From the NCBI GenBank assembly GCA_963716555.1, contig CAVQTJ010000018.1, positions 263,530-327,529 of the forward strand: a stretch of DNA of 64,000 nt, written 5' to 3'. Numbering within the stretch: position 1 is the stretch's first letter; every line of letters begins with the position of its first letter. The notes under the pieces are model-generated. The model searched no databases. It saw only the letters and a list, made by a program, of their open reading frames with translations, and was not told where the DNA came from. Positions 1-64,000 of the stretch are shown piece by piece. The position numbers were made by a program, and so were the translations under genes. Source of the stretch: an uncultured bacterium (lineage in GTDB: Bacteria > Chloroflexota > Dormibacteria > Aeolococcales > Aeolococcaceae).

Positions 1-2
1 TT

Positions 3-431
3 CAGTACGGGGTCGCGATCGTCCTGGTCGTGCTCGCCCTGGTCGTCCTGGTGCGCAGCTTCATCGACTTCATGACCTCACTTTCCGGCTACCCCAAGAC
101 GCTGGTGAACGCGGTGGACGGCATCCTGGTGGTCATCATCCTGGTCGACATTCTGCGGACGGTGCTGACCCACCTGGAGGGATGGGGGTTCCCGTTCCGG
201 CCCTTCCTGGTCATCGGGATCATCGCCGCGGTGCGGGACATCCTGGCGGTGTCCACACAGCTCACCCTCTCGTCCGGCGGGCCGGCTGCGGGGCAGCCTC
301 CCCTGCTTGAATCCCTGCTCGAGCTGGTGACCAGCGCCGGGGTGGTGCTGGTGCTCTCGGTCGCCCTCTTCCTGACCCGGGGACAGAGCGTCGCGGCCGG
401 CGACGCTCCAGCCGTGGTGAGCGACGCCTGA
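3..431 (+). CDS. Phosphate-starvation-inducible PsiE-like membrane protein (5' end outside window)
   Basis: Frame is open from base 3; hydrophobic helices and the FLVIGIIAAVRDIL motif typical of PsiE-like proteins. Confidence 0.75.
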   Translation, partial: QYGVAIVLVVLALVVLVRSFIDFMTSLSGYPKTLVNAVDGILVVIILVDILRTVLTHLEGWGFPFRPFLVIGIIAAVRDILAVSTQLTLSSGGPAAGQPPLLESLLELVTSAGVVLVLSVALFLTRGQSVAAGDAPAVVSDA

Positions 432-558
432 CGTTCCAGGCCGGGGGCGCTGGGCCGTGGGGCGGTCAATATGGAGCGACTGATTCGTGGCCGAACCTTG
501 TTTTCTTGTCGTGGGCTTCGTCACCGGGAGGCCGGGTGGGCGCGCATATGCTGCCCAG

Positions 559-2871
559 ATGAGCCCGGTCTTCCTCCGATCCGTCGATCAATCGCGCCCC
601 CCGTTGCCCGGTGGCCGGCGGCTGTGGACGGCCTTCGGCGCCATGGGTCTGCTCCTGGTCGTGTATGCGATCTCCGTCGCGGTCCGGGGGCCGGATGGAA
701 GCAACCTCATCCTGGACGGCTGGATGGTGGCCGGTTTCGAGGCCGTTGTCGCCGTCCTCTGCCTTTCTCGAGCGATCACCCTCCACCGGGGCAAGGCCGT
801 GCCCCTGGCCCTCGGTCTCGCCTCCCTCTTCTGGGCGACCGGGGACCTTACCCTCACCGGGGAGTCGATGGGTGGAGCGAACGTGCCCACGCCCTCGCTG
901 GCCGACCTCTTCTACCTGGGATTCTTCCCCCTCTGCTACGTCGGAGTTCTCCTGCTGCTCCGACGTCACGTCAAGCAACTGATCCCCGCCAACTGGCTGG
1001 ACGGGGTAGTGGCCGGCCTCGGTGCCGCCGCCCTCTGCTCCGCCTTCGCCTTCAACACCCTCCTCCACAGCCTGGGCGGAGGGCCCCTGGCGGTGACCAC
1101 CAACCTCGCCTACCCCATCGGCGACGTGCTCCTCCTGGGCCTGGTGATCGGCGGCACGGCGCTTCTCCCCAGCCGGCGCAACCCCCAGTGGTTCCTCCTC
1201 GCCGGAGCCCTGGTGGTGAACGCGGCAGGGGACACGTCCAACCTGCTTGGCAACGTGTCGGCGGTCGAGAGCTTCCTCAACGTCATCGCCTGGCCCGTGT
1301 CACTTCTGCTCATCGCGGTGTCGGTGTGGCTGCGCCCCGTGTATCCGGACCCGCTGGCGCGGGAGCGGGCTCCCGGGTTCCTGCTTCCCGCCGTCGGCTC
1401 GGGCGCCGGGCTCACCATCCTGGTGGCCGCCAGCCTGCATCCCATCAGCCGGGTGGCCCTGGCCCTGGCCACCGCCACCCTGGTGACGGTCGGCGTCCGC
1501 CTCTGGCTGTCGGTGGGACGGCTGCGAGCGCTGACCGAGGAGCGCCATCGCCAGGCGGTGACCGACGAGCTGACCGGACTGGGGAACCGGCGCCATCTCT
1601 TCCAACTCCTGGACGCCTTCTTCGCCGATCAGACCGACCCCGAGACCCCGCGGCGGCAGCTCGCCTTCCTGTACATCGACCTCGATCGCTTCAAGGAGAT
1701 CAACGACTCGTATGGTCACTCGATCGGGGACAAGCTCCTCAAGCAGCTGGGGCCGCGCCTCGCCGGCGCACTGAGGGCCACGGACGTGCTGGTCCGGGTC
1801 GGCGGTGACGAGTTGGGCGTGATCCTCCTGGACACCCACCCGAGCTATGCCGAGGCCGTCGCCGAGAGGATCGTCGCCAAGCTGGAGGAGCCATTCATCC
1901 TCAACTCGGTGAGGGTGCGCATCAGCGCCAGCATCGGGATGGCGGCCGCGCCCGCGGACGCCAATGACAGCACCGACCTGATCCGCTGCGCCGACCTGGC
2001 CATGTACCGGGCCAAGGTGGGCAAGCCCGCCTTCGTGGCCTATGACCGCCAGATCGATGACGAGGGCGGGCGCCTGCGCCTGGTTGAGGAGTTGCGCGAG
2101 GCGATCGACGACAAGGAGCAGCTGGTGCTCCACTTCCAGCCCCAGATTCGCCTGACCACCGGAGCGGTCACCGCCGTGGAGGCCCTGGTGCGCTGGAACC
2201 ATCCGCGGCTGGGTCTGGTGCCTCCGCTCGACTTCCTGCCCCTGGCCGAGGAGGCGGGGCTGATGCGGCCGCTGACCGAGCTGGTGCTCGACCAGGCCCT
2301 GGCTCAGTGCGCCGTCTGGCGCGCCGCCGGCCGGGAGCTCGCCGTGTCGGTGAACATCTCTGCGGGCAACCTGCTCGACCCCGACCTGGCCAGCCTGGTG
2401 GGCGAGAGCCTGGCACGGCATGGCGTCCCGGCCTCGGCCCTGATCCTGGAGATCACCGAGACCGTGATCATGCGGGACCTCGAGCAGGCCGGCCGAGCGG
2501 TGGCCGAGCTGCGCGACCTCGGCGTCATGATGTCGATCGATGACTTCGGGGCCGGCTTCACCTCGCTGGCCTACCTCGCTTCCCTCGCCGTGGCGGAGCT
2601 CAAGCTGGATCGCAGCTTCATCTGCGGGCTCACCGCCGGGGGCGGGGAGCGTGACCTCGCGGTGGTCCGGGCCAGCATCGACCTCGGACATGCACTCGGG
2701 CTTCGCGTGGTGGCCGAGGGCATCGAGGATCAGGCCACCCTCCGGCTGATCTGGAGCCTGGGCTGCGACCTCGCCCAGGGCTACTACATCAGCCGGCCCA
2801 AGCCCGCCGGGGAGTTGGGCCTGGGCTCAGGTTCGGCCAGCGGTGAGATCGGCGCCCTGAAGGCCTCCTGA
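559..2871 (+). CDS. Membrane-anchored GGDEF-EAL protein (diguanylate cyclase/phosphodiesterase)
   Basis: Multiple N-terminal TM segments, TDELTGLGNRR, GGDEL, EALVRW and IDDFGAG motifs; ATG 559 chosen because TATGCT lies 6 nt upstream. Confidence 0.92.
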   Translation: MSPVFLRSVDQSRPPLPGGRRLWTAFGAMGLLLVVYAISVAVRGPDGSNLILDGWMVAGFEAVVAVLCLSRAITLHRGKAVPLALGLASLFWATGDLTLTGESMGGANVPTPSLADLFYLGFFPLCYVGVLLLLRRHVKQLIPANWLDGVVAGLGAAALCSAFAFNTLLHSLGGGPLAVTTNLAYPIGDVLLLGLVIGGTALLPSRRNPQWFLLAGALVVNAAGDTSNLLGNVSAVESFLNVIAWPVSLLLIAVSVWLRPVYPDPLARERAPGFLLPAVGSGAGLTILVAASLHPISRVALALATATLVTVGVRLWLSVGRLRALTEERHRQAVTDELTGLGNRRHLFQLLDAFFADQTDPETPRRQLAFLYIDLDRFKEINDSYGHSIGDKLLKQLGPRLAGALRATDVLVRVGGDELGVILLDTHPSYAEAVAERIVAKLEEPFILNSVRVRISASIGMAAAPADANDSTDLIRCADLAMYRAKVGKPAFVAYDRQIDDEGGRLRLVEELREAIDDKEQLVLHFQPQIRLTTGAVTAVEALVRWNHPRLGLVPPLDFLPLAEEAGLMRPLTELVLDQALAQCAVWRAAGRELAVSVNISAGNLLDPDLASLVGESLARHGVPASALILEITETVIMRDLEQAGRAVAELRDLGVMMSIDDFGAGFTSLAYLASLAVAELKLDRSFICGLTAGGGERDLAVVRASIDLGHALGLRVVAEGIEDQATLRLIWSLGCDLAQGYYISRPKPAGELGLGSGSASGEIGALKAS

Positions 2872-3069
2872 CCGTTGGGTCAGGCGAGCAAGGGAGCCGG
2901 GCTCCTGAGACCTCTGAGCGCTGGATAAGGCTCGGAATGGAGCGCTCCAGGCCTCTGACCGCTCGATCGGTGGAGGAACAGAACCGTCTGACGCCGCCGA
3001 CGGCCAGCTCAGGCGGGGGCGGAGCGCCGCAGGCCTCTGACCGCTGGATCAGTCGAGGAACAGAGCGTC
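2861..3069. repeat. Four degenerate copies of a ~20-bp motif (AGGCCTCTGACCGCTGGATC-like)
   Basis: Copies start at 2861, 2908, 2949 and 3031; the last two extend into a ~49-bp imperfect duplication (2939-2988 vs 3021-3069). Confidence 0.6.
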
Positions 3070-3969
3070 GAGGTCGACGTCGGCGCTGATCAGGCCGAGC
3101 CCGCGCAGAGCGTCCCGGTACTGGCTGAACACCCCACGCTCCAAGTGGTTGCCGAAATGCGGCATGCGCAGCCGCGGCGCCAGCTCGGCGGGCACGGAGA
3201 GCGAGGCCGCCAGGCTCCGACGGGCCTCCTGGGGTTGGCTCGCGCAGAGGTCGTTGCTGCGCTCGATGGCGCGGCGAAACCTCCGCACTGCCTCGGGCTC
3301 ACGGGCGACGAACTCGTCGGTGGTGACCCACACCCCCTGGGTCGCCTCTGCAGGGAATCCCTCGGAGTTCGCGAACACCACCCGGGCGCCGTCCTCGAGC
3401 TGCCGGCTGAGATACGGCTCGCCCATGTCGGCGGCGTCGACCTGCCCGAACTCGAGCGCCGCCGGCATGTCGGCGAAGGGCATCTCGACGAAGCGGATCC
3501 GGGCCGGGTCGGCCCCCCGCTTGCGCGCCGAGACCATGGCGCTGATGTGTCCCAGCTGGCCGAAGGTGTCGATGGCCAGGCGGCGCCACTCGAGCTCTTT
3601 GGGGGTGGTGATCTCTAAGTCGCGGCGGACCACCACCTGGAGGGTGGACAGGTTGGGGTCGCGCGGCCAGCCGGCCGCCCGTGCCACCACTCTGAGGTGC
3701 AGGCCGTTGGCCCGCCCCGCAACCACGGCCGGGACCCCCCCAAACCCGAAGTTGCACCCGTGACTCGCCACCGCGAAGAGGGCCGACGAAGCCAGCCTCG
3801 GCTTGGGGACCACCTCCAGTCCCTCAGCGGCGAAGCATCCCTGCTCGATACCAACCTGCAGAGCGGCACAGAACGTGATCGGCCGATGTGCCACGCTGGC
3901 GGTCATGACGCCCGGCGACCGCTCGACGGTGGCAGTCGCCGTCGGGGCCGATCGGCTCAGGAAGCCCAC
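3049..3969 (-). CDS. NitT/TauT (SsuA/THI5-like) ABC substrate-binding protein
   Basis: GCFAAEGLEV, FVEMPFADMPAALEFGQVDAA and EPY motifs of NMT1/SsuA-type binding proteins. Confidence 0.8.
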   Translation of the reverse strand: MGFLSRSAPTATATVERSPGVMTASVAHRPITFCAALQVGIEQGCFAAEGLEVVPKPRLASSALFAVASHGCNFGFGGVPAVVAGRANGLHLRVVARAAGWPRDPNLSTLQVVVRRDLEITTPKELEWRRLAIDTFGQLGHISAMVSARKRGADPARIRFVEMPFADMPAALEFGQVDAADMGEPYLSRQLEDGARVVFANSEGFPAEATQGVWVTTDEFVAREPEAVRRFRRAIERSNDLCASQPQEARRSLAASLSVPAELAPRLRMPHFGNHLERGVFSQYRDALRGLGLISADVDLDALFLD

Positions 3970-4167
3970 ACTGTTGCCTCGTCCGCACAGATGACAATCG
4001 TCGCCGTCCCGCAGCGGCGGGCCGGTCGCTCCGATCGTATCAGCGGTACCCGCACGGTTCAGATGCGGTCTGTAACGGCGGGGTGCCAGTGCGGCTCGAT
4101 TGGGGCGGCCGGTCGGCCGGGCGGCTGAACCCCCATCAGCGCGATCCTTCGAGGGCCGCCGGCACGC

Positions 4168-4561
4168 TCACGACCCGGTCTCCTCCAGCTCCATGCAGGC
4201 TCGGTCGCCGGTGCCCTCGGTGGGCGCGCTGTCGATGACGGTGTAGTTGGATTGCCCGATCGAGCCCACGCACAGGGTGTCGGCGTCGCCGCTGGGCAGC
4301 GCGAACACCGGGGGATTGGCCGTCTGCTCGGCCACGACCGCCCAGCCGCTCGGTCCCAGGGTGTTGGCGATCGTCTGGCAGACGCTGCCTGAATCCGGGC
4401 CGACGACCTCGACGCGGGTGTGGTTCCCGTCCAGCGGAGCGACGAGACAGGAGGCCTGGGGCGACCCGCCGCTCGACGGGGAGCCGCCGCCCGGCGCCAG
4501 CGAGCATCCGGAGAGCACCAGCCCGGCGGCGAGCACAAGCGCCGCGGGGGATGGGTCTCAT
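4168..4561 (-). CDS. Small putative lipoprotein with a 1-nt frameshift near the start
   Basis: AGGAG SD before ATG 4561; removing one base from the G5 run at 4546-4550 gives MRPIPAALVLAAGLVLSGC, ending in a lipobox. Confidence 0.55.
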
Positions 4562-4755
4562 GCCACTCCTCTGAGCGGGCCGAATCGCGGGAGATCCCAA
4601 TGATTTGATCACAAAGCGGACCCCGCCTCGACCATCGAGCGGCCCGACGGTCCCGACACCGGGAGGTGGGTGGCGCAGCTCCCATCACCTCGACGGCCTC
4701 GACCCCCATGTCGATTGGGGTGGCATCGAATGGTTCAGCCATCGTGATCTCTCGC

Positions 4756-5005
4756 TCACCTGGGCGCCGGCTGGCCGAGGCCGGTCAACCAGCGGACGAG
4801 CTGGATCCGCGAGCTCAGGCCGAGCTTGTTGAAGATGTGGGTGACGTGCGTCTCCACGGTCCGCTCGGAGAGGAAGAGCTTGGTCGCGATCTCCCGGTTG
4901 CTCATGTCGGTCGCAATCAGTTGGGCGATCTCCAACTCCCGCTTGGTGATTGGCGCTCGGACGTCGGGCTGGAGGCTGGCCGGCTGCGGGGTCAGCTTCT
5001 GCCAT
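4756..5005 (-). pseudogene. LuxR-family HTH fragment lacking a clear in-frame start
   Basis: Manual translation gives PITKRELEIAQLIATDMSNREIATKLFLSERTVETHVTHIFNKLGLSSRIQL; there is an in-frame stop just upstream. Confidence 0.75.
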
Positions 5006-5051
5006 GGCGCAGGCGGTGGACGTCGAATTCAACCTCCGAGCCGAGTTTCCC

Positions 5052-5564
5052 TCAACCGGCCAAGGCATCCACAAGCGCGGTCGTATCGTAGGATCCGCGA
5101 TACACCACGCCGTCGATGAAGAGGGTGGGGGTTCCCAGCACCTCGCCCGCGCGGCCGCTCTCACGATCGCGGTCAATCCGCGAGAGGACGGCGGAGCCGA
5201 TGCGGGCGGACTCGAAGGCCTCGACATCGAGGCCGATCTCCAGCGCGTATCGATGCAGGTCCGAATCGGTGAGCGCCTTCTGCCGCCCGAAGAGCATGTC
5301 GTGCATCTCCCAGAACCGCCCCTGGAGAGCGGCTGCCTCAGCTGCCCCGGCGGCGGCCAGCGCGTGTGGGTGAATCTCGGTCAGGGGGAAGTGGCGAAAG
5401 CAGAATCGAACCGCCACTCCCGGGGTCGCCTCGACCCGTTGAATGCTTCGATATGCTTGACGCGAATATGGGCATTCGTAGTCACCGTACTCGATCAGGA
5501 TCCGGCCGGTCGCCGGACCTCGGACGTGATCGAGAACCTCATCGAGCCTCTGCAGGGTGGGCAT
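5052..5564 (-). CDS. DsbA/thioredoxin-fold protein (CPYS active site)
   Basis: DHVRG, EYGDYECPYS, FRHFPL, HPHA, FWEMHD and GTPTLFIDG motifs. Confidence 0.88.
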   Translation of the reverse strand: MPTLQRLDEVLDHVRGPATGRILIEYGDYECPYSRQAYRSIQRVEATPGVAVRFCFRHFPLTEIHPHALAAAGAAEAAALQGRFWEMHDMLFGRQKALTDSDLHRYALEIGLDVEAFESARIGSAVLSRIDRDRESGRAGEVLGTPTLFIDGVVYRGSYDTTALVDALAG

Positions 5565-5666
5565 ACAAGACGCGATTATGATGGTCGTCATCCTCGGGAC
5601 CATGGCCCCGTGGGTGGCGCCTCGGCTCGGTTGATTGGCAACGCACCCGCTGGGAGAGAAGGCGAA

Positions 5667-6155
5667 ATGGCGCTTGACACCGACGGCTATGGCCCCCGGC
5701 CTGACCAGTCCCTGATCGACCGGCTTCTCGAGGAGTGCCGGACGCTATCGCCGGCCGGCATCGAGCGGATCGCCGAGGGCTGGCTCCAGCAGGTCGCGCC
5801 GGGCTGGACCGAGCGCACGGCCGATCACCATGAGGAGCCCTCGGCCAGGCATTCAGCCTGGGTCGAGGCCGAGCGCGCCGCCCTGCACGTCCTCGAGGAG
5901 GCCCATCGCACGAGCGACTGGGACGCGCTGCGCAATCGCCTCCTCGACCTCACCGAACACCACCATGCGCTGGTGGCCTGGCGGGCCGAACACGGGGAGC
6001 TCGGCCACCGGGCCGAGGACGCCCTTCTCGGGGCTGGGCTGGCGCTCTGCGCCCGCCCGGAGCTGGATGACCGCCACGCCAGCATCCTCCTCGGCCCGAT
6101 GAGCGCGGCACTGCCGTGGTTGGGAACCGTCGCGCCCGCGAGGCGGCCCGGCTGA
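5667..6155 (+). CDS. Hypothetical protein
   Basis: GGAGAG SD and ATG; codon pattern typical of the host; no family recognised. Confidence 0.6.
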   Translation: MALDTDGYGPRPDQSLIDRLLEECRTLSPAGIERIAEGWLQQVAPGWTERTADHHEEPSARHSAWVEAERAALHVLEEAHRTSDWDALRNRLLDLTEHHHALVAWRAEHGELGHRAEDALLGAGLALCARPELDDRHASILLGPMSAALPWLGTVAPARRPG

Positions 6156-6288
6156 CCTCGCAGAGGGCGAAGCTCTGCCCCACCGGGTTCTCATCCTCTG
6201 AGGCTCATCTCACACCTGCCGCTGCCGACGCGGACCAGCAGATCAGCGCCACCCGGGGTGAGCTGAACCGTGAGGGGTTCCCGTGCGG

Positions 6289-6504
6289 TCACGCCTTGCC
6301 GACGAGCAGCAGGTAATAGATCAGCAGGGCAGGCCAGACCAGTGCCTTGAGGATGCCCAGGATCACCAGCCCCGCAGACCCTGAGTCGTGCTGGACGTAG
6401 TAGACGAGGGCGCCGATGAAGCCCATGAACCAGAGCCCGCTTCCGCCGTGTGCCGCCACGCTGCGGTCTCCGCGAGCGCGTGTGGTGCGTGTTGTGTCGT
6501 CCAC
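6289..6504 (-). CDS. Small two-TM membrane protein
   Basis: AGGAGAG SD upstream; GLWFMGFIGALVYY and GILKALVWPALLIY hydrophobic segments. Confidence 0.7.
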   Translation of the reverse strand: MDDTTRTTRARGDRSVAAHGGSGLWFMGFIGALVYYVQHDSGSAGLVILGILKALVWPALLIYYLLLVGKA

Positions 6505-6563
6505 CGAATTCTCTCCTCATGTCACCCGGGGAGCCTGACGTCCGAGCGTACCTGACCAGGCAG

Positions 6564-7007
6564 TCAGTCGGCGATCGGCTCCCAGATCAGCTCGGCGACG
6601 TCCAGGACGAGGTCCGGTGATGGCGTGGCTGGATCCGCCGGTGCTCGGACCTCACCGACGCACACACAGACCACATCGTTGAGACGGCTGTAGGGCTCGC
6701 TGTCGCTCAGATGCATCACCGAGCCCACGATCTGACGTCGTCCCGGCGGATAGCAGCGGCCGTAGCCGTGTGACGCCCACTTGATGGTGGCGCCGTCGTC
6801 AGTCTCGATGGCAGCGCGGAAGTCAGGCATGAAGCGGCCGGAAGCACCGCGGCGATGCGGGAAGTTGGCGCCCCGAAACCGTCCGTTGATGGAGCCCTCG
6901 CAGTGTCCCTCCGCCATGAAGAGATGCAACTGCCAGTCGCCTTCGAGTGAGATCATCCAGTCCTCCGGGTAGGTGAAGCGGACCCGGTACAGGGGCTCGA
7001 GCCTCAT
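6564..7007 (-). CDS. DUF3237-like beta-barrel protein
   Basis: GGAGG SD; MRLEPLYRV, G.F.G, IETDDGATI and YSRLNDVVCVCVG patterns. Confidence 0.65.
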   Translation of the reverse strand: MRLEPLYRVRFTYPEDWMISLEGDWQLHLFMAEGHCEGSINGRFRGANFPHRRGASGRFMPDFRAAIETDDGATIKWASHGYGRCYPPGRRQIVGSVMHLSDSEPYSRLNDVVCVCVGEVRAPADPATPSPDLVLDVAELIWEPIAD

Positions 7008-7335
7008 AGCTGTGCCTCCGCGGGGATCGCTGCGTCGCGGACCGGCGCGCGATCGCCAACCCCTCAGAAGACCCTGCTGCGGCCCCCACCCCGGCAGCAA
7101 TCACGCGGTTGCCCCAATTGGGAGGCCGGCTTGATGGTGCCCACCGGTCGGAGCGCCCGCGAGCTCGCCCGCTGTCCCGGACAGGAACAGGGTGGATGGC
7201 GAAGGGGTTGAGCCCCGCCCCCACAAGTGGAACCGGGAGGCCGGGGTGACCCTCGGGAAGCGAAAGGGGCCCTCCGGCGGCGAATCCGGGCGACAATGAC
7301 CGGGCCTCGACCGGCGGACATCCGGAGGTTCACCT

Positions 7336-8710
7336 GTGCCGGCCCACGTCATCTCCATCGACACCCCGGGGCTCGGTGATCGCAGCTACCTCATCTGCGA
7401 CGGCGCGGTTGCCGCGGTGGTCGACCCCCAGCGAGACGTCGATCGCCTGGTCGCGGCGGCCGCCGCGCACGGCGCCCGCATCACCGACGCGCTCGAGACC
7501 CACATCCACAACGACTACGTGAGCGGTGGGCTCGAGCTGGCCCGCCGCTGCGGGACGCGCTACTGGGTGGCGGCAGCCGAGGAGGTCGGTTTCGACCGCC
7601 GGTCCGTCTCCGATGGGGATCGGATCACCCTGGGAGCGGTGACGCTCAGGGCAGTGCGAGACTCCCGGGCACACCCCGCACCACCTGGCCTTTGTCCTCG
7701 AGGAGGGGGGGCGAGCGCTCGGGGTCTTCACCGGGGGGAGCCTCCTCTACGGCACCGTCGGGCGCACCGACCTGCTCGGAGAGGCGCGTGCGGCTGAGCT
7801 CGCCCGTGCCCAGTACCGGTCCTGCCGGAGGCTGGCCCTGGAGCTCCCGGTGGATGTCGCCGTCTACCCGACCCATGGCTTCGGCAGCTTCTGCGCCTCC
7901 ACTCCCGCGAACGCAGTCGAGGCCTCGACCATCGGGGTCGAGGCTGGAACCAACCTGGCCCTGACTGTCGATGACGAGGACGAGTTCATCGCCTCCCTGC
8001 TGGGCGGGCTGACCGCCTACCCCAGCTACTACGCGCACATGGGTGATATCAACCGGGCGGGACCGCCTCCGGCCCCGCTCGACCCGCCGCGCCTCCTCGA
8101 CCTCGAAGCTCTGAGGGAACGAGTTCGCGCCGGCGAGTGGGTGGTGGATCTCCGCGACCGGCGGGCTTTCGCGCCGGTCCATCTGCCCGGCACGGTGTCG
8201 GTGGAGCTGTCCGACCTCTTCGCTCCGTACCTCGGCTGGGCCATGCGATGGGGAACGCCCCTCAGCCTGCTCGCGCCCTCCGCCGATGAGGTTGCCGAGG
8301 CCGTGCGCATGCTGGCGCGCATCGGCATCGACGAGCTCATGGGCGCCGCGATCGCTTCACCTGAGGATCTCGCCAGGGCAGGGGCAGAGGTGGCGGGGTA
8401 CCCGGTGACCACCTTCTCCGACCTGGCCGACGCCTGGGCGGCCACGCCCGAGATCCTCGTCCTCGACGTCCGCCGTCGCGATGAATGGGACAGCGGACAC
8501 CTGGTCGGCGCCATCCACATCCCCTTCTCTGACCTCGAGGCGAGGCTCGCGGAAGTGCCACCGGCGCCCCAGGTCTGGGTGCACTGCGCCGCTGGCTTCC
8601 GGGCTTCGATCGGCGCCTCCCTGCTCGACCGGGCGGGAAGGCGGGCGGTGCTGGTCAACGATGTCTGGGCTCACGCTGAGGAGGTTGGGCTTCCCATCGT
8701 CGGGTCGTGA
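7336..8710 (+). CDS. MBL-fold hydrolase fused to rhodanese domains (persulfide dioxygenase/sulfurtransferase-like); 1-nt frameshift at ~7657
   Basis: ETHIHNDYVSG, then in the shifted frame TPGHTPHH, FTGGSLL, GRTDLL, PTHGFGSFC and rhodanese LDVRR..HCAAGFRA. Confidence 0.88.
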
Positions 8711-8750
8711 GTTCATCCTCGGCTCCGGCGCTGTGAACGCGCCTTCGAGA

Positions 8751-9527
8751 TCAGCGCAGGCTGTGGGCTGACCGCTTCGTGGACGTGCTCTGCGTGGGGT
8801 GGGTCTGACGCCCAATCGGCGTTCTGGGCCGCGCATTTCGGATTCTCTCCAGACCGTCGAGGATGAGATCAAGGCCGAACTCGAACTCGTTTCCATAGTC
8901 GTAGCCGGGCTCGAGGACGTGGTTGACGGTCAGCTCCGCGAGGTGGGGATAGTCGCCGGCGGCGAACCGGTTCATGATCTCCTCCGCCAATGCGGCGGTC
9001 TCCTCGCCGGTCTCGAACGGCAGGCTCGACTCCTGCTGCGCGAAGCCGAAGATGTAGCTGTCAAGGACGGAGAACGCGTGAGCCGTCGCTTCGATCGAGA
9101 AGCCTCCCTGGCGAAGGCTCCCGATCACGGCATCGTGATGTCGCAGGGTTGCAGGTCCCGGTGATGACCTGGACTGCATCAACCGGATCGCCCAGCGATG
9201 ACGCGACAGCACCTCACGGGCGGAGATCGCCCGCACCCGCATCGCGGTCTTCCAATCTGCCCCTCCCGGAGGCAGATCGATCTCGCTGAATACCTGGTCG
9301 ACCATGCCGTCGAGCAGTTCGTCCTTGTTGGTGACGTGGTTGTACAGAGACATCGCCTCGACCCCCAGAGCCTCGCCCAGCTTGCGCATGCTGAGCGACC
9401 CGCCGCTCTGGTCGGCAAAGGCGACGGCGGCGCGGAGCACCCGTTCCCGGTTGAGCGGGGTTCGGGGTTCTCCAGTGGGGCCGGGTCGCGACCGCATCTC
9501 AGCTCTCCGGTTCTCAGGGCTTGACAA
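8751..9527 (-). CDS. TetR/AcrR family regulator with TetR_C domain
   Basis: [24 protein letters not shown] and C-terminal [12 protein letters not shown]; start may be ATG 9497. Confidence 0.92.
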
Positions 9528-9563
9528 ACTTACGGTGTAAGCATATCCTACTTACAACGTAAG
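9521..9563 (+). promoter_or_regulatory. Sigma70 promoter overlapped by two TetR-type operators
   Basis: TTGACA (9521-9526), 17-nt spacer, TATCCT (9544-9549); palindromes CTTACGGTGTAAG (9529-9541) and CTTACAACGTAAG (9551-9563). Confidence 0.85.
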
Positions 9564-9589
9564 CACAAGAGAACCCGGAGGAGCCCCCC

Positions 9590-10189
9590 ATGTCGACTGC
9601 CGCTGCTTCATACCCCGCTCAGCTCGGACTCGAGGGTCAGCTCCACATCGCCCGTTGGCGACCACTGGTTCAGTGGCTGCTCGCCATCCCGCAGCTGCTC
9701 ATCGCGGGCGCTCTGGGGATGCTCAGGAGTGTGCTCACCGTGATCAGCTTCTTCACAGTCCTCTTCACCAAGCAGATCCCCCGTCCCCTCTTCGACATGA
9801 TCGCCATGTCCTACCGGTATGAGTGGCGGGCGGCCAGCTACGCCCTGTTCCTCCGTGAGGACTACCCACCGTTCGACTTCCAGCCGGCGGCCGGCGATGA
9901 TGGTCTTGATCCGCACACGGTGGTCACCTTCACCTATCCAGACCAGCTGAATCGGTGGAAGCCCCTCTACAAGTGGTTTCTCGCCATTCCTCTCTTCGTG
10001 GTCCTCTTCGGCCTCTGGGTGGCGGCCATCTTCGTGATCATCGCCGGCTTCTTCGCCGTCGTGTTCTCCGGCGAGTATCCCGTCAGGCTGCGCAACTTCC
10101 TGGTCGGCGTATACCGGTACAACCTGCGGCTGCAGGCGTACGTCGGCCTGCTCAACGACCAGTACCCGCCTTTCGCGCTCAGCTCATAG
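9590..10189 (+). CDS. DUF4389 membrane protein
   Basis: Two internal repeats of RW.PL..W.LAIP ... YPPF. Confidence 0.85.
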   Translation: MSTAAASYPAQLGLEGQLHIARWRPLVQWLLAIPQLLIAGALGMLRSVLTVISFFTVLFTKQIPRPLFDMIAMSYRYEWRAASYALFLREDYPPFDFQPAAGDDGLDPHTVVTFTYPDQLNRWKPLYKWFLAIPLFVVLFGLWVAAIFVIIAGFFAVVFSGEYPVRLRNFLVGVYRYNLRLQAYVGLLNDQYPPFALSS

Positions 10190-10230
10190 CCGCACTCACC
10201 CACGTAGCGAACCGCATTCGGAGAGCAACC

Positions 10231-11268
10231 ATGAGCATACCAACGCTCGACCGCCCGACGGAATTGGCGCCTTCCGTCGTCAGTGCGAAGACGATGAAGG
10301 CGGTCGTTCAGGAGAGGTACGGATCGGCCGAGGTCCTGGAGCTGCGCGAGATTGACAGGCCCGCCATTGGTGACCGCGAGGTGCGGATTCGAGTTCGCGC
10401 CGCCGCGGTCAACCCGGGTGACTGGGCGATCATGAACGGCCTGCCATTTATCGCTCGCCCCGCGCCGCTGTACGGGTTGCGCAAGCCGAAGCATGGCGTG
10501 AGAGGCACGGATGTGGCAGGCGAGGTGGAGGCGGTCGGTGCCGGCGTCACTCGGTTTCACCCGGGCGACGAGGTCTTCGGCTGGTCCAAGGGTTCGTTTG
10601 CCGAGTACGCAGCTGCCTCCGAAGATGGGCTGGCGCCGAAGCCGGCCAACCTCACCTTCGAACAGGCTGCTGCGGTTCCCATGGCGGGCTCGGTCGCCCT
10701 CCAGGCGCTTCGCGATCACGCCCATGTCAAGCCCGGGCAGAAGGTCCTGGTCAACGGCGCCTCTGGCGGCATCGGGAGCTTCGCGGTGCAGATCGCGAAA
10801 TCGCTTGGAGCTGAGGTCACCGGGGTGTGCAGCACGGCCAACCTGGACCTGGTCCGTTCGATTGGCGCGGATCACGTGATCGACTACACCCACGAGGACT
10901 TCACTCGCAACGCCGAGCATTACGACGTCATCCTCGACAATGCAGCGACCCTGCCGCTGTCCAGCCTCCGACGCTCGCTCACCCCGACGGGGACGCTCGT
11001 GCCCAACGGCGGCGGGTTCGACCATCGGTGGTTCGCAAGCGGGGGTCGCCTGATCGGCGCGATGGTGTCATTTCGCTTCGTGAGCCAGAGGCTGGGACGG
11101 TTTCTGGTGGCGAAGCATCGCGAGGATCTCATCACCCTCAAGGAGATGATCGAAGCCGGCACGGTCACTCCGGTGATCGGGCGAACCTACACGCTGAGCG
11201 AGACCGCTGAGGCGATGACCTACATGGGAACAGGGCATGCCCGCGGCAAGGTCGTGATCAACATCTGA
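10231..11268 (+). CDS. NAD(P)-dependent medium-chain oxidoreductase (quinone oxidoreductase/alcohol dehydrogenase-like)
   Basis: MKAVVQERYG, VNPGDW, VLVNGASGGIG, GADHVIDY and GHARGKVVI motifs. Confidence 0.92.
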   Translation: MSIPTLDRPTELAPSVVSAKTMKAVVQERYGSAEVLELREIDRPAIGDREVRIRVRAAAVNPGDWAIMNGLPFIARPAPLYGLRKPKHGVRGTDVAGEVEAVGAGVTRFHPGDEVFGWSKGSFAEYAAASEDGLAPKPANLTFEQAAAVPMAGSVALQALRDHAHVKPGQKVLVNGASGGIGSFAVQIAKSLGAEVTGVCSTANLDLVRSIGADHVIDYTHEDFTRNAEHYDVILDNAATLPLSSLRRSLTPTGTLVPNGGGFDHRWFASGGRLIGAMVSFRFVSQRLGRFLVAKHREDLITLKEMIEAGTVTPVIGRTYTLSETAEAMTYMGTGHARGKVVINI

Positions 11269-11306
11269 CCCAGCCACAATGGGCGCAACCGGCGACTGAC
11301 CTGGCA

Positions 11307-12133
11307 TCAAGCCGGCTCAGCCTCAGTTGCCGCGCTCTGCCGCCCTGACGTCGACCGAGGGGTTTCCCGGTCGAGGCGCTGCTGAAGCCGGTTCATCCCC
11401 GCCAGCCAGCGATCCGTCTGCCCGGCCCGAAGTTCATAGTGGGCCTGGACACTGGGGTGAGGGAGGATCAGGAAGCGGTCGTCCCGCAGCCCGCTCACCA
11501 CCGCCTCCGCGACCGCCTCCGGTTCGAGGACCCGTCGTGGGCGACGAGGCGCCCCGTTGGGGTGGAGGGATCGAGCATCCGGGTGTTGACCGCCTGCGGG
11601 CAGATGGCCTGGACGATGACCCCCCGATGGCGATACGAGGCCGACAGCCACTCCGCGAAGGCGACGGCCGCGTGCTTGCTCGCCGAATACGCCGGGCTGC
11701 CCAGGAGGGTCAGCAGCCCCGCCGTGGAGGCGGTGACCACCAGGCGCCCTCCGCCCTCCTCGACCCAGAGGGGGACGAGCTCTCGGGCCGCCCGAACGTG
11801 GGCCATCAGGTTGATCTCCATCGACGACGCCCAGTCGGCCTCGGAGGTCTCCAGGCCGCCGCCGCTCTCGACCCCGGCGTTGGCGAAGTAGATGTCGATC
11901 CGGCCCAGGTGTTCTCGAGCACCGCCGATGAGGGAGCTCACCCCCGCCTCCGAGCCTGCATCCCCGCCGATGGCGTGTCCGCCGATGGCGGCCGCGACGG
12001 CGGCGGCGGCATCGGCGTCGAGGTCGTTGACCACCACCCGGGCGCCCTCCGCCGCCACCCGCGCGGCGATCGCTCTGCCGATGCCACGACCGGCACCGGT
12101 GACGACCACTCCCTTGCCCCGCAGCTGCCTCAC
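11307..12133 (-). CDS. SDR family oxidoreductase; 1-nt frameshift at ~11532
   Basis: TGAGRGIG, ANAG and YSASK motifs; C-terminus (VLEPEAVAEAVV...FLILPHP) is restored by adding one G to a GGG run. Confidence 0.85.
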
Positions 12134-12441
12134 GCCGTGGTTGGGTCTCACAGCGGCATTGTGGCGGCGTCGGCGCGAGCCTGAGCCGATCGCCGTCATC
12201 TCCTTGCGGATCGCCGGCGACCAGGGTGTTGAACTCCGTCGGCGTTGGACGGGAGGCGTTGTTGAGGTGGTCGGGCGGGCGCCCCGGGCGGATCCGACTG
12301 CTCGCAGCACGCCATCAAGATCTTGATGACCGCCCTCCACGACTGTCTTGATCCGCCGGATGGGGTGGTCGGCCGGGATCAGGCTGTCCGGCCGGGGTGG
12401 CGCGGCGAACTATTGGCGAGAATCGGTCGAGGGCGCATCAA

Positions 12442-13038
12442 TCACTCCGGCCACCCGGACGATGAATCTGGGCTGAGCTCGGCGGCACGGTTCAATCCCA
12501 GATCGCGGCTTGACCCGGCAAGTGCCGTCACGATGGTCGGCACCAGCTCTTCCAGCTCCACTCCTAGCTCACCGGTGCCAAGGGTGATGTCCTCGCGGTT
12601 GACGCTGCGCGCGAACGCCCTGTCCTTGAGCTTTTTGCGCACCGAAGCTGCGGAGACCCGGTCGACCTCGCGGTTGGGCTGCACCAGAGCCACGGCGAGG
12701 ACGAAGCCGGTGAGCTCGTCGCAGGCGAAGAGCCAGCGGGCCAGATCGGTGTCGCGGGGCACGTCGCCGTGGGTGGCGTGGCCCTGGATCGCGCGAACCA
12801 CCAACTCCGGGTAGCCGTGTGCCTCAAGAACGGGTCGACCCCAACGGGGGTGGTCGTCGGGGTGGGCCTCGTAATCGAAGTCGTGCAGGAGACCGGTGAT
12901 GCCCCAGAGCTCCTCGTCCTCGCCCCGGCGTCGGGCCACCTCGCGCATCACCGCCTCGACGGCCAGGCCGTGCCGGCGGAGACTGTCGGTCTTGGTGTGC
13001 TCCTGGAGCAGGGCGAGCGCGTCTTCTCGAGCCGGCAC
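12442..13038 (-). CDS. HD/HDIG domain metal-dependent phosphohydrolase
   Basis: SLRRHGLAVEAVMR, GLLHDFDYE, FACDELTGF and FARSVNREDI motifs. Confidence 0.88.
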   Translation of the reverse strand: MPAREDALALLQEHTKTDSLRRHGLAVEAVMREVARRRGEDEELWGITGLLHDFDYEAHPDDHPRWGRPVLEAHGYPELVVRAIQGHATHGDVPRDTDLARWLFACDELTGFVLAVALVQPNREVDRVSAASVRKKLKDRAFARSVNREDITLGTGELGVELEELVPTIVTALAGSSRDLGLNRAAELSPDSSSGWPE

Positions 13039-13214
13039 CGCGTGATGGTGCCATCCGGGAGTGGGCCCCGGCAAGGTGAAGCACTGCGCTGACATTGCAC
13101 ACCGGGGACCAGGCACGCTCCCATTCCGCCCGACGTCCGCACCCCACCCCGCTACGGATCAACGCGATCGGGGGCGCGGTCGACTGAAACCCTGAGGTTG
13201 GGCTCGAACGGCTC

Positions 13215-15413
13215 CTAGGCGTGGGAAGGGGGCGGTTCCGGTCCGGGGGCGGGGACTTCCGCCGCCGGCTGGAGGTGGGCAGCCACCGACTTCGGGCCGA
13301 GGTCCTGCTTGCGGAAGGCGATCCAGAAGCTCACCGAGGCGGCACCGAATCCGAGGAACAGGGCCAGCGTGGTCCAGGAGGGGGCAACGCCGCCTCGGCT
13401 GGCATGGGTCTGGGGCTGGAGGATGACCTCGAGCACGGCCAGGATCACCACCCCGAAGGTGGCGGTCCAGGCCCCCAGGTGCCAGGCCTTGAGCCGGGCC
13501 CCGGGCAGGAAGCGCAGCGGCACCAGGCCCACCACCAGGCCCACCATGCCGCTCAGGAAGAGCGCGGCCAGGAAGTTGTCGAGGAGCGCCCAGACGAAGC
13601 TCGAGGGGTGGGCCTGTGCGGCGCTGGTCACTGGCACCCAGACGAGCCAGGCGGCAATGCTCACTGCCAGGGTGCAGAGCACCGCCACCGCCACCTCGTG
13701 GCCCTCCTCGTGCTTGCTCAACCGGCCTGTGAAGGCGACCCCGCCGATCACCCCATAGAGGTAGCCGGGCTCAAAGGCGGTGAGCCGGGAGATGAGAACG
13801 CAGAGGCCGGCGACCAGAAGCGCTGAGGGCAGGGCGCGGATGTGCCAGTCGCCCACCTTGTGGCGCAGGGCCCGGTAGGCGCCACCGGCCACCCCGGTTA
13901 CCGCCACGCCACACGTGATGGCCAGGGCGGCACCCAGGAAGAGGGCCAGAGAGCGCAGGTTGGGGCCGGCGCCGGGATCGAGCAGGGTGGCCAGGGCGGC
14001 GCCCAGGATCAGCACCAACAGGGCGCTGATCGTGGCCCGCCATCCACCCCCAAGTTTCTGGCCCTGCTCGGTCAGGCGCTTGACCCCGGGGAGATGGGCC
14101 TCCCACCACTTTCGGATCAGCTCCTGGTTCTCGTCGTAGGTGCGGTTGAAGAGCTGGGAGGGGAAGGTGATCAGGAGGATCAGGGCCACCGCGATCAGGG
14201 CGTTGACCAGCGCGCTGGTGGGGGCGGCCAGGAGCTGGGCCGGAGTGGCCAGGGCGGTGGCCACCGAGGAGAGCAGCGAGGCCACAGGGGCGGGGGAGGG
14301 GGCGGGAGCGGGGGTGCCCAGGGTCAGCAGGACGGCCACCCCCCCCTCGCCGCCGGCGGCGATGCAGAAGTCGCGCAGCGGGGTGCAGGCCAGGGCGTTG
14401 ACCAAGCTGGGGACCGCCTGCATCTCATGCCAGGTGGACCCGCTATCACCGGTGGCGGCGATGACCGAACCGCTGAAGGCCTGACCGACGAGGATGCACG
14501 CGTTGCCCTGACAAGCGATCTGCCAGTTGAAGGGGTAGCGGGTCGAGCCAGGCGAGGCCGCCCATGTGGCCCCACCATCGGTGGTGCGATAGGCCACCCC
14601 GGGGCACTGGGTGACCCCCTCACCGCCGCACTGGTTGCCGCCCACCACCCAGCCGTCATTCACCGACTGGAACTCGATGTCGATGGTCTCGCTGTAGTTC
14701 AGACTGCAGAGCCCGAATCCGGTCTGGGTGGGGCAATCGGTGGTCGAGGGCGGCGAGCGGTCGACCCAGCTCGCCCCCAGGTCGGCGCTGAACCAGGCCC
14801 CCGATCCGGCGGCCCAGCAGTGGGTTAGGTCGAGGCAGCGCACGGTGGTGAAGTCGGCGGTGGGGGAGGCCTGTTGCACCCAGGTGGTGCCGCCATCGGT
14901 GGTGCTGAGCACGGTGCTCGCTGCGGCCTGGAGGTTGCTGCCCACCGCCACGCAGGCTGCGGGGGTGGCGCAGCCGATGGAGGTGATCACCGAGGGGTCG
15001 GGGACGGTCTGGCGGGCCCAGGTGCGGCCGCTGTTCCTGGTCGCCAGCATCACCGAGGTGGTGCCGGCGCTTCCGGCCACGTAGCAGTCGCTGGCAGAGG
15101 GGCAGGAGATGGCAAAGTCGGTGACGCCGGCGGTGTCGGGGAGGGACTTCGAGGTCCAGGAGCGGCCGCCGTTGGCGGTGGTGGTGATCACGCCCCCGGT
15201 GCTACCGGTGCCCACCCCGTAGCACTGCGACTCACTGGGGCAGGTGGCATCGTCGTAGGTGGCGCCGGCAGGCAGCTGGTCCTTGGGGACAGCGGTGAAG
15301 TGACCGGAGACCAGGCTAGGCAAGCCCGCGGCGTCCACCACGATGGTGCTCACTCCGACCCCGATGGCGGTCGCGGCGATGACCGCTGCGAGGCGTCGAA
15401 GCAGCCCGGTCAC
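13215..15413 (-). CDS. Exported Cys-rich BNR/Asp-box beta-propeller fused to an FGLLP-motif multi-pass membrane domain
   Basis: Signal-like N-terminus, repeated T.DGG.TW and CP...C.AVG blades, FPSQLFNRT, FEPGYLYG and VGLVPLRFLPG motifs. Confidence 0.8.
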   Translation of the reverse strand: MTGLLRRLAAVIAATAIGVGVSTIVVDAAGLPSLVSGHFTAVPKDQLPAGATYDDATCPSESQCYGVGTGSTGGVITTTANGGRSWTSKSLPDTAGVTDFAISCPSASDCYVAGSAGTTSVMLATRNSGRTWARQTVPDPSVITSIGCATPAACVAVGSNLQAAASTVLSTTDGGTTWVQQASPTADFTTVRCLDLTHCWAAGSGAWFSADLGASWVDRSPPSTTDCPTQTGFGLCSLNYSETIDIEFQSVNDGWVVGGNQCGGEGVTQCPGVAYRTTDGGATWAASPGSTRYPFNWQIACQGNACILVGQAFSGSVIAATGDSGSTWHEMQAVPSLVNALACTPLRDFCIAAGGEGGVAVLLTLGTPAPAPSPAPVASLLSSVATALATPAQLLAAPTSALVNALIAVALILLITFPSQLFNRTYDENQELIRKWWEAHLPGVKRLTEQGQKLGGGWRATISALLVLILGAALATLLDPGAGPNLRSLALFLGAALAITCGVAVTGVAGGAYRALRHKVGDWHIRALPSALLVAGLCVLISRLTAFEPGYLYGVIGGVAFTGRLSKHEEGHEVAVAVLCTLAVSIAAWLVWVPVTSAAQAHPSSFVWALLDNFLAALFLSGMVGLVVGLVPLRFLPGARLKAWHLGAWTATFGVVILAVLEVILQPQTHASRGGVAPSWTTLALFLGFGAASVSFWIAFRKQDLGPKSVAAHLQPAAEVPAPGPEPPPSHA

Positions 15414-15668
15414 GTCCTCAGCCTCCCGGGTTTGGGGCGGGAAGCTGGAAGTGCCAGCATTCGCCAGCCACCCAACGGTGAGCGCGGGGCACTCAGAGCG
15501 ACCATCTTCATCCAGCGTTTTCCTTGCTGCCAGCGGCAACCTGCCCGGCCGTCACCATACCCAATGGGGGGCCGCTTCGCCAAAGCTTCAACCGATCAAG
15601 GGTTTCGAAGGCGAGATATAAGAGCAAACGCCCTAAAGCGCCACAACCCTGGTGTATCAAGGGGAGAT

Positions 15669-15758
15669 TGGCGGAGGGAGAGGGATTCGAACCCCCGAGG
15701 GCTTGGCGGCCCTTGCGGTTTTCAAGACCGCTCCGATCAACCACTCCGGCATCCCTCC
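15669..15758 (-). tRNA. tRNA-Ser (TGA)
   Basis: GGAGGGA acceptor stem, CTTGAAA anticodon loop, long variable arm, GGTTCGAATCC T-arm, encoded CCA. Confidence 0.97.
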
Positions 15759-15794
15759 GCGGGCACCTCACAGTGTCCCACGCGCCCGCGATAC

Positions 15795-16292
15795 TCAGCG
15801 ACTTCGCAGCCCCTCCAGCTGGCTGGCGTGCTCCTCGAGGTGGCCGATCAGGAGCTGCTCGACGATCCGGGAGACGGTCAGGACCCCCAGGGTCGGATGC
15901 AGTCCCCGCGCCTGCCAGCCGCGGGCGGTGACGCTGCGCAGGAAGGCGCGAAGGTCGTTGAGGTCCTCGCGCACGTCGTGCCACAGAGCGGTGGAGCCTC
16001 GGTTGCGGTCGCGCTCGATGGCGGCGATCCGATCGGGGTTCGCCTTGGTCCGGCCGAATGGCACCGGGTCCACCGATTCCGCGGCGAGCACCCTCTCGCA
16101 CTGGGCGATCCAATACGGGATGAACTCCCCCAGGTGCGCCCAGACCTGGCCGGCGTCCCAGCGCTCCCCGGTGCCGGGATCGGCATCGGTGGTGCCCTCC
16201 AGGCGTCGCCGGGCCAGGTCTCGCAGGCGCACCTCGATGGCGGCCAGGCGCCGCTGAAAGTCGACGGCTGGGTCCGGAGATGCGGTGCTCAC
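15795..16292 (-). CDS. DinB/YfiT-like four-helix metalloprotein
   Basis: W.AGQVWAHLGEF..YW, RGLHPTLG and C-terminal GHLEEHA motifs. Confidence 0.75.
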   Translation of the reverse strand: MSTASPDPAVDFQRRLAAIEVRLRDLARRRLEGTTDADPGTGERWDAGQVWAHLGEFIPYWIAQCERVLAAESVDPVPFGRTKANPDRIAAIERDRNRGSTALWHDVREDLNDLRAFLRSVTARGWQARGLHPTLGVLTVSRIVEQLLIGHLEEHASQLEGLRSR

Positions 16293-16421
16293 GCGGGTTG
16301 GGGGAGGTCCCTCCGAAGATGGGATTGCGCCGAAGCCGGAGGCACAACGGTGGCGGAGGCGACGATTTTGCGTCATCCCTCCCTGGCCCCGCCCGATCCG
16401 ACCGTATACTTGCCGTCACCC

Positions 16422-16514
16422 GGGGAGGTGGCTGAGAGGCTGAAAGCGCCCGCCTGCTAAGCGGGTGAGGGGCGTTAAGCTCCTCCGAGGGTTCGAATCC
16501 CTCCCTTCCCGCCA
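16422..16514 (+). tRNA. tRNA-Ser (GCT)
   Basis: GGGGAGG/CCTTCCC acceptor stem, CTGCTAA anticodon loop, long variable arm, GGTTCGAATCC, encoded CCA; TATACT -10 at 16405-16410. Confidence 0.97.
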
Positions 16515-16534
16515 GGCGGCTCCCAGCCCGTCGA

Positions 16535-17731
16535 CTACCCGGCCGGCTGAGCCGCGGCAGCTGTCTCAGCCAGCGCTGACGCGGCGATCTCCAGCGCCCC
16601 CATCTCCACGCTGAAGCAGATCCGGAAGCGCTCGGGCACCCCGAAGGCCACCCCCGGCACCACCACGGTGCGCCGCTCGGCCAGCCCCGCGCAGAAGGCC
16701 ATGGTGTCCTCCCAGGGACTGCGCACCCAGAGGTAGAGACCCCCCTGGCACTCGGACGCGTCGAGGCCGGCGGCACGCACTGCGCCCGCGATCAGGTCCC
16801 GCCTGGCCTGGTAGGGACCGATGTCGCAGCCCCAGTCGGTCATCTTCATCAGGGCCAATTGGGGGGTCGCGGGGGCGTTCACATAGCCGAGGGCCCGCTG
16901 GCAGAGGGCCAGGCCCGCCTCGGCCTCCGCCCCGCTCATGGAGGGGTGGAGCGCCAGGTAGCCGATCCTCTCGCCGGCCACCCCGAGGTCCTTGGAGAAG
17001 GAACGGCAGAGGACGGTGTCGGCATGGTGGGCGTAGGGTTCCACCCGCCGGTGCGGCGGGTAGAGAATCCGGCGGTAGACCTCGTCGACCACCAGCAGCA
17101 CCCGGCGGCCAACCCGCCGGCGGTGCTGATCGAGCAGCGAGGCCAGCCCGGCCATCTCGCTCTCGGTGATCACGTGGCCGCTCGGGTTGCACGGCGTGTT
17201 GAGGATCACGGCGCCGGTCGAGCCGTTGAGCGCCCCGGCCACCGCCTCCAGGTCCAGCTCACCGTCGTCGCCGCCTCGAACCACCCTGAGCCGGTGCCCG
17301 CAGACCGCGCTGTAGAGCCGGAACTCGGAGAAATAGGGGGCCAGAGCGATCACCTCGCTGCCCGGCTCGACGAAGGCCCGCAGGGCCATCGAGATGGCTC
17401 CCGCCGCCCCCACGGTCACCGCGATCGACCGGGCGGTCACTCCGGAGAAGTCGACGTCCTCGGCAATCCGCTCTCGGAGCTCGGGATAGCCGAGGTTGGG
17501 CATGTAGCCGAAGCGCCGCGGCCGCACCTCCGCAGCCGCCGCCTGAAAGGCGAGCCGCACCGACTCCGGCGCCTCCAGCGGCTGGCCCAGCGAGAGATCG
17601 GCGACCGCGCCGGCGCCGTGGATCTCCCGCAGGCGCTGAGCCGCGGCCGCTCCGGCACGCACCCAGCCCCCCGCCTCGACCTCGCCCCGGACCCAGCGGG
17701 TGAGCAGGTCGCTGGAGGCCACCTCGGTCAC
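16535..17731 (-). CDS. PLP-dependent aminotransferase class I/II
   Basis: GYPELRE, NTPCNPSG, DEVY and SFSKDLGVAGERIGY motifs; GTG start overlaps the hmgA stop. Confidence 0.9.
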   Translation of the reverse strand: MTEVASSDLLTRWVRGEVEAGGWVRAGAAAAQRLREIHGAGAVADLSLGQPLEAPESVRLAFQAAAAEVRPRRFGYMPNLGYPELRERIAEDVDFSGVTARSIAVTVGAAGAISMALRAFVEPGSEVIALAPYFSEFRLYSAVCGHRLRVVRGGDDGELDLEAVAGALNGSTGAVILNTPCNPSGHVITESEMAGLASLLDQHRRRVGRRVLLVVDEVYRRILYPPHRRVEPYAHHADTVLCRSFSKDLGVAGERIGYLALHPSMSGAEAEAGLALCQRALGYVNAPATPQLALMKMTDWGCDIGPYQARRDLIAGAVRAAGLDASECQGGLYLWVRSPWEDTMAFCAGLAERRTVVVPGVAFGVPERFRICFSVEMGALEIAASALAETAAAAQPAG

Positions 17732-18909
17732 GCGATCGACTCCGGCCCCCGCATCCCCCCGGTGTGCCATGAGAAGGGATAGCCGGCGTCGACGACCTGG
17801 CGGGCCACCTGGGTGCGGTGCAGGGGCCGGAAGGTGTCCACCATCACCGCCAGTTCGTCGGTCTCCGGGGGGCGCTGCAGCGACGCTTCGAGGGCCCCGG
17901 GCTGGGGTCCGTGGGGCAGACCGCCGACGTGGTGGGTGAAGGATCCGTGCTGGATCCCCCGCCGTGCGGCGTAGTTGCCGTCGACGTAGTACAGGACCTC
18001 GTCGGAGTCGACGTTGGAGTGGTGGTAGGGGAGGAAGACGGCCTCCGGGTCCCAGTCCAGCTTGCGGGGCACGAAGGAGCAGATCACCAGGTTGGGCGCC
18101 TCGAAGGTCTGGTGCATCGGCGGTGGGATGTGGAAGCGTCCCGCCCTGGGCTCGAAGTCGTGGATGTTGAAGGCCACCGGGTACACGGTCCCGTCCCACC
18201 CCACCACGTCGAAGGGGTGGTGGTCCATCGCGTAGCAGGAGATCCGGGCGTCCCGCTTGAGCCAGAGCTGGGCCGGCCCCTCCTCCTGCTCCAGCGCCTC
18301 GGGGCCGCGGAAGTCGCGCTCGCTGAAGGGCGCGAACTCGGTGAGCTGACCGGTTCGAGACCGGTAGCGGCCCGGGCAGTCCACCTCGCCGGCCACCTCC
18401 ATGATCAGCACCCGGGTCTTCTCGAGATGGTCGAACTCGACGCGATAGATGGTCCCTCGAGGGATCACCAGGTAGTCGTGAGGGCCGAAGCGGAGCCGGC
18501 CGAACTGGGTGCGCAGGGTGCCCGACCCCTCATGGACGAAGAGCACGTCGTCGGCCGAGCCGTCCACGAACAGCTCCTTCTGCTGCTGCTGCGGGACCAG
18601 CAGGCCCATCCGGATGTCGTCGTTGACCAGCAGCCACTGGCGGCCGGTGATGGCGTCGCCGTGGGCCTGGATGCGGAAGCCCTGGAGGTGGGCGTGGGCG
18701 TGGACCTGCTCGTTCTCCATGGAGATGTCGTCCTCGACCCCCTCCACGACGTCCTCGGCGGCCTCGGGCAGGTGAAGGTGGTAGAGCAGCGAGGAGGGGC
18801 CGGTGAATCCCTCCCGGCCGAACAGCTCCTCATGCAGGTGGTGCCCGTCCTTCTGGAAGCGCATGTGCCGCTTCCGGGGCACCTCGCCGAGCTTCAGATA
18901 GGGCCGCAC
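17728..18909 (-). CDS. hmgA: Homogentisate 1,2-dioxygenase
   Basis: EELFGREGF, HPFDVVGWDG, HIPPPMHQTF, PYHHSNVDSDE, HGPQPG and ELAVMVDTFRPL motifs. Confidence 0.93.
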   Translation of the reverse strand: MRPYLKLGEVPRKRHMRFQKDGHHLHEELFGREGFTGPSSLLYHLHLPEAAEDVVEGVEDDISMENEQVHAHAHLQGFRIQAHGDAITGRQWLLVNDDIRMGLLVPQQQQKELFVDGSADDVLFVHEGSGTLRTQFGRLRFGPHDYLVIPRGTIYRVEFDHLEKTRVLIMEVAGEVDCPGRYRSRTGQLTEFAPFSERDFRGPEALEQEEGPAQLWLKRDARISCYAMDHHPFDVVGWDGTVYPVAFNIHDFEPRAGRFHIPPPMHQTFEAPNLVICSFVPRKLDWDPEAVFLPYHHSNVDSDEVLYYVDGNYAARRGIQHGSFTHHVGGLPHGPQPGALEASLQRPPETDELAVMVDTFRPLHRTQVARQVVDAGYPFSWHTGGMRGPESIA

Positions 18910-19211
18910 CCGGCAAGGATACAGGCCGGTGCGCGCCCCCTTTTGCGGTGCCGCCGCCGACCCGCGGCGGGTGCGCAAGCGAAGCATCTGGACGGACGGC
19001 TCCGCTCGGAGCATGATGCGTGCTCAGGGAAGCCCGTCCGTGGGTTGTGGGAGGTCCTCTCATGAGGTGTGCCCAGGCTGGTTGCGACCCGCTTCCGGTG
19101 GTGCCGGAGGCTCCCCGTCGCCCACCGCCCTGATCGACCGCCGCCTCGAGCGGCTCATTGCCGAATGGATCCGAGCGCGTTTCCCGCGCCGTGAGAGTGA
19201 GGAGAGAACCT

Positions 19212-19928
19212 ATGCAGAGGACACCAGGAAGCCCAGAGGCGCAACTGCCCGGTCGGCCGGCGGTTACGCCCACCGTGCAGGGGGAGATGGGCCCCGTCGC
19301 CGCGCCGGCCATCGGCGACCCGGCGCCGCTGGGGCTCGCCGGCTTTGGTCTCACCACCCTGATCCTCTCGATCGTCAACGCCGGTTGGTTCAGCAACGGC
19401 GCGATCGTGCAACTGACCTCGTCGACACTCTCGATGGCCGTGGCATACGGGGGCCTGGCCCAGTTCGTGGCCGGCCTCTGGGCCTTCCGTCGGGGCAACA
19501 CCTTCGCCGGCACCGCGTTCTGCAGTTACGGCGCCTTCTGGTTCAGCTTCTACCTGCTCGTTCAGAACTATCTCGTTCCGATGATCACGAACAAGGCGAG
19601 CACGAACGCCACCCTGGGTTGGGTGGGGCTCTACTTGCTCTCCTGGGGCATCTTCACCGCCTACATGACCATCGCGTCGCTCGGGGCGAGCAAGGCTGTC
19701 ACCGTTGTATTTGTCCTGCTGACCCTGACCTTCGTGGTCCTGGCCATCGGTTGGTTCACCGGCAACAACGTTCCCGCCTTCGCCGCCAACGCCGACGGCC
19801 TCATCACCCTCGGTGGCTACGTGGGCATCCTGACCGCCATCGCGGCGCTCTACGCGTCCTTCGCGGACGTCCTCAACGCCAACCTGAAGCGCGTGATACT
19901 TCCCGTCGGAAAGCCGTTCGCCGGCTGA
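19212..19928 (+). CDS. satP: Acetate uptake transporter (SatP/GPR1/FUN34/YaaH family)
   Basis: DPAPLGLAGFGLTT, YGGLAQ and NTFAGTAFCSYGAFW motifs; six TM segments. Confidence 0.88.
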   Translation: MQRTPGSPEAQLPGRPAVTPTVQGEMGPVAAPAIGDPAPLGLAGFGLTTLILSIVNAGWFSNGAIVQLTSSTLSMAVAYGGLAQFVAGLWAFRRGNTFAGTAFCSYGAFWFSFYLLVQNYLVPMITNKASTNATLGWVGLYLLSWGIFTAYMTIASLGASKAVTVVFVLLTLTFVVLAIGWFTGNNVPAFAANADGLITLGGYVGILTAIAALYASFADVLNANLKRVILPVGKPFAG

Positions 19929-20118
19929 TCCGGGCCTCGCCCGGGATTGGGGGCCGGCCGCGCCGGCCCCCCGTCCGTCGGGAGGCGGAGTGGGCGGAGC
20001 CGGCCCCACGCGGCGCAGACCGTAATCAAATCGGGCGTCGCCACGTCTCACTACTGACGCCAGGCCGAGTGCGCGGCCGGAGGGCCTGGCGCGGTGACCC
20101 GCTGAGCCGCTCCTGGAG

Positions 20119-21303
20119 ATGACCGTGGCAATCCACCCGATCAACCGCCTGGTGGGGGTGGCGGCCGCCCCCCTGATCCTGGGAGGGTTGCTCGCCGGCT
20201 GCGGAAGTCCGTCCTCCTCGCTCAGGACCACCGGCACCTCGACCGTGTCGACCCCGTCCTCATCGCCAGGCCCCACATCCTCCGCGGCCACGCCCACCGC
20301 CGCCCCGACCCCCATCGCCGGATTCCAGGTGGCCTCGGTGACCTTCGTCTCAGCCCAGGACGGATGGGTGCTGGGGACGGCAACCTGCTCCTCGGGGAGC
20401 TGCCTGGCCATCGCCCGCACCCAGGACGGGGGCAGCACCTGGACCAGCGTCGGCCCGCCACCGACCAGCTTCGAAACCGAGGGGGCGAGCACCGGCGTCT
20501 CCGGGATCCGCTTCGCCAACCAGCAGGATGGCTGGGTTTACGGCGGACAGCTGTGGGCCACCCGCGACGGCGGGACCACCTGGACCGAGGTCGCCCTCGC
20601 AGGCCTGAGCTCGACCGGCGAGAATCCCGCCATCCAGGCTCTGGAGACCTCCGCCGGCCAGGTCCAGGCGGTCTACTTCGGAAGCAGCGGGTTCCGCATC
20701 GCCACCAGCTCGGTGGCCGGCAACTCCTGGTCGGTCTCGGCGACCGGGGTGGCCTTCGGCGCCGGCCCGGTGCCCGCGGCCCAGCTGGTGGTCCAGGGCG
20801 CGGCCGGCTGGGCGGTCGAGAACGACCGGGTGGCGACCGGGGGCGCTCGCCTGCAGGCCGGCGCATGGGTCGCATGGACACCGCCCTGCTCCACCGTGGA
20901 AGGGCCGGCGACCCTGGCGGCCTCCAGCTCGCAGAACCTGATCGCGGTCTGTGACGACGGTCTGTGGGGCGGTGGCAGCCCGACCGAACGCGCCTACGCC
21001 TCCACCAACGGAGGAGCCAGCTTCAGCCAGTTGGCGGCACCGCTGCCGTCCGCCTGCCAGGGCGCGGCGCTGGCAAGCCCGAGCAGCTCGGTGGCGGCCA
21101 CCGGATGCGGAGCCGGCATCGAGGCCACCTTCAACGGCGGCTCGACCTGGACCAGCGTCTTCTCGGGAAGCGGGGCCATCACCTACCTTGGTTTCACCAC
21201 CTCCAGCCAGGGAGTCGCCGTCGATGCCGGGTCGGGCAGCAACTTGGGCAGCCTGCTGATGACCAAGGACGGTGGCCACACCTGGGTGCCGGTCACGGTC
21301 TGA
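20119..21303 (+). CDS. Lipoprotein with BNR/Asp-box (YCF48-like) beta-propeller
   Basis: LLAGC lipobox, S/T/P-rich linker, five T.(D/N)GG.(T/S)(W/F) boxes. Confidence 0.8.
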   Translation: MTVAIHPINRLVGVAAAPLILGGLLAGCGSPSSSLRTTGTSTVSTPSSSPGPTSSAATPTAAPTPIAGFQVASVTFVSAQDGWVLGTATCSSGSCLAIARTQDGGSTWTSVGPPPTSFETEGASTGVSGIRFANQQDGWVYGGQLWATRDGGTTWTEVALAGLSSTGENPAIQALETSAGQVQAVYFGSSGFRIATSSVAGNSWSVSATGVAFGAGPVPAAQLVVQGAAGWAVENDRVATGGARLQAGAWVAWTPPCSTVEGPATLAASSSQNLIAVCDDGLWGGGSPTERAYASTNGGASFSQLAAPLPSACQGAALASPSSSVAATGCGAGIEATFNGGSTWTSVFSGSGAITYLGFTTSSQGVAVDAGSGSNLGSLLMTKDGGHTWVPVTV

Positions 21304-21309
21304 GCCTGG

Positions 21310-22296
21310 TCAGGAAGCTGCCGTCACCAGGAGGGCGGCGCCGACCGCTCCGCCCAGGTCACCCAGCCCGGCGACCAGCACCTCGGGGGCCCGCTGGGGG
21401 AGGAAGAGGTGGGGTCGCATCGCCCCCGCGATCCGCTCGGCGTAGGGCTGGCCGAGGCGAATCCCCAGCCCGCCCTCGATGATCACGGTCCCGATGTCGA
21501 GCAGGTTGATCGCCGAGGCGATCCCCGTGCCCAGCGCGGAGACGGCGCCGTCGATGAGGTCGCGGGCCATGTCGTCCCCCTCCTCGAGGGCCCGGGCCCA
21601 GACCCCGCTGGTCAGCCGCGGCCGGCCCAATTGCTTCATCAACCGGAAGAGGACGGTCTTGTCCCCTCGGTCCGACCGCCGGCGCGCGGTCAGCTCCATG
21701 GCGGCCCGCCCGGCATAGGCCTCGACGCAGCCGCGCCGCCCGCAGGTGCAGGGAGCGCCGTCGCGGACCACCACCATGTGGCCGATCTCACCGGCGGCAC
21801 CCCGGCCTTTCCACTGCCGGCCGTCGAGGATCACGGCACCGCCCACCCCGGTCCCCCACGAGACCCCGAGGAACGACCCGCGACCGCGTCCCGCCCCGAG
21901 GCGGAGCTCGGCCAGGTTGGCCACCTGCACGTCATTGCCGAGGCGGACCGGACAGCCGATGATCTGGCCCAGGCGCTCACCGAGCGCGAAGGTGCCCTCC
22001 CACGCCGGGAGGTTCCGCGCTTGGGAGACTGTCCCCGCCACGGCGTCGATGCTGCCCGGCGAGCCGACCCCGACGCCGATCAGGTGCCGGGAGGCGGTGC
22101 CCGCCTTGGTGGCGGCGTCGCCGATGGCCCCGGCCAGGGCCTCGGTCACGGTCTCGGGACCGCCCTCGGTGGGGGTTGGGCGCCTGGCCTCGCCGACCAC
22201 CTGGTTGGAGCGGGAGACGACCACCGCCTGGATCTTGGTGCCGCCCAGGTCGATCCCACCCCTCAGCGCCCCGTTGCCGCGTGCGGTGCTGGCCAC
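21310..22296 (-). CDS. ROK family sugar kinase (glucokinase-like)
   Basis: GIDLGGTK, LGNDV, GTGVGG, GEIGHM and CTCGRRGCVEAYA motifs. Confidence 0.92.
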   Translation of the reverse strand: MASTARGNGALRGGIDLGGTKIQAVVVSRSNQVVGEARRPTPTEGGPETVTEALAGAIGDAATKAGTASRHLIGVGVGSPGSIDAVAGTVSQARNLPAWEGTFALGERLGQIIGCPVRLGNDVQVANLAELRLGAGRGRGSFLGVSWGTGVGGAVILDGRQWKGRGAAGEIGHMVVVRDGAPCTCGRRGCVEAYAGRAAMELTARRRSDRGDKTVLFRLMKQLGRPRLTSGVWARALEEGDDMARDLIDGAVSALGTGIASAINLLDIGTVIIEGGLGIRLGQPYAERIAGAMRPHLFLPQRAPEVLVAGLGDLGGAVGAALLVTAAS

Positions 22297-22386
22297 CCGA
22301 GCCTCCCATCCGTCGTCGTGCCGGTCCCCGTGCCGTCTCAACCATACTGGTGCGCGCCCGGGAGGGGACGGAAGGAGGAGCCGAGC

Positions 22387-23406
22387 ATGCAGTTGGGAAT
22401 GGTCGGTCTGGGGCGCATGGGCGCCAACCTCGTGCGCCGTCTGACGCGCGACGGGCACCAATGCGTGGTGTACGACGTCGACCCGGCGGCGGTTGCCCGG
22501 CTGAAGGCCGACGGTGCGGCGGGCACCGCCTCCCTGGACGAGTTCGTGGCCGCCCTCTCCCCCCCGCGCACCGCCTGGCTGATGGTGCCGGCGGGTCTGA
22601 CCGGCGACACCGCCGACGCGGTGGCCGCGCGGATGAGCCGCGGCGACGTGATCATCGACGGCGGCAACAGCTATTACCGCGACGACATCGAGAGGGCGGA
22701 GCGGCTGGCCGCCTCGGGCATCCACTACGTGGATGTCGGCACCAGCGGCGGCGTGTTCGGGCTGGAGCGTGGTTTCTGTCTGATGATCGGGGGCGAGAGC
22801 GCGACCGTGCAGCGGCTCGACCCCATCTTCCGCAGCATCGCCCCCGGGGTGGGCGCCGCTCCCCGGACCGCCGGCCGCGAGGGCGATCCCTCCCCGTCCG
22901 AGCACGGCTACCTGCACTGCGGCCCCCACGGTGCCGGACATTTTGTCAAGATGGTCCATAACGGGATCGAGTACGGAATGATGGCCGCCTACGCCGAGGG
23001 GCTCAACATCCTCCACAAGGCCAACGTCGGGGCGATCGTTCACGGCGCGAGCGCCGAGGAGACGCCGCTCCGCGAACCTCAGTACTACAGATATGACCTG
23101 CCCCTCCCCGAGGTGGCCGAGGTCTGGCGGCGGGGCAGCGTCATCGCCTCCTGGCTGCTGGACCTGACCGCCGATGCGCTGCACCGTTCGCCCGACCTCG
23201 CCGACCTGGCCGGCCGGGTCTCGGATTCGGGCGAGGGGAGATGGACGGTGCTCGCGGCGGTCGACGAAGGGGTGCCTGCCCACGTTCTCAGCGCCGCGCT
23301 CTTTGACCGCTTCAGCTCTCGAGGTGAGGCCGACTTCGCCGATCGCCTGCTCTCGGCGATGCGCCGGGAGTTCGGCGGCCACGTCGAGCTGCCCGCGGGA
23401 GGCTAG
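22387..23406 (+). CDS. gnd: 6-phosphogluconate dehydrogenase, decarboxylating (short YqeC type)
   Basis: GLGRMG, IDGGNS, GHFVKMVHNGIEYG, VSDSGEGRW and AMRREFGGH motifs; AAGGAGG SD. Confidence 0.95.
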   Translation: MQLGMVGLGRMGANLVRRLTRDGHQCVVYDVDPAAVARLKADGAAGTASLDEFVAALSPPRTAWLMVPAGLTGDTADAVAARMSRGDVIIDGGNSYYRDDIERAERLAASGIHYVDVGTSGGVFGLERGFCLMIGGESATVQRLDPIFRSIAPGVGAAPRTAGREGDPSPSEHGYLHCGPHGAGHFVKMVHNGIEYGMMAAYAEGLNILHKANVGAIVHGASAEETPLREPQYYRYDLPLPEVAEVWRRGSVIASWLLDLTADALHRSPDLADLAGRVSDSGEGRWTVLAAVDEGVPAHVLSAALFDRFSSRGEADFADRLLSAMRREFGGHVELPAGG

Positions 23407-23461
23407 CGACCCCTCGCGTCGAGCTGCCGGAGTGCGGGCCTTCCCGATCCTGGCCCCCGGG

Positions 23462-23539
23462 GGGCACGTCGGGGCGGCGATCAGTTGACGCCGCCCCGCC
23501 CGCCCTCCTCCCCCAGCCGGGGAGCTAACACCCGTGCCC
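23462..23539 (-). ncRNA. Candidate 78-nt structured small RNA (unassigned)
   Basis: Starts just downstream of an orphan promoter; ends pair as GGGCACG/CGTGCCC and enclose two hairpins. Confidence 0.4.
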
Positions 23540-23543
23540 GACT

Positions 23544-23572
23544 ATCATGATTTCCCCACTCAGGGCTGTCAA
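23544..23572 (-). promoter_or_regulatory. Orphan sigma70-type promoter
   Basis: Minus strand TTGACA (23572-23567), 17-nt spacer, CATGAT (23549-23544); no downstream minus-strand CDS nearby. Confidence 0.6.
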
Positions 23573-23633
23573 GCTGCAGTCCAGCTTCGCCAGGGGACGA
23601 GGAAACCTCGAGCCACCCGCCCGGCAGCCACCC

Positions 23634-25104
23634 TCACTTGGGAGGGCCGGTGCCCAGGGTGATGGAGGCCGACTGCTGGTTGCCCGAGGCGGTCACCCAG
23701 GTCAGCTTGACGGTCTGGCCCGGCTTCATGTTCACCAGGGCGTTTGAGAGGTCGGCCGAGTCGCTGATCGAGCTGCTGTTCACCGCGGTGATCACGTCGC
23801 CGACTGCGATCCCGGCCTTGGCGGCCGGGCTGCCCGACTGGACACCGGCCACGTAGGCCCCCGAGCTCACCGGCGGCAGCGGCGGGGTGGTCACCGACGA
23901 CGGGTCCGTGACATCGACGCCGATGAGCGGTCCGTACTGGCCGATCACGATGCTGCCACTGGATTTGCCGGACATGATCTCGCCGGCGATCTGCAGGGCC
24001 GCGTCGATGGGGATCGCGAACCCGTCGGTGGAAGCGGACTGGTCGCCGAATCGGGTGCTGCTCTGGGAGCCGGCGGTGTCCATGCCGATGACCTTGCCGG
24101 CGCTGTCCACCAGGGGACCGCCAGAGTCGCCGGGGACGATGTTGGCGTCGGTCTCGATCATTCCGCTGAGGTTCTCGGAGAGGTCGCCGTCGCTGGCGGT
24201 GATCTGCTGGTCGAGGCCGGTGATGGTCCCGCTGGCCTCCGCGGGGGTGCCACCACGGCCGTAGGCGTTGCCCAGGGCCGCCACCGAGTCACCGACGCTC
24301 ACCGAGGACGAATTCCCATACGGCGCCGCGACCAGGCTGGACGGCGGGTTGTTCATCTTGATCACCGCGACGTCGTCGCTGGCGTCATATCCGATCACGG
24401 TGGCCGCGTAGGTCGGGCCCTGGCCGTCGATCTGGACGGTGAGGGACGAACTCGAGCTCGATCACGTGGTTGTTGGTGAGGATGTATCCCTGGGTGTTGA
24501 TGATCGTGCCCGTGCCCTCGGCCAGGCCCCCCTGGTCGACCAGGGTGCTGACCACGTCGACCACCTCGGGATCGACCTTGGCCTCGATCTGGTTGACGTT
24601 GAGGCTGGTGGTCGGGGAGGTGCCGCTTCCGCCCGGGTTGGTGTTCGTCCCACCCGAGTTGGATGTCCCCGGGGTGGCGGTCTGGCGCAGGGCCAGGCCG
24701 ATCCCGGCGCCCACGACCCCCGAGGCGATCGCGATCACCAGCCCCGCGGCGATGGTGACCGGGACCAGCCGGCTTCGCCCCGAGCCGGGCGCCGGAGGCG
24801 GCGGGGGATAGGCGGTGTAGCCGCTGTACCCGGTGTGGTAGGGGCTCTGCCAGGGCTGCTGGGGCTGGCCCCAACCGCTCTGCGGGGGCTGGCTCCAGCC
24901 ACCCTGGTGAGGCTGGTCCCAGCCGCTCTGCGCCGGCTGGTCAGGAGGCAGCTGGACGCCCCAGCCGCCGCTCCGTCCGGGTGCGCCCGGGGCCCCGCCA
25001 CCCCACTGAGCGCCGCCCCAACCAGGCGATCCCCACGGCTCGGACGGTTGCTCAGGAGTGGACGGTGGATTCTCGTCCGGGGCCGGCGGCTGATCGTCAT
25101 TCAC
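23634..25104 (-). CDS. htrA: HtrA/DegP-like membrane serine protease with PDZ domain; frameshift at ~24455
   Basis: P/G/W/Q-rich N-terminus, TM helix, ILTNNHVI; then in a second frame DVAVIK, IVPGDSGGPLV and a PDZ domain (GSPAAKAGI..GDVI). Confidence 0.88.
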
Positions 25105-25156
25105 GTTCTCCACTCTACCCGCAGTGCCTTTCCGGAGCGTGACGTAGACTGAGACG

Positions 25157-25453
25157 GTGCAGGGACGGTTCCACCCCAATCCCAACCTCTCCCCAGCGTC
25201 CCCTCTGGACCGCTTGCTGGGCCTCACCGTGGGGATCGGGCTGCTGGTGGTCGCCGCCGCGGCGGTGGTCGCCGCCCTGATCGCGTGGATCCTGCTGATG
25301 GCCCTCGCCGCCGGATGGGCCGCGCAGGCGGGACCGATCCTCGCCATCTTGCTGGTGGTCGCCATGGCCGGCTTTGCCCTGGCGGTCTGCGCCGCGGGAC
25401 TCTGGTCCCTGCTCCAGATCGGCTCGGTGAGGCGCGCCCTGGGCCTTCGCTAG
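25157..25453 (+). CDS. Small hydrophobic membrane protein
   Basis: TAGACT lies 6 nt before the GTG; two long hydrophobic helices. Confidence 0.6.
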   Translation: MQGRFHPNPNLSPASPLDRLLGLTVGIGLLVVAAAAVVAALIAWILLMALAAGWAAQAGPILAILLVVAMAGFALAVCAAGLWSLLQIGSVRRALGLR

Positions 25454-25508
25454 CGGTCATCCCGTTGCGATGCGCCGGAATGGGCGAAGGAGGGGCGAAG
25501 GCAGGGGG

Positions 25509-26975
25509 GTGAGGGCCCGGCGCGCCGGTCACCGCCGGCCGCTGTGGGCGGATCAGTTGGGCGGTGGGCCCCGGCTGCGCCTGCAGCTTCTGCTCGTGCC
25601 GGTGGCGATCGCCACCTGGCTGGTGCTGCCGGTACCGGCGCTCAGTGCCTTTGTGCCGCCTCCCGACCGGCCCACCGCCCAGCCCGGCCTTCCCTGGCTC
25701 TCGACCGCCAGCGGCCGCATCGTGGACTCCTCCGGACAGACGGTGCTGCTCCACGGGTTCGACGACGACACCCTGCTCGAGTCCACCCAGTACCCAGCAC
25801 CGCTGGATGCCACCGATGCGGAGCTGATGGAGTCTTCCGGATTCGACGTGGTGCGGCTGCCGATCGCCTGGTCCAAGCTCGAGCCCCAGCGCGGCCACTT
25901 CAGCACCTCGTACCTGAACGAGATCGCGAGCCTGGTGGCGATGCTCAACGCCCACCGTCTCTACGTGGTCCTGGACATGCACTTCCTGGGCTGGAGCCCT
26001 GCATTCGGCGGCTCGGGGGCACCGGCCTGGGCCACGCTCGGCTGGGTGCCCGACATCAGGTGGGGCCCGATGCCCTCGGTGACCCGGCTGCTCTCCCCGG
26101 CCATCAACGCCTCCACCGCCTACTTCTGGTTGACCTCGGACTGGCAGGACCAGTTCCTGGCGGCATGGCGGTTCGTGGCCCAGCGCTTCCGCAATGACAG
26201 CGGCATCGCCGGCTACGACATCATCAACGAGCCGCATGCCGTCCCGCTGCCGCCGCTGAGCTTCGACAAGGACCAGCTGTTCCCCTTCTACGTTCGGGCG
26301 GTGACCGGCCTGGGCGCGGAGGACCCCAACCACCTGTTCATCCTCGAGTGCGACGCCCTCGGCGATCTGCCAACCAGCGTGGTGCCGCTCTCGGCCCCCG
26401 ACCTCGTCTACTCCCCGCACCTGTACACCGGGGTGCTCTTCCCGCCGGCATTCGACGGCAGCCCTCAGGCGCTCGACACCCATGTCGCCGAGCTGGAGAA
26501 GGAGGCCGGTGAGCTGCCGGCTCCGATGTGGGTTGGTGAGTTCGGGATCGGCACCAACGCCACGGACGCGGCTCAATGGGCAACCGACGCCCTCAACGCC
26601 CTGGGGGCCGACGGTGCCGGATGGGCCTGGTGGCAGTGGCGCGGCGGCTTCAACCCCGCCTGGAGCATCCGCAGCCGCAACGGCCAGTCCATGAACCTGA
26701 CCTTTCTGCGCCTCCTCGCCCGCCCCTACCTGGCCTCCGCCCCCGCCGGCGCCAGTGCCTCGGGAGGCGACGGGGTCAATGGCCGGCTTGAGGTCAGCGT
26801 GGCCGCCCGCCACGGGGAGGGGGCGATCGAGGTGGCGTGGTCGGCATTGACCCTGGGTGCGCCCACGGTGCGGTCGAGCTGTGCCGCCACCACCTCGTGG
26901 GACGCCTCGATCGCGCGGCTGGTGGTCTCGGTGCCGGCGGGGGCCGCCTGCACGCTTGAGCTCAGCGCGGCGTAG
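25509..26975 (+). CDS. Secreted glycoside hydrolase family 5 (endoglycoceramidase-like)
   Basis: VRLPIAWSKLEP, VVLDMH, acid/base GYDIINEP, YSPHLY, nucleophile WVGEFG and GWAWWQW motifs. Confidence 0.88.
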   Translation: MRARRAGHRRPLWADQLGGGPRLRLQLLLVPVAIATWLVLPVPALSAFVPPPDRPTAQPGLPWLSTASGRIVDSSGQTVLLHGFDDDTLLESTQYPAPLDATDAELMESSGFDVVRLPIAWSKLEPQRGHFSTSYLNEIASLVAMLNAHRLYVVLDMHFLGWSPAFGGSGAPAWATLGWVPDIRWGPMPSVTRLLSPAINASTAYFWLTSDWQDQFLAAWRFVAQRFRNDSGIAGYDIINEPHAVPLPPLSFDKDQLFPFYVRAVTGLGAEDPNHLFILECDALGDLPTSVVPLSAPDLVYSPHLYTGVLFPPAFDGSPQALDTHVAELEKEAGELPAPMWVGEFGIGTNATDAAQWATDALNALGADGAGWAWWQWRGGFNPAWSIRSRNGQSMNLTFLRLLARPYLASAPAGASASGGDGVNGRLEVSVAARHGEGAIEVAWSALTLGAPTVRSSCAATTSWDASIARLVVSVPAGAACTLELSAA

Positions 26976-27600
26976 CCCGCACCGCCTCCACCAGGAAGAC
27001 GGGCACCCCCGGGGCCAGGATGGCCCGCCGCCGCCAGACCGGGAACCCCGCTTCGCGGAGCATGCCGCCGAGCTCGGGCTCGGTCCGGTAGCCACTCCCA
27101 TGGCGGTTGCCATGAGGGCGGATGAGCCGGCCGATGACGCCGAAGCCCAGGATGTCGGCGAGCAGCAGCCGGCCTCCTGGCCGGAGCACCCTGGCCACCT
27201 CGCGAAGCGATGCACCCTGCTGCTCCCAATGGTGGAAGGAGAGGGTGGTGGTGACCGCATCGACGCTGCCGTCGCCGAGCGGCAGGTGATCAGCGCTGCT
27301 CACCTCCAGCCGGACCCGCGGGTCGTCGCGGAAGCGGCCGCGGGCCACCGCGATCATGCCCTCGGAGGGGTCGATACCGATCAGCTCGGCCTCGGGCAGG
27401 AGCCGGCGAAGGGCTTCCAACAGCTGCCCGGTGCCGCAGCCGATGTCGACCACCCGCTGGGTCGTACCCGCCACCGCGCTCAGCGCCCGGGCCACCGGGC
27501 GGTGGATGGCCCGGAAGAAGAGCGGCGCTGGGCCCCTGTCGTAGTCGGCCGCCCAGCGGTCGAATCGGGCGATCTCGCTCTCGGGCGGTGGTTTGGTCAC
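26962..27600 (-). CDS. Class I SAM-dependent methyltransferase
   Basis: VDIGCGTG, GIDPSEGM, SFHHW and RVLRPGG motifs. Confidence 0.9.
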   Translation of the reverse strand: MTKPPPESEIARFDRWAADYDRGPAPLFFRAIHRPVARALSAVAGTTQRVVDIGCGTGQLLEALRRLLPEAELIGIDPSEGMIAVARGRFRDDPRVRLEVSSADHLPLGDGSVDAVTTTLSFHHWEQQGASLREVARVLRPGGRLLLADILGFGVIGRLIRPHGNRHGSGYRTEPELGGMLREAGFPVWRRRAILAPGVPVFLVEAVRATPR

Positions 27601-28058
27601 GGCTCCGTCAGGAGGAAGATGGCCTCGATCTCCAGGGCGGCGCCGAGGGGTAGCTCGGCCACACCGATGGCACTGCGAGCGTGGCGGCCGGCCTCTCCAA
27701 AGATCTCCACCAGCCGGGCGGAGGCCCCGTTGACCACCGCCGGTTGCTGGTCGAAGCCCGCCGCGCCCCGGACGAAGCCGACCAGCTTGACCACGCCGGC
27801 CAGCCGGTCCGCGCCGCCGGCGGCCTCGGCCGCGGTTGCCACCAGATCGAGGGCCAGGGAGCGGGCCAGCTGGTGGGCCTCCTCGACGTTCAGGTCCTCG
27901 CCCACCCGGCCATTGACCACCCGTCCACCGCGCTTGCCCAGGTGGCCGGAGACGTGGAGCAGCGCCCCGGCGCGGCGGGCGGGCACGTAGCTCCCCATCG
28001 GGGCCGTTGGGGCCGGGAGCGTGATGCCCAGCTCGGCCAGTCGCTCGGTGACGGTCAA
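27597..28058 (-). CDS. RidA/YjgF family protein
   Basis: RLAELGITLP, VSGHL, VNGAS and GRHARSAIGVAELP motifs. Confidence 0.9.
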   Translation of the reverse strand: MTVTERLAELGITLPAPTAPMGSYVPARRAGALLHVSGHLGKRGGRVVNGRVGEDLNVEEAHQLARSLALDLVATAAEAAGGADRLAGVVKLVGFVRGAAGFDQQPAVVNGASARLVEIFGEAGRHARSAIGVAELPLGAALEIEAIFLLTEP

Positions 28059-28955
28059 CTAATAGTCCCGGAGGTAGGCGCAGCTCTCGGCGAAGCGCCT
28101 GGGGGTGAATCCGAACGCGGTGCGGACCGCCTCGGTGATGGTGATGTTGTTGCGTCCCAGCAGGTCGAGCTGGCTGGGGGTGACCATGGGGTCGCGGAAG
28201 AGCTTCGCCATCACCGCGGCCATCGGCTTGATGGCCATGACCGGAACATGGACATTGATCCGGGGAAGGACGACGACCTGACCCTTGATGATGTCGATGA
28301 TCTGCTCGTAGCTCAGGTGGTCCGGGCCGCCGATCTCGATCGCCTGCCCGGACGGCCCCCGCTCGAGCGCGGTGGCGATGCAGCGGGCCACGTCCTGCAC
28401 CGCGATCGGCTGGAAGAGGGTCCGGCCGTCCCCGGCGATGGGCAGCGGCGCCATCGGCGGGGTGCGGCGCACCAGCTTGGTGAGCTTGGTGAAGAAGCCG
28501 TCGCCGGGGCCGAAGATCAGGCTGGAGCGGACGATGGTGTGGGGGACGCCGGAGATCAGGATCGCCTGCTCGCCCGCCCACTTGCTCGCCAGGTAGGCGA
28601 AGTGGGGGTCGGGGTCGGCGCCCAGGGCGCTGAGGTGGACCAGGTGAGCGAGGCCCGCCTCCCTGGCGGCTCGGGCGACGTTGGCGGTGCCCTGACGGTT
28701 GACCCTCTCGAAGGTCTGCGAGCCCCGCTCCACGATGATGGCCACCAGGTGGACCACCGCGTCGCAACCGGCGAGGGCCTCGACCAGGCCGCTGCCGCTG
28801 ACCACGTCGGCGCGAACCAGGCGGACGTTGGGCCGGGTGGCCCGGCGCACCCGCCGGCCGCGGGAGATCAGTACCAGCTCGTGCCCCCGCTCCGAGAGCA
28901 GGGCGGTCAGGTGGCTGCCGACGAACCCGGTGCCGCCGGTGATGGCGATCCGCAC
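28059..28955 (-). CDS. NDUFA9-like atypical SDR/NAD-dependent epimerase
   Basis: ITGGTGFVG, HLSALGA, YLASKWAGE and FQPIAVQDVA motifs. Confidence 0.88.
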   Translation of the reverse strand: MRIAITGGTGFVGSHLTALLSERGHELVLISRGRRVRRATRPNVRLVRADVVSGSGLVEALAGCDAVVHLVAIIVERGSQTFERVNRQGTANVARAAREAGLAHLVHLSALGADPDPHFAYLASKWAGEQAILISGVPHTIVRSSLIFGPGDGFFTKLTKLVRRTPPMAPLPIAGDGRTLFQPIAVQDVARCIATALERGPSGQAIEIGGPDHLSYEQIIDIIKGQVVVLPRINVHVPVMAIKPMAAVMAKLFRDPMVTPSQLDLLGRNNITITEAVRTAFGFTPRRFAESCAYLRDY

Positions 28956-29074
28956 CGGCACAGGGTACGGAAAGCCGGCGCCGGGATGCCCGGCCGCCCC
29001 GCTGGGTTGCGCCCGCCGGCCGCCAGCCGGTTCGAGCACCCGGGCGGGCGCGACCGGCTGCTAACTTCCGACCC

Positions 29075-29857
29075 ATGCGGCTCACCCGGCGCGGCCCCAG
29101 CAAGGTCCCCGAGGTCATCACCGCCTACTTCTGGATCATCAAGGTCCTCACCACCGCGATGGGAGAGGCCACCTCCGACTTCATGGTCCACGCCATGAAT
29201 CCGTATGCCGCGGTGGGGATCGGGGCGGTGGGCTTCGCCATCGTCATGACCCTGCAGCTCTCGGTCCGCCGGTACATCGCCGCGATGTACTGGCTGGCAG
29301 TGGTGATGGTGGCGGTCTTCGGCACCATGGTCGCCGATGCTCTGCACATCCAGCTGGGCATCCCCTACGCGGTCTCGACCATTGGGTTCGCGATCGCAGT
29401 GGCGGTGGTCTTCGTCGCCTGGCGCCGCACCGAGGGGACGCTCTCGATCCACAGCATCGTCACCCCGCGACGTGAGCTCTTCTACTGGGCGGCGGTGCTC
29501 GCCACCTTTGCCCTGGGGACGGCGTGGGGGGACCTGACCGCCTACACGTTCAAGCTCGGTTTCCTGGGGGCCGGGTTGCTGTTCGCGGCAGTGTTCGCCA
29601 TCCCGGGGATCGCCCGCCTCGCGGGCCTCAACAGCGTGGTGGCGTTCTGGTTCGCGTACATCATCACGCGGCCTCTGGGGGCATCATTCGCGGACTGGAT
29701 CGGGGTGCCGGCGAGCCTGGGCGGGCTCAACTGGGGGAGGGGGACGGTGAGCCTGCTGTTCACCGGGGCCATCGTGGTCTTCGTGGCGTATCTGTCGCTG
29801 AGCCGGGTCGATGTGGCCGGGGTTCGTCAGGGGAGCTCGGTCGCGGAGCCCGCCTGA
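29075..29857 (+). CDS. COG4705/DUF347 membrane-anchored protein
   Basis: KVPEV..YFWIIKVLTTAMGE, RRELFYW, TFALGTA.GD and TRPLGASFAD motifs. Confidence 0.85.
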   Translation: MRLTRRGPSKVPEVITAYFWIIKVLTTAMGEATSDFMVHAMNPYAAVGIGAVGFAIVMTLQLSVRRYIAAMYWLAVVMVAVFGTMVADALHIQLGIPYAVSTIGFAIAVAVVFVAWRRTEGTLSIHSIVTPRRELFYWAAVLATFALGTAWGDLTAYTFKLGFLGAGLLFAAVFAIPGIARLAGLNSVVAFWFAYIITRPLGASFADWIGVPASLGGLNWGRGTVSLLFTGAIVVFVAYLSLSRVDVAGVRQGSSVAEPA

Positions 29858-29861
29858 GAGC

Positions 29862-31484
29862 TCACCCGGCCGAGGCGCGCAGCTCCGTCTCCCCCTCGCG
29901 CCGCCGCGCCGCCTGGACGATCGCGTACTCGAAGGCGTCCGCGAGGGCGATCCAGGTGGCCTCGATGATGTTGGTGCTGCACCCCACCGTGCTCCAGCGC
30001 TGGTGGTGGTCGCCGCTCTCGATCAGCACCCGCACTCCCGCGGCGGTGCCGTCACGCCCGTCGAGCACCCGGACCTTGTAGTCGAAGAGCTGGGTGTTGG
30101 CAATATCCGGAAAGGACGAGGTGAGCGCCTTGCGCAGGGCCGCGTCCAGAGCGTTGACCGGCCCGTTGCCCTCGGCGGCGGTGTGCACGGCGGTGCCGTC
30201 CACCTGCACCTTGACGGTGGCCTCGCAGGTCATGGCCCGACCTTCGCGCTGCTCCACCAGGGCGATGTAGTCGATGAGGGCGAAGGGGGGCTGATGGCCT
30301 TGGGAGCGGCGGACCAGCAGCTCGAAGGAGGCTTCCGCACCCTCGAACGAATACCCCTGGTGCTCCAGGTGCTTGACCTCCTCGGCCACGCGCCGCGCCA
30401 GGGCCGGGTCGTCGCCGAGGTCGACGCCGAAGGCGGCGGCCTTGGTCAGCACCGTGGCCCGGCCCGAGAGCTCGCTGACCACCGTCTCACGCCGGTTGCC
30501 CACCACCTCGGGGTCGATGTGCTGATAGGTGTAGCCGGCCTTGACCATGGCATCGACGTGCTGGCCGCCCTTGTGGGTAAAGGCGGAGGTCCCGATGTAG
30601 GGAGCGGAGTGGGGCGGTGCCACGTTGGCGATCTCGGCCACGTCCCGGGCGATCACGGTCAGCTCGCGGAGCTGCTCCTCGTTCACCACCCGCATCCCCA
30701 TCTTGAGCTGGAGATCGGGGATGAGGGTGCAGAGGTTGGCGTTGCCGGTGCGCTCGCCGTAGCCGTTGACACAACCCTGGACCTGAGTGGCGCCGGCCCG
30801 CACCGCGGCCAGCGAGTTGGCCACCGCGCAGCCGGAGTTGTCGTGGCAGTGGATCCCCGCCAGCGGGCCGAAGCGGGAGATCACCGCGGCGACCACCGCC
30901 TCGATCTGGTCCGGGAGCATCCCACCGCGGGTGTCGCATAGCGCCACCGCCTCGGCGCCCGCCTCCACCGCCGCCTCCAGGCAGCGCAGCGCATAGCCCG
31001 GGTCGCTCAGGTTGCCGTCGAAGAAGTGCTCGGCATCCAGCACCACCCGGCGGCCCTGGTCCACCAGCCAGCGCACCGAGTCGGAGATCATCAGGAGGTT
31101 CTCGTCGTTGGTGGTGCGGAGCACGTCGCGGACCTGGTGGTCCCAGCTCTTGGCGACCAGGGTGACCATGGGCGCCCCGGAGTTGAGCAGGGCACGGAGC
31201 TGGAGGTCGTCCTCCGGCCTGACCCGCGGGCGCCGGGTGGCGCCGAAGGCGGCCAGCACGCTGTTGCTGAGCCGGACCTCGCGCATGCGCGCAAAGAACT
31301 CGGTGTCGGTGGGGTTGGAGCCGGGCCAGCCGCCCTCGATCACCGCCACCCCCAGGCGGTCCAGCTGCTCGGCGATGCGCAGCTTGTCGGAGACCGAGAA
31401 GTTGATGCCCACCCCCTGGGCGCCGTCGCGGAGGGTGGTGTCGTAGATCTGCAATGCCGGCGTGGGTCCTTCCTCGGTGCTCAT
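29862..31484 (-). CDS. cimA: Citramalate synthase
   Basis: YDTTLRDGAQ, EGGWPGSNP, DAEHFFDG, HKGGQH, FEGAEASFELL and WSTVG motifs. Confidence 0.92.
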   Translation of the reverse strand: MSTEEGPTPALQIYDTTLRDGAQGVGINFSVSDKLRIAEQLDRLGVAVIEGGWPGSNPTDTEFFARMREVRLSNSVLAAFGATRRPRVRPEDDLQLRALLNSGAPMVTLVAKSWDHQVRDVLRTTNDENLLMISDSVRWLVDQGRRVVLDAEHFFDGNLSDPGYALRCLEAAVEAGAEAVALCDTRGGMLPDQIEAVVAAVISRFGPLAGIHCHDNSGCAVANSLAAVRAGATQVQGCVNGYGERTGNANLCTLIPDLQLKMGMRVVNEEQLRELTVIARDVAEIANVAPPHSAPYIGTSAFTHKGGQHVDAMVKAGYTYQHIDPEVVGNRRETVVSELSGRATVLTKAAAFGVDLGDDPALARRVAEEVKHLEHQGYSFEGAEASFELLVRRSQGHQPPFALIDYIALVEQREGRAMTCEATVKVQVDGTAVHTAAEGNGPVNALDAALRKALTSSFPDIANTQLFDYKVRVLDGRDGTAAGVRVLIESGDHHQRWSTVGCSTNIIEATWIALADAFEYAIVQAARRREGETELRASAG

Positions 31485-32572
31485 CGCGCCGCCCCGGCGG
31501 TGGTCAGCGTGTGCGCGACCAACCGGCGCACGGCCTCACCGATCTCGGCGCTTCCGGCGCTGCCGCCCAGGTCGGCGCCCAGCACACCCTCCGAGATGCA
31601 CCCGTCCACGGCCGCCTCCACCGCCCTGCCCAGGTCGTCGCGGCCCAGGGAGTGGCGGAGCAGCAGCGCCACCGACAGGATCGCCCCGTAGGGGTTGGCG
31701 ATCCCCCGTCCGGCGATGTCCGGCGCGCTGCCGTGGATCGGCTCGAAGAGACCGGGGCCGCCGTCACCCAGCGAGGCCGAGGGGAGCATCCCCAACGAGC
31801 CCGCCAGCACCCCGGCCTCGTCGCTGAGGATGTCGCCGAACAGGTTCTCGGTCACCACCACGTCGATGTCCGAGGGGCGCTGCACCAGCCGCATGGCGAA
31901 CGAATCGACCAGCTGGTGCTCCAGCCTGACCTCGGGAAACTCGGCGGCGACCCGGGTCACGGTGTCCCGCCACAGCTGGCTGGTGATCAGCACGTTGGCC
32001 TTGTCCACCGAGGTGAGACGCCCCCGCCTTCCCGCCGCCAGCGCAAAGGCGATCCGGGCCACCCGCTCGATCTCGCGGGCGGTGTAGACGGTGCTGTCGC
32101 GCGCGGTCTCATCCGGCCCGCTGCCGCTGCGCTCGCGCGGCTCGCCGAAATAGGCGCCCCCGGTCAGCTCGCGGACCACCACCAGGTCGGTCCCCCGCAC
32201 CACCTCGGGTCGGAGCGTGGTCCGGCCGGCGAGGGCCGGGTGGACCCGGACCGGGCGCAGGTTGGCGAAGACGCCCAGGCCGCGGCGCAGCCCCAGCAGT
32301 CCCGCCTCGCAGCGCATCGCGCCCCGGAGGTGGTCCCAGCGTGGCCCGCCCACCGCGCCGAGCAGCACCGCGTCGGCGCCACGGCAGGCCTCGAGGGTCT
32401 CGGGTGGCAGCGGAGCTCCCAGCTCGTCGATGGCCTGCCCCCCGATCAGACGCTCGTCGACGGAGAGGTCGATCCCGGCCGCGCCGCAGGCCGCGGAGAG
32501 GACGGAGAGGGCGACCTCGATGACCTCGGGGCCGACCCCGTCGCCGGGCAGTGAGACGACTCGCGCGCTCAC
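31481..32572 (-). CDS. leuB: 3-isopropylmalate dehydrogenase
   Basis: LPGDGVGPEV, RELTGG.YFG, SVDKANV, NLFGDILSDE and EPIHGSAPDIAG motifs. Confidence 0.96.
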   Translation of the reverse strand: MSARVVSLPGDGVGPEVIEVALSVLSAACGAAGIDLSVDERLIGGQAIDELGAPLPPETLEACRGADAVLLGAVGGPRWDHLRGAMRCEAGLLGLRRGLGVFANLRPVRVHPALAGRTTLRPEVVRGTDLVVVRELTGGAYFGEPRERSGSGPDETARDSTVYTAREIERVARIAFALAAGRRGRLTSVDKANVLITSQLWRDTVTRVAAEFPEVRLEHQLVDSFAMRLVQRPSDIDVVVTENLFGDILSDEAGVLAGSLGMLPSASLGDGGPGLFEPIHGSAPDIAGRGIANPYGAILSVALLLRHSLGRDDLGRAVEAAVDGCISEGVLGADLGGSAGSAEIGEAVRRLVAHTLTTAGAAR

Positions 32573-33192
32573 CTGCCCGCCCCCGCGCGGGAGAGGTCGG
32601 GCATCCAGCCCGGCCGACCCGCCTCGAAGGCCGAGATGGCGGCCTCGTGCACCAGGGTGAGGCCGATGTCGTCGAGCCCGTCCAGGAGGCATCGGCGTTC
32701 GAATGGGTCCATCTCGAAGCGGAAGCGCAGGTCTCCGGCGGAGACGCTCTGCTCCTCGAGGTCGACGATGGCGACCACTCCCGGCTGCTCATGGGCGAGG
32801 TCGAGGAGCTGGCGCACCTGGTCCTCGGGCAGCACCACCGGGAGCAACCCGGTCTTCAGCGCGTTGTTGCGGAAGATGTCGGCGAAGGACGGTGCCACCA
32901 CCGCCCGGAAGCCGTGGTCGCTCAGGGCCCACACCGCGTGCTCTCGCGACGAGCCGCAGGCGAAGTTGCGCCCGGCGACCAGCACCGTGCCACTCCGGTA
33001 CTCGGGCCGGTTGAGGACGAAGTCGGGCCGCTCGCCACCGGAGGCATCGCGCCGCCAGTCGTAGAAGAGGAACTCCCCGTAGCCGGCCCGCTCGATCCGC
33101 TTGAGGAACTGCTTGGGGATGATCTGGTCGGTGTCGACGTCGGAGCGGTCGAGCGGGACGATCACCCCGTGCTCGCAGCGAAACGGCCTCAT
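32569..33192 (-). CDS. leuD: 3-isopropylmalate dehydratase small subunit
   Basis: [25 protein letters not shown] and [12 protein letters not shown] motifs. Confidence 0.96.
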
Positions 33193-34613
33193 GCCCCCAC
33201 CTCCTGGAGCACGTTGAGGTGGCGGACGTCGACGAAGTGGCCGGCGACCGCGGCCGCGGCGGCCATCGCCGGAGAGACCAGGTGGGTGCGCCCGCCCCGA
33301 CCCTGGCGCCCTTCGAAGTTGCGGTTGCTGGTGGAGGCGCAGCGCTCTCCCGGTTGCAGGATGTCGGGATTCATCCCCAGGCACATCGAGCAGCCGGCGT
33401 TGCGCCACTCCGCTCCCGCTGAGCGGAAGACCTGGTCCAGGCCCTCGGCCTCGGCCTGGGCCTTGACCTGAGCTGAGCCGGGGACCACCAGGACCCGCAG
33501 CCCCGGCTTGACCCGGCGGCCATCCAGCACCGAGGCGGCGACCCGGAGGTCCTCGATCCGGCTGTTGGTGCAGGAGCCGATGAACACCGCGTCCACCGGG
33601 ATCTCCTCGATGGGAGTCCCCGGAATCAGGTCCATGTACTGGAGGGCGCGCCGCCCCGATTCGCGGGCGGCCGGGTCGGCGAAGGACTCGGGGTCGGGCA
33701 CCCTGCCGGTGACCGGCACCGACTGGGCCGGCGTGGTTCCCCAGGTCACCGTGGGCTCGAGGGCTGCGGCATCGATCACCACGGTGCGGTCGTAGCTGGC
33801 GTCGGGATCGCTGCGCAGCTCGCTCCAGGCGGCCACCGCCGCTTCCCATGCGGCATCCGTGGGGGCGAACGGCCGGCCCTTGAGGTGGGCGATGGTGGTG
33901 GCGTCGGGGGCGATCATCCCCGCCCGTCCGCCGCCCTCGATGGTGAGGTTGCAGAGGGTCATGCGCTGCTCCATGGAGAAGCTGCGGACCACCTCGCCGG
34001 TGTACTCGACGACATGGCCGGCCGCGCCGGCGGTGCCGATGGTGCGCAGCACCCCGAGGGCCACGTCCTTGGCGGTCACCCCGTCGTGCAGGGCGCCCTC
34101 GACGCGCACCTCCATGGTCCTGGGCCGGAACTGGCGCAGGCACTGGGTGGCCAGGACGTGCTCGACCTCGGAGGTGCCGATCCCCAGGGCAAAGGCGCCG
34201 AAGGCGCCGTGGGTGGCGGTGTGCGAATCGCCGCACACGATCACCGTCCCGGGCAGGGTCAGCCCCAGCTCGGGGCCGATGACGTGGACGATGCCCTGCC
34301 AGCGATGGCCCACGCCGTAGCAGGCGATCCCGGTCTCGTCGCAGTTGCGCCGCAGCGCCTCCATCTGAGCCCGGCTGACCTCGTCGGCGCCGCCCAGCAC
34401 ATCCTCGGTGGTCGGCACGTTGTGGTCCATGGTGGCCACAACCTGGGATGGCCGGCGCACCCGGCGGCCCTCGGTGCGCAGCCCCTCGAAGGCCTGCGGC
34501 GAGGTGACCTCGTGGACCAGGTGCAGGTCCACGTAGAGGAGCGCCGGGCCGTCCGGCTCCTGGAACACCACATGCGAGTCCCAGATCTTGTCGAAGAGCG
34601 TGCGTCCGCTCAT
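33189..34613 (-). CDS. leuC: 3-isopropylmalate dehydratase large subunit
   Basis: [30 protein letters not shown] and [12 protein letters not shown] motifs. Confidence 0.97.
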
Positions 34614-34626
34614 CGCGCGCGGGCCC

Positions 34627-37975
<3,349 letters not shown>

Positions 37976-37976
<1 letters not shown>

Positions 37977-39736
37977 CAGCTGGCCTCCACGAAGTCGAGC
38001 ATTCCCTTGCCCAGGGGGACGATGGGATAGACGTTGGCGTTGGGGTCGATGTCGAAGTTCATCAGCACCGGTCCTTTGTGGGCCAGGGCCTCGTCGATCA
38101 TGGGACCGACCTCCTCCAGCTTGCTGGTGCTCATCGCCTTCATCCCGAAGGCCTCACCGAGCTTCACGAAATCGGGCGAAAAGGTGAGGTCGACGGCGCT
38201 GCGCACCCCGTCGTAGAAGTCGTCCTGAAACTGCCGGACCATGCCCAAGGAGAGGTTGTTGAGGATGAGGATCTTGACGTCGACCTGGTTTTCGACCATG
38301 GTCGCCATCTCCTGCATGTTCATCACGAACCCGCCCTCCCCGCTGACGCAGAAGACGGTGCGGTCGGGGTTGGCGAACTTCACCCCCATCGAGGCGGGGA
38401 AGGCGTAGCCCATGGTGCCCAGGCCGCCGGAGTTGAGGAAAAGGCCGGGCTTCGCGTAGTTGAACCACAGCGCGGCCCAGATCTGGTTCTGGCCGACGTC
38501 GGCGACCACGATCGCCTCGTCGCGGCATCGGGCGTACATCTCCTCCAGCACCTCCTGAGGCTGGAGCAGGCCGTTGTGGTTGACGAAGCGAACCGGGTGC
38601 TCCTCCTTCCACTGGTCGATCTGGGTGAGCCACTCGTGCTCACGCTTGGGGTCGACCATGGGGATCAGCTGGCGCAGCGCGGTCTTGGCGTCGGCCACCA
38701 CCGAGACGTGGGGGACCACGTTCTTGCCGATCTCGGCAGGATCGATGTCGATGTGCACCAGGTGCTCGACCCGGGGGGCGAATGAATCCAGCCGGGTGGT
38801 GACCCGGTCGTCGCAGCGCATCCCGATCATGATCAGCACGTCGGCGTCGCAGACCGCCTTGTTGGTGTAGCCGGCACCCATGAAACCGACCATCTGCAGC
38901 GCCAGTGGGTCCTTGAGCGGGAAGGCGCCGGTACCGAGCAGGGTCCAGCCCACTGGGATGTGGGCGCGGTGGGCTAGCTCGCGGAGCTCCTCCTCGGCCT
39001 GGGAGATGATCACGCCGCGGCCGGCCAGGATGACCGGGCGCTTGGCCCCCCGGATCAGGTCGGCGATCCGGTGCAGCTTGGCGGGGTCGGGCTGCGGGGT
39101 GGCCGGGAAGGAGCGCATCCGCACGGGACCCTCGGGGTAGTTGAACTCGGTGAGAGCCGCCTGGAGGTCCTTGGGAAAGTCGATCACCACTGGTCCGGGG
39201 CGGCCGGAGCGGGCGACGTGGAAGGCCTCCTTGACGGTGGGGGCGATGTCCTCCACCCGGGTGATCATGTAGGAGTGCTTGACCACCGACATGGTCGAGC
39301 CGATGACGTCGGACTCCTGGAAGCTGTCGGTGCCCACCGCGGCGGTGGGCACCTGACCCGTGACCGCGACCACCGGCACCGAATCCATGAAGGCGGTGCC
39401 CAGGCCGGTCACCAGGTTGAGGGCGCCAGGGCCGCTGGTGGCGAAGCAGACGCCCACCGAGCCCCGCTTGCTGCGGGCGTACCCGTCGGCGGCGTGAGCG
39501 GCGCCCTGCTCGTGGCGGACCAGCACGTGGCGCAGCTGGGGATAGCCGGGCAGATGACGGTAGATGAACAGGTTGGCGCCGCCGGGGTAGCCGAAGATGG
39601 TGTCGACATCCTCCTTGAGGAGCGACTCGAGGAGCACCTGGGCGCCGGTGATCCGCCGGGGGGCCGAGGCCTCAGCCGGCTCGGGCTCGGGGGCCGGGGT
39701 GGGGGAGGTGGCGGGCTTGGGGTGGGCGCCGATCAC
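37976..39736 (-). CDS. ilvB: Acetolactate synthase large subunit
   Basis: FGYPGGA, RHEQGA, TSGPGA, SGRPGPV and SGGLGTMGY motifs. Confidence 0.95.
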
Positions 39737-39990
39737 TGGAAGATGCCCTGGATCGCCTGCCGGACAAAGTCGGCGCCCTCATCGGCCCGGGCCTCTGCCG
39801 ATGCGGGGGCGGTCGGCGTGAGATGCGACCGGAGCAACCGTGTCTCCCCCCAAGTCGCGGCCGGGGCGGCGGTATCCCGGTCACGCCCGGTGGACGCCAG
39901 CCGCCACTGTGCGGCGAGACTGCGCCCGCCGCGCCGGGGGTTGTCGCCGCCTCGCGGCCGTGGTCCCTGTCCCTGGCCGTTCCTGGTCAT
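39733..39990 (-). CDS. Hypothetical 85-aa protein at the head of the ilv-leu operon
   Basis: AGGAGG SD before ATG; stop overlaps the ilvB start (GTGA). Confidence 0.5.
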   Translation of the reverse strand: MTRNGQGQGPRPRGGDNPRRGGRSLAAQWRLASTGRDRDTAAPAATWGETRLLRSHLTPTAPASAEARADEGADFVRQAIQGIFQ

Positions 39991-40020
39991 GCCTCTGCCT
40001 CCTGCTCGAAAGCCGGATAC

Positions 40021-40053
40021 AAGAAGAGGCCCCCTCGTGGGAGGGGGCCTCTT
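40021..40053 (-). terminator. Attenuator terminator hairpin of the ilv-leu operon
   Basis: AAGAGGCCCCCTC-CCAC-GAGGGGGCCTCTT (13-bp stem) followed by CTTGT. Confidence 0.85.
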
Positions 40054-40080
40054 GGCTTCTTCCGGTCTGGTCTGGTGAGC

Positions 40081-40173
40081 CTACGTGCGCACGTGCCCGG
40101 CCTGAAGCCTGGAAGCCCCGCCCCTAATCAGGAGCAGGCCCAGCAGCAGTACCAGGACGGCGGCGTAGGTCAT
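40081..40173 (-). CDS. ilv-leu operon leader peptide (30 aa)
   Basis: MTYAAVLVLLLGLLLIRGGASRLQAGHVRT: 10 of codons 6-16 are Leu/Val/Ile; lies directly before the terminator. Confidence 0.85.
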   Translation of the reverse strand: MTYAAVLVLLLGLLLIRGGASRLQAGHVRT

Positions 40174-40335
40174 CGTGGGGCAGGAGTTTAGCAGGCGGAC
40201 GACTTGGGCGACCACCCGAAGGGGGTCACGATCCGGCGACGGATGGGGCGGGCGGATTCGCCGACCCCTGCCGAGTCACGCCGGCATCCCCGCCCAGGGG
40301 CCGCCGCCGGCCGCGGGGGGACTGATTCGCGGCTT

Positions 40336-40351
40336 ATCAAGATAACTTGAT
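40336..40351. promoter_or_regulatory. Palindromic operator-like site
   Basis: Perfect inverted repeat ATCAAG-ATAA-CTTGAT, AT-rich, immediately before the HTH gene. Confidence 0.55.
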
Positions 40352-40354
40352 GAG

Positions 40355-40702
40355 GTGCTCCACACAGGTGGCCGGCCCCGGCGCAGCTACGTCCCGGACA
40401 CCCGGCGCGCCGTTCAAGCTGCTCTCCAGTGGCTCCTTCAGCATCGTGGAATGACGCCGGAACCCATTTCCCGGGTGCGCCTCCTTTGGGAGATGCGACG
40501 GGAGGCTGACGCCGCCCTGTTGAACTCGGTGGAGGAGGCGATCAGGACCGGCGCCACGTGGGCCCTGGTCGCGGAGCAGCTGGAGATGTCGCCACAAGCC
40601 GCCCACCAGAGATATGCCGCGACGTTACGTCTCAGGGCGGAGCGACGGCGCTCGGAGCGTCACCCCGGCTCCGGCCGCGGTACGGGGCCGGGAGCGACCT
40701 GA
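40355..40702 (+). CDS. Small HTH DNA-binding protein
   Basis: GATWALVAEQLEMSPQAAHQRY HTH-like motif; start uncertain (alternative ATG 40451). Confidence 0.65.
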   Translation: MLHTGGRPRRSYVPDTRRAVQAALQWLLQHRGMTPEPISRVRLLWEMRREADAALLNSVEEAIRTGATWALVAEQLEMSPQAAHQRYAATLRLRAERRRSERHPGSGRGTGPGAT

Positions 40703-40733
40703 TCAGGTCGACGGGCTCTGTATTCTTGCGGCC

Positions 40734-42488
40734 ATGAGTGAGAACGGCCACTCCCGCCGCAGCGCCGTGATGCTCCACGGCCCTGACCGTGCCCCGGCCC
40801 GGGCGATGCTCCACGCCATCGGGTTCAGCCGCGAGGACCTCGAGCGCCCGATCATCGGGGTCGGTCATTCGTGGATCGAGACCATGCCCTGCAACTGGAA
40901 CCACCGGGCCCTCGCCGAGCGGGTCAAGGCCGGGATCCGGGCCGCGGGCGGGACCCCGATGGAGTTCAACACCATCGCGGTGAGCGATGGAGTGTCGATG
41001 GGCACCGAGGGCATGAAGGCGTCGCTGGTCTCCCGGGAGGTGATCGCCGACTCCATCGAGCTGGTGACCCGGGGCCACAGCTTCGACGGGTTGGTGCTCA
41101 TCGTCGGCTGCGACAAGACCATCCCGGCCGCCGCCATGGCGCTGTGCCGGATGGACATTCCCGGGCTCGCCCTCTACGGCGGGACCATCGCCCCCGGCCG
41201 GCTGCGCGACCGCGACGACCTGACCATCCAGGACGTCTTCGAGGCGGTGGGCGCCTTCAACGCCGGCCGGATCGACGACGCCGAGCTGCGCGGGGTGGAG
41301 GAGGCGGCCTGCCCGGGCGCGGGGTCCTGCGGCGGTCAGTACACCGCCAACACCATGAGCGGAGCGCTGGAGTTCCTGGGCCTCAGTCCCGCCGGAGCCA
41401 ACGGGGTCCCCGCCCTCCACCCTGACAAGGCGGCGGTCGCCGAGGCCGCGGGCAGGCTGGCGATGCGCCTGGTCACCGAGGACGTCAGACCCCGCTCGAT
41501 CGTCACCCGCGAGGCCCTGGAGAACGCGATCGCCTACTTCTCGGCGACCGGCGGCTCGACCAATGCGGTGCTGCATCTGCTGGCGATCGCCGCCGAGGCC
41601 GAGGTTGCGCTGGACATCGAAGACTTTCAGACGATCTGCGCTCGCACTCCCATCCTCGCCGATCTCCGTCCCGGAGGGCGGTTCGTCGCCACCGACATCC
41701 ACCGCGCGGGCGGGTTGGCGGTGCTCATGCAGCGCCTGCTCAGCCTCGACCTGCTCCACGGCGAGGAGCGCAACGTCGAGGGCCGGACCCTCAGCGAGAT
41801 CGCCGCCTCGGCTCGTGAGACGCCGGGACAGGAGGTCTTCCGTTCCGCCGCCAACCCGGTGAGGTCGCATGGCGGCATCGCCATCCTCCGCGGCAACCTC
41901 GCCCCGGGAGGCTGTGTCATCAAGCTCGCCGGCCACGACCGGACCACCCACCGGGGCCCAGCCCGGGTCTTCGACTCCGAGGTCCTGGCGTTTGCCGGGG
42001 TGCGCGAGGGCAGGGTGCAGGCCGGCGACGTGGTGGTCATCCGCTACGAGGGGCCGGTGGGCGGACCCGGGATGCAGGAGATGCTCTCGGTCACCGCCGC
42101 GCTTGCGGGGGCGGGTCTCGACGATTCCGTGGCCCTGGTCACCGACGGCCGCTTCTCCGGCGCCACCCACGGTTTCATGGTCGCCCACGTGGTCCCCGAG
42201 GCGGCCCTGGGGGGACCGCTGGCGGTGCTTCGCGACGGCGACGTTGTGAGCATCGACGTGGCCGCGCGGGCGATGTCGGTGGAGATTCCCGAGGCGGAGA
42301 TCGCCGCCCGCCTGCGCGACTGGAGAGCGCCCGAGCCGCGATACCCCACGGGAGCCTTCGCCAAGTACGCGGCGTCTGTCGCCTCGGCGAGCGAGGGCGC
42401 GGTCACCCGGCCGGTGCGACCCGGAGGATCGGTCGCATCCCGGGTGAACGAGGGCGCCCTGCCAGGCGCGACACGCTCCGGTGACTGA
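40734..42488 (+). CDS. ilvD: Dihydroxy-acid dehydratase
   Basis: MPCN, VSDGVSMGTEGM..SLVSRE, GCDKT, CGGQYTANTM, GGSTNAVLH and TDGRFSG motifs. Confidence 0.96.
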   Translation: MSENGHSRRSAVMLHGPDRAPARAMLHAIGFSREDLERPIIGVGHSWIETMPCNWNHRALAERVKAGIRAAGGTPMEFNTIAVSDGVSMGTEGMKASLVSREVIADSIELVTRGHSFDGLVLIVGCDKTIPAAAMALCRMDIPGLALYGGTIAPGRLRDRDDLTIQDVFEAVGAFNAGRIDDAELRGVEEAACPGAGSCGGQYTANTMSGALEFLGLSPAGANGVPALHPDKAAVAEAAGRLAMRLVTEDVRPRSIVTREALENAIAYFSATGGSTNAVLHLLAIAAEAEVALDIEDFQTICARTPILADLRPGGRFVATDIHRAGGLAVLMQRLLSLDLLHGEERNVEGRTLSEIAASARETPGQEVFRSAANPVRSHGGIAILRGNLAPGGCVIKLAGHDRTTHRGPARVFDSEVLAFAGVREGRVQAGDVVVIRYEGPVGGPGMQEMLSVTAALAGAGLDDSVALVTDGRFSGATHGFMVAHVVPEAALGGPLAVLRDGDVVSIDVAARAMSVEIPEAEIAARLRDWRAPEPRYPTGAFAKYAASVASASEGAVTRPVRPGGSVASRVNEGALPGATRSGD

Positions 42489-42723
42489 GACGCCATCCCC
42501 TCCGGGGGTGGTCTGCCTCCGTTGCCAGAACCCGACAGCGTATCTCGGCAAGATCCCGGTGGTAACGGGTGGCTCGTCAGGGGCTGCGAAGCTGCTCTTC
42601 GGTCAACTGGCCGAGGTGTCGGAGCGAGATTGGTTCATCGACGCATACCGCTGCACCTATTGCGGCCACCTGGAAATGTTCGATCTCTCCCAGGTTCAGG
42701 CGGCCCAGCCGGACTCGGCCTAG
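42481..42723 (+). CDS. Small zinc-ribbon protein
   Basis: CLRC and AYRCTYCGHLEMF Cys pairs; overlaps the ilvD end. Confidence 0.7.
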   Translation: MTETPSPPGVVCLRCQNPTAYLGKIPVVTGGSSGAAKLLFGQLAEVSERDWFIDAYRCTYCGHLEMFDLSQVQAAQPDSA

Positions 42724-43182
42724 CCCCACCGCCCAAGACTGCGAGGGTGCGCTGGGATAAGTTCGCGTCGGCATCTGGAAGCGGTGTCGGACCGTCGCCA
42801 TGTCCTCCGCGCCCATATTCGCGCTCCGTGGAAACGTTCGCGGGTGGGTTCGTGGGCGGCGACTCGGGCTGGCGCATTCCTACGAATAACCGGGCGCAAT
42901 CCATCGGGTCTTCGCCTGACCGGACTTATTCGCGTGCAAGGCAAATGACCACGCGGGCATCGGCCGGCGAGGCTGCGGGTCCGCCCCCACGTGCGCCCGG
43001 TGCCGCCCACCATCATGCTCATCGGAGGGGCCGTGGCGGGCGCATCGTTCGGGGCGTCTGGCGTCTTAGATCGGATATTCCTCACGGCAGCCGTTTGTAA
43101 CAGAAGGCCGAACGCCATTGCCGCCCCGGCCGATCGTGGCCAGCATGGCCTTGATGTTCGAACCAATCGGGGTGTCCATGTG

Positions 43183-43680
43183 ATGGATCGTGCGCAACCT
43201 ACCGCTGCAGCCTCGAGGGCGACTGCGGCCGTTGAGCGAACAACCGTGCTCATCGTGGACGACTCCCCCTTCATGCTGAAGGCGATCTCCGATGTTCTTG
43301 GAACGGATGACTCGCTGACTGTCGTCGGAAACGCCATCCGAATCGGCGACGCGGTCACGACCGCCCGCGAGCTGCGCCCTGATGTTGCCGTCATCGACGT
43401 CAACATGCCGGGGGGTGGGGGCTGGGCGCTGGCGCGCAGGTTGCGGCAATCCGTCCCCGGCATCCGGCTGGTGGCCTACTCCGCAGTCGATGACCCTCAG
43501 GTCCCACGAACACTCGCCGCGGCCGGTGTCGCGGCGTACGTCATCAAGGGCTCCGACATCGAGCTGCTCTTGGCGGCGATCCACGGAGAGGATCTCATGC
43601 CACCGAGCGAGCAGCCGGTGACCCTGGTGGGCCGCAGGAAGCACCGGCAGATCAGCCCGGTTACCAACCCCGCCGCCTGA
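43183..43680 (+). CDS. Stand-alone response regulator receiver protein
   Basis: VLIVDD, PDVAVIDVNMPG and AYVIKG motifs; no output domain. Confidence 0.85.
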   Translation: MDRAQPTAAASRATAAVERTTVLIVDDSPFMLKAISDVLGTDDSLTVVGNAIRIGDAVTTARELRPDVAVIDVNMPGGGGWALARRLRQSVPGIRLVAYSAVDDPQVPRTLAAAGVAAYVIKGSDIELLLAAIHGEDLMPPSEQPVTLVGRRKHRQISPVTNPAA

Positions 43681-43749
43681 CCAACGGGTCTCCGCGCGGA
43701 GCGATCCGCCGGCCAGCTCCCTCCGGTCGGGCTCGTAGAGTCACCGGGA

Positions 43750-44232
43750 GTGCGTTGGAAGGAATTCGCCGCCATCTGCCCAGAGCTCGCGGCCCTGGGT
43801 GAGCAGCGCTTCCGCAGCCACGGCCTGTGCCTGGTCGGCACCCTGCGGCGTGACGGTCATCCCCGCATCAGCCCGGTGGAGCCCGACTTCGTGGACGGCG
43901 AGCTGATGTTGGGAATGATGTGGCGCTCTGCCAAGGCCCTGGACCTGCTCCGCGATCCACGCTGCGTGATCCACAGCGTGGTCTCCGACCGGGAGGGCGG
44001 AGGCGGCGACTTCAAGCTCTACGGCCGTGCCGTCCAGGTCGATGACCCCGAGCGTCGATCCCGCTACCGGGCGGCGATCAGAGCTCGCACCGGCTGGGAG
44101 CCGGCCGAGCCCGACTATCACTGCTTCGCCATCGACGTGGAATCGGCGGGCTTCGTGGTCTTCAAGGAGCAGCGATACGGCCTCGCCTGGACTCCCGAGG
44201 GTGGGCTTCGCCGCTGGACGATCGGCGGTTGA
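43750..44232 (+). CDS. Pyridoxamine 5'-phosphate oxidase-like split-barrel flavin-binding protein
   Basis: GTLRRDGHPRISPVE and SAKALDLLRDPRC motifs. Confidence 0.85.
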   Translation: MRWKEFAAICPELAALGEQRFRSHGLCLVGTLRRDGHPRISPVEPDFVDGELMLGMMWRSAKALDLLRDPRCVIHSVVSDREGGGGDFKLYGRAVQVDDPERRSRYRAAIRARTGWEPAEPDYHCFAIDVESAGFVVFKEQRYGLAWTPEGGLRRWTIGG

Positions 44233-44238
44233 AACCGC

Positions 44239-44892
44239 TCAGACCATGCGGCGGTCCATCGCCCAGCGGGTCAGCTCGTAACGGCTGGACAGCTGCAGCT
44301 TGCGCAGCACCGCCGAGACGTGGGTCTCCACGGTCTTCACCGAGAGGTTGAGGCGGACTCCGATCTCCTTGTAGGTGAAGCCGCGGGCGATGTGGCGCAG
44401 CACCTCGCGCTCCCGCGGGGTGAGCTGGTCCAGCTCAGGGTCGATGGCGGTGGGCAGCTCTCCCCGGAAGGCGTCAAGGACAAATCCTGCCAGTCGTGGC
44501 GAGAACACCGCGTCGCCGCCGCGGATGCGCCGGATCGCGTCGCGCAGCTCGGCAGGGGTGATGGACTTGGTGACGTAGCCGCGAGCTCCGGCCCGGATCA
44601 CCGCGATGACGTCCTCGGGGGCGTCGGATACCGAGATGGCCAGGAAGCTGGGAGCGTCGACCCCCCGGCGGCGCACCGCATCGATCACCGTGGCGCCGCC
44701 CCCGCCGGGGAGGTGAACGTCGAGCAGCACCACGTCGGGAAGGCTGGCGACGATGCCCGCAACCGCCGAGTCGACGTCACCGGCGTCGCCGACGATCTCG
44801 AAGCTGTCGCCCAGCTCGGCGCGCAGCCCGCTGCGAAACAGCTCGTGGTCGTCCACCAGGAAGAGCCGGGTGGGCGGCTTGATCGGGCTCAT
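44239..44892 (-). CDS. NarL/LuxR family response regulator
   Basis: LVDDH, LLDVHLP, GARGYVTK and LTPREREVL...KTVETHVS motifs. Confidence 0.94.
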   Translation of the reverse strand: MSPIKPPTRLFLVDDHELFRSGLRAELGDSFEIVGDAGDVDSAVAGIVASLPDVVLLDVHLPGGGGATVIDAVRRRGVDAPSFLAISVSDAPEDVIAVIRAGARGYVTKSITPAELRDAIRRIRGGDAVFSPRLAGFVLDAFRGELPTAIDPELDQLTPREREVLRHIARGFTYKEIGVRLNLSVKTVETHVSAVLRKLQLSSRYELTRWAMDRRMV

Positions 44893-46223
44893 CCGCCGGT
44901 CCTCGGCAGGCGAAGCTGGACCTCGGTGCCCTCGCCGAGACGGCTGACGATGGTCGCAGTGCCGCCCTGTCGCCGCATCCGTCCGACGATGGACTCGGCG
45001 ATTCCGCGACGGTCGCTGGGGACTGCGGCCGGGTCGAATCCGCGTCCCTGGTCGCGGATGTAGGCGGTGATGGCGTCCGAGTCGGCCTCCAGGAAGAGCG
45101 AGACCCGGGGCGCACCGGCGTGGCGGGCGGCGTTGGTCACGGCCTCCTGGCAGGCGAGGACCAGGGCGCGGACCCGCTCGTCGACGGGCGCGTCTCCCAC
45201 GACCACGGTGTCGACGGTCAGGTGATGGTTCTCCTCGACTCGTGACGCCATGGCGTCGACCGCCCCGCGCAGGTCCACCTCGGCCTCGACGCTGGGGCGG
45301 CCCCCCAGCCAGGCGCGCAGCTCCCGCTCCTGACGGCGAGCCAGCGCGGTGATCTCGGCGGGCGCCTCGCTCCTCTGGATCAGGGCCAGGGTGTGGAGCA
45401 CGAAGTCGTGGAGGTGGGCGGCGATCTCGGCGCGCTCCTCGGAGCGGATTCGCTGCCGCCGCTCCTCGGCGGCGTCCCGCGCCAACCGGACGATCCAGGG
45501 GCCGAGGATCAGGCCCAGGCCGGCGGCGGTCACCACCACCGCCAGCGCCGCCGCCCGAGTCGAGGTGAGGGCCCGGTTCGCCTCCAGGAAGGTGGCCATC
45601 CCCCCCGCCACCAGCAGCGCGCCGACGCCGATCCGGAGCGGCGACGCCCGTCCGGCGAGCACCGACGCGAACGGGCCGGCGGGACTGCGCGCGCCGGTCT
45701 CCGGCCACGATCGTCGCCCGCCGTCGTCGCCGCGGCCCCAGATCACCGCCGAGCCGCCCGCCGCCAGGGCGAGCGGCCAGACCACCGGGTCGCCGAACCA
45801 CAGGCCGAGGTCGCGGGCGATGAGCAGCAGGCCGACCACGATGCAGCCGGTGGCGGCGATCTGGCGGTTGCGGGGCAGCCAGCGCACCGAATGGTCGGGT
45901 GGGGTGGGGCTGGGCGCGACGCTGGCTCCCCAGGCGACCACGTAGAGGACGATGCCCAGACCTCCCGCGGCGACCAGAACGGCAAAGCCGAGGCGGATGA
46001 GCAGGGGATCCACACCGAAGTGGCGGCCGAGGCCACCGGCCACCCCCAGCACCACCCGGTCGGACTCGCTGCGAGCGAATCGGTGGCTCAGCATCGACGG
46101 CTCGGCGGGCCCCGGGGCGCCGGACGCCCGGCCGTCAGCCGGGGGACCCTCGCGGGCCAGGCTGTCGGTGAGCGGTCGGCTGGTCACGCTCACAGGTTCG
46201 CACGCCTCGGACGGCGCCGCCAT
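44889..46223 (-). CDS. PspC-domain sensor histidine kinase
   Basis: DRVVLGVAGGLG PspC motif, TM helices, ERAEIAAHLHD, EAVTNAARH and RDQGRGFD; exact start uncertain. Confidence 0.9.
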   Translation of the reverse strand: MAAPSEACEPVSVTSRPLTDSLAREGPPADGRASGAPGPAEPSMLSHRFARSESDRVVLGVAGGLGRHFGVDPLLIRLGFAVLVAAGGLGIVLYVVAWGASVAPSPTPPDHSVRWLPRNRQIAATGCIVVGLLLIARDLGLWFGDPVVWPLALAAGGSAVIWGRGDDGGRRSWPETGARSPAGPFASVLAGRASPLRIGVGALLVAGGMATFLEANRALTSTRAAALAVVVTAAGLGLILGPWIVRLARDAAEERRQRIRSEERAEIAAHLHDFVLHTLALIQRSEAPAEITALARRQERELRAWLGGRPSVEAEVDLRGAVDAMASRVEENHHLTVDTVVVGDAPVDERVRALVLACQEAVTNAARHAGAPRVSLFLEADSDAITAYIRDQGRGFDPAAVPSDRRGIAESIVGRMRRQGGTATIVSRLGEGTEVQLRLPRTGG

Positions 46224-46372
46224 CCAGATCGTCCCTGAGGCAACTCGGGGTGTGACCAGGGAGAAGGCAGGGGATTCCCCGATGTCGGGCTCCCAGTGAG
46301 CCGCTCACAATCGCGACGTCAGCGGTTCAGCGGCCGGCTCACCGGACGCGAACCAAATTCAGGAGACATCCC

Positions 46373-47623
46373 ATGGGGCAGGCGCCCACCTCCGACTCCG
46401 GCGACCCGGGATTCGTCCCGCCCCCGCCGCCACCACCTCTGCCACCGCTCCCGCCCCGCCGGCTGTGCCGGCGGCGGGACAACCGGGTCTTCGCCGGAGT
46501 GGCCAGCGGCATCGCCGACTACCTCGGCGCCGACCCGGTGTGGATCCGGGTCGCCTTCGTCGCCGCCACCTTCTTCGGAGGCATCGGCATCCTGGCTTAC
46601 CTGGTCGGATGGGTGGCCATGCCGGTCTCCGACCACCCCGGCCCGGTCGGAGGCGGGCCGGCACGGGTCTGGGCACCGCACGCCGATGCCCGCCTGGTGG
46701 TGGGGGTCGGCCTTCTCCTGCTGGCGGCCCTGGTGCTCGCGGGCAGCCTCAGCAGCGAGCACTGGGGGCTGGTCTGGGGAGCGGTGCTGGTCGCCGCCGG
46801 TGTGCTCCTGGTCGTCGAGGCACGCTGGCCCGCGGGGGCCGGACGGCCGGGAGCGCCGCCATATGGCGACTGGACACCTCCGACCGTGCCCGCCATGCCC
46901 CCCTCGTCAGGCTGGAGCGGCACCGCCCAGGCGGCCGCCCTCCCGATCTCCGAGTTCGCCCCCCGCGGGCCCGCCCCGGCGGCGCCCATCATGACGGCGC
47001 GGCGGTTTCCGACAGGTCTGGCTACAACCGCAGCCCTGCTGCTGACCATCGGGATCGCCGCCCTGCTGGACAACCTGGGGCTGGTGACGATCAGTCCGGC
47101 GGCCGGATTCGGGCTCGTGCTCCTGGTGATAGGAGCGGGGCTGGTCGCCGGGTTCTGGCTCGGCCGGTCTTGGTGGCTGATCGCCCTCGGGCTCATCCTG
47201 CTGCCCTTTGCGACGGCCGCCACGGTGATCGACGAGCCCCTGACCGGAGGCACCGGCCAGGTCCGCTATGCGCCGCAGACGGTCTCCGCCATCCGGCCCG
47301 AGTACCACCTGGCCGCCGGGCAGCTCATCGTCGACCTGAGCCAGGTGGAGCTGGGGAGCGCCGCGATCCCCATAACGGTCACCGACGCGGCGGGTCAGGT
47401 GATCGTCATCGTTCCCTCGGATGCCGATGTCCAGGTGACCGCCTCGGCCGGTGCCGGCGAGTTGCGTGTCCTCGGCCATGTCGACGGCGGCTACCAGGTC
47501 AGCAGCCGGGTGAGCTCGCCCGGCACGGGAGCGTCCACCGGCGTCCTGGACATCGACGTGAGCGTTGGCGTGGGCCAGGTGACCGTCGAGCAGGGTTCAC
47601 CCACCTTCGGTTCTGCAAGTTGA
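46373..47623 (+). CDS. PspC-domain membrane protein with C-terminal LiaF/DUF2154-like beta domain
   Basis: NRVFAGVASGIADYLG PspC motif, several TM segments, C-terminal G.L.VDLS beta repeats; AGGAG SD. Confidence 0.85.
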   Translation: MGQAPTSDSGDPGFVPPPPPPPLPPLPPRRLCRRRDNRVFAGVASGIADYLGADPVWIRVAFVAATFFGGIGILAYLVGWVAMPVSDHPGPVGGGPARVWAPHADARLVVGVGLLLLAALVLAGSLSSEHWGLVWGAVLVAAGVLLVVEARWPAGAGRPGAPPYGDWTPPTVPAMPPSSGWSGTAQAAALPISEFAPRGPAPAAPIMTARRFPTGLATTAALLLTIGIAALLDNLGLVTISPAAGFGLVLLVIGAGLVAGFWLGRSWWLIALGLILLPFATAATVIDEPLTGGTGQVRYAPQTVSAIRPEYHLAAGQLIVDLSQVELGSAAIPITVTDAAGQVIVIVPSDADVQVTASAGAGELRVLGHVDGGYQVSSRVSSPGTGASTGVLDIDVSVGVGQVTVEQGSPTFGSAS

Positions 47624-47633
47624 GGGCGGCACG

Positions 47634-47843
47634 ATGACTGGACGAATTCTGGATCCCGTCTCCCTGGTCTTTGGCCTGATCTTCGCCGCCGTGGGAGGCT
47701 TCCTGCTGGTGGGCCAGGCCGACACCCTGGTTCGACTTCGCTGGGCCTGGCCCATCGCCCTGATCGTGATCGCCGGCGCCCTGCTCACCTGGCTGGCCGT
47801 GGATCGATACCGGGGGCGTCCGCTCGACGGCCCACGGGGCTGA
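47634..47843 (+). CDS. Small two-TM membrane protein of the PspC locus
   Basis: LDPVSLVFGLIF and WAWPIALIVIAG segments; directly follows the PspC gene. Confidence 0.75.
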   Translation: MTGRILDPVSLVFGLIFAAVGGFLLVGQADTLVRLRWAWPIALIVIAGALLTWLAVDRYRGRPLDGPRG

Positions 47844-47898
47844 GCGCGGCCTGATTCGATCTCCCAGTGATCGCGGACTCCTGCTATCATCGCCGCCA

Positions 47899-47982
47899 AT
47901 GTTCGCGATCGCGTCGCGCTTCTACTTTTCCTTTGAGTACGCCTCGCCGGCCGCCAGGCCGGTGCGGGGTGCTGCCGAGTAG
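47899..47982 (+). CDS. Phe/Tyr-rich leader peptide (27 aa) of the DAHP synthase-chorismate mutase gene
   Basis: MFAIASRFYFSFEYASPAARPVRGAAE; TGcTATCAT extended -10 ends 8 nt upstream of the ATG. Confidence 0.75.
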   Translation: MFAIASRFYFSFEYASPAARPVRGAAE

Positions 47983-48070
47983 GTAGACCCGCGCCGAGGT
48001 CCGGGCGGCCAGGAGGCCGGCCCGGATCACCGCGAACCGGAGCCCGGCCCTCACCACACTGGAGGCTCCG

Positions 48071-49195
48071 ATGCTGACCGACCTGCTGAAGCCCACCCTG
48101 TCGTCGCCTGAGCGCCGTCGCGTCGCCATCGACGACGTGGTCTTCGGCGGTCCGGCAGTGCCGGTCATCGCCGGGCCATGTGCGGTCGAGCCCGACTACG
48201 TCAGCCACGCCCTGGCCATGCGCGACGCCGGTGCTTCGCTGCTGAGGGCCAGCATCTTCAAGCCGCGCACCCGTCCCGACGCCTTCCAGGGAATGGGGGA
48301 GGCGGGGCTCGAGCTGGTGGAGCGCGCGCGCGCGCTGACCGGAAAACCCATCCTGGTCGAACCCCTGTCGGTGGAGCATGTCGAGATGCTCAGCGGTCGG
48401 GTGGACGCGTTCATGATCGGCGCGCGCTCGATGCAGAACACACCGTTGCTGCGCGCCGCCGGCCGCTCCGGTCTTCCGGTCGTGCTCAAGCGCGGAATGG
48501 CCGCCACCTATGACGAATGGCTGGCCGCGGCCGAGTACGTTCTTGCCGAGGACAACCCTCGGGTGATCCTCTGCGAGCGGGGCATCCGCACCTTCGAGAC
48601 CGCCACCCGCAACACCCTGGATGTGTCGGCGGTGCCGGTGCTGCGAGAGCGCACTCCGCTGCCGGTGATCGTCGATCCCAGCCACGCGGCCGGCCGCGCC
48701 GACTGGGTGCCCGCGCTGGCCCTCGCCGCGGTTGCCGCTGGTGCCGACGGGCTGCTCATCGAATCGCACCCGGTCCCCGCCGAGTCCTGGAGCGACGCCG
48801 CCCAGGCGATCACCCCCTCAACCCTCGAGGCGATCATCGCCGGGGCGGACGTGCTGGCGCCGATGCTGCGCGGGCATCAGGCGACCGAGCTGTCTGAGCA
48901 TCGGCGGATCATTGATTCGCTCGATCTCGCCCTCGGAGCTGTGCTGCAGAGCCGGGCCGGTGCGGTGGATGCGGTCCAGCGTGACAAGCGCCGCAGTGGT
49001 CTTCCGGTCCGTGACCCTGCGCGCGAGAGGGACGTCATCACTCATGTGGCTTCGCGGGTGCCGAGGCTCTCCGCCGACTCGGTCGCCCGGGTGATGACGG
49101 CGATCATGGATGGCTGCGTCGAGGCGGCCGGTCGTTCGGCTGCGGCGGAGGCCGAGGCGGCGGAGGCTGGGGCGGGGGCGGTCCGAAGCTCGTGA
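48071..49195 (+). CDS. aroF: Type I-beta DAHP synthase fused to a C-terminal AroQ chorismate mutase domain
   Basis: IAGPCAVE, FKPRT, IGARSMQN, LKRG, CERGIRTFE and DPSHA motifs; C-terminal R..ID..D...R....K...RDPARE. Confidence 0.9.
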   Translation: MLTDLLKPTLSSPERRRVAIDDVVFGGPAVPVIAGPCAVEPDYVSHALAMRDAGASLLRASIFKPRTRPDAFQGMGEAGLELVERARALTGKPILVEPLSVEHVEMLSGRVDAFMIGARSMQNTPLLRAAGRSGLPVVLKRGMAATYDEWLAAAEYVLAEDNPRVILCERGIRTFETATRNTLDVSAVPVLRERTPLPVIVDPSHAAGRADWVPALALAAVAAGADGLLIESHPVPAESWSDAAQAITPSTLEAIIAGADVLAPMLRGHQATELSEHRRIIDSLDLALGAVLQSRAGAVDAVQRDKRRSGLPVRDPARERDVITHVASRVPRLSADSVARVMTAIMDGCVEAAGRSAAAEAEAAEAGAGAVRSS

Positions 49196-49635
49196 CCGCC
49201 GGCGTCATCGGTCGCGGCGAGGGCAGCGCGCGCTACACCGCCCGGGGCAGCGTGATGCTGTTCAAGGCGCTGGCCGAGCAGGATGGCGGCGACCTTTCGC
49301 TGATGGAGCGCACCCTGCCCGCCGGCGGGCGCCGGCCGCCCGCGCACCGGCATGTGGATACCACGGAGGCCTATTTCGTGCTGGATGGGAGGGTCGCCGT
49401 CATGGTCGAGGCGGAGGAGTTGACGCTGGGGCCGGAGGGTTTTGTGCTGGTGCCTCGAGGCACGGCCCACACCTTCGGCAATGCAGGTGATGAGGAGGCT
49501 CGGCTGCTGGTGATCCACGCGCCCGCCATGGATCGCTACTTCGCCGCGCTGCACGATCTGTGGAATCGTGGTCGGGCTCCATCTCCGGATGAGGAGCGGG
49601 CCCTGATGGCGCGCTTCGGGATGGAGGTGGTCTGA
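49192..49635 (+). CDS. Cupin domain protein
   Basis: PPAHRH..TEAYFVLDG and VPRGTAHTFGN motifs; start overlaps the upstream stop. Confidence 0.88.
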   Translation: MTAGVIGRGEGSARYTARGSVMLFKALAEQDGGDLSLMERTLPAGGRRPPAHRHVDTTEAYFVLDGRVAVMVEAEELTLGPEGFVLVPRGTAHTFGNAGDEEARLLVIHAPAMDRYFAALHDLWNRGRAPSPDEERALMARFGMEVV

Positions 49636-49651
49636 CCCGCTGCGCCGCCGC

Positions 49652-49942
49652 TCAGGACGCGGTGCGTCGTCCCTTGGGAACGTAGTCGAAGAACCGCTCG
49701 GCGGTTCCGGAAGAGGTCCATTCGGAGCGCAGCCGGGTGCGGCGCTCTCTCTGGCGGAGCGCGGTGAGCAGGTCGCGATTGAGGTCGCGGGCGCTCTGGC
49801 CGGCGACCGTGGCCTCGACGTGAAAGCCATGATCGGTGCTGGTCACCGCGCCGGGGAAGCGCTCGTCGAGGAGCGGTCGGACCGCTTGGGGAGCGTCGCT
49901 GCTGATGTCGGCGACGAGGCGGAAGCTCTGCTCTGCACTCAC
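49652..49942 (-). CDS. Conserved-looking hypothetical protein (96 aa)
   Basis: SARDLNRDLLTALRQ.ERRTRLRSEWT and ERFFDYVPKG; TATCCT -10 shortly upstream of the GTG. Confidence 0.6.
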   Translation of the reverse strand: MSAEQSFRLVADISSDAPQAVRPLLDERFPGAVTSTDHGFHVEATVAGQSARDLNRDLLTALRQRERRTRLRSEWTSSGTAERFFDYVPKGRRTAS

Positions 49943-49984
49943 CTGGCGCGAAGGATACGCGGAGGGCCGTCCCCGTGAGAGGCG

Positions 49985-50175
49985 GGCTGACAACGTGGCA
50001 GCGTGGGCGGGTCGGCGGGCACCGGGCCCAGGGTGCGGAAGCCGTCGGCGGTGCGGATCAACCGCCAGCCGCCCTCGTGCACCTTCCAGTGGTGACCCCG
50101 GCAGATGGTGACCAGGTTGGTCAGATCGCTCTGCTCTTGACATGGCGTGAGATCCCTATGACAAACTGCCGTCAT
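49985..50175 (-). pseudogene. HNH endonuclease C-terminal remnant (DUF222-HNH type)
   Basis: SDLTNLVTICRGHHWKVHEGGW motif without the upstream part of the protein. Confidence 0.65.
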
Positions 50176-50243
50176 TGCATCGTGCCCGCCTGACCGGTCC
50201 TGAGCGTCTCGGACGCTTGTCGGATGAGTTGCGCAAGAACTGG

Positions 50244-50302
50244 GCTGGGTTGCCAAGCACGTCTGGCGGATTGAGGAGATCGTGGCTTTGGTTGACGCTT
50301 GA
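50244..50302 (+). mobile_element. Possible remnant of an IS1-like transposase C-terminus
   Basis: Manual translation VAKHVWRIEEIVALVDA* resembles the AG..DHVW..EE ending of such transposases; short match only. Confidence 0.4.
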
Positions 50303-50501
50303 CCGCAGCTGGCCGACCCTGTCTCGCAGCTACCGTCTAGCCTTCCATAGGGCCGGGGTCGGCCAGCCGTAAGACGCTAGCGCATACGTGGCGGGCGTGT
50401 CGGTACGGTAGAAAGCCGAGTTGCCCAGCAGGTTCACCGGCCTTCCACGGGTGGTTCTCAAGTTCTCCGGCTCAGCGAGAAAAGCAATGTAAGCCCCGCG
50501 G

Positions 50502-52817
50502 TCAGGCGATGCTCGCGAGCCGCGACCTGTCACCGTCGCAGTGGCGCTCCGATGGCATCGCTCGGAGCAGCCTCAGTGCCTCGACGCTGGGCATCGGCCG
50601 ACCGAAGAGAAACCCCTGGGCGAGCTCGCAGCCCGCGTCGGTCAGCGGGGCGATCTGCGACTCGCGCTCGATGCCTTCCGCCACACATCGCAGACCCAGC
50701 GAATCGCACATCCGGACGATAGCACGAGCCGCCGAGCCCTCGGGCCGTCCGTTGTCGATCCCGTCCACGAAGAAGCGGTCGATCTTCAACTCCTCCACTG
50801 GGAGCCGCTGCAGGTAAGCGAGCGACGAGTAGCCAGTGCCGAAGTCGTCGACCGCGATCCTGATGCCGAGAGCGTGGAGGTCGCGCAACTGCCCGCCAGC
50901 GATGCTCGTCTCGTTGATGAAGGCGCCCTCGGTGACCTCGAGCACGAGCTGGTCAGCTCGCACCCTGAAGATGTCAAGCGCTGCGCCAACCTCGTCTGTA
51001 AAGGCCGGCTCTAGCAGTTGAACAACGGAGACATTGACGTTCATCCGCAACGCGCGTTCCGATTCGGCCTGCATGCGAGCGAAGTCTCGCAACGCCGTGC
51101 GCAGGACCCAGAGACCGATGCGCACGATGGCTCCCGTCTCTTCGGCAACGGGGATGAAGCGGTCTGGCGGGACCTCGCCGAAGCGAGGGTGTGTCCATCG
51201 AACCAGCGCCTCGAAGCCGACGACGGCACGGTCGCTGAGCCGCACGATGGGCTGATACGCCACGTGCATCTCGTCGCGGTCGAGTGCCGTGGCCAGCTCC
51301 TGCGCGAACTCGACGCGCTGCACGGCGTCGGTGTACATCGAATTCCGATACGCGACGATGCGATTCTTACCCTGCTCCTTGGCGGAGTACATCGCGATGT
51401 CGGCCTGCTGCGCGAGACGCTCTGACTCCACCTCGGCACTCGCCTCGACGAAACCGATACTCGCTCCGACGGTGAACACGCGGCCATCCACGGCAAAGTG
51501 GATCCGCAGCGCCTGAATCAGGCGCTCCCCGAATGCTCGAGCGTCGGTGTCACCAATGATGAGCACGGCGAACTCGTCGCCGCCCAGGCGCGCCATGACG
51601 TCGCTCGAGCGGCCGGTGGCACGCATGCGCTGCGCCACCTCAACGAGGACAGCGTCACCCGCGGCATGCCCGGCGAGGTCGTTAACACGCTTGAAATCGT
51701 CCAGGTCGATCATGAGCATCCCGACCGGTCCATTGTCCAGCGCGGCCACCGTGGCGCGGGAGAACGCCGACCGGTTGAGCAGCCCTGTGAGCGCGTCAGT
51801 TGTGGCCTGCGCCTCGAGTTCACCCCCGAGCGCAGTGAGGCGCCAGTTCAGTCCCGTCAGTCGGGCCATCACCAACAGGAAGGTGATGGCCGAGGCCGCT
51901 GCGACGACGGCGACGTCGGCGTCGACGCTGTCGAAGATGAGCACTGAAGGGCCGGTGAGGACGGCGAGGCTCAGGAACGCGAGGCGACCCTTGTTCAGCG
52001 TGGCGCGGGGCATCGAGGATCGGCGCGCAAGGGCGCGAGCCGCCGGGTGCACCGCCGCGGCGCCGACCAGCACGTAGGACGCCATCCACAGGCCATCGGT
52101 CGGCCCTCCGATCGCGTACGTGTTATGGAGCAGTCCGAACGCGTAGACCAGATCGGCCGTGAGCAGCGCGGTGAAGCTCGCCAGCAACAGGCGCGACGCC
52201 CCACTCCTGCTCAGGCCTGAGACGAGCAGGCTCATGAGCACCGCGAAGACGATGAGATCCATCGCTGGGTAGGCGACCGACACGGTCCGTGCAAGCGCCG
52301 ATTCGGCCGGCACTCGAAGGATGGGGCCGAGAACGCAGACCCACATGAGCGTCCCGCCGGCGACCGTGAGGATGGCCGCGTCGAGCAGGTCCCCCGCCTG
52401 CCGGCCACCGCGCTCCCTGCCAATGGCGAGGAGCGCGACGACGAAGCACGGGTACATCATCAACCACAGGACATCGACCGGACCGGGAAAGGGCAGCGCG
52501 TGCCCAGTGATGAGCCGATAAGCGTAATAGGGACCGTTGGCGAGAGTTGCGAGCGTCATCCCGGCACTGAGGGCGGCCCAGGCCAGGCGGTTGAAACGGC
52601 TGGCGCGCACTGCGGCGCAGAGCGTGGCCACCACCGCCACGGCGTTCACCGTGGTCAGGAGGACCGCCTGCGCCCAACTCGCCCTTGGCAGCAGGTAATA
52701 CGCGAGGATCGCCGCGGCCCCGAGGGCCGCATAGACCCTCCAGGTGCGCCCCGATGTCGATGCGTGAGCCTGAGGGTCGTTGAGCGAGTCATGACCGAGG
52801 ACTATCACGAGTGACAT
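50502..52817 (-). CDS. Membrane-anchored GGDEF-EAL protein
   Basis: Multi-TM N-terminus, TDALTGLLNR, ARLGGDEF, FEALVRW and VDDFGTGYSSL motifs. Confidence 0.92.
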   Translation of the reverse strand: MSLVIVLGHDSLNDPQAHASTSGRTWRVYAALGAAAILAYYLLPRASWAQAVLLTTVNAVAVVATLCAAVRASRFNRLAWAALSAGMTLATLANGPYYAYRLITGHALPFPGPVDVLWLMMYPCFVVALLAIGRERGGRQAGDLLDAAILTVAGGTLMWVCVLGPILRVPAESALARTVSVAYPAMDLIVFAVLMSLLVSGLSRSGASRLLLASFTALLTADLVYAFGLLHNTYAIGGPTDGLWMASYVLVGAAAVHPAARALARRSSMPRATLNKGRLAFLSLAVLTGPSVLIFDSVDADVAVVAAASAITFLLVMARLTGLNWRLTALGGELEAQATTDALTGLLNRSAFSRATVAALDNGPVGMLMIDLDDFKRVNDLAGHAAGDAVLVEVAQRMRATGRSSDVMARLGGDEFAVLIIGDTDARAFGERLIQALRIHFAVDGRVFTVGASIGFVEASAEVESERLAQQADIAMYSAKEQGKNRIVAYRNSMYTDAVQRVEFAQELATALDRDEMHVAYQPIVRLSDRAVVGFEALVRWTHPRFGEVPPDRFIPVAEETGAIVRIGLWVLRTALRDFARMQAESERALRMNVNVSVVQLLEPAFTDEVGAALDIFRVRADQLVLEVTEGAFINETSIAGGQLRDLHALGIRIAVDDFGTGYSSLAYLQRLPVEELKIDRFFVDGIDNGRPEGSAARAIVRMCDSLGLRCVAEGIERESQIAPLTDAGCELAQGFLFGRPMPSVEALRLLRAMPSERHCDGDRSRLASIA

Positions 52818-53185
52818 TTTTGCAGCGCTCGAAGTGCTTGACCTAGAGGCCGACGGCCCTAACACTGCATGCCAAACGGCTCGTGCGCTGGCGATTGTGC
52901 GTCCGCCTCAAGAGCAGCAAACCTGCTCTAACTGGGCGTCAGCAGCCCGGTATGGCAGGACGGCGCGGTGCCGGCGTTGGCGGCAGATTGCTGAGCAGGG
53001 TGCGAGGGAGCGGGCCGCGCCGGTTGCGGCGCTCGATCTCCCCCTCCGCACCATCGGCACCACGAGGTTGGGGCATCGTCCGTGCGGCCGGAGAACAGAT
53101 GCGCCCATCAACGCCGTGACAGGCGAGCGCCACCACCGTCGACATCCGGTTTGGATCCCACGCGGGCCGACGTGGTCGTTCGGGC

Positions 53186-53437
53186 TTACGCTGCTCGGAC
53201 GACCCGTCCGACAGTGACCTTCACCGCTCCGACCAACTCGCCGCTCGGCGTCCGCATCTGAAGGGACGGGACGGGGAGCCCATTGCGGACACAGTGTTCC
53301 AAGATCGCCATACCGTGGACCCGGCAGAAAGGGCGACGCTCGCCCACTGTGGCGCCGCCGGGACGGAGGTGGATGAGATCGGCGACCGCAGGTTCCTCGC
53401 AGTTCGGAGCGTCGCGCCAGTCGCACCGCGGGGTCAT
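53186..53437 (-). CDS. Small Cys/His (putative Zn-binding) protein, paralog 2
   Basis: MTPRCDWRDAPNCEEP...RRPFCRVHGMAILEHC; ATGA overlap with the upstream paralog. Confidence 0.6.
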   Translation of the reverse strand: MTPRCDWRDAPNCEEPAVADLIHLRPGGATVGERRPFCRVHGMAILEHCVRNGLPVPSLQMRTPSGELVGAVKVTVGRVVRAA

Positions 53438-53679
53438 GATGCGACCAAACGCCAGCCGTAGGGCTCGGTCGTTGCCACGGGGGGCGGGCCAGTGCCCAAG
53501 GCGGTCAGTTCGGTGGGCTCTGCGACCGCGGAACCAGCCAGAGCGCAAAAGTTCAGGACGACCACCGCATGGCTGTGGCAGAGCAGCCGGCGCCCTCCGG
53601 CGCAGGGTGGAAAGATGAGCTCGATCGTCGAGGGCCGCTGACATCGAGCCCTTCCGCCCATCCAATCGCAAGCCACCAT
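53434..53679 (-). CDS. Small Cys/His (putative Zn-binding) protein, paralog 1
   Basis: MVACDWMGGRARCQRP...RRLLCHSHAVVVLNFC. Confidence 0.6.
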   Translation of the reverse strand: MVACDWMGGRARCQRPSTIELIFPPCAGGRRLLCHSHAVVVLNFCALAGSAVAEPTELTALGTGPPPVATTEPYGWRLVAS

Positions 53680-54036
53680 GGGATCGATTGACCCACAGAA
53701 GTCATCCTCGGCACCAGGGCCAAATGGCTCCTCGGTCGAGGGACCGGCGGCGCTGCTTCATCGGCCGAGGTGGTGATCGGTAGGACGGGAGCCTATTGAT
53801 CAGCTCGCTCAGACTGACGCCGAAGTCGCCGGCCTCTGGGCGGTCGGCCTCCTCACAGCGTGGTTCTGCTCCAACCGGGACGTCAGGCAGACGATCCGCG
53901 CCGGCCTCGCCACCGGCTATTGGATGTCCGCGGACTATCGCTGGTGGTCGGATGCGCGGCCTCATAGAGGGAGGATCATGGAACGGGGGCCGGGTAACCA
54001 GGCGCGTCAAGTGGTCGACACCTACGGAGGAGAGAT

Positions 54037-54414
54037 ATGCCCAGGGATTGCGTGACCACTGCCGCGGCCCCGAAGTCGCCGGCCTACAGCCAAGCTGTGA
54101 AAGCCGCGGGCCTGGTGTTCGTCTCCGGCCAGGCGGCCTTCGATCCCGCCACCGGCGAGCTTGCCGGCACCACCGTCCAGGAGCAGACGCGCCAGTGTTT
54201 GAAAAACGTGTCAGCGATCTTGGATGCCGCGGGGAGCTCAGTGGACAACATCGTGAGCGCCACGTTCATCCTGCGCGACCCCGAGGACTTTGCGGAGATG
54301 AATGAGGAGTGGCGGGCGTGGTTTCCGACGGACCCGCCCGCCAGGCAAGGTGCGAAGCTCCCGATTGACGTGGCTGGTCTCTGTGTGTCGATTGCCGTTA
54401 TCGCGAAGGCGTGA
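54037..54414 (+). CDS. RidA/YjgF family protein
   Basis: GGAGGAG SD; YSQAV, VFVSGQ, EQTRQCLKN, DFAEMN and PPAR motifs. Confidence 0.9.
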   Translation: MPRDCVTTAAAPKSPAYSQAVKAAGLVFVSGQAAFDPATGELAGTTVQEQTRQCLKNVSAILDAAGSSVDNIVSATFILRDPEDFAEMNEEWRAWFPTDPPARQGAKLPIDVAGLCVSIAVIAKA

Positions 54415-54631
54415 GGCACAGCGGCCCCGGGCGGCGTGAGGCACCCCGACAGAGAGGTTCGGCCTTTCCGGATTCACGGCGCCCGAACCCAGGGTCGCTC
54501 AGGCCGGATGAGCCAGACCCGCCCAAGCGGCGAGAGGGGAGGTCCGAGCCAGCTCCCGACGACGTGATCGAGCAGCTGGTCCCGGCAGAACGATGAGGGC
54601 GGCGGTCGCAAAGGCGACCGCGACGGTGCCT

Positions 54632-55111
54632 TCAGCGCACTGCCTTTTTCACAAGCGCGGTGATCTTGGCCTCTTCGGTGGCGGTCAACTTGCTGAGCGC
54701 GTACTGAATCGGCCACATGGCGCCGTCGTCGATTTTCGCCTTGTCGCTGAAGCCGAGCGTTTGGTATCTGACTTTGAACTTCCCTGCGTTCTGGAAGTAA
54801 CAGATCACATTGCCGTCCTTGGCGTATGCGGGCATTCCGTACCACGTTTTCGGGGTGAGAGCCGGTGCCGCGGCTGTGATCAGTGCGTGGACCTTCTTGG
54901 CAATGGCGCGATCCGGCTCCTGCATCCTGGCGATGGCCGCAAGCAGCTCCGCCTTCCCATCCGCCTTGGCCGCCTCGGCCTTGAGCTCCCGGACACGCTC
55001 GCGCGCCGCCGCCTTTTCTTCGGCGCTGAATCCCGAGGATGCCGTGCCGTTCGCGCTGGTGCGATTCGCACGTTTCGGTGTGCTTTTGCTCGCCGTTTTG
55101 GTTGGGGCCAT
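54632..55111 (-). CDS. DUF1801 (YdhG-like) domain protein
   Basis: AGGAG SD; PKTWYGMPAYAKDG and KFKVRYQTLGFSD motifs. Confidence 0.85.
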   Translation of the reverse strand: MAPTKTASKSTPKRANRTSANGTASSGFSAEEKAAARERVRELKAEAAKADGKAELLAAIARMQEPDRAIAKKVHALITAAAPALTPKTWYGMPAYAKDGNVICYFQNAGKFKVRYQTLGFSDKAKIDDGAMWPIQYALSKLTATEEAKITALVKKAVR

Positions 55112-55827
55112 ACTTCGCGCTCCTGTTCGAGAGTTGACGAGAACGATCTTCAGTCTATTGCCACATTGGCTGGCAACGCTGGTGCGCCCCGTGGTGGTGG
55201 AAATGCGACGCTGGCCCCGGACGACTGGCCGGGTCGCACGGTCCCTGCGACCCGGGCGGCAAAGCCGGGCACGGCGACCCCTGGCGGATCGGTCCTGAAG
55301 AGGTTGTGGCCGAGCGCGAGATCAATCTGACGGCCCTGCAGAGAGACCAACGGCCTGCCCAGCGCTATTACCGCCAGCCGACCCGCGGTTGGCCCTCGAA
55401 CCGCCGCTTGAGGCACGATTGGTTCGCGTGACCGCGGTGGACCCTGATGACGACACCATTCGGCGCCACGTGGTTCGTAGGTAAGCCGACGCTCCCCAGC
55501 GCCGCGAACGGCGCCACCGCGTCGTAGCTGCCTTCGATGATGAGGTGGAGTCCCGCAGGCTCGCCCTCGTCAGGGCCGGCCTCCGGGCCCACAGCCTGGA
55601 GCAGTGCCGCGCGGTGGCGGCAGGAGCACGCGCGGGGAACACCCCGGAGGAGGCTCGCGGGCTGGCTCGAGCGGCTCTGCCCACGCTGGCCGGCCTCGCA
55701 CTCCGAGTTTGCCGCTCGGACTCTGCGCCACACCGGTCGCTGGCCGGAGCCGCCATCGCAGCTACCCGTCCGCCGGCCGCGGCGCCACCGCCCGGCCTGC
55801 CGCGAGGACCGCACGTACACTACCCAG

Positions 55828-58033
55828 GTGGCCGCTCCCGCTGGCGCCGCTCCGATCCCGCTGCGGGAGCCGCACCGCGGTCGAATAGCTGAGGCCGCTG
55901 CTCAGCTCCGGCCTGTCTGGTCGCGGGCGGCCGGCTTGCGCGCCCTGCGCGCGACGCTGGTCATCCCGGCGCTGTTCGCCCTCACCAGCGAGGTGCTGGG
56001 CAATCTTCAGATGGCCACCTTCGCGGCCTTCGGCGGATTCGCCACCCTGGTGATGGTCGGGTTCGGCGGCAGCCGTCGCGACAAGCTCGTCGCCCATCTC
56101 GTCATGGCGCTGGCCGGCAGCGTGCTCCTGGTGATCGGCACGGCGGCGAGCTCGACGGCGGCACTGGCCGCGGCGGTGACCCTGCCGGTCGTCTTCTGCG
56201 TCCTCTTCGCCGGCATCATCGGGCCCAACGTCGCCTCGGCGTCCACCGCGCTCCTGCTCATCTATGTGCTGCCGGCTGCCTCACCCGGGACCCTCGAGAT
56301 GATCCCGGCACGGCTCGCCGGATGGTGGCTCGCCTCGGTGGCGGGCACCGTCGCGGTCCTGGTGCTGGCGCCGCGGCCCGCCGGCGACCGCCTGCGATCT
56401 GCCGCCGCCGCATCGGCGACGGCGCTCGCCGATGAGCTTCAGGCCGCCCTCGGCGGCTCGCTGACCGCGGCGCACACCAAGGCGGCGGTGGCGGCCAAGC
56501 ACGCCCTGATGACCGCGTTCACCTCGGCTCCCTACCGTCCCACCGGCCTCGCCGTCACCGACCAGGCGCTCGCCAACCTGATCGAGGACCTGGAGTGGTG
56601 CGCCGCCCTGATCGATGACACGGTTCGGGAGGGCACCGACCTCACCGCGATCGCGGCGATCGACCAACGCCTGCTCGGCGAGGCGGCGGGGGTGCTGCGC
56701 GACACCGCTCGGGTCCTGGAGGGAGCCGGTGCACGTCCCCGCCTCGACGAGCTGGAGGAGAGCGCCCGCGACGCCAGCATCGCCGCGCTCAGCCACGGCG
56801 ACTCCCCCACCGAGTTCGGCGGCGCATGTCTCCTTCCACTCGCGCATGGTGGCCGCGGCCGCTCGTACCGCCGCCACCGACGCCCTGATCGCGGCGCGAC
56901 GAGTGGGTCCCGGAGTTGTCGGGGCCGAGCGGGTGCGGTGGCATGGCTCTCTCGACACCCAGCCCGAGCCCGCCGGGCGCAGCGCGTTGGTCGACACCGC
57001 TCGCCGACTGGTGAGCGGCAACGCCAGCCTGCGATCGGTCTGGTTACTGAACTGCGCCCGCGGCGCGCTGGCGCTGGCCGCCGCCGTGGCCATCGCTGAT
57101 CTGACCAACGTGCAGCATGGCTTCTGGGTGGTGCTCGGTGCCCTGTCGGTGCTTCGCACCAGCGCAGCGTCGACCGGAGCCACCGCGCTGCGCGCGATTG
57201 GAGGCACCGTGCTCGGGTTCTTCATCGGCGCGGGCCTCATCCTCGCCATCGGCACCAATACGGCGGCGCTGTGGGCCGCCCTGCCGTTCGCCATCCTGGT
57301 GGCCTCGTACACGCCAGGCACCGCTCCCTTCGCGATCGGTCAGGCAGCCTTCACCGTGAATCTCAGCGTCCTCTACAACATCCTGGTGCCGATCGGGTGG
57401 AAGGTCGGGGTGGTTCGGGTCGAAGATGTCGCCATCGGCGCCGCGGTGAGCGCGGTGGTCGGCGTGCTCTTCTGGCCGCGGGGGGCGACCTCGGTTGTGG
57501 GCGACGACCTCGCCGAGGCCTTTCATCGTGGCGGCATCTATCTGGTGCAGGCGACGGCATGGGCGCTCGGGTTGCGGGCTTCGAGGCCGGACGCGGGCGC
57601 GTCGGTGGTGCGGGCGGGCGTCCGGCTGGATGATGGCCTGAGAGCGCTGCTGACCGAGCAGGGGACCAGGCGGGTGCCGAAGGAGCAGCTGTGGCGGCTG
57701 GTCGGGGGCGCCATGCGCCTGCGCCTCACCGCCCAGTCGTTGGCCGGGATGCCTCGACCCGATGCGCCGCCCGAGCCCACCCCGCGCGCCCTGGTCGAGG
57801 AGGCCATCCGGCTGGCCGGTCTGTATGACGACCTCGCCTCACGGCTGGGGCGGACACCGCCGTCGGTGGCCCGCGAGCTGGCGGGCCTTCCGGACGCCCC
57901 GTCGCCCTCAGGCGACCATGGCCTTGCCCTCTGGGTCAGCCAGCACCTCGACCACGTCAGGACGAATCTGATCGATCTGGTCGAGCCGGCGACGCTGGTT
58001 GCGGAGCGGCGCGCCCTGGCCTGGTGGCGCTGA
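55828..58033 (+). CDS. FUSC family membrane protein; 1-nt frameshift at ~56790-56825
   Basis: ATFAAFGGFA N-terminal TM block; in the second frame QHGFWVVLGALSVLR, RAIGGTVLG and RVEDVAIG; TACACT 6 nt before GTG 55828. Confidence 0.85.
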
Positions 58034-58075
58034 GGCACGCCGCCGGCTGACCGCCACCCGCCCGGGTGGGCCGGG

Positions 58076-58104
58076 TTGAAGATCGAACATCAGTTCGGTA
58101 CACT
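58076..58104 (+). promoter_or_regulatory. SOS promoter with LexA box
   Basis: TTGAAG (58076-58081), 17-nt spacer, TACACT (58099-58104); CGAAC-ATCA-GTTCG (58084-58097) lies in the spacer. Confidence 0.9.
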
Positions 58105-58170
58105 GGTTCCCCGGCCGCGCTCTCGCCCATGTCATCCCTCCGAGCCGGGAGCACCAAAGGCGAAGGAGCG

Positions 58171-59025
58171 ATGCCCACCCCTCTGTCCCAGGCCCTGGCG
58201 ACGCTGCGGCGGCGGCACGGCGACGGCGTGATCCGGCCGGGCGCCACCCTGGGCGGGGTCGAGGCCTGGCCGACCGGCATCCCGGCCCTCGACCACCGGC
58301 TCACTCCCGGAGGGCTGCCCCTCGGCCGGGTCAGCCTGCTGGCCGCCGCCACACCGGGGGCGAGCGGCCGGCTGACCCTGCTCCAGGCGCTGGCCGCCGC
58401 CGCCAGCCGGGAGCGACCCACCGTCTATGTCGACCTCACCGGCGGACTGGACCCCGGGTTCCTCGCCGACCTCGACGCCGATCTCGCCTCGCTGCTGGTG
58501 ATCCGGCCGCCATCGGGCCGCTGGGGGGAGGGTCTCTCCATGGCCCGGAGCCTGGTGGCCGCCGGCGCTCCCTGGATCGCCGTCGCGCTACCCGCGGCGG
58601 GAACTGCCGCTCCGCCCGTGGCGGGAGCTTGGTCCGCGCCCCCTGATCAGCCGAGGCGGTCGCGTCCCCAGGCCGATCCCGGCTGGGAGCATCGCCTCAC
58701 CGGGCTGGTCGAGGTGGTCGCCGCCCGCCGGGCGGTCTGCCTGATCTCCACCGCGATGCCGCCGCCGGCCCTGGGTCATGCCGCCTCGCTGACCCTGGAA
58801 TGCGCAGCCGCCGGCTGGCAGGAGGCCCATGGCGACGTGGTCGGCCTGCGCACCCGCCTCACCGTGGTCAAGAGCAAGGTCGGTGCCCCGGGCGACATGG
58901 CTCAAATCCTGCTCCGCTACCCTCGCCCCTTCGCCGCCGCCGGGGCGGTGGCGCGGCCGGCGGTGGTGGACCTGCCCGCCCCCGAGACCGCGGCCGTCGC
59001 CAGCCTCGCGAAGGTGGCGGGATGA
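58171..59025 (+). CDS. imuA: ImuA-like (degenerate RecA-fold) mutasome accessory protein
   Basis: WPTGIPALD, GGLPLGRV, degenerate P-loop GASGRLTL, LTVVKSKVGAPG; first gene after the LexA box, upstream of imuB and dnaE2. Confidence 0.8.
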   Translation: MPTPLSQALATLRRRHGDGVIRPGATLGGVEAWPTGIPALDHRLTPGGLPLGRVSLLAAATPGASGRLTLLQALAAAASRERPTVYVDLTGGLDPGFLADLDADLASLLVIRPPSGRWGEGLSMARSLVAAGAPWIAVALPAAGTAAPPVAGAWSAPPDQPRRSRPQADPGWEHRLTGLVEVVAARRAVCLISTAMPPPALGHAASLTLECAAAGWQEAHGDVVGLRTRLTVVKSKVGAPGDMAQILLRYPRPFAAAGAVARPAVVDLPAPETAAVASLAKVAG

Positions 59026-60404
59026 GCCAGATGCGGGTGCTCTGCGCCCGCCATCCCCACCTCGCCCTGGTCGCCGCCTGGAGGCGCCATCCCGAGCTGA
59101 GGGCCGAGCCGGTGGTCATCGGCGGAGCCCCCGAGCTCCGGTTGCCGGTCATCGCCGCGTCGGCCCCGGCCATGGCCGCGGGAGTCCGGCCCGGCCAGCC
59201 GCTGCGCGAGGCCCAGCAGCGCTGCCCCGCCGCCGCCTTCGTGGCCGCCGACGAGGCGGCGGTGGAGCAACTCCGCGCGGAGCTGCTCAGCCTGCTCTGC
59301 GGGCTCGCCCCCAGCGCCGAGGTTGGGGACGAGACCGCCTGGTGCGATCTCACCGGCCGCCATGCTGCTCACTCCGACGAGGCCGCCTGGGCGGTGGCGA
59401 TCGCCCGCGGTCTCGCCGGTCAGCTTGGCGATGACGTCGCGGTCGGAGTTGCGGCCTCACGCCTGGTGGCGGAGGTCGCCGCCCGGCAGGCGGGACTGAG
59501 ACGCATCCGCCGGGTCGCACCCGGCGAGGAAGCTGCCTTTCTGGCCCCGCTGCCGCTCAGCGTGCTCCCCATCGATCCGGCCATCGCCTCCCGGCTGGCG
59601 GCGCTGGGTCTGGATTGCGCCGGGGCGGTCGCCGGCCTCTCCGCCGCCGACCTGCAGCGCCAGTTCGGGCCGGCCGGCCTGGAGCTCTGGCGCCGAGCCC
59701 GGGGCGAGGAGGGGAGGGGGGAGGGGCAACCGGCCCAACGGCCCGACCAGCCGGGCTCGCGGCAGCACCTGGGGGAGCGGCTGATCCTCGAGGGTGGCGT
59801 GGGTGACCTGGAGGCGCTGCGCTTCGCCGTCCACCGGGTGGCCATGGGAGTGGGGGAGCGGCTGCGCGACCGCGGCTTCCGGGCGGCGGCGGTCACCCTG
59901 ATCTGCGAGCTGGAGGCGGCTGAGCCGGTGGGGCTGCGCACCATCCCGGCGCAGCCGCCGGGAGCTGGAGCGGAGCTGTGGCCGGTGGCCCTGGAGCTGC
60001 TCGCCGGGTTGCGCCTGCCGGCCCCGGTGACCGCCGTCCGCCTGGAGGTCCAGGGGCTGGAGCCGGGGGCCGGCCGCCAGGTCGACCTCTGGCGCGGGGA
60101 TGCCGCCGCCGAGGAGATCAGCGGCGCCGCCTCTCGGTTGCGCGCCCGCTTCGGTGCGGCGGCGGTGCGGCGGGCCGAGCTGGCCGTCGATCCCGGCGAC
60201 CTGCCCGAGCGGCGCTTTCGCTGGGCGGAGCCGGTGATGGAAGCCGCGACCGCCGGTTCCCGCGGGGGTCCGGCGGCGGCCTTCCCGGCCGGTGATGCAG
60301 CTCGGCGGCGGGGAGCGGAGGTGTCAGGAGGCCGCGAGTGGCGCTCCAAGGCGGGCACGGAGGGCGACGTGGTGGCGACGGGGATGCCGGCACTGCGGCG
60401 ATGA
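59022..60404 (+). CDS. imuB: ImuB, Y-family polymerase-like scaffold lacking the catalytic acidic motifs
   Basis: VIAASAPA..AGVRPGQPLREA..RCP, FLAPLPLSVL, QRQFG and clamp-like RQVDLW; ATGA overlap with imuA. Confidence 0.85.
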   Translation: MSQMRVLCARHPHLALVAAWRRHPELRAEPVVIGGAPELRLPVIAASAPAMAAGVRPGQPLREAQQRCPAAAFVAADEAAVEQLRAELLSLLCGLAPSAEVGDETAWCDLTGRHAAHSDEAAWAVAIARGLAGQLGDDVAVGVAASRLVAEVAARQAGLRRIRRVAPGEEAAFLAPLPLSVLPIDPAIASRLAALGLDCAGAVAGLSAADLQRQFGPAGLELWRRARGEEGRGEGQPAQRPDQPGSRQHLGERLILEGGVGDLEALRFAVHRVAMGVGERLRDRGFRAAAVTLICELEAAEPVGLRTIPAQPPGAGAELWPVALELLAGLRLPAPVTAVRLEVQGLEPGAGRQVDLWRGDAAAEEISGAASRLRARFGAAAVRRAELAVDPGDLPERRFRWAEPVMEAATAGSRGGPAAAFPAGDAARRRGAEVSGGREWRSKAGTEGDVVATGMPALRR

Positions 60405-60452
60405 GCGCAGAAGGCGATGAACGGTGATGAGGATCAATAAAGGGAACGTGCG

Positions 60453-60701
60453 ATCACCGAGCTGCTGAGCGGCGTCGCCGAGGTCCGCATCGACCAGACC
60501 GGCGGCCTTCGCGCCGTCCGCCTGGCCGGGCGCTGGCGGATGGTGAGCCGGGTGGCCAACCGCTGGGTGGTGGAGACCGACTGGTGGCGCACCGCGGTCC
60601 GCCGTCACTACCTCCGCCTGCTCCTCGACCGGGACCAGTGCGTTGAGCTCTACCACGACCTGGAGACCGGCGAGTGGCACTGGTCCCGCCGCTATGACTG
60701 A
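60453..60701 (+). CDS. DUF6504-like small protein of imu cassettes (start codon unclear)
   Basis: Manual translation ITELLSG...NRWVVETDWWRTAVRRHYLRL...GEWHWSRRYD*; nearest GTG (60448) is out of frame. Confidence 0.7.
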   Translation: MTELLSGVAEVRIDQTGGLRAVRLAGRWRMVSRVANRWVVETDWWRTAVRRHYLRLLLDRDQCVELYHDLETGEWHWSRRYD

Positions 60702-60720
60702 GGAGGCCACTCGCCTCGAC

Positions 60721-61134
60721 TCAGTCCGGGAGCAGGGTGAGGTGCCGGCAGTGGCGCGGACGGACCACCGAGAAGTCACGGCGATCGAGGGTGGCGACCC
60801 GGGTCTCTCCGAGGCGCTCAGCAAGGGCGACCACCGAAGCGTCGACGAACCCGAGGCCCAGGTCGGCATAGGCGAGCTCCAGCTCGGCAGCTCGCGCGAG
60901 GTCGGCGTCCGTGGGATGGACCACGCGGTATGCGCCCGCCGCGACATCGGCGATGAAGTCCGCCCAGGCGCGAGGGCCGACGAGCTTGACCAGCCAGTAG
61001 TCCACCTCGACCAGCACCGGGCCGGGTACCACGAGATCCTCGCCGCTCTGCAGAAGAGGGGCGCAGCGCCGGTGGTTGGCATCGCCCCCGTTCAGCGTGG
61101 CGACGATCGGTCCGGCGTCCAGGAGCAGGGCCAT
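60721..61134 (-). CDS. vapC: VapC PIN-domain toxin
   Basis: LLLDAG, VLVEVDY, LGFVDASVVALAERL and ATLDRRDF motifs. Confidence 0.92.
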   Translation of the reverse strand: MALLLDAGPIVATLNGGDANHRRCAPLLQSGEDLVVPGPVLVEVDYWLVKLVGPRAWADFIADVAAGAYRVVHPTDADLARAAELELAYADLGLGFVDASVVALAERLGETRVATLDRRDFSVVRPRHCRHLTLLPD

Positions 61135-61370
61135 CAGGAGCTGAGGGGCCGAGCCGCCGGATTCTCCTGCTCCATCGCGCTGGCGATATCGAAGTCGACG
61201 TGGAAGGTGGCCACCCTTGGCCGCCGGTGGCGACGCAGCTCCTGGGCACGCTCGGATACCAGCTCTCCCAGCGCGCGGCTGAGGGAGATCCCCCGCGAAC
61301 GGGCGTCATCAGCGAGCACCGCCAGATCGTCGTCCCCTGCCGCCACGGTGGTCCTCCTGATTCCGGCCAT
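61134..61370 (-). CDS. vapB: VapB-like antitoxin (RHH/CopG-type)
   Basis: RRTTV...LA.LADDARSRGISLS ribbon-helix-helix pattern; TGATG coupling to vapC. Confidence 0.8.
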   Translation of the reverse strand: MAGIRRTTVAAGDDDLAVLADDARSRGISLSRALGELVSERAQELRRHRRPRVATFHVDFDIASAMEQENPAARPLSS

Positions 61371-61377
61371 GGTGATG

Positions 61378-61406
61378 ATGATGCTGCATCAGATGCATCC
61401 GCGCAA
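61378..61406 (-). promoter_or_regulatory. vapBC promoter with palindromic operator
   Basis: TTGCGC-N17-CATCAT ending 7 nt before the vapB ATG; palindrome TGCATC-A-GATGCA (61385-61397) in the spacer. Confidence 0.6.
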
Positions 61407-61554
61407 GTCGCCCAACCTCGCGGGGGCGGTGCTAGAGGGGGATGCAGGGGAGGGGGGCCGCCGGCCGAGGGGGACCGGCGACCCGGGGAACAGCGCTGCT
61501 CTTCTCTGCTGATGCAGAAAAACTAACTGGAATAGTTACACAGATCTGTCGACC

Positions 61555-64000
61555 ATGTCAAGCCTTCCCTTCGCCGAGCTGGCGGCCCGCTCCCACTACT
61601 CCTTCTTGGAGGGGTCGGCCTCGCCCCGGGACCTGGTGGCGGTGGCTGCACAGCTGGGAATCGCGAGCCTCGGCCTCTGCGACCGCAACGGCCTCTACGG
61701 GGCGGTCGCCTTCATGGAGGCGGCCCGCCGGGCCGGCATCCACCCGGTGGTGGGGGTGGAGCTGGACACCCTCGACGCCGGCCGCCTCCGCCTCCTGGCC
61801 CGGGGCCGCCGCGGCTACGGCCAGCTCTGCCGGGCGATCAGCGCCGCCCAGCTCGCCGGCGCCAAGGGCCAGCCCCGGCTGCGCATCGCCGGGCTCACCG
61901 ACCCCCAGCCGGATGGCGGCGGAGAGCCTGCGGAGGTCGGAGACGGATGGTCTGCAAGAGAGGAGGCACGGGGGTGCGTGCGAAGCGAAGGTTTGCCGAA
62001 GGCAGCAGATGCAATGCTGCCGAGGCAAGGGCGCCGATCGCCGGTCACGGCGATCGGACGCCCGGACCGTAGCGAAGCACCACCCCCGCGCCTCCAGCGG
62101 CGGCGTCCCACCCTGCCGCCACCCTCCCGCCCGCAGGCCCTCCGCCCCACCGCCGGTCCCTTCCCCGAGGGCTGGCCCTCGCTGGCCTCCACCCGGGAGC
62201 TGGTGGAGACCCCTCCCGCGCTGATCGACCCGGCGGAGCTCAATGATTGCGTGGCCATCGCGGGAGGCCCGGAGAGCGCGGTGGTCGAGGCGCTCGTGGC
62301 CGGTGACCGGCGGGGCGCCCGGCGCTTCGCCGAACGGCTTCGCGAATGCTTCGGTGAGGATCGGACGGCGCTCCTGCTCACCAACCACCTCCACCCCGCG
62401 GATCGCTGGCTCGCCGCCGAGCTGGTCGAGCTGGCGGCGAGCGCCGGGCTCCCCGTGGTCGCCGCCAACGCCCCGGTCCACGCCACCCGCGCCGACAAGC
62501 CGCTCCTCGATGTCCTCACCGCCATCCGCCACCGCACCACCCTCGACCGGGCCGCGGCCCATGGCCTCCTGCTCCCCAACTCCGAGCATCGCCTGCTCGG
62601 GGAGACCACCCTGCGCCGGCGGCTCGTCGCCCACCCCGAGGCCTTCGACTGCGCCTCACGGATCGCGGCGCAGTGCAGCCTCGACCTCGACCTCACCGAG
62701 GTGCGATTCCCGGGCTTTCCCGTCCCCGATGGCGAGACCCCGTTCTCGGTCCTCTACGCTCTGTGCCAGGAGGCGGTGCAGCGCCGCTACCACCCGCTCA
62801 CCCCCGAGGTGGCTCGCAGGCTGCAGACCGAGCTCGACGTCATCCAGCGGACCAATCTCGCTGAGTTCTTCCTGATCGTCCACGACATCATGGTCTGGGC
62901 TCGAGAGCATGGTGTGCCGGGGCAGGGGCGGGGCAGCGCCGCCGACTCCATCGTTGCCTACCTCCTGGGCATCACCCGGGTCGACCCGATCGCCCACAAC
63001 CTCCTCTTCGAGCGATTCCTCCACGTCGATCATCAGGGGACGCCGGACATCGACATCGACTTCTCCACCGACCACCGCGAGCAGGTGATCCAGCACGTCT
63101 ACGACAAGTACGGAGCGGAGCGGACCGGGATGGTGGCCAACGTGGTCACCTTCCGCCCCCGGCTTGCGGTCCGCGAGGTGGGCAGGGCGATGGACTTCCC
63201 GGAGACGATCATCGACCGCCTGGCCAGGGCCGTCGACGGCTGGCACGAGGGGGGCGTGAACGATGCCCTGGAGGTGGCCGGGCTGCGCTCTCACGTCGCC
63301 CAGGAATCCCTGCCCTGGCAGCAGTTTCTGGACATCGTCCGGGCCATCGAGGGGACCCCGCGCCACCTCTCCATCCATGTCGGCGGGATGCTGGTCACCG
63401 GCCAGCCGCTCACCGACGTGGTCCCGGTGGAGCGGGCCACCATGGAAGGACGGGTGGTGGTCCAGTTCAACAAGGACGACGTCGAGGACCTGGGCCTGAT
63501 CAAGATGGACCTGCTCGGACTGCGCACCCTCTCCGCGGTCGCCGAGTGCCTGGAGTTGATCGAGAGGACCCACGGCACCCGCCCCGACCTGGACAGCCTG
63601 AGCCTCGACGATCCGCGGGTCTACGACATGATCTGCGCCGTCGACACCATCGGCCTCTTCCAGATCGAATCCCGCGCTCAGCAGCAGTCGCTCTTCCAGT
63701 CCCAGCCTCGGGATTTCAACGACCTGGTGGTGCAGGTCGCGATCATCCGACCCGGACCCATCCAGGGTGACGCGGTGCACCCCTACCTGCGCCGCCGGCA
63801 GGGATTGGAGCCGGTCACCTACCTGCATCCCAGCTTAGAGCCAATTTTGTCTGAAACAAAAGGGGTCATCCTCTATCAGGAGCAGATCCTGCGCATCGTC
63901 ATGGAGGTCGCGGGGTACAGCGCCGGCGAGGCGGACCGCTTCCGGCGGGCGATGAACCGGCACCGCTCCCGGATGGAGATGCAGTCCCTGCACGACGAGT
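61555..64000 (+). CDS. dnaE2: Error-prone DNA polymerase III alpha subunit DnaE2/ImuC (3' end outside window)
   Basis: Frame open from ATG 61555: FAELAARSHYSFLEG, DRNGLYG, GRGSAADS, LLFERFL, PDIDIDF, PRHLSIHVGG, KMDLLGL, DTIGLFQIESRAQ, IIRPGPIQG. Confidence 0.94.
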   Translation, partial: MSSLPFAELAARSHYSFLEGSASPRDLVAVAAQLGIASLGLCDRNGLYGAVAFMEAARRAGIHPVVGVELDTLDAGRLRLLARGRRGYGQLCRAISAAQLAGAKGQPRLRIAGLTDPQPDGGGEPAEVGDGWSAREEARGCVRSEGLPKAADAMLPRQGRRSPVTAIGRPDRSEAPPPRLQRRRPTLPPPSRPQALRPTAGPFPEGWPSLASTRELVETPPALIDPAELNDCVAIAGGPESAVVEALVAGDRRGARRFAERLRECFGEDRTALLLTNHLHPADRWLAAELVELAASAGLPVVAANAPVHATRADKPLLDVLTAIRHRTTLDRAAAHGLLLPNSEHRLLGETTLRRRLVAHPEAFDCASRIAAQCSLDLDLTEVRFPGFPVPDGETPFSVLYALCQEAVQRRYHPLTPEVARRLQTELDVIQRTNLAEFFLIVHDIMVWAREHGVPGQGRGSAADSIVAYLLGITRVDPIAHNLLFERFLHVDHQGTPDIDIDFSTDHREQVIQHVYDKYGAERTGMVANVVTFRPRLAVREVGRAMDFPETIIDRLARAVDGWHEGGVNDALEVAGLRSHVAQESLPWQQFLDIVRAIEGTPRHLSIHVGGMLVTGQPLTDVVPVERATMEGRVVVQFNKDDVEDLGLIKMDLLGLRTLSAVAECLELIERTHGTRPDLDSLSLDDPRVYDMICAVDTIGLFQIESRAQQQSLFQSQPRDFNDLVVQVAIIRPGPIQGDAVHPYLRRRQGLEPVTYLHPSLEPILSETKGVILYQEQILRIVMEVAGYSAGEADRFRRAMNRHRSRMEMQSLHDE
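61962..62095. repeat. 134-bp palindromic element inside dnaE2
   Basis: Terminal inverted repeats GGAGGCACGGGGGTG / CACCCCCGCGCCTCC (14 of 15 match) enclosing two internal hairpins and GCGAAGC motifs. Confidence 0.7.

Follow-up and report, generated by a model that had tools for sequence, protein, structure and literature searches.

A conserved Phe/Tyr-rich leader ORF with two mutually exclusive RNA folds suggests leader-peptide attenuation of a DAHP synthase-chorismate mutase gene in Dormibacterota

Is the DAHP synthase-chorismate mutase gene found at positions 48071..49195 of a 64,000-nucleotide stretch of DNA from an uncultured bacterium of the Aeolococcaceae (contig CAVQTJ010000018.1; the whole stretch is called the window here, and all features described lie on its forward strand) controlled by a ribosome translating a short, Phe- and Tyr-rich ORF upstream of it, and if so, does that control act on transcription or on translation? 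The gene encodes a type I-beta DAHP synthase with a C-terminal AroQ-type chorismate mutase (374 amino acids), as judged from matches in Pfam (PF00793, DAHP_synth_1, 6.5e-60; PF01817, CM_2, at the C-terminus, 1.2e-12), NCBIfam (TIGR01361, 3.3e-90) and the PDB (1vs1, 4.9e-77), and its ATG start codon (48071-48073) is preceded by the Shine-Dalgarno (SD) sequence GGAGG (48061-48065). The product of a DAHP synthase-chorismate mutase is prephenate, the precursor of Phe and Tyr, so that control by these two amino acids fits the logic of the pathway. An unfused DAHP synthase paralogue with an N-terminal extension has no such leader, either in the same genome or in nine relatives. We conclude that the region upstream of the fused gene is very probably an aromatic leader-peptide attenuator, and we hold with moderate confidence that it works by occlusion of the SD through a relay of partner exchanges, with a translational rather than a transcriptional output.

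The leader begins with an extended -10 element, TGCTATCAT (47882-47890), which lies where the original prediction had read it and is separated by an 8-nt spacer without an SD, CGCCGCCA, from the ATG (47899) of an unannotated ORF of 27 codons plus a TAG stop (47899..47982; MFAIASRFYFSFEYASPAARPVRGAAE). Of 39 distinct relatives, 36 keep the motif TGnTAnnnT, beginning 15-19 nt (mostly 17) upstream of the leader start codon, and the remaining three carry TACGAT instead, with TTGACA upstream in two of them. Since only 8 nt separate the conserved -10 element from the ATG, the ORF is probably leaderless or nearly so, as had been proposed, with a transcript that would start at the ATG or carry only one or two nucleotides before it. 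F or Y accounts for 6 of the 27 residues, the best 7-residue window holds five aromatic residues, and in aromatic density the ORF ranks first among the 316 small ATG ORFs of the window. The putative sensor codons F8 Y9 F10 S11 F12 E13 Y14 (TTC TAC TTT TCC TTT GAG TAC) occupy positions 47920..47940, where the G+C content is 33% against 70% for the window; only 42 of 63,979 21-nt windows have a value as low, which agrees with the earlier description of this patch as unusually AT-rich. When the bacterium's own genome was scanned strictly for a -10 motif followed by a small ORF, 19 ORFs were returned and this one alone was aromatic-rich; nothing convincing was seen upstream of the three chorismate-binding, two prephenate dehydratase and two LeuA genes of the same genome. 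Those genes are mostly internal to operons.

An equivalent ORF of 20-28 codons, placed 141-197 nt before the enzyme start, is found in 59 distinct leaders from Dormibacterota and related MAGs, which fall into four subgroups (the window's own with 34 sequences, and a diverged subgroup with 13, or 15 in one analysis of individual pairs), and this conservation places the leader ORF clearly beyond chance. The original prediction would have fallen had no F/Y-rich ORF preceded the orthologous genes of close relatives, and it survives this comparison. Among fused orthologues from related genomes with enough upstream DNA, all 20 have an F/Y/W-rich ORF of 20-28 codons at the same distance; so do all 27 of the loci examined (drawn from 30) in relatives of at least 57% identity with upstream DNA, in which an F/Y/W-rich ORF is likewise present, and 43 of the 47 metagenome loci with an assignable start (three further loci, L111, L116 and L122, fall outside this count, as their SD or start could not be set). 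The leader is absent from four unfused metagenome homologues (L107, L108, L119 and L121; 56-60% identical), which have another gene directly upstream. Across the 59 sequences the start, frame and stop of the ORF are kept, and aromatic codons are the sole feature of the peptide common to the four subgroups, the other residues being different; the 34 close relatives have 4-6 aromatic residues in their best 7-residue window, with synonymous variation between TTT and TTC and between TAC and TAT. The conservation takes in the whole 190-nt leader and does not extend to the DNA upstream of the -10 element.

The default, or OFF, fold predicted for this leader sequesters its own 5' end through two helices, a1 (47901-47906 with 48032-48037) and a2 (47907-47918 with 47990-48001), of which a1 is paired in 98.5% of cells and shows one compensatory change from CG to UA (in relative L047). 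The F/Y codons (47922-47943) are paired with region 2 (47967..47986), which covers the last part of the leader ORF with its stop codon, and between them lies the hairpin P2 (47945-47952 with 47957-47964), in which the pair at columns 54:72 is AU in 24, GC in 6 and GU in 3 sequences. Downstream follows the hairpin P3 (47998-48010 with 48015-48028; loop AGGA; -25.5 kcal/mol), whose loop and first stem bases together read AGGAGG, a mimic of the SD; as long as P3 is formed, both of its arms are predicted to be kept from the anti-SD strand. The last element, P4 (48038..48070), sequesters the SD itself. It had been proposed that this is done by a helix of CGGAGCC (48038-48044) with GGCTCCG (48064-48070), and that helix does form with seven of seven pairs in the minimum-energy fold, the window form of P4 being CGGAGCC(CGG) with (CUG)..GGCUCCG; it is, however, a lineage-specific extension and not the conserved sequestor, the two central pairs each surviving in just 6 of 21 close relatives. 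What the family conserves is the core CGG.CCUC (48045-48052) with GAGG..CCG (48062-48070), that is, CCUC (48049-48052) paired with GAGG (48062-48065) together with CGG paired with CCG. The sequestering strand varies among subgroups, and in each of the 59 distinct leaders the predicted fold pairs at least three of the five SD bases, as expected if the SD or start codon is hidden by default.

A second, ON fold excludes the first. Prefix folds give an alternative hairpin (47947-47968 with 47988-48013; duplex energy -39.9 kcal/mol) which takes over the 5' arm of P3 and in which the strands of P2 are predicted to become part of the 5' strand; about 85-92% of its cells are paired in the 34 relatives. 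With P3 broken up, GAGGCCGGCCCGG (48013-48025) can pair with CCGGAGCCCGGCCCUC (48037-48052) in an anti-sequestor hairpin of -22.7 kcal/mol, which includes the pairing of GAGG with the anti-SD CCUC, kept in 30-34 of the 34 relatives. The original prediction had assigned this role to a competing helix, 47996-48006:48042-48052, and the helix is indeed possible, with 10 of 11 pairs, -21.4 kcal/mol and a cost of opening the ribosome binding site (RBS) reduced to 5.2 kcal/mol, but nothing connects that helix with the ribosome, and the better conserved anti-sequestor turns out to be the other arm of the same hairpin together with its AGGAGG loop. Mutually exclusive helices as such, which had also been claimed, do exist, and both folds are conserved: in the window's subgroup of 34 sequences the OFF fold is 98.7% and the ON fold 90.3% paired. 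Within this subgroup few pairs covary (3-5), and most of these do so in one lineage only. The diverged subgroup of 13 sequences, in contrast, has compensatory changes in both folds, with five pairs changed on both sides in the ON helices (92.8% paired; covariation score 0.204, reached by 0 of 500 shuffles) and five in the OFF helices (93.2% paired; score 0.161, reached by 3 of 500 shuffles), while sliding the partner strands as a control lowers both ON and OFF pairing to 29-46%. Compensatory changes are seen in helices I and II, the homologues of the alternative hairpin, and in helix III, formed by the 3' arm of P3 with the inside of the SD hairpin, one pair is CG in 7 and UA in 6 of 15 sequences and a second is UA in 8, UG in 5 and CG in 2.

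These two folds suggest how the leader might read the supply of charged tRNA. With Phe-tRNA and Tyr-tRNA plentiful, a ribosome that starts at or within two nucleotides of the 5' end of the transcript would complete the 27 codons and depart, leaving the OFF fold to form, with the leader's 5' end and F/Y codons paired with its 3' end and flank (a1, a2, region 2 and P2), the GC-rich P3 intact and the anti-SD CCUC strand holding the SD in P4. Under a shortage of Phe or Tyr the ribosome would stall on F8-Y14 and cover a2 and the F/Y codons, which would free 47947-47968 and 47988-48001 for the long alternative hairpin, including the 5' arm of P3; the 3' arm of P3 and the AGGAGG loop, thus set free, could then pair with the anti-SD strand (48037-48052) and so leave the SD and start codon of the enzyme gene open.

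How well do computed energies agree with such a relay? Across 28 leaders, masking the 5' arm of P3 alone lowers the median cost of opening the RBS from 12.2 to 5.6 kcal/mol, a drop that is not seen when P3 is masked as a whole (12.9 kcal/mol), and the RBS is cheaper to open with the 5' arm masked than with all of P3 masked in 27 of the 28. The window itself behaves in the same way: from 9.9 kcal/mol in the unmasked leader the cost drops to 5.8 under a mask on the 5' arm, but is 10.1 if the mask covers the whole of P3; two diverged leaders still need about 10 kcal/mol for RBS opening in the ON fold. The extent of occlusion in the default state is less distinctive. For the window it is not above chance (9.9 against 9.7 ± 3.1 kcal/mol with the upstream sequence shuffled, 10 of 20 shuffles reaching the observed value), and for the family the median of 11.7 kcal/mol compares with 8.7 in shuffled sequences, the cost exceeding 19 of 20 shuffles in only 16 of 39 leaders. 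That similar RBS occlusion arises by chance in such GC-rich RNA would suit a locus with no regulation at all, at which the ORF is a chance or vestigial one, or encodes a small protein, within a constitutively structured 5' UTR. We regard this as highly improbable, given that the conservation of the leader stops at the -10 element, that compensatory changes occur in two exclusive folds and that the leader is linked to a gene of the Phe/Tyr pathway.

The part of the ribosome is less well reproduced by the folding calculations. In prefix folds a footprint on F8, F12 or Y14 makes the alternative hairpin the best fold before the 3' arm of P3 exists; from the moment that arm emerges until synthesis of the anti-SD strand, P3 is predicted to be the more stable by about 10 kcal/mol. 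For the window a stalled ribosome narrows the gap between the ON and OFF folds from 10.1 to 1.2-4.0 kcal/mol (at F8) or 2.5 kcal/mol (at Y14), values that draw in part on an automatic ON/OFF comparison that is used for the window only, being unreliable elsewhere because P3 is mis-detected in many leaders. In the matched footprint series the OFF-like fold still beats the ON fold by 2.5-8.9 kcal/mol (4.0 at F8, or 1.2 with a longer mask), and the model therefore needs either kinetic trapping or an error in the energy model. For the window's subgroup the fraction of the P3 5' arm that is paired upstream in prefixes is 0.80 whether or not a ribosome is included, a measure that does not discriminate because the detected arm includes a2'. 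Equilibrium folding of whole leaders leaves SD pairing nearly unchanged in most of 39 cases, whether the ribosome mask is set on the stop codon or on an aromatic codon, either the first or the last. The Phe/Tyr translational attenuator of the original prediction is partly supported, by the conserved ORF, the exclusive helices and the paired SD, but not by a flip of the equilibrium folds under a ribosome mask.

The modest equilibrium effect of a stalled ribosome, along with a large structure that is well conserved beyond the F/Y codons, might instead point to a real RNA switch that is set by a protein, a small RNA or a ligand, to which translation of the ORF would be incidental. A search of Rfam with cmscan over 47000-49000 at E values up to 10 gave no family match, only four chance-level hits to unrelated families. 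Aromatic codons kept across four subgroups in spite of synonymous changes, together with the preserved reading frame, also speak against such a switch, as does the position of the F/Y codons directly 5' of the switching strands, and we consider it improbable.

A ribosome-driven switch could act on either transcription or translation, and here the terminator question is central. The prediction that no U-tailed terminator is present was borne out: the sequence 3' of P3, ACCGCGAACCGG, has no U-tract, and no U-tract follows any hairpin in the 59 leaders. Between the leader stop and the SD the longest U run is at most 2 in 55 of these, 3 in three and 4 in one, with none above 2 in the window's subgroup. 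A terminator scan found none after the leader, its only hit (47904-47918) lying inside the leader ORF with the F/Y codon run as its "tail". Since no U-tract follows any hairpin in the 59 leaders, translational attenuation is the best reading, but because U-tract terminators are not enriched in the window (15 found against about 13.5 expected), their absence here says less than it would in E. coli. Termination in this genome may proceed by another mode, and transcription attenuation can be drawn on the same segments, with P3 (47998-48028) as terminator, the alternative hairpin as antiterminator and the 5' leader fold as anti-antiterminator, the SD hairpin being incidental or a second layer. This three-state topology matches the textbook scheme exactly, and an alternative hairpin that is predicted to last only until the 3' arm of P3 appears would suit a brief co-transcriptional decision. 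Mycobacterial RNA polymerase, however, is reportedly U-tract-dependent, which counts against it, and transcription attenuation gives no role to the conserved, covarying pairing of the P3 3' arm with the SD hairpin or to the SD-mimic loop. Although the aroR-aroF leader of Corynebacterium glutamicum is described as transcriptional (PMC11802643), we think a transcriptional output unlikely for the present leader. Translational attenuation remains the reading that we favour.

The leader resembles several known systems and coincides with none of those compared here. As in E. coli pheL-pheA and trpL, it sets codons for the end products in a leader ORF and uses exclusive helices that read the position of the ribosome; pheL-pheA, trpL and the his leader, unlike the Dormibacterota leader, end in U-tract terminators. 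The his leader has more than four segments, a trait that the six-segment chain described here shares. It is also like translational attenuation of the ermC and cat type, where the SD of the downstream gene lies concealed in a hairpin until a ribosome stalls within the leader ORF and opens it, except that those stalls are induced by drugs and depend on the nascent peptide, while lack of charged tRNA is the proposed cause here.

The remaining comparisons draw on parts of the papers cited. In C. glutamicum a short Phe-Tyr-Phe leader ORF, aroR, precedes the DAHP synthase gene aroF (Mentz et al. 2013, PMC4046766; PMC11802643), and stalling at its Phe-Tyr-Phe codons is reported to raise expression by transcription attenuation (Neshat et al. 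2014 as cited in PMC11802643), in response to Phe and not to Tyr as these accounts describe it (PMC11802643; PMC4046766). The original prediction named no precedent for this gene arrangement; an F-Y-F leader on a DAHP synthase gene was already known, and it is the proposed translational output and the lineage that are new. By description, the comparison not being one of sequence, both have an F-Y-F leader ORF before a DAHP synthase gene in a high-GC lineage of Gram-positive type; as far as those accounts go, the Dormibacterota leader differs in lacking a U-tract terminator, in its SD-sequestering hairpin, in its fused enzyme and in its phylum. The polycysteine leaderless small ORFs of mycobacteria (Ms5788A), for which translational control by blocking of the SD has been shown (Canestrari et al., bioRxiv 10.1101/834739), share with it a leaderless sensor ORF (predicted in our case), a very stable leader structure and a blocked SD of the downstream biosynthetic gene. 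In that system the Cys codons themselves pair with the SD, whereas in our leader the predicted partner of the F/Y codons is 47967-47986 and that of the SD is 48038-48052, so that the signal would reach the SD through two further exchanges, that of the alternative hairpin and then that of the P3 3' arm with its SD mimic; the two systems also concern different amino acids and phyla. Similarly, in the LEU element upstream of actinobacterial leuA a run of codons for the end product lies in a leader ORF and pairing of the SD replaces a terminator, but there the SD is bound within a pseudoknot by the Leu codons themselves (Seliverstov et al. 2005, PMC1262725), whereas the F/Y sensor codons do not pair with the SD. 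No conserved RNA elements were reported there for the Phe or Tyr genes of Actinobacteria (Seliverstov et al. 2005, PMC1262725).

The open-access literature searched yielded no description of a translational Phe/Tyr leader on a DAHP synthase gene, and its results for "Dormibacter" with "leader peptide" concern secondary metabolites only. We put forward, tentatively and as somewhat short of an even chance, that the leader is of a distinct design, a six-segment relay in which a ribosome stalled on the Phe/Tyr codons of a leaderless mini-ORF would set off two partner exchanges in succession, the second of which delivers an SD mimic (AGGAGG with the 3' arm of P3) to the anti-SD strand; very GC-rich lineages with few U-tract terminators may in this way have recast the classical attenuator as a device that acts on translation, and the leader would then be the first cis-regulatory RNA to be resolved in Dormibacterota. 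For annotation, the 59 distinct leaders constitute an uncatalogued family for which Rfam has no model, and they add an unannotated small ORF. The SD-mimic relay is compact in design and could be put to use in high-GC hosts as a translational sensor of Phe/Tyr. If the mechanism is true, the few amino-acid attenuators that act on translation rather than on termination, the mycobacterial Cys small ORFs and the LEU element among them, would be joined by an aromatic one, and the leader would show how the entry into aromatic amino-acid synthesis is controlled in an uncultured phylum that is widespread in soil and peat.

All the elements named in the original prediction, which proposed a Phe/Tyr leader peptide acting by occlusion of the Shine-Dalgarno (SD) sequence without a terminator, are present at 47882–48073, and the observation is confirmed. 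An extended -10 element, TGCTATCAT (47882–47890, forward strand), is separated by only eight bases without an SD from the ATG (47899) of a 27-codon leader ORF (47899–47982, forward strand) encoding MFAIASRFYFSFEYASPAARPVRGAAE, so the leader mRNA, judged from its sequence, is probably leaderless. Codons F8–Y14 (47920–47940) have 33% G+C compared with 70% in the window, a value equalled or undercut by just 42 of 63,979 stretches of the same length, and the ORF holds the densest aromatic cluster among the window's 316 small ATG ORFs. Domain and structure matches identify the following gene (48071–49195, forward strand) as encoding a type I-beta DAHP synthase fused at its C-terminus to an AroQ chorismate mutase domain (DAHPS-CM). 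Rfam gave no family match for the leader region, and the sole terminator-like match in a terminator scan, within the leader ORF, is a false one. Among 39 distinct sequences TGnTAnnnT starts 15–19 nt (mostly 17) 5' of the leader ATG in 36 and is replaced by TACGAT in three, two of these with TTGACA upstream; conservation is absent in these sequences farther upstream of the promoter element. A hydrophobic 69-residue ORF without a Pfam match (47634–47843, forward strand) ends 56 nt upstream of the leader ATG. On the other side, a 147-residue cupin-domain protein (PF07883, 1.1e-17; 49192–49635, forward strand), whose GTG start overlaps the DAHPS-CM stop codon, is probably co-translated with the enzyme and governed by the same leader.

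The enzyme gene has close relatives in metagenome-assembled genomes (MAGs), mostly from peat, titled Candidatus Dormibacterota or Dormibacteria, and remoter ones carry the labels Chloroflexi or Limnocylindria. In related genomes an ORF of 20–28 codons with an aromatic cluster lies 141–197 nt 5' of the enzyme start in all 20 fused orthologues whose upstream DNA is long enough, one more locus being too short upstream. A scan of genome contigs (28 of 30 loci; L053 and L059, which begin inside the gene, were left out) found it in 27 of 27 relatives at least 57% identical with upstream DNA, and not at one Oligoflexia locus 36% identical. In metagenomes it was found at 43 of the 47 loci whose start could be set, the four without it being unfused homologues placed directly after another gene; three loci without a settable start and four with too little upstream DNA were left out. 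Once duplicates are removed, 59 distinct leaders remain. They fall into four subgroups, A (34; the subgroup of the window), B (15), C (4) and D (6), between which the peptide varies (RFYFYFEY, RFYFARPA, HYAYFAFT, WFTFTGPA) while aromatic cluster, frame and position stay constant. Two rows, L009 and L016, are from unpublished genomes (G028 and G005), and L009 and the public locus L052 have identical leaders. An attenuator of DAHPS-CM controlled by an aromatic leader peptide is very likely.

The subgroup D leaders stand before unfused DAHP synthases of 262–271 residues. Loci L055–L057, L109, L110 and L114, from soil MAGs and metagenome contigs (titled Chloroflexi or Limnocylindria where a title is given, L055–L057), have a related 21-codon leader, e.g. 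MGRWRAWFTFTGPARGRHGSS, before such an unfused enzyme, and a TTGACA/TACGAT promoter at two of them. The leader family therefore predates the chorismate mutase fusion or moved between gene forms.

Folded alone (-98.8 kcal/mol, z -3.1), the leader takes a state with the SD paired (OFF), predicted to consist of helices a1 (47901–47906 with 48032–48037) and a2 (47907–47918 with 47990–48001), a pairing of the Phe/Tyr codons with the leader 3' end (47922–47943 with 47967–47986), hairpin P2, the strong hairpin P3 (47998–48010 with 48015–48028, -25.5 kcal/mol) and the SD hairpin P4 (48038–48070). This structure is 98.7% paired in the 34 subgroup A sequences versus 29–43% with partners slid, and compensation there comprises one change in a1, found in one relative (L047), and an AU-to-GC change in P2 in six sequences. 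The 5' strand of helix a1 starts right behind the AU at the leader's 5' terminus, with the G of AUG, and the other strand lies beyond P3; with the 5' strand paired, the folded transcript may block further rounds of leader translation, so that in this model the decision would be made once per transcript. The SD helix originally proposed, CGGAGCC (48038–48044) with GGCTCCG (48064–48070), forms all seven pairs in the window. It is specific to its lineage: each of the central pairs is preserved in 6 of 21 sequences; the conserved sequestering core is CGG.CCUC with GAGG..CCG. Occlusion of the window's ribosome-binding site equals that of shuffled upstream sequence.

When a ribosome footprint is placed on F8, F12 or Y14 and the P3 3' arm is not yet made, the best fold is an alternative hairpin (47947–47968 with 47988–48013, duplex -39.9 kcal/mol) that takes in the P3 5' arm. 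With that arm unavailable, the P3 loop and 3' arm GAGGCCGGCCCGG (48013–48025) pair with CCGGAGCCCGGCCCUC (48037–48052), which includes the anti-SD CCUC, at -22.7 kcal/mol (ON fold, SD open). Together, the P3 loop and the stem bases that follow it form an SD mimic: their sequence is AGGAGG in the window, and most relatives have GAGAGG or GAGGAGG there. In subgroup A the ON helices are 90.3% paired and GAGG:CCUC is preserved in 30–34 of 34 sequences. P3 was detected cleanly in 28 of 39 leaders, and the other 11 were skipped. Across these 28, opening the ribosome-binding site has a median cost of 12.2 kcal/mol in the intact leader (9.9 in the window), 5.6 (5.8) with the P3 5' arm masked, 9.6 (5.2) with the 3' arm masked and 12.9 (10.1) with all of P3 masked, and masking the 5' arm instead of all P3 lowers it by more than 2 kcal/mol in 27 of 28. 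The competing helix first suggested, the P3 5' arm on the anti-SD strand (47996–48006 with 48042–48052, 10 of 11 pairs), works in the window by these values; it is less general and unlinked to the ribosome.

The real test of the two folds is the diverged subgroup B. RNAalifold on 13 of its sequences returns the ON set on its own: leader strand with P3 5' arm, leader strand with post-stop strand, and P3 3' arm with the SD hairpin interior. The ON helices are 92.8% paired with covariation 0.204 (reached in none of 500 shuffles) and the OFF helices 93.2% with 0.161 (3 of 500), each with five pairs changed on both sides; slid-partner controls give 29–46%. Alignment column 54, a leader position, has two alternative partners and covaries with each (columns 65 and 110); column 110 likewise covaries with column 133, its own alternative pairing partner. 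In the consensus fold of 15 subgroup B 3' domains the helix between P3 3' arm and SD hairpin again prevails, one pair being CG in 7 and UA in 6, another UA in 8, UG in 5 and CG in 2.

Against a switch, equilibrium folds of the whole leader with a ribosome mask keep the SD paired, and P3 is predicted to regain its 5' arm once the 3' arm is made. In the window, without a ribosome, the best OFF-like fold is favored over the ON fold by 10.1 kcal/mol; with a stalled ribosome the gap is 4.0 (F8), 8.9 (Y9), 6.8 (F10), 6.4 (F12) and 2.5 (Y14) kcal/mol in a matched series, and 1.2 with a longer mask at F8, so the balance moves by orders of magnitude, yet the model predicts no flip. The main rival is transcription attenuation without a U-tract. 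A U-tract after P3 is absent in 59 of 59 leaders. This absence carries less weight than it would elsewhere, since hairpin-plus-U-tract terminators are not enriched in window positions 1–60000 (15 found, about 13.5 expected from shuffled sequence); canonical intrinsic terminators may be little used in this lineage. Were P3 merely a terminator, however, its covarying 3' arm/SD hairpin pairing in subgroup B would be without a role, and we consider this rival unlikely. A translational output through the relay of P3 and SD mimic is the best-supported mechanism, and somewhat favored overall.

Among related systems, the Phe-Tyr-Phe leader aroR before aroF of Corynebacterium glutamicum is described as a transcription attenuator (PMC4046766; review PMC11802643), and mycobacterial leaderless polycysteine ORFs, whose Cys codons pair with the SD, act on translation (bioRxiv 10.1101/834739). 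The LEU element of Actinobacteria likewise relies on pairing of its sensor codons, here Leu, with the SD, and the study that describes it reports no Phe or Tyr elements (PMC1262725). Our search of open-access literature found no translational Phe/Tyr leader on a DAHP synthase, and no relevant paper on Dormibacterota.

Elsewhere in the genome, two chorismate-binding (TrpE-like) genes (C15:630–1391 and C19:341535–342257) share identical 330-nt upstream sequences, which may reflect a duplicated stretch or assembly redundancy in the MAG. A second DAHP synthase (contig C1:26201–26902, with relatives at loci L022–L030; 48–56% identical) has an N-terminal extension of ~70–90 residues (MIIVMK.../VLILMS...), possibly regulatory, and lacks a Phe/Tyr leader ORF in this genome and nine relatives. 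Control of the first shikimate step thus seems to be divided in this genome, with an RNA leader on one enzyme and an extra N-terminal domain on the other.
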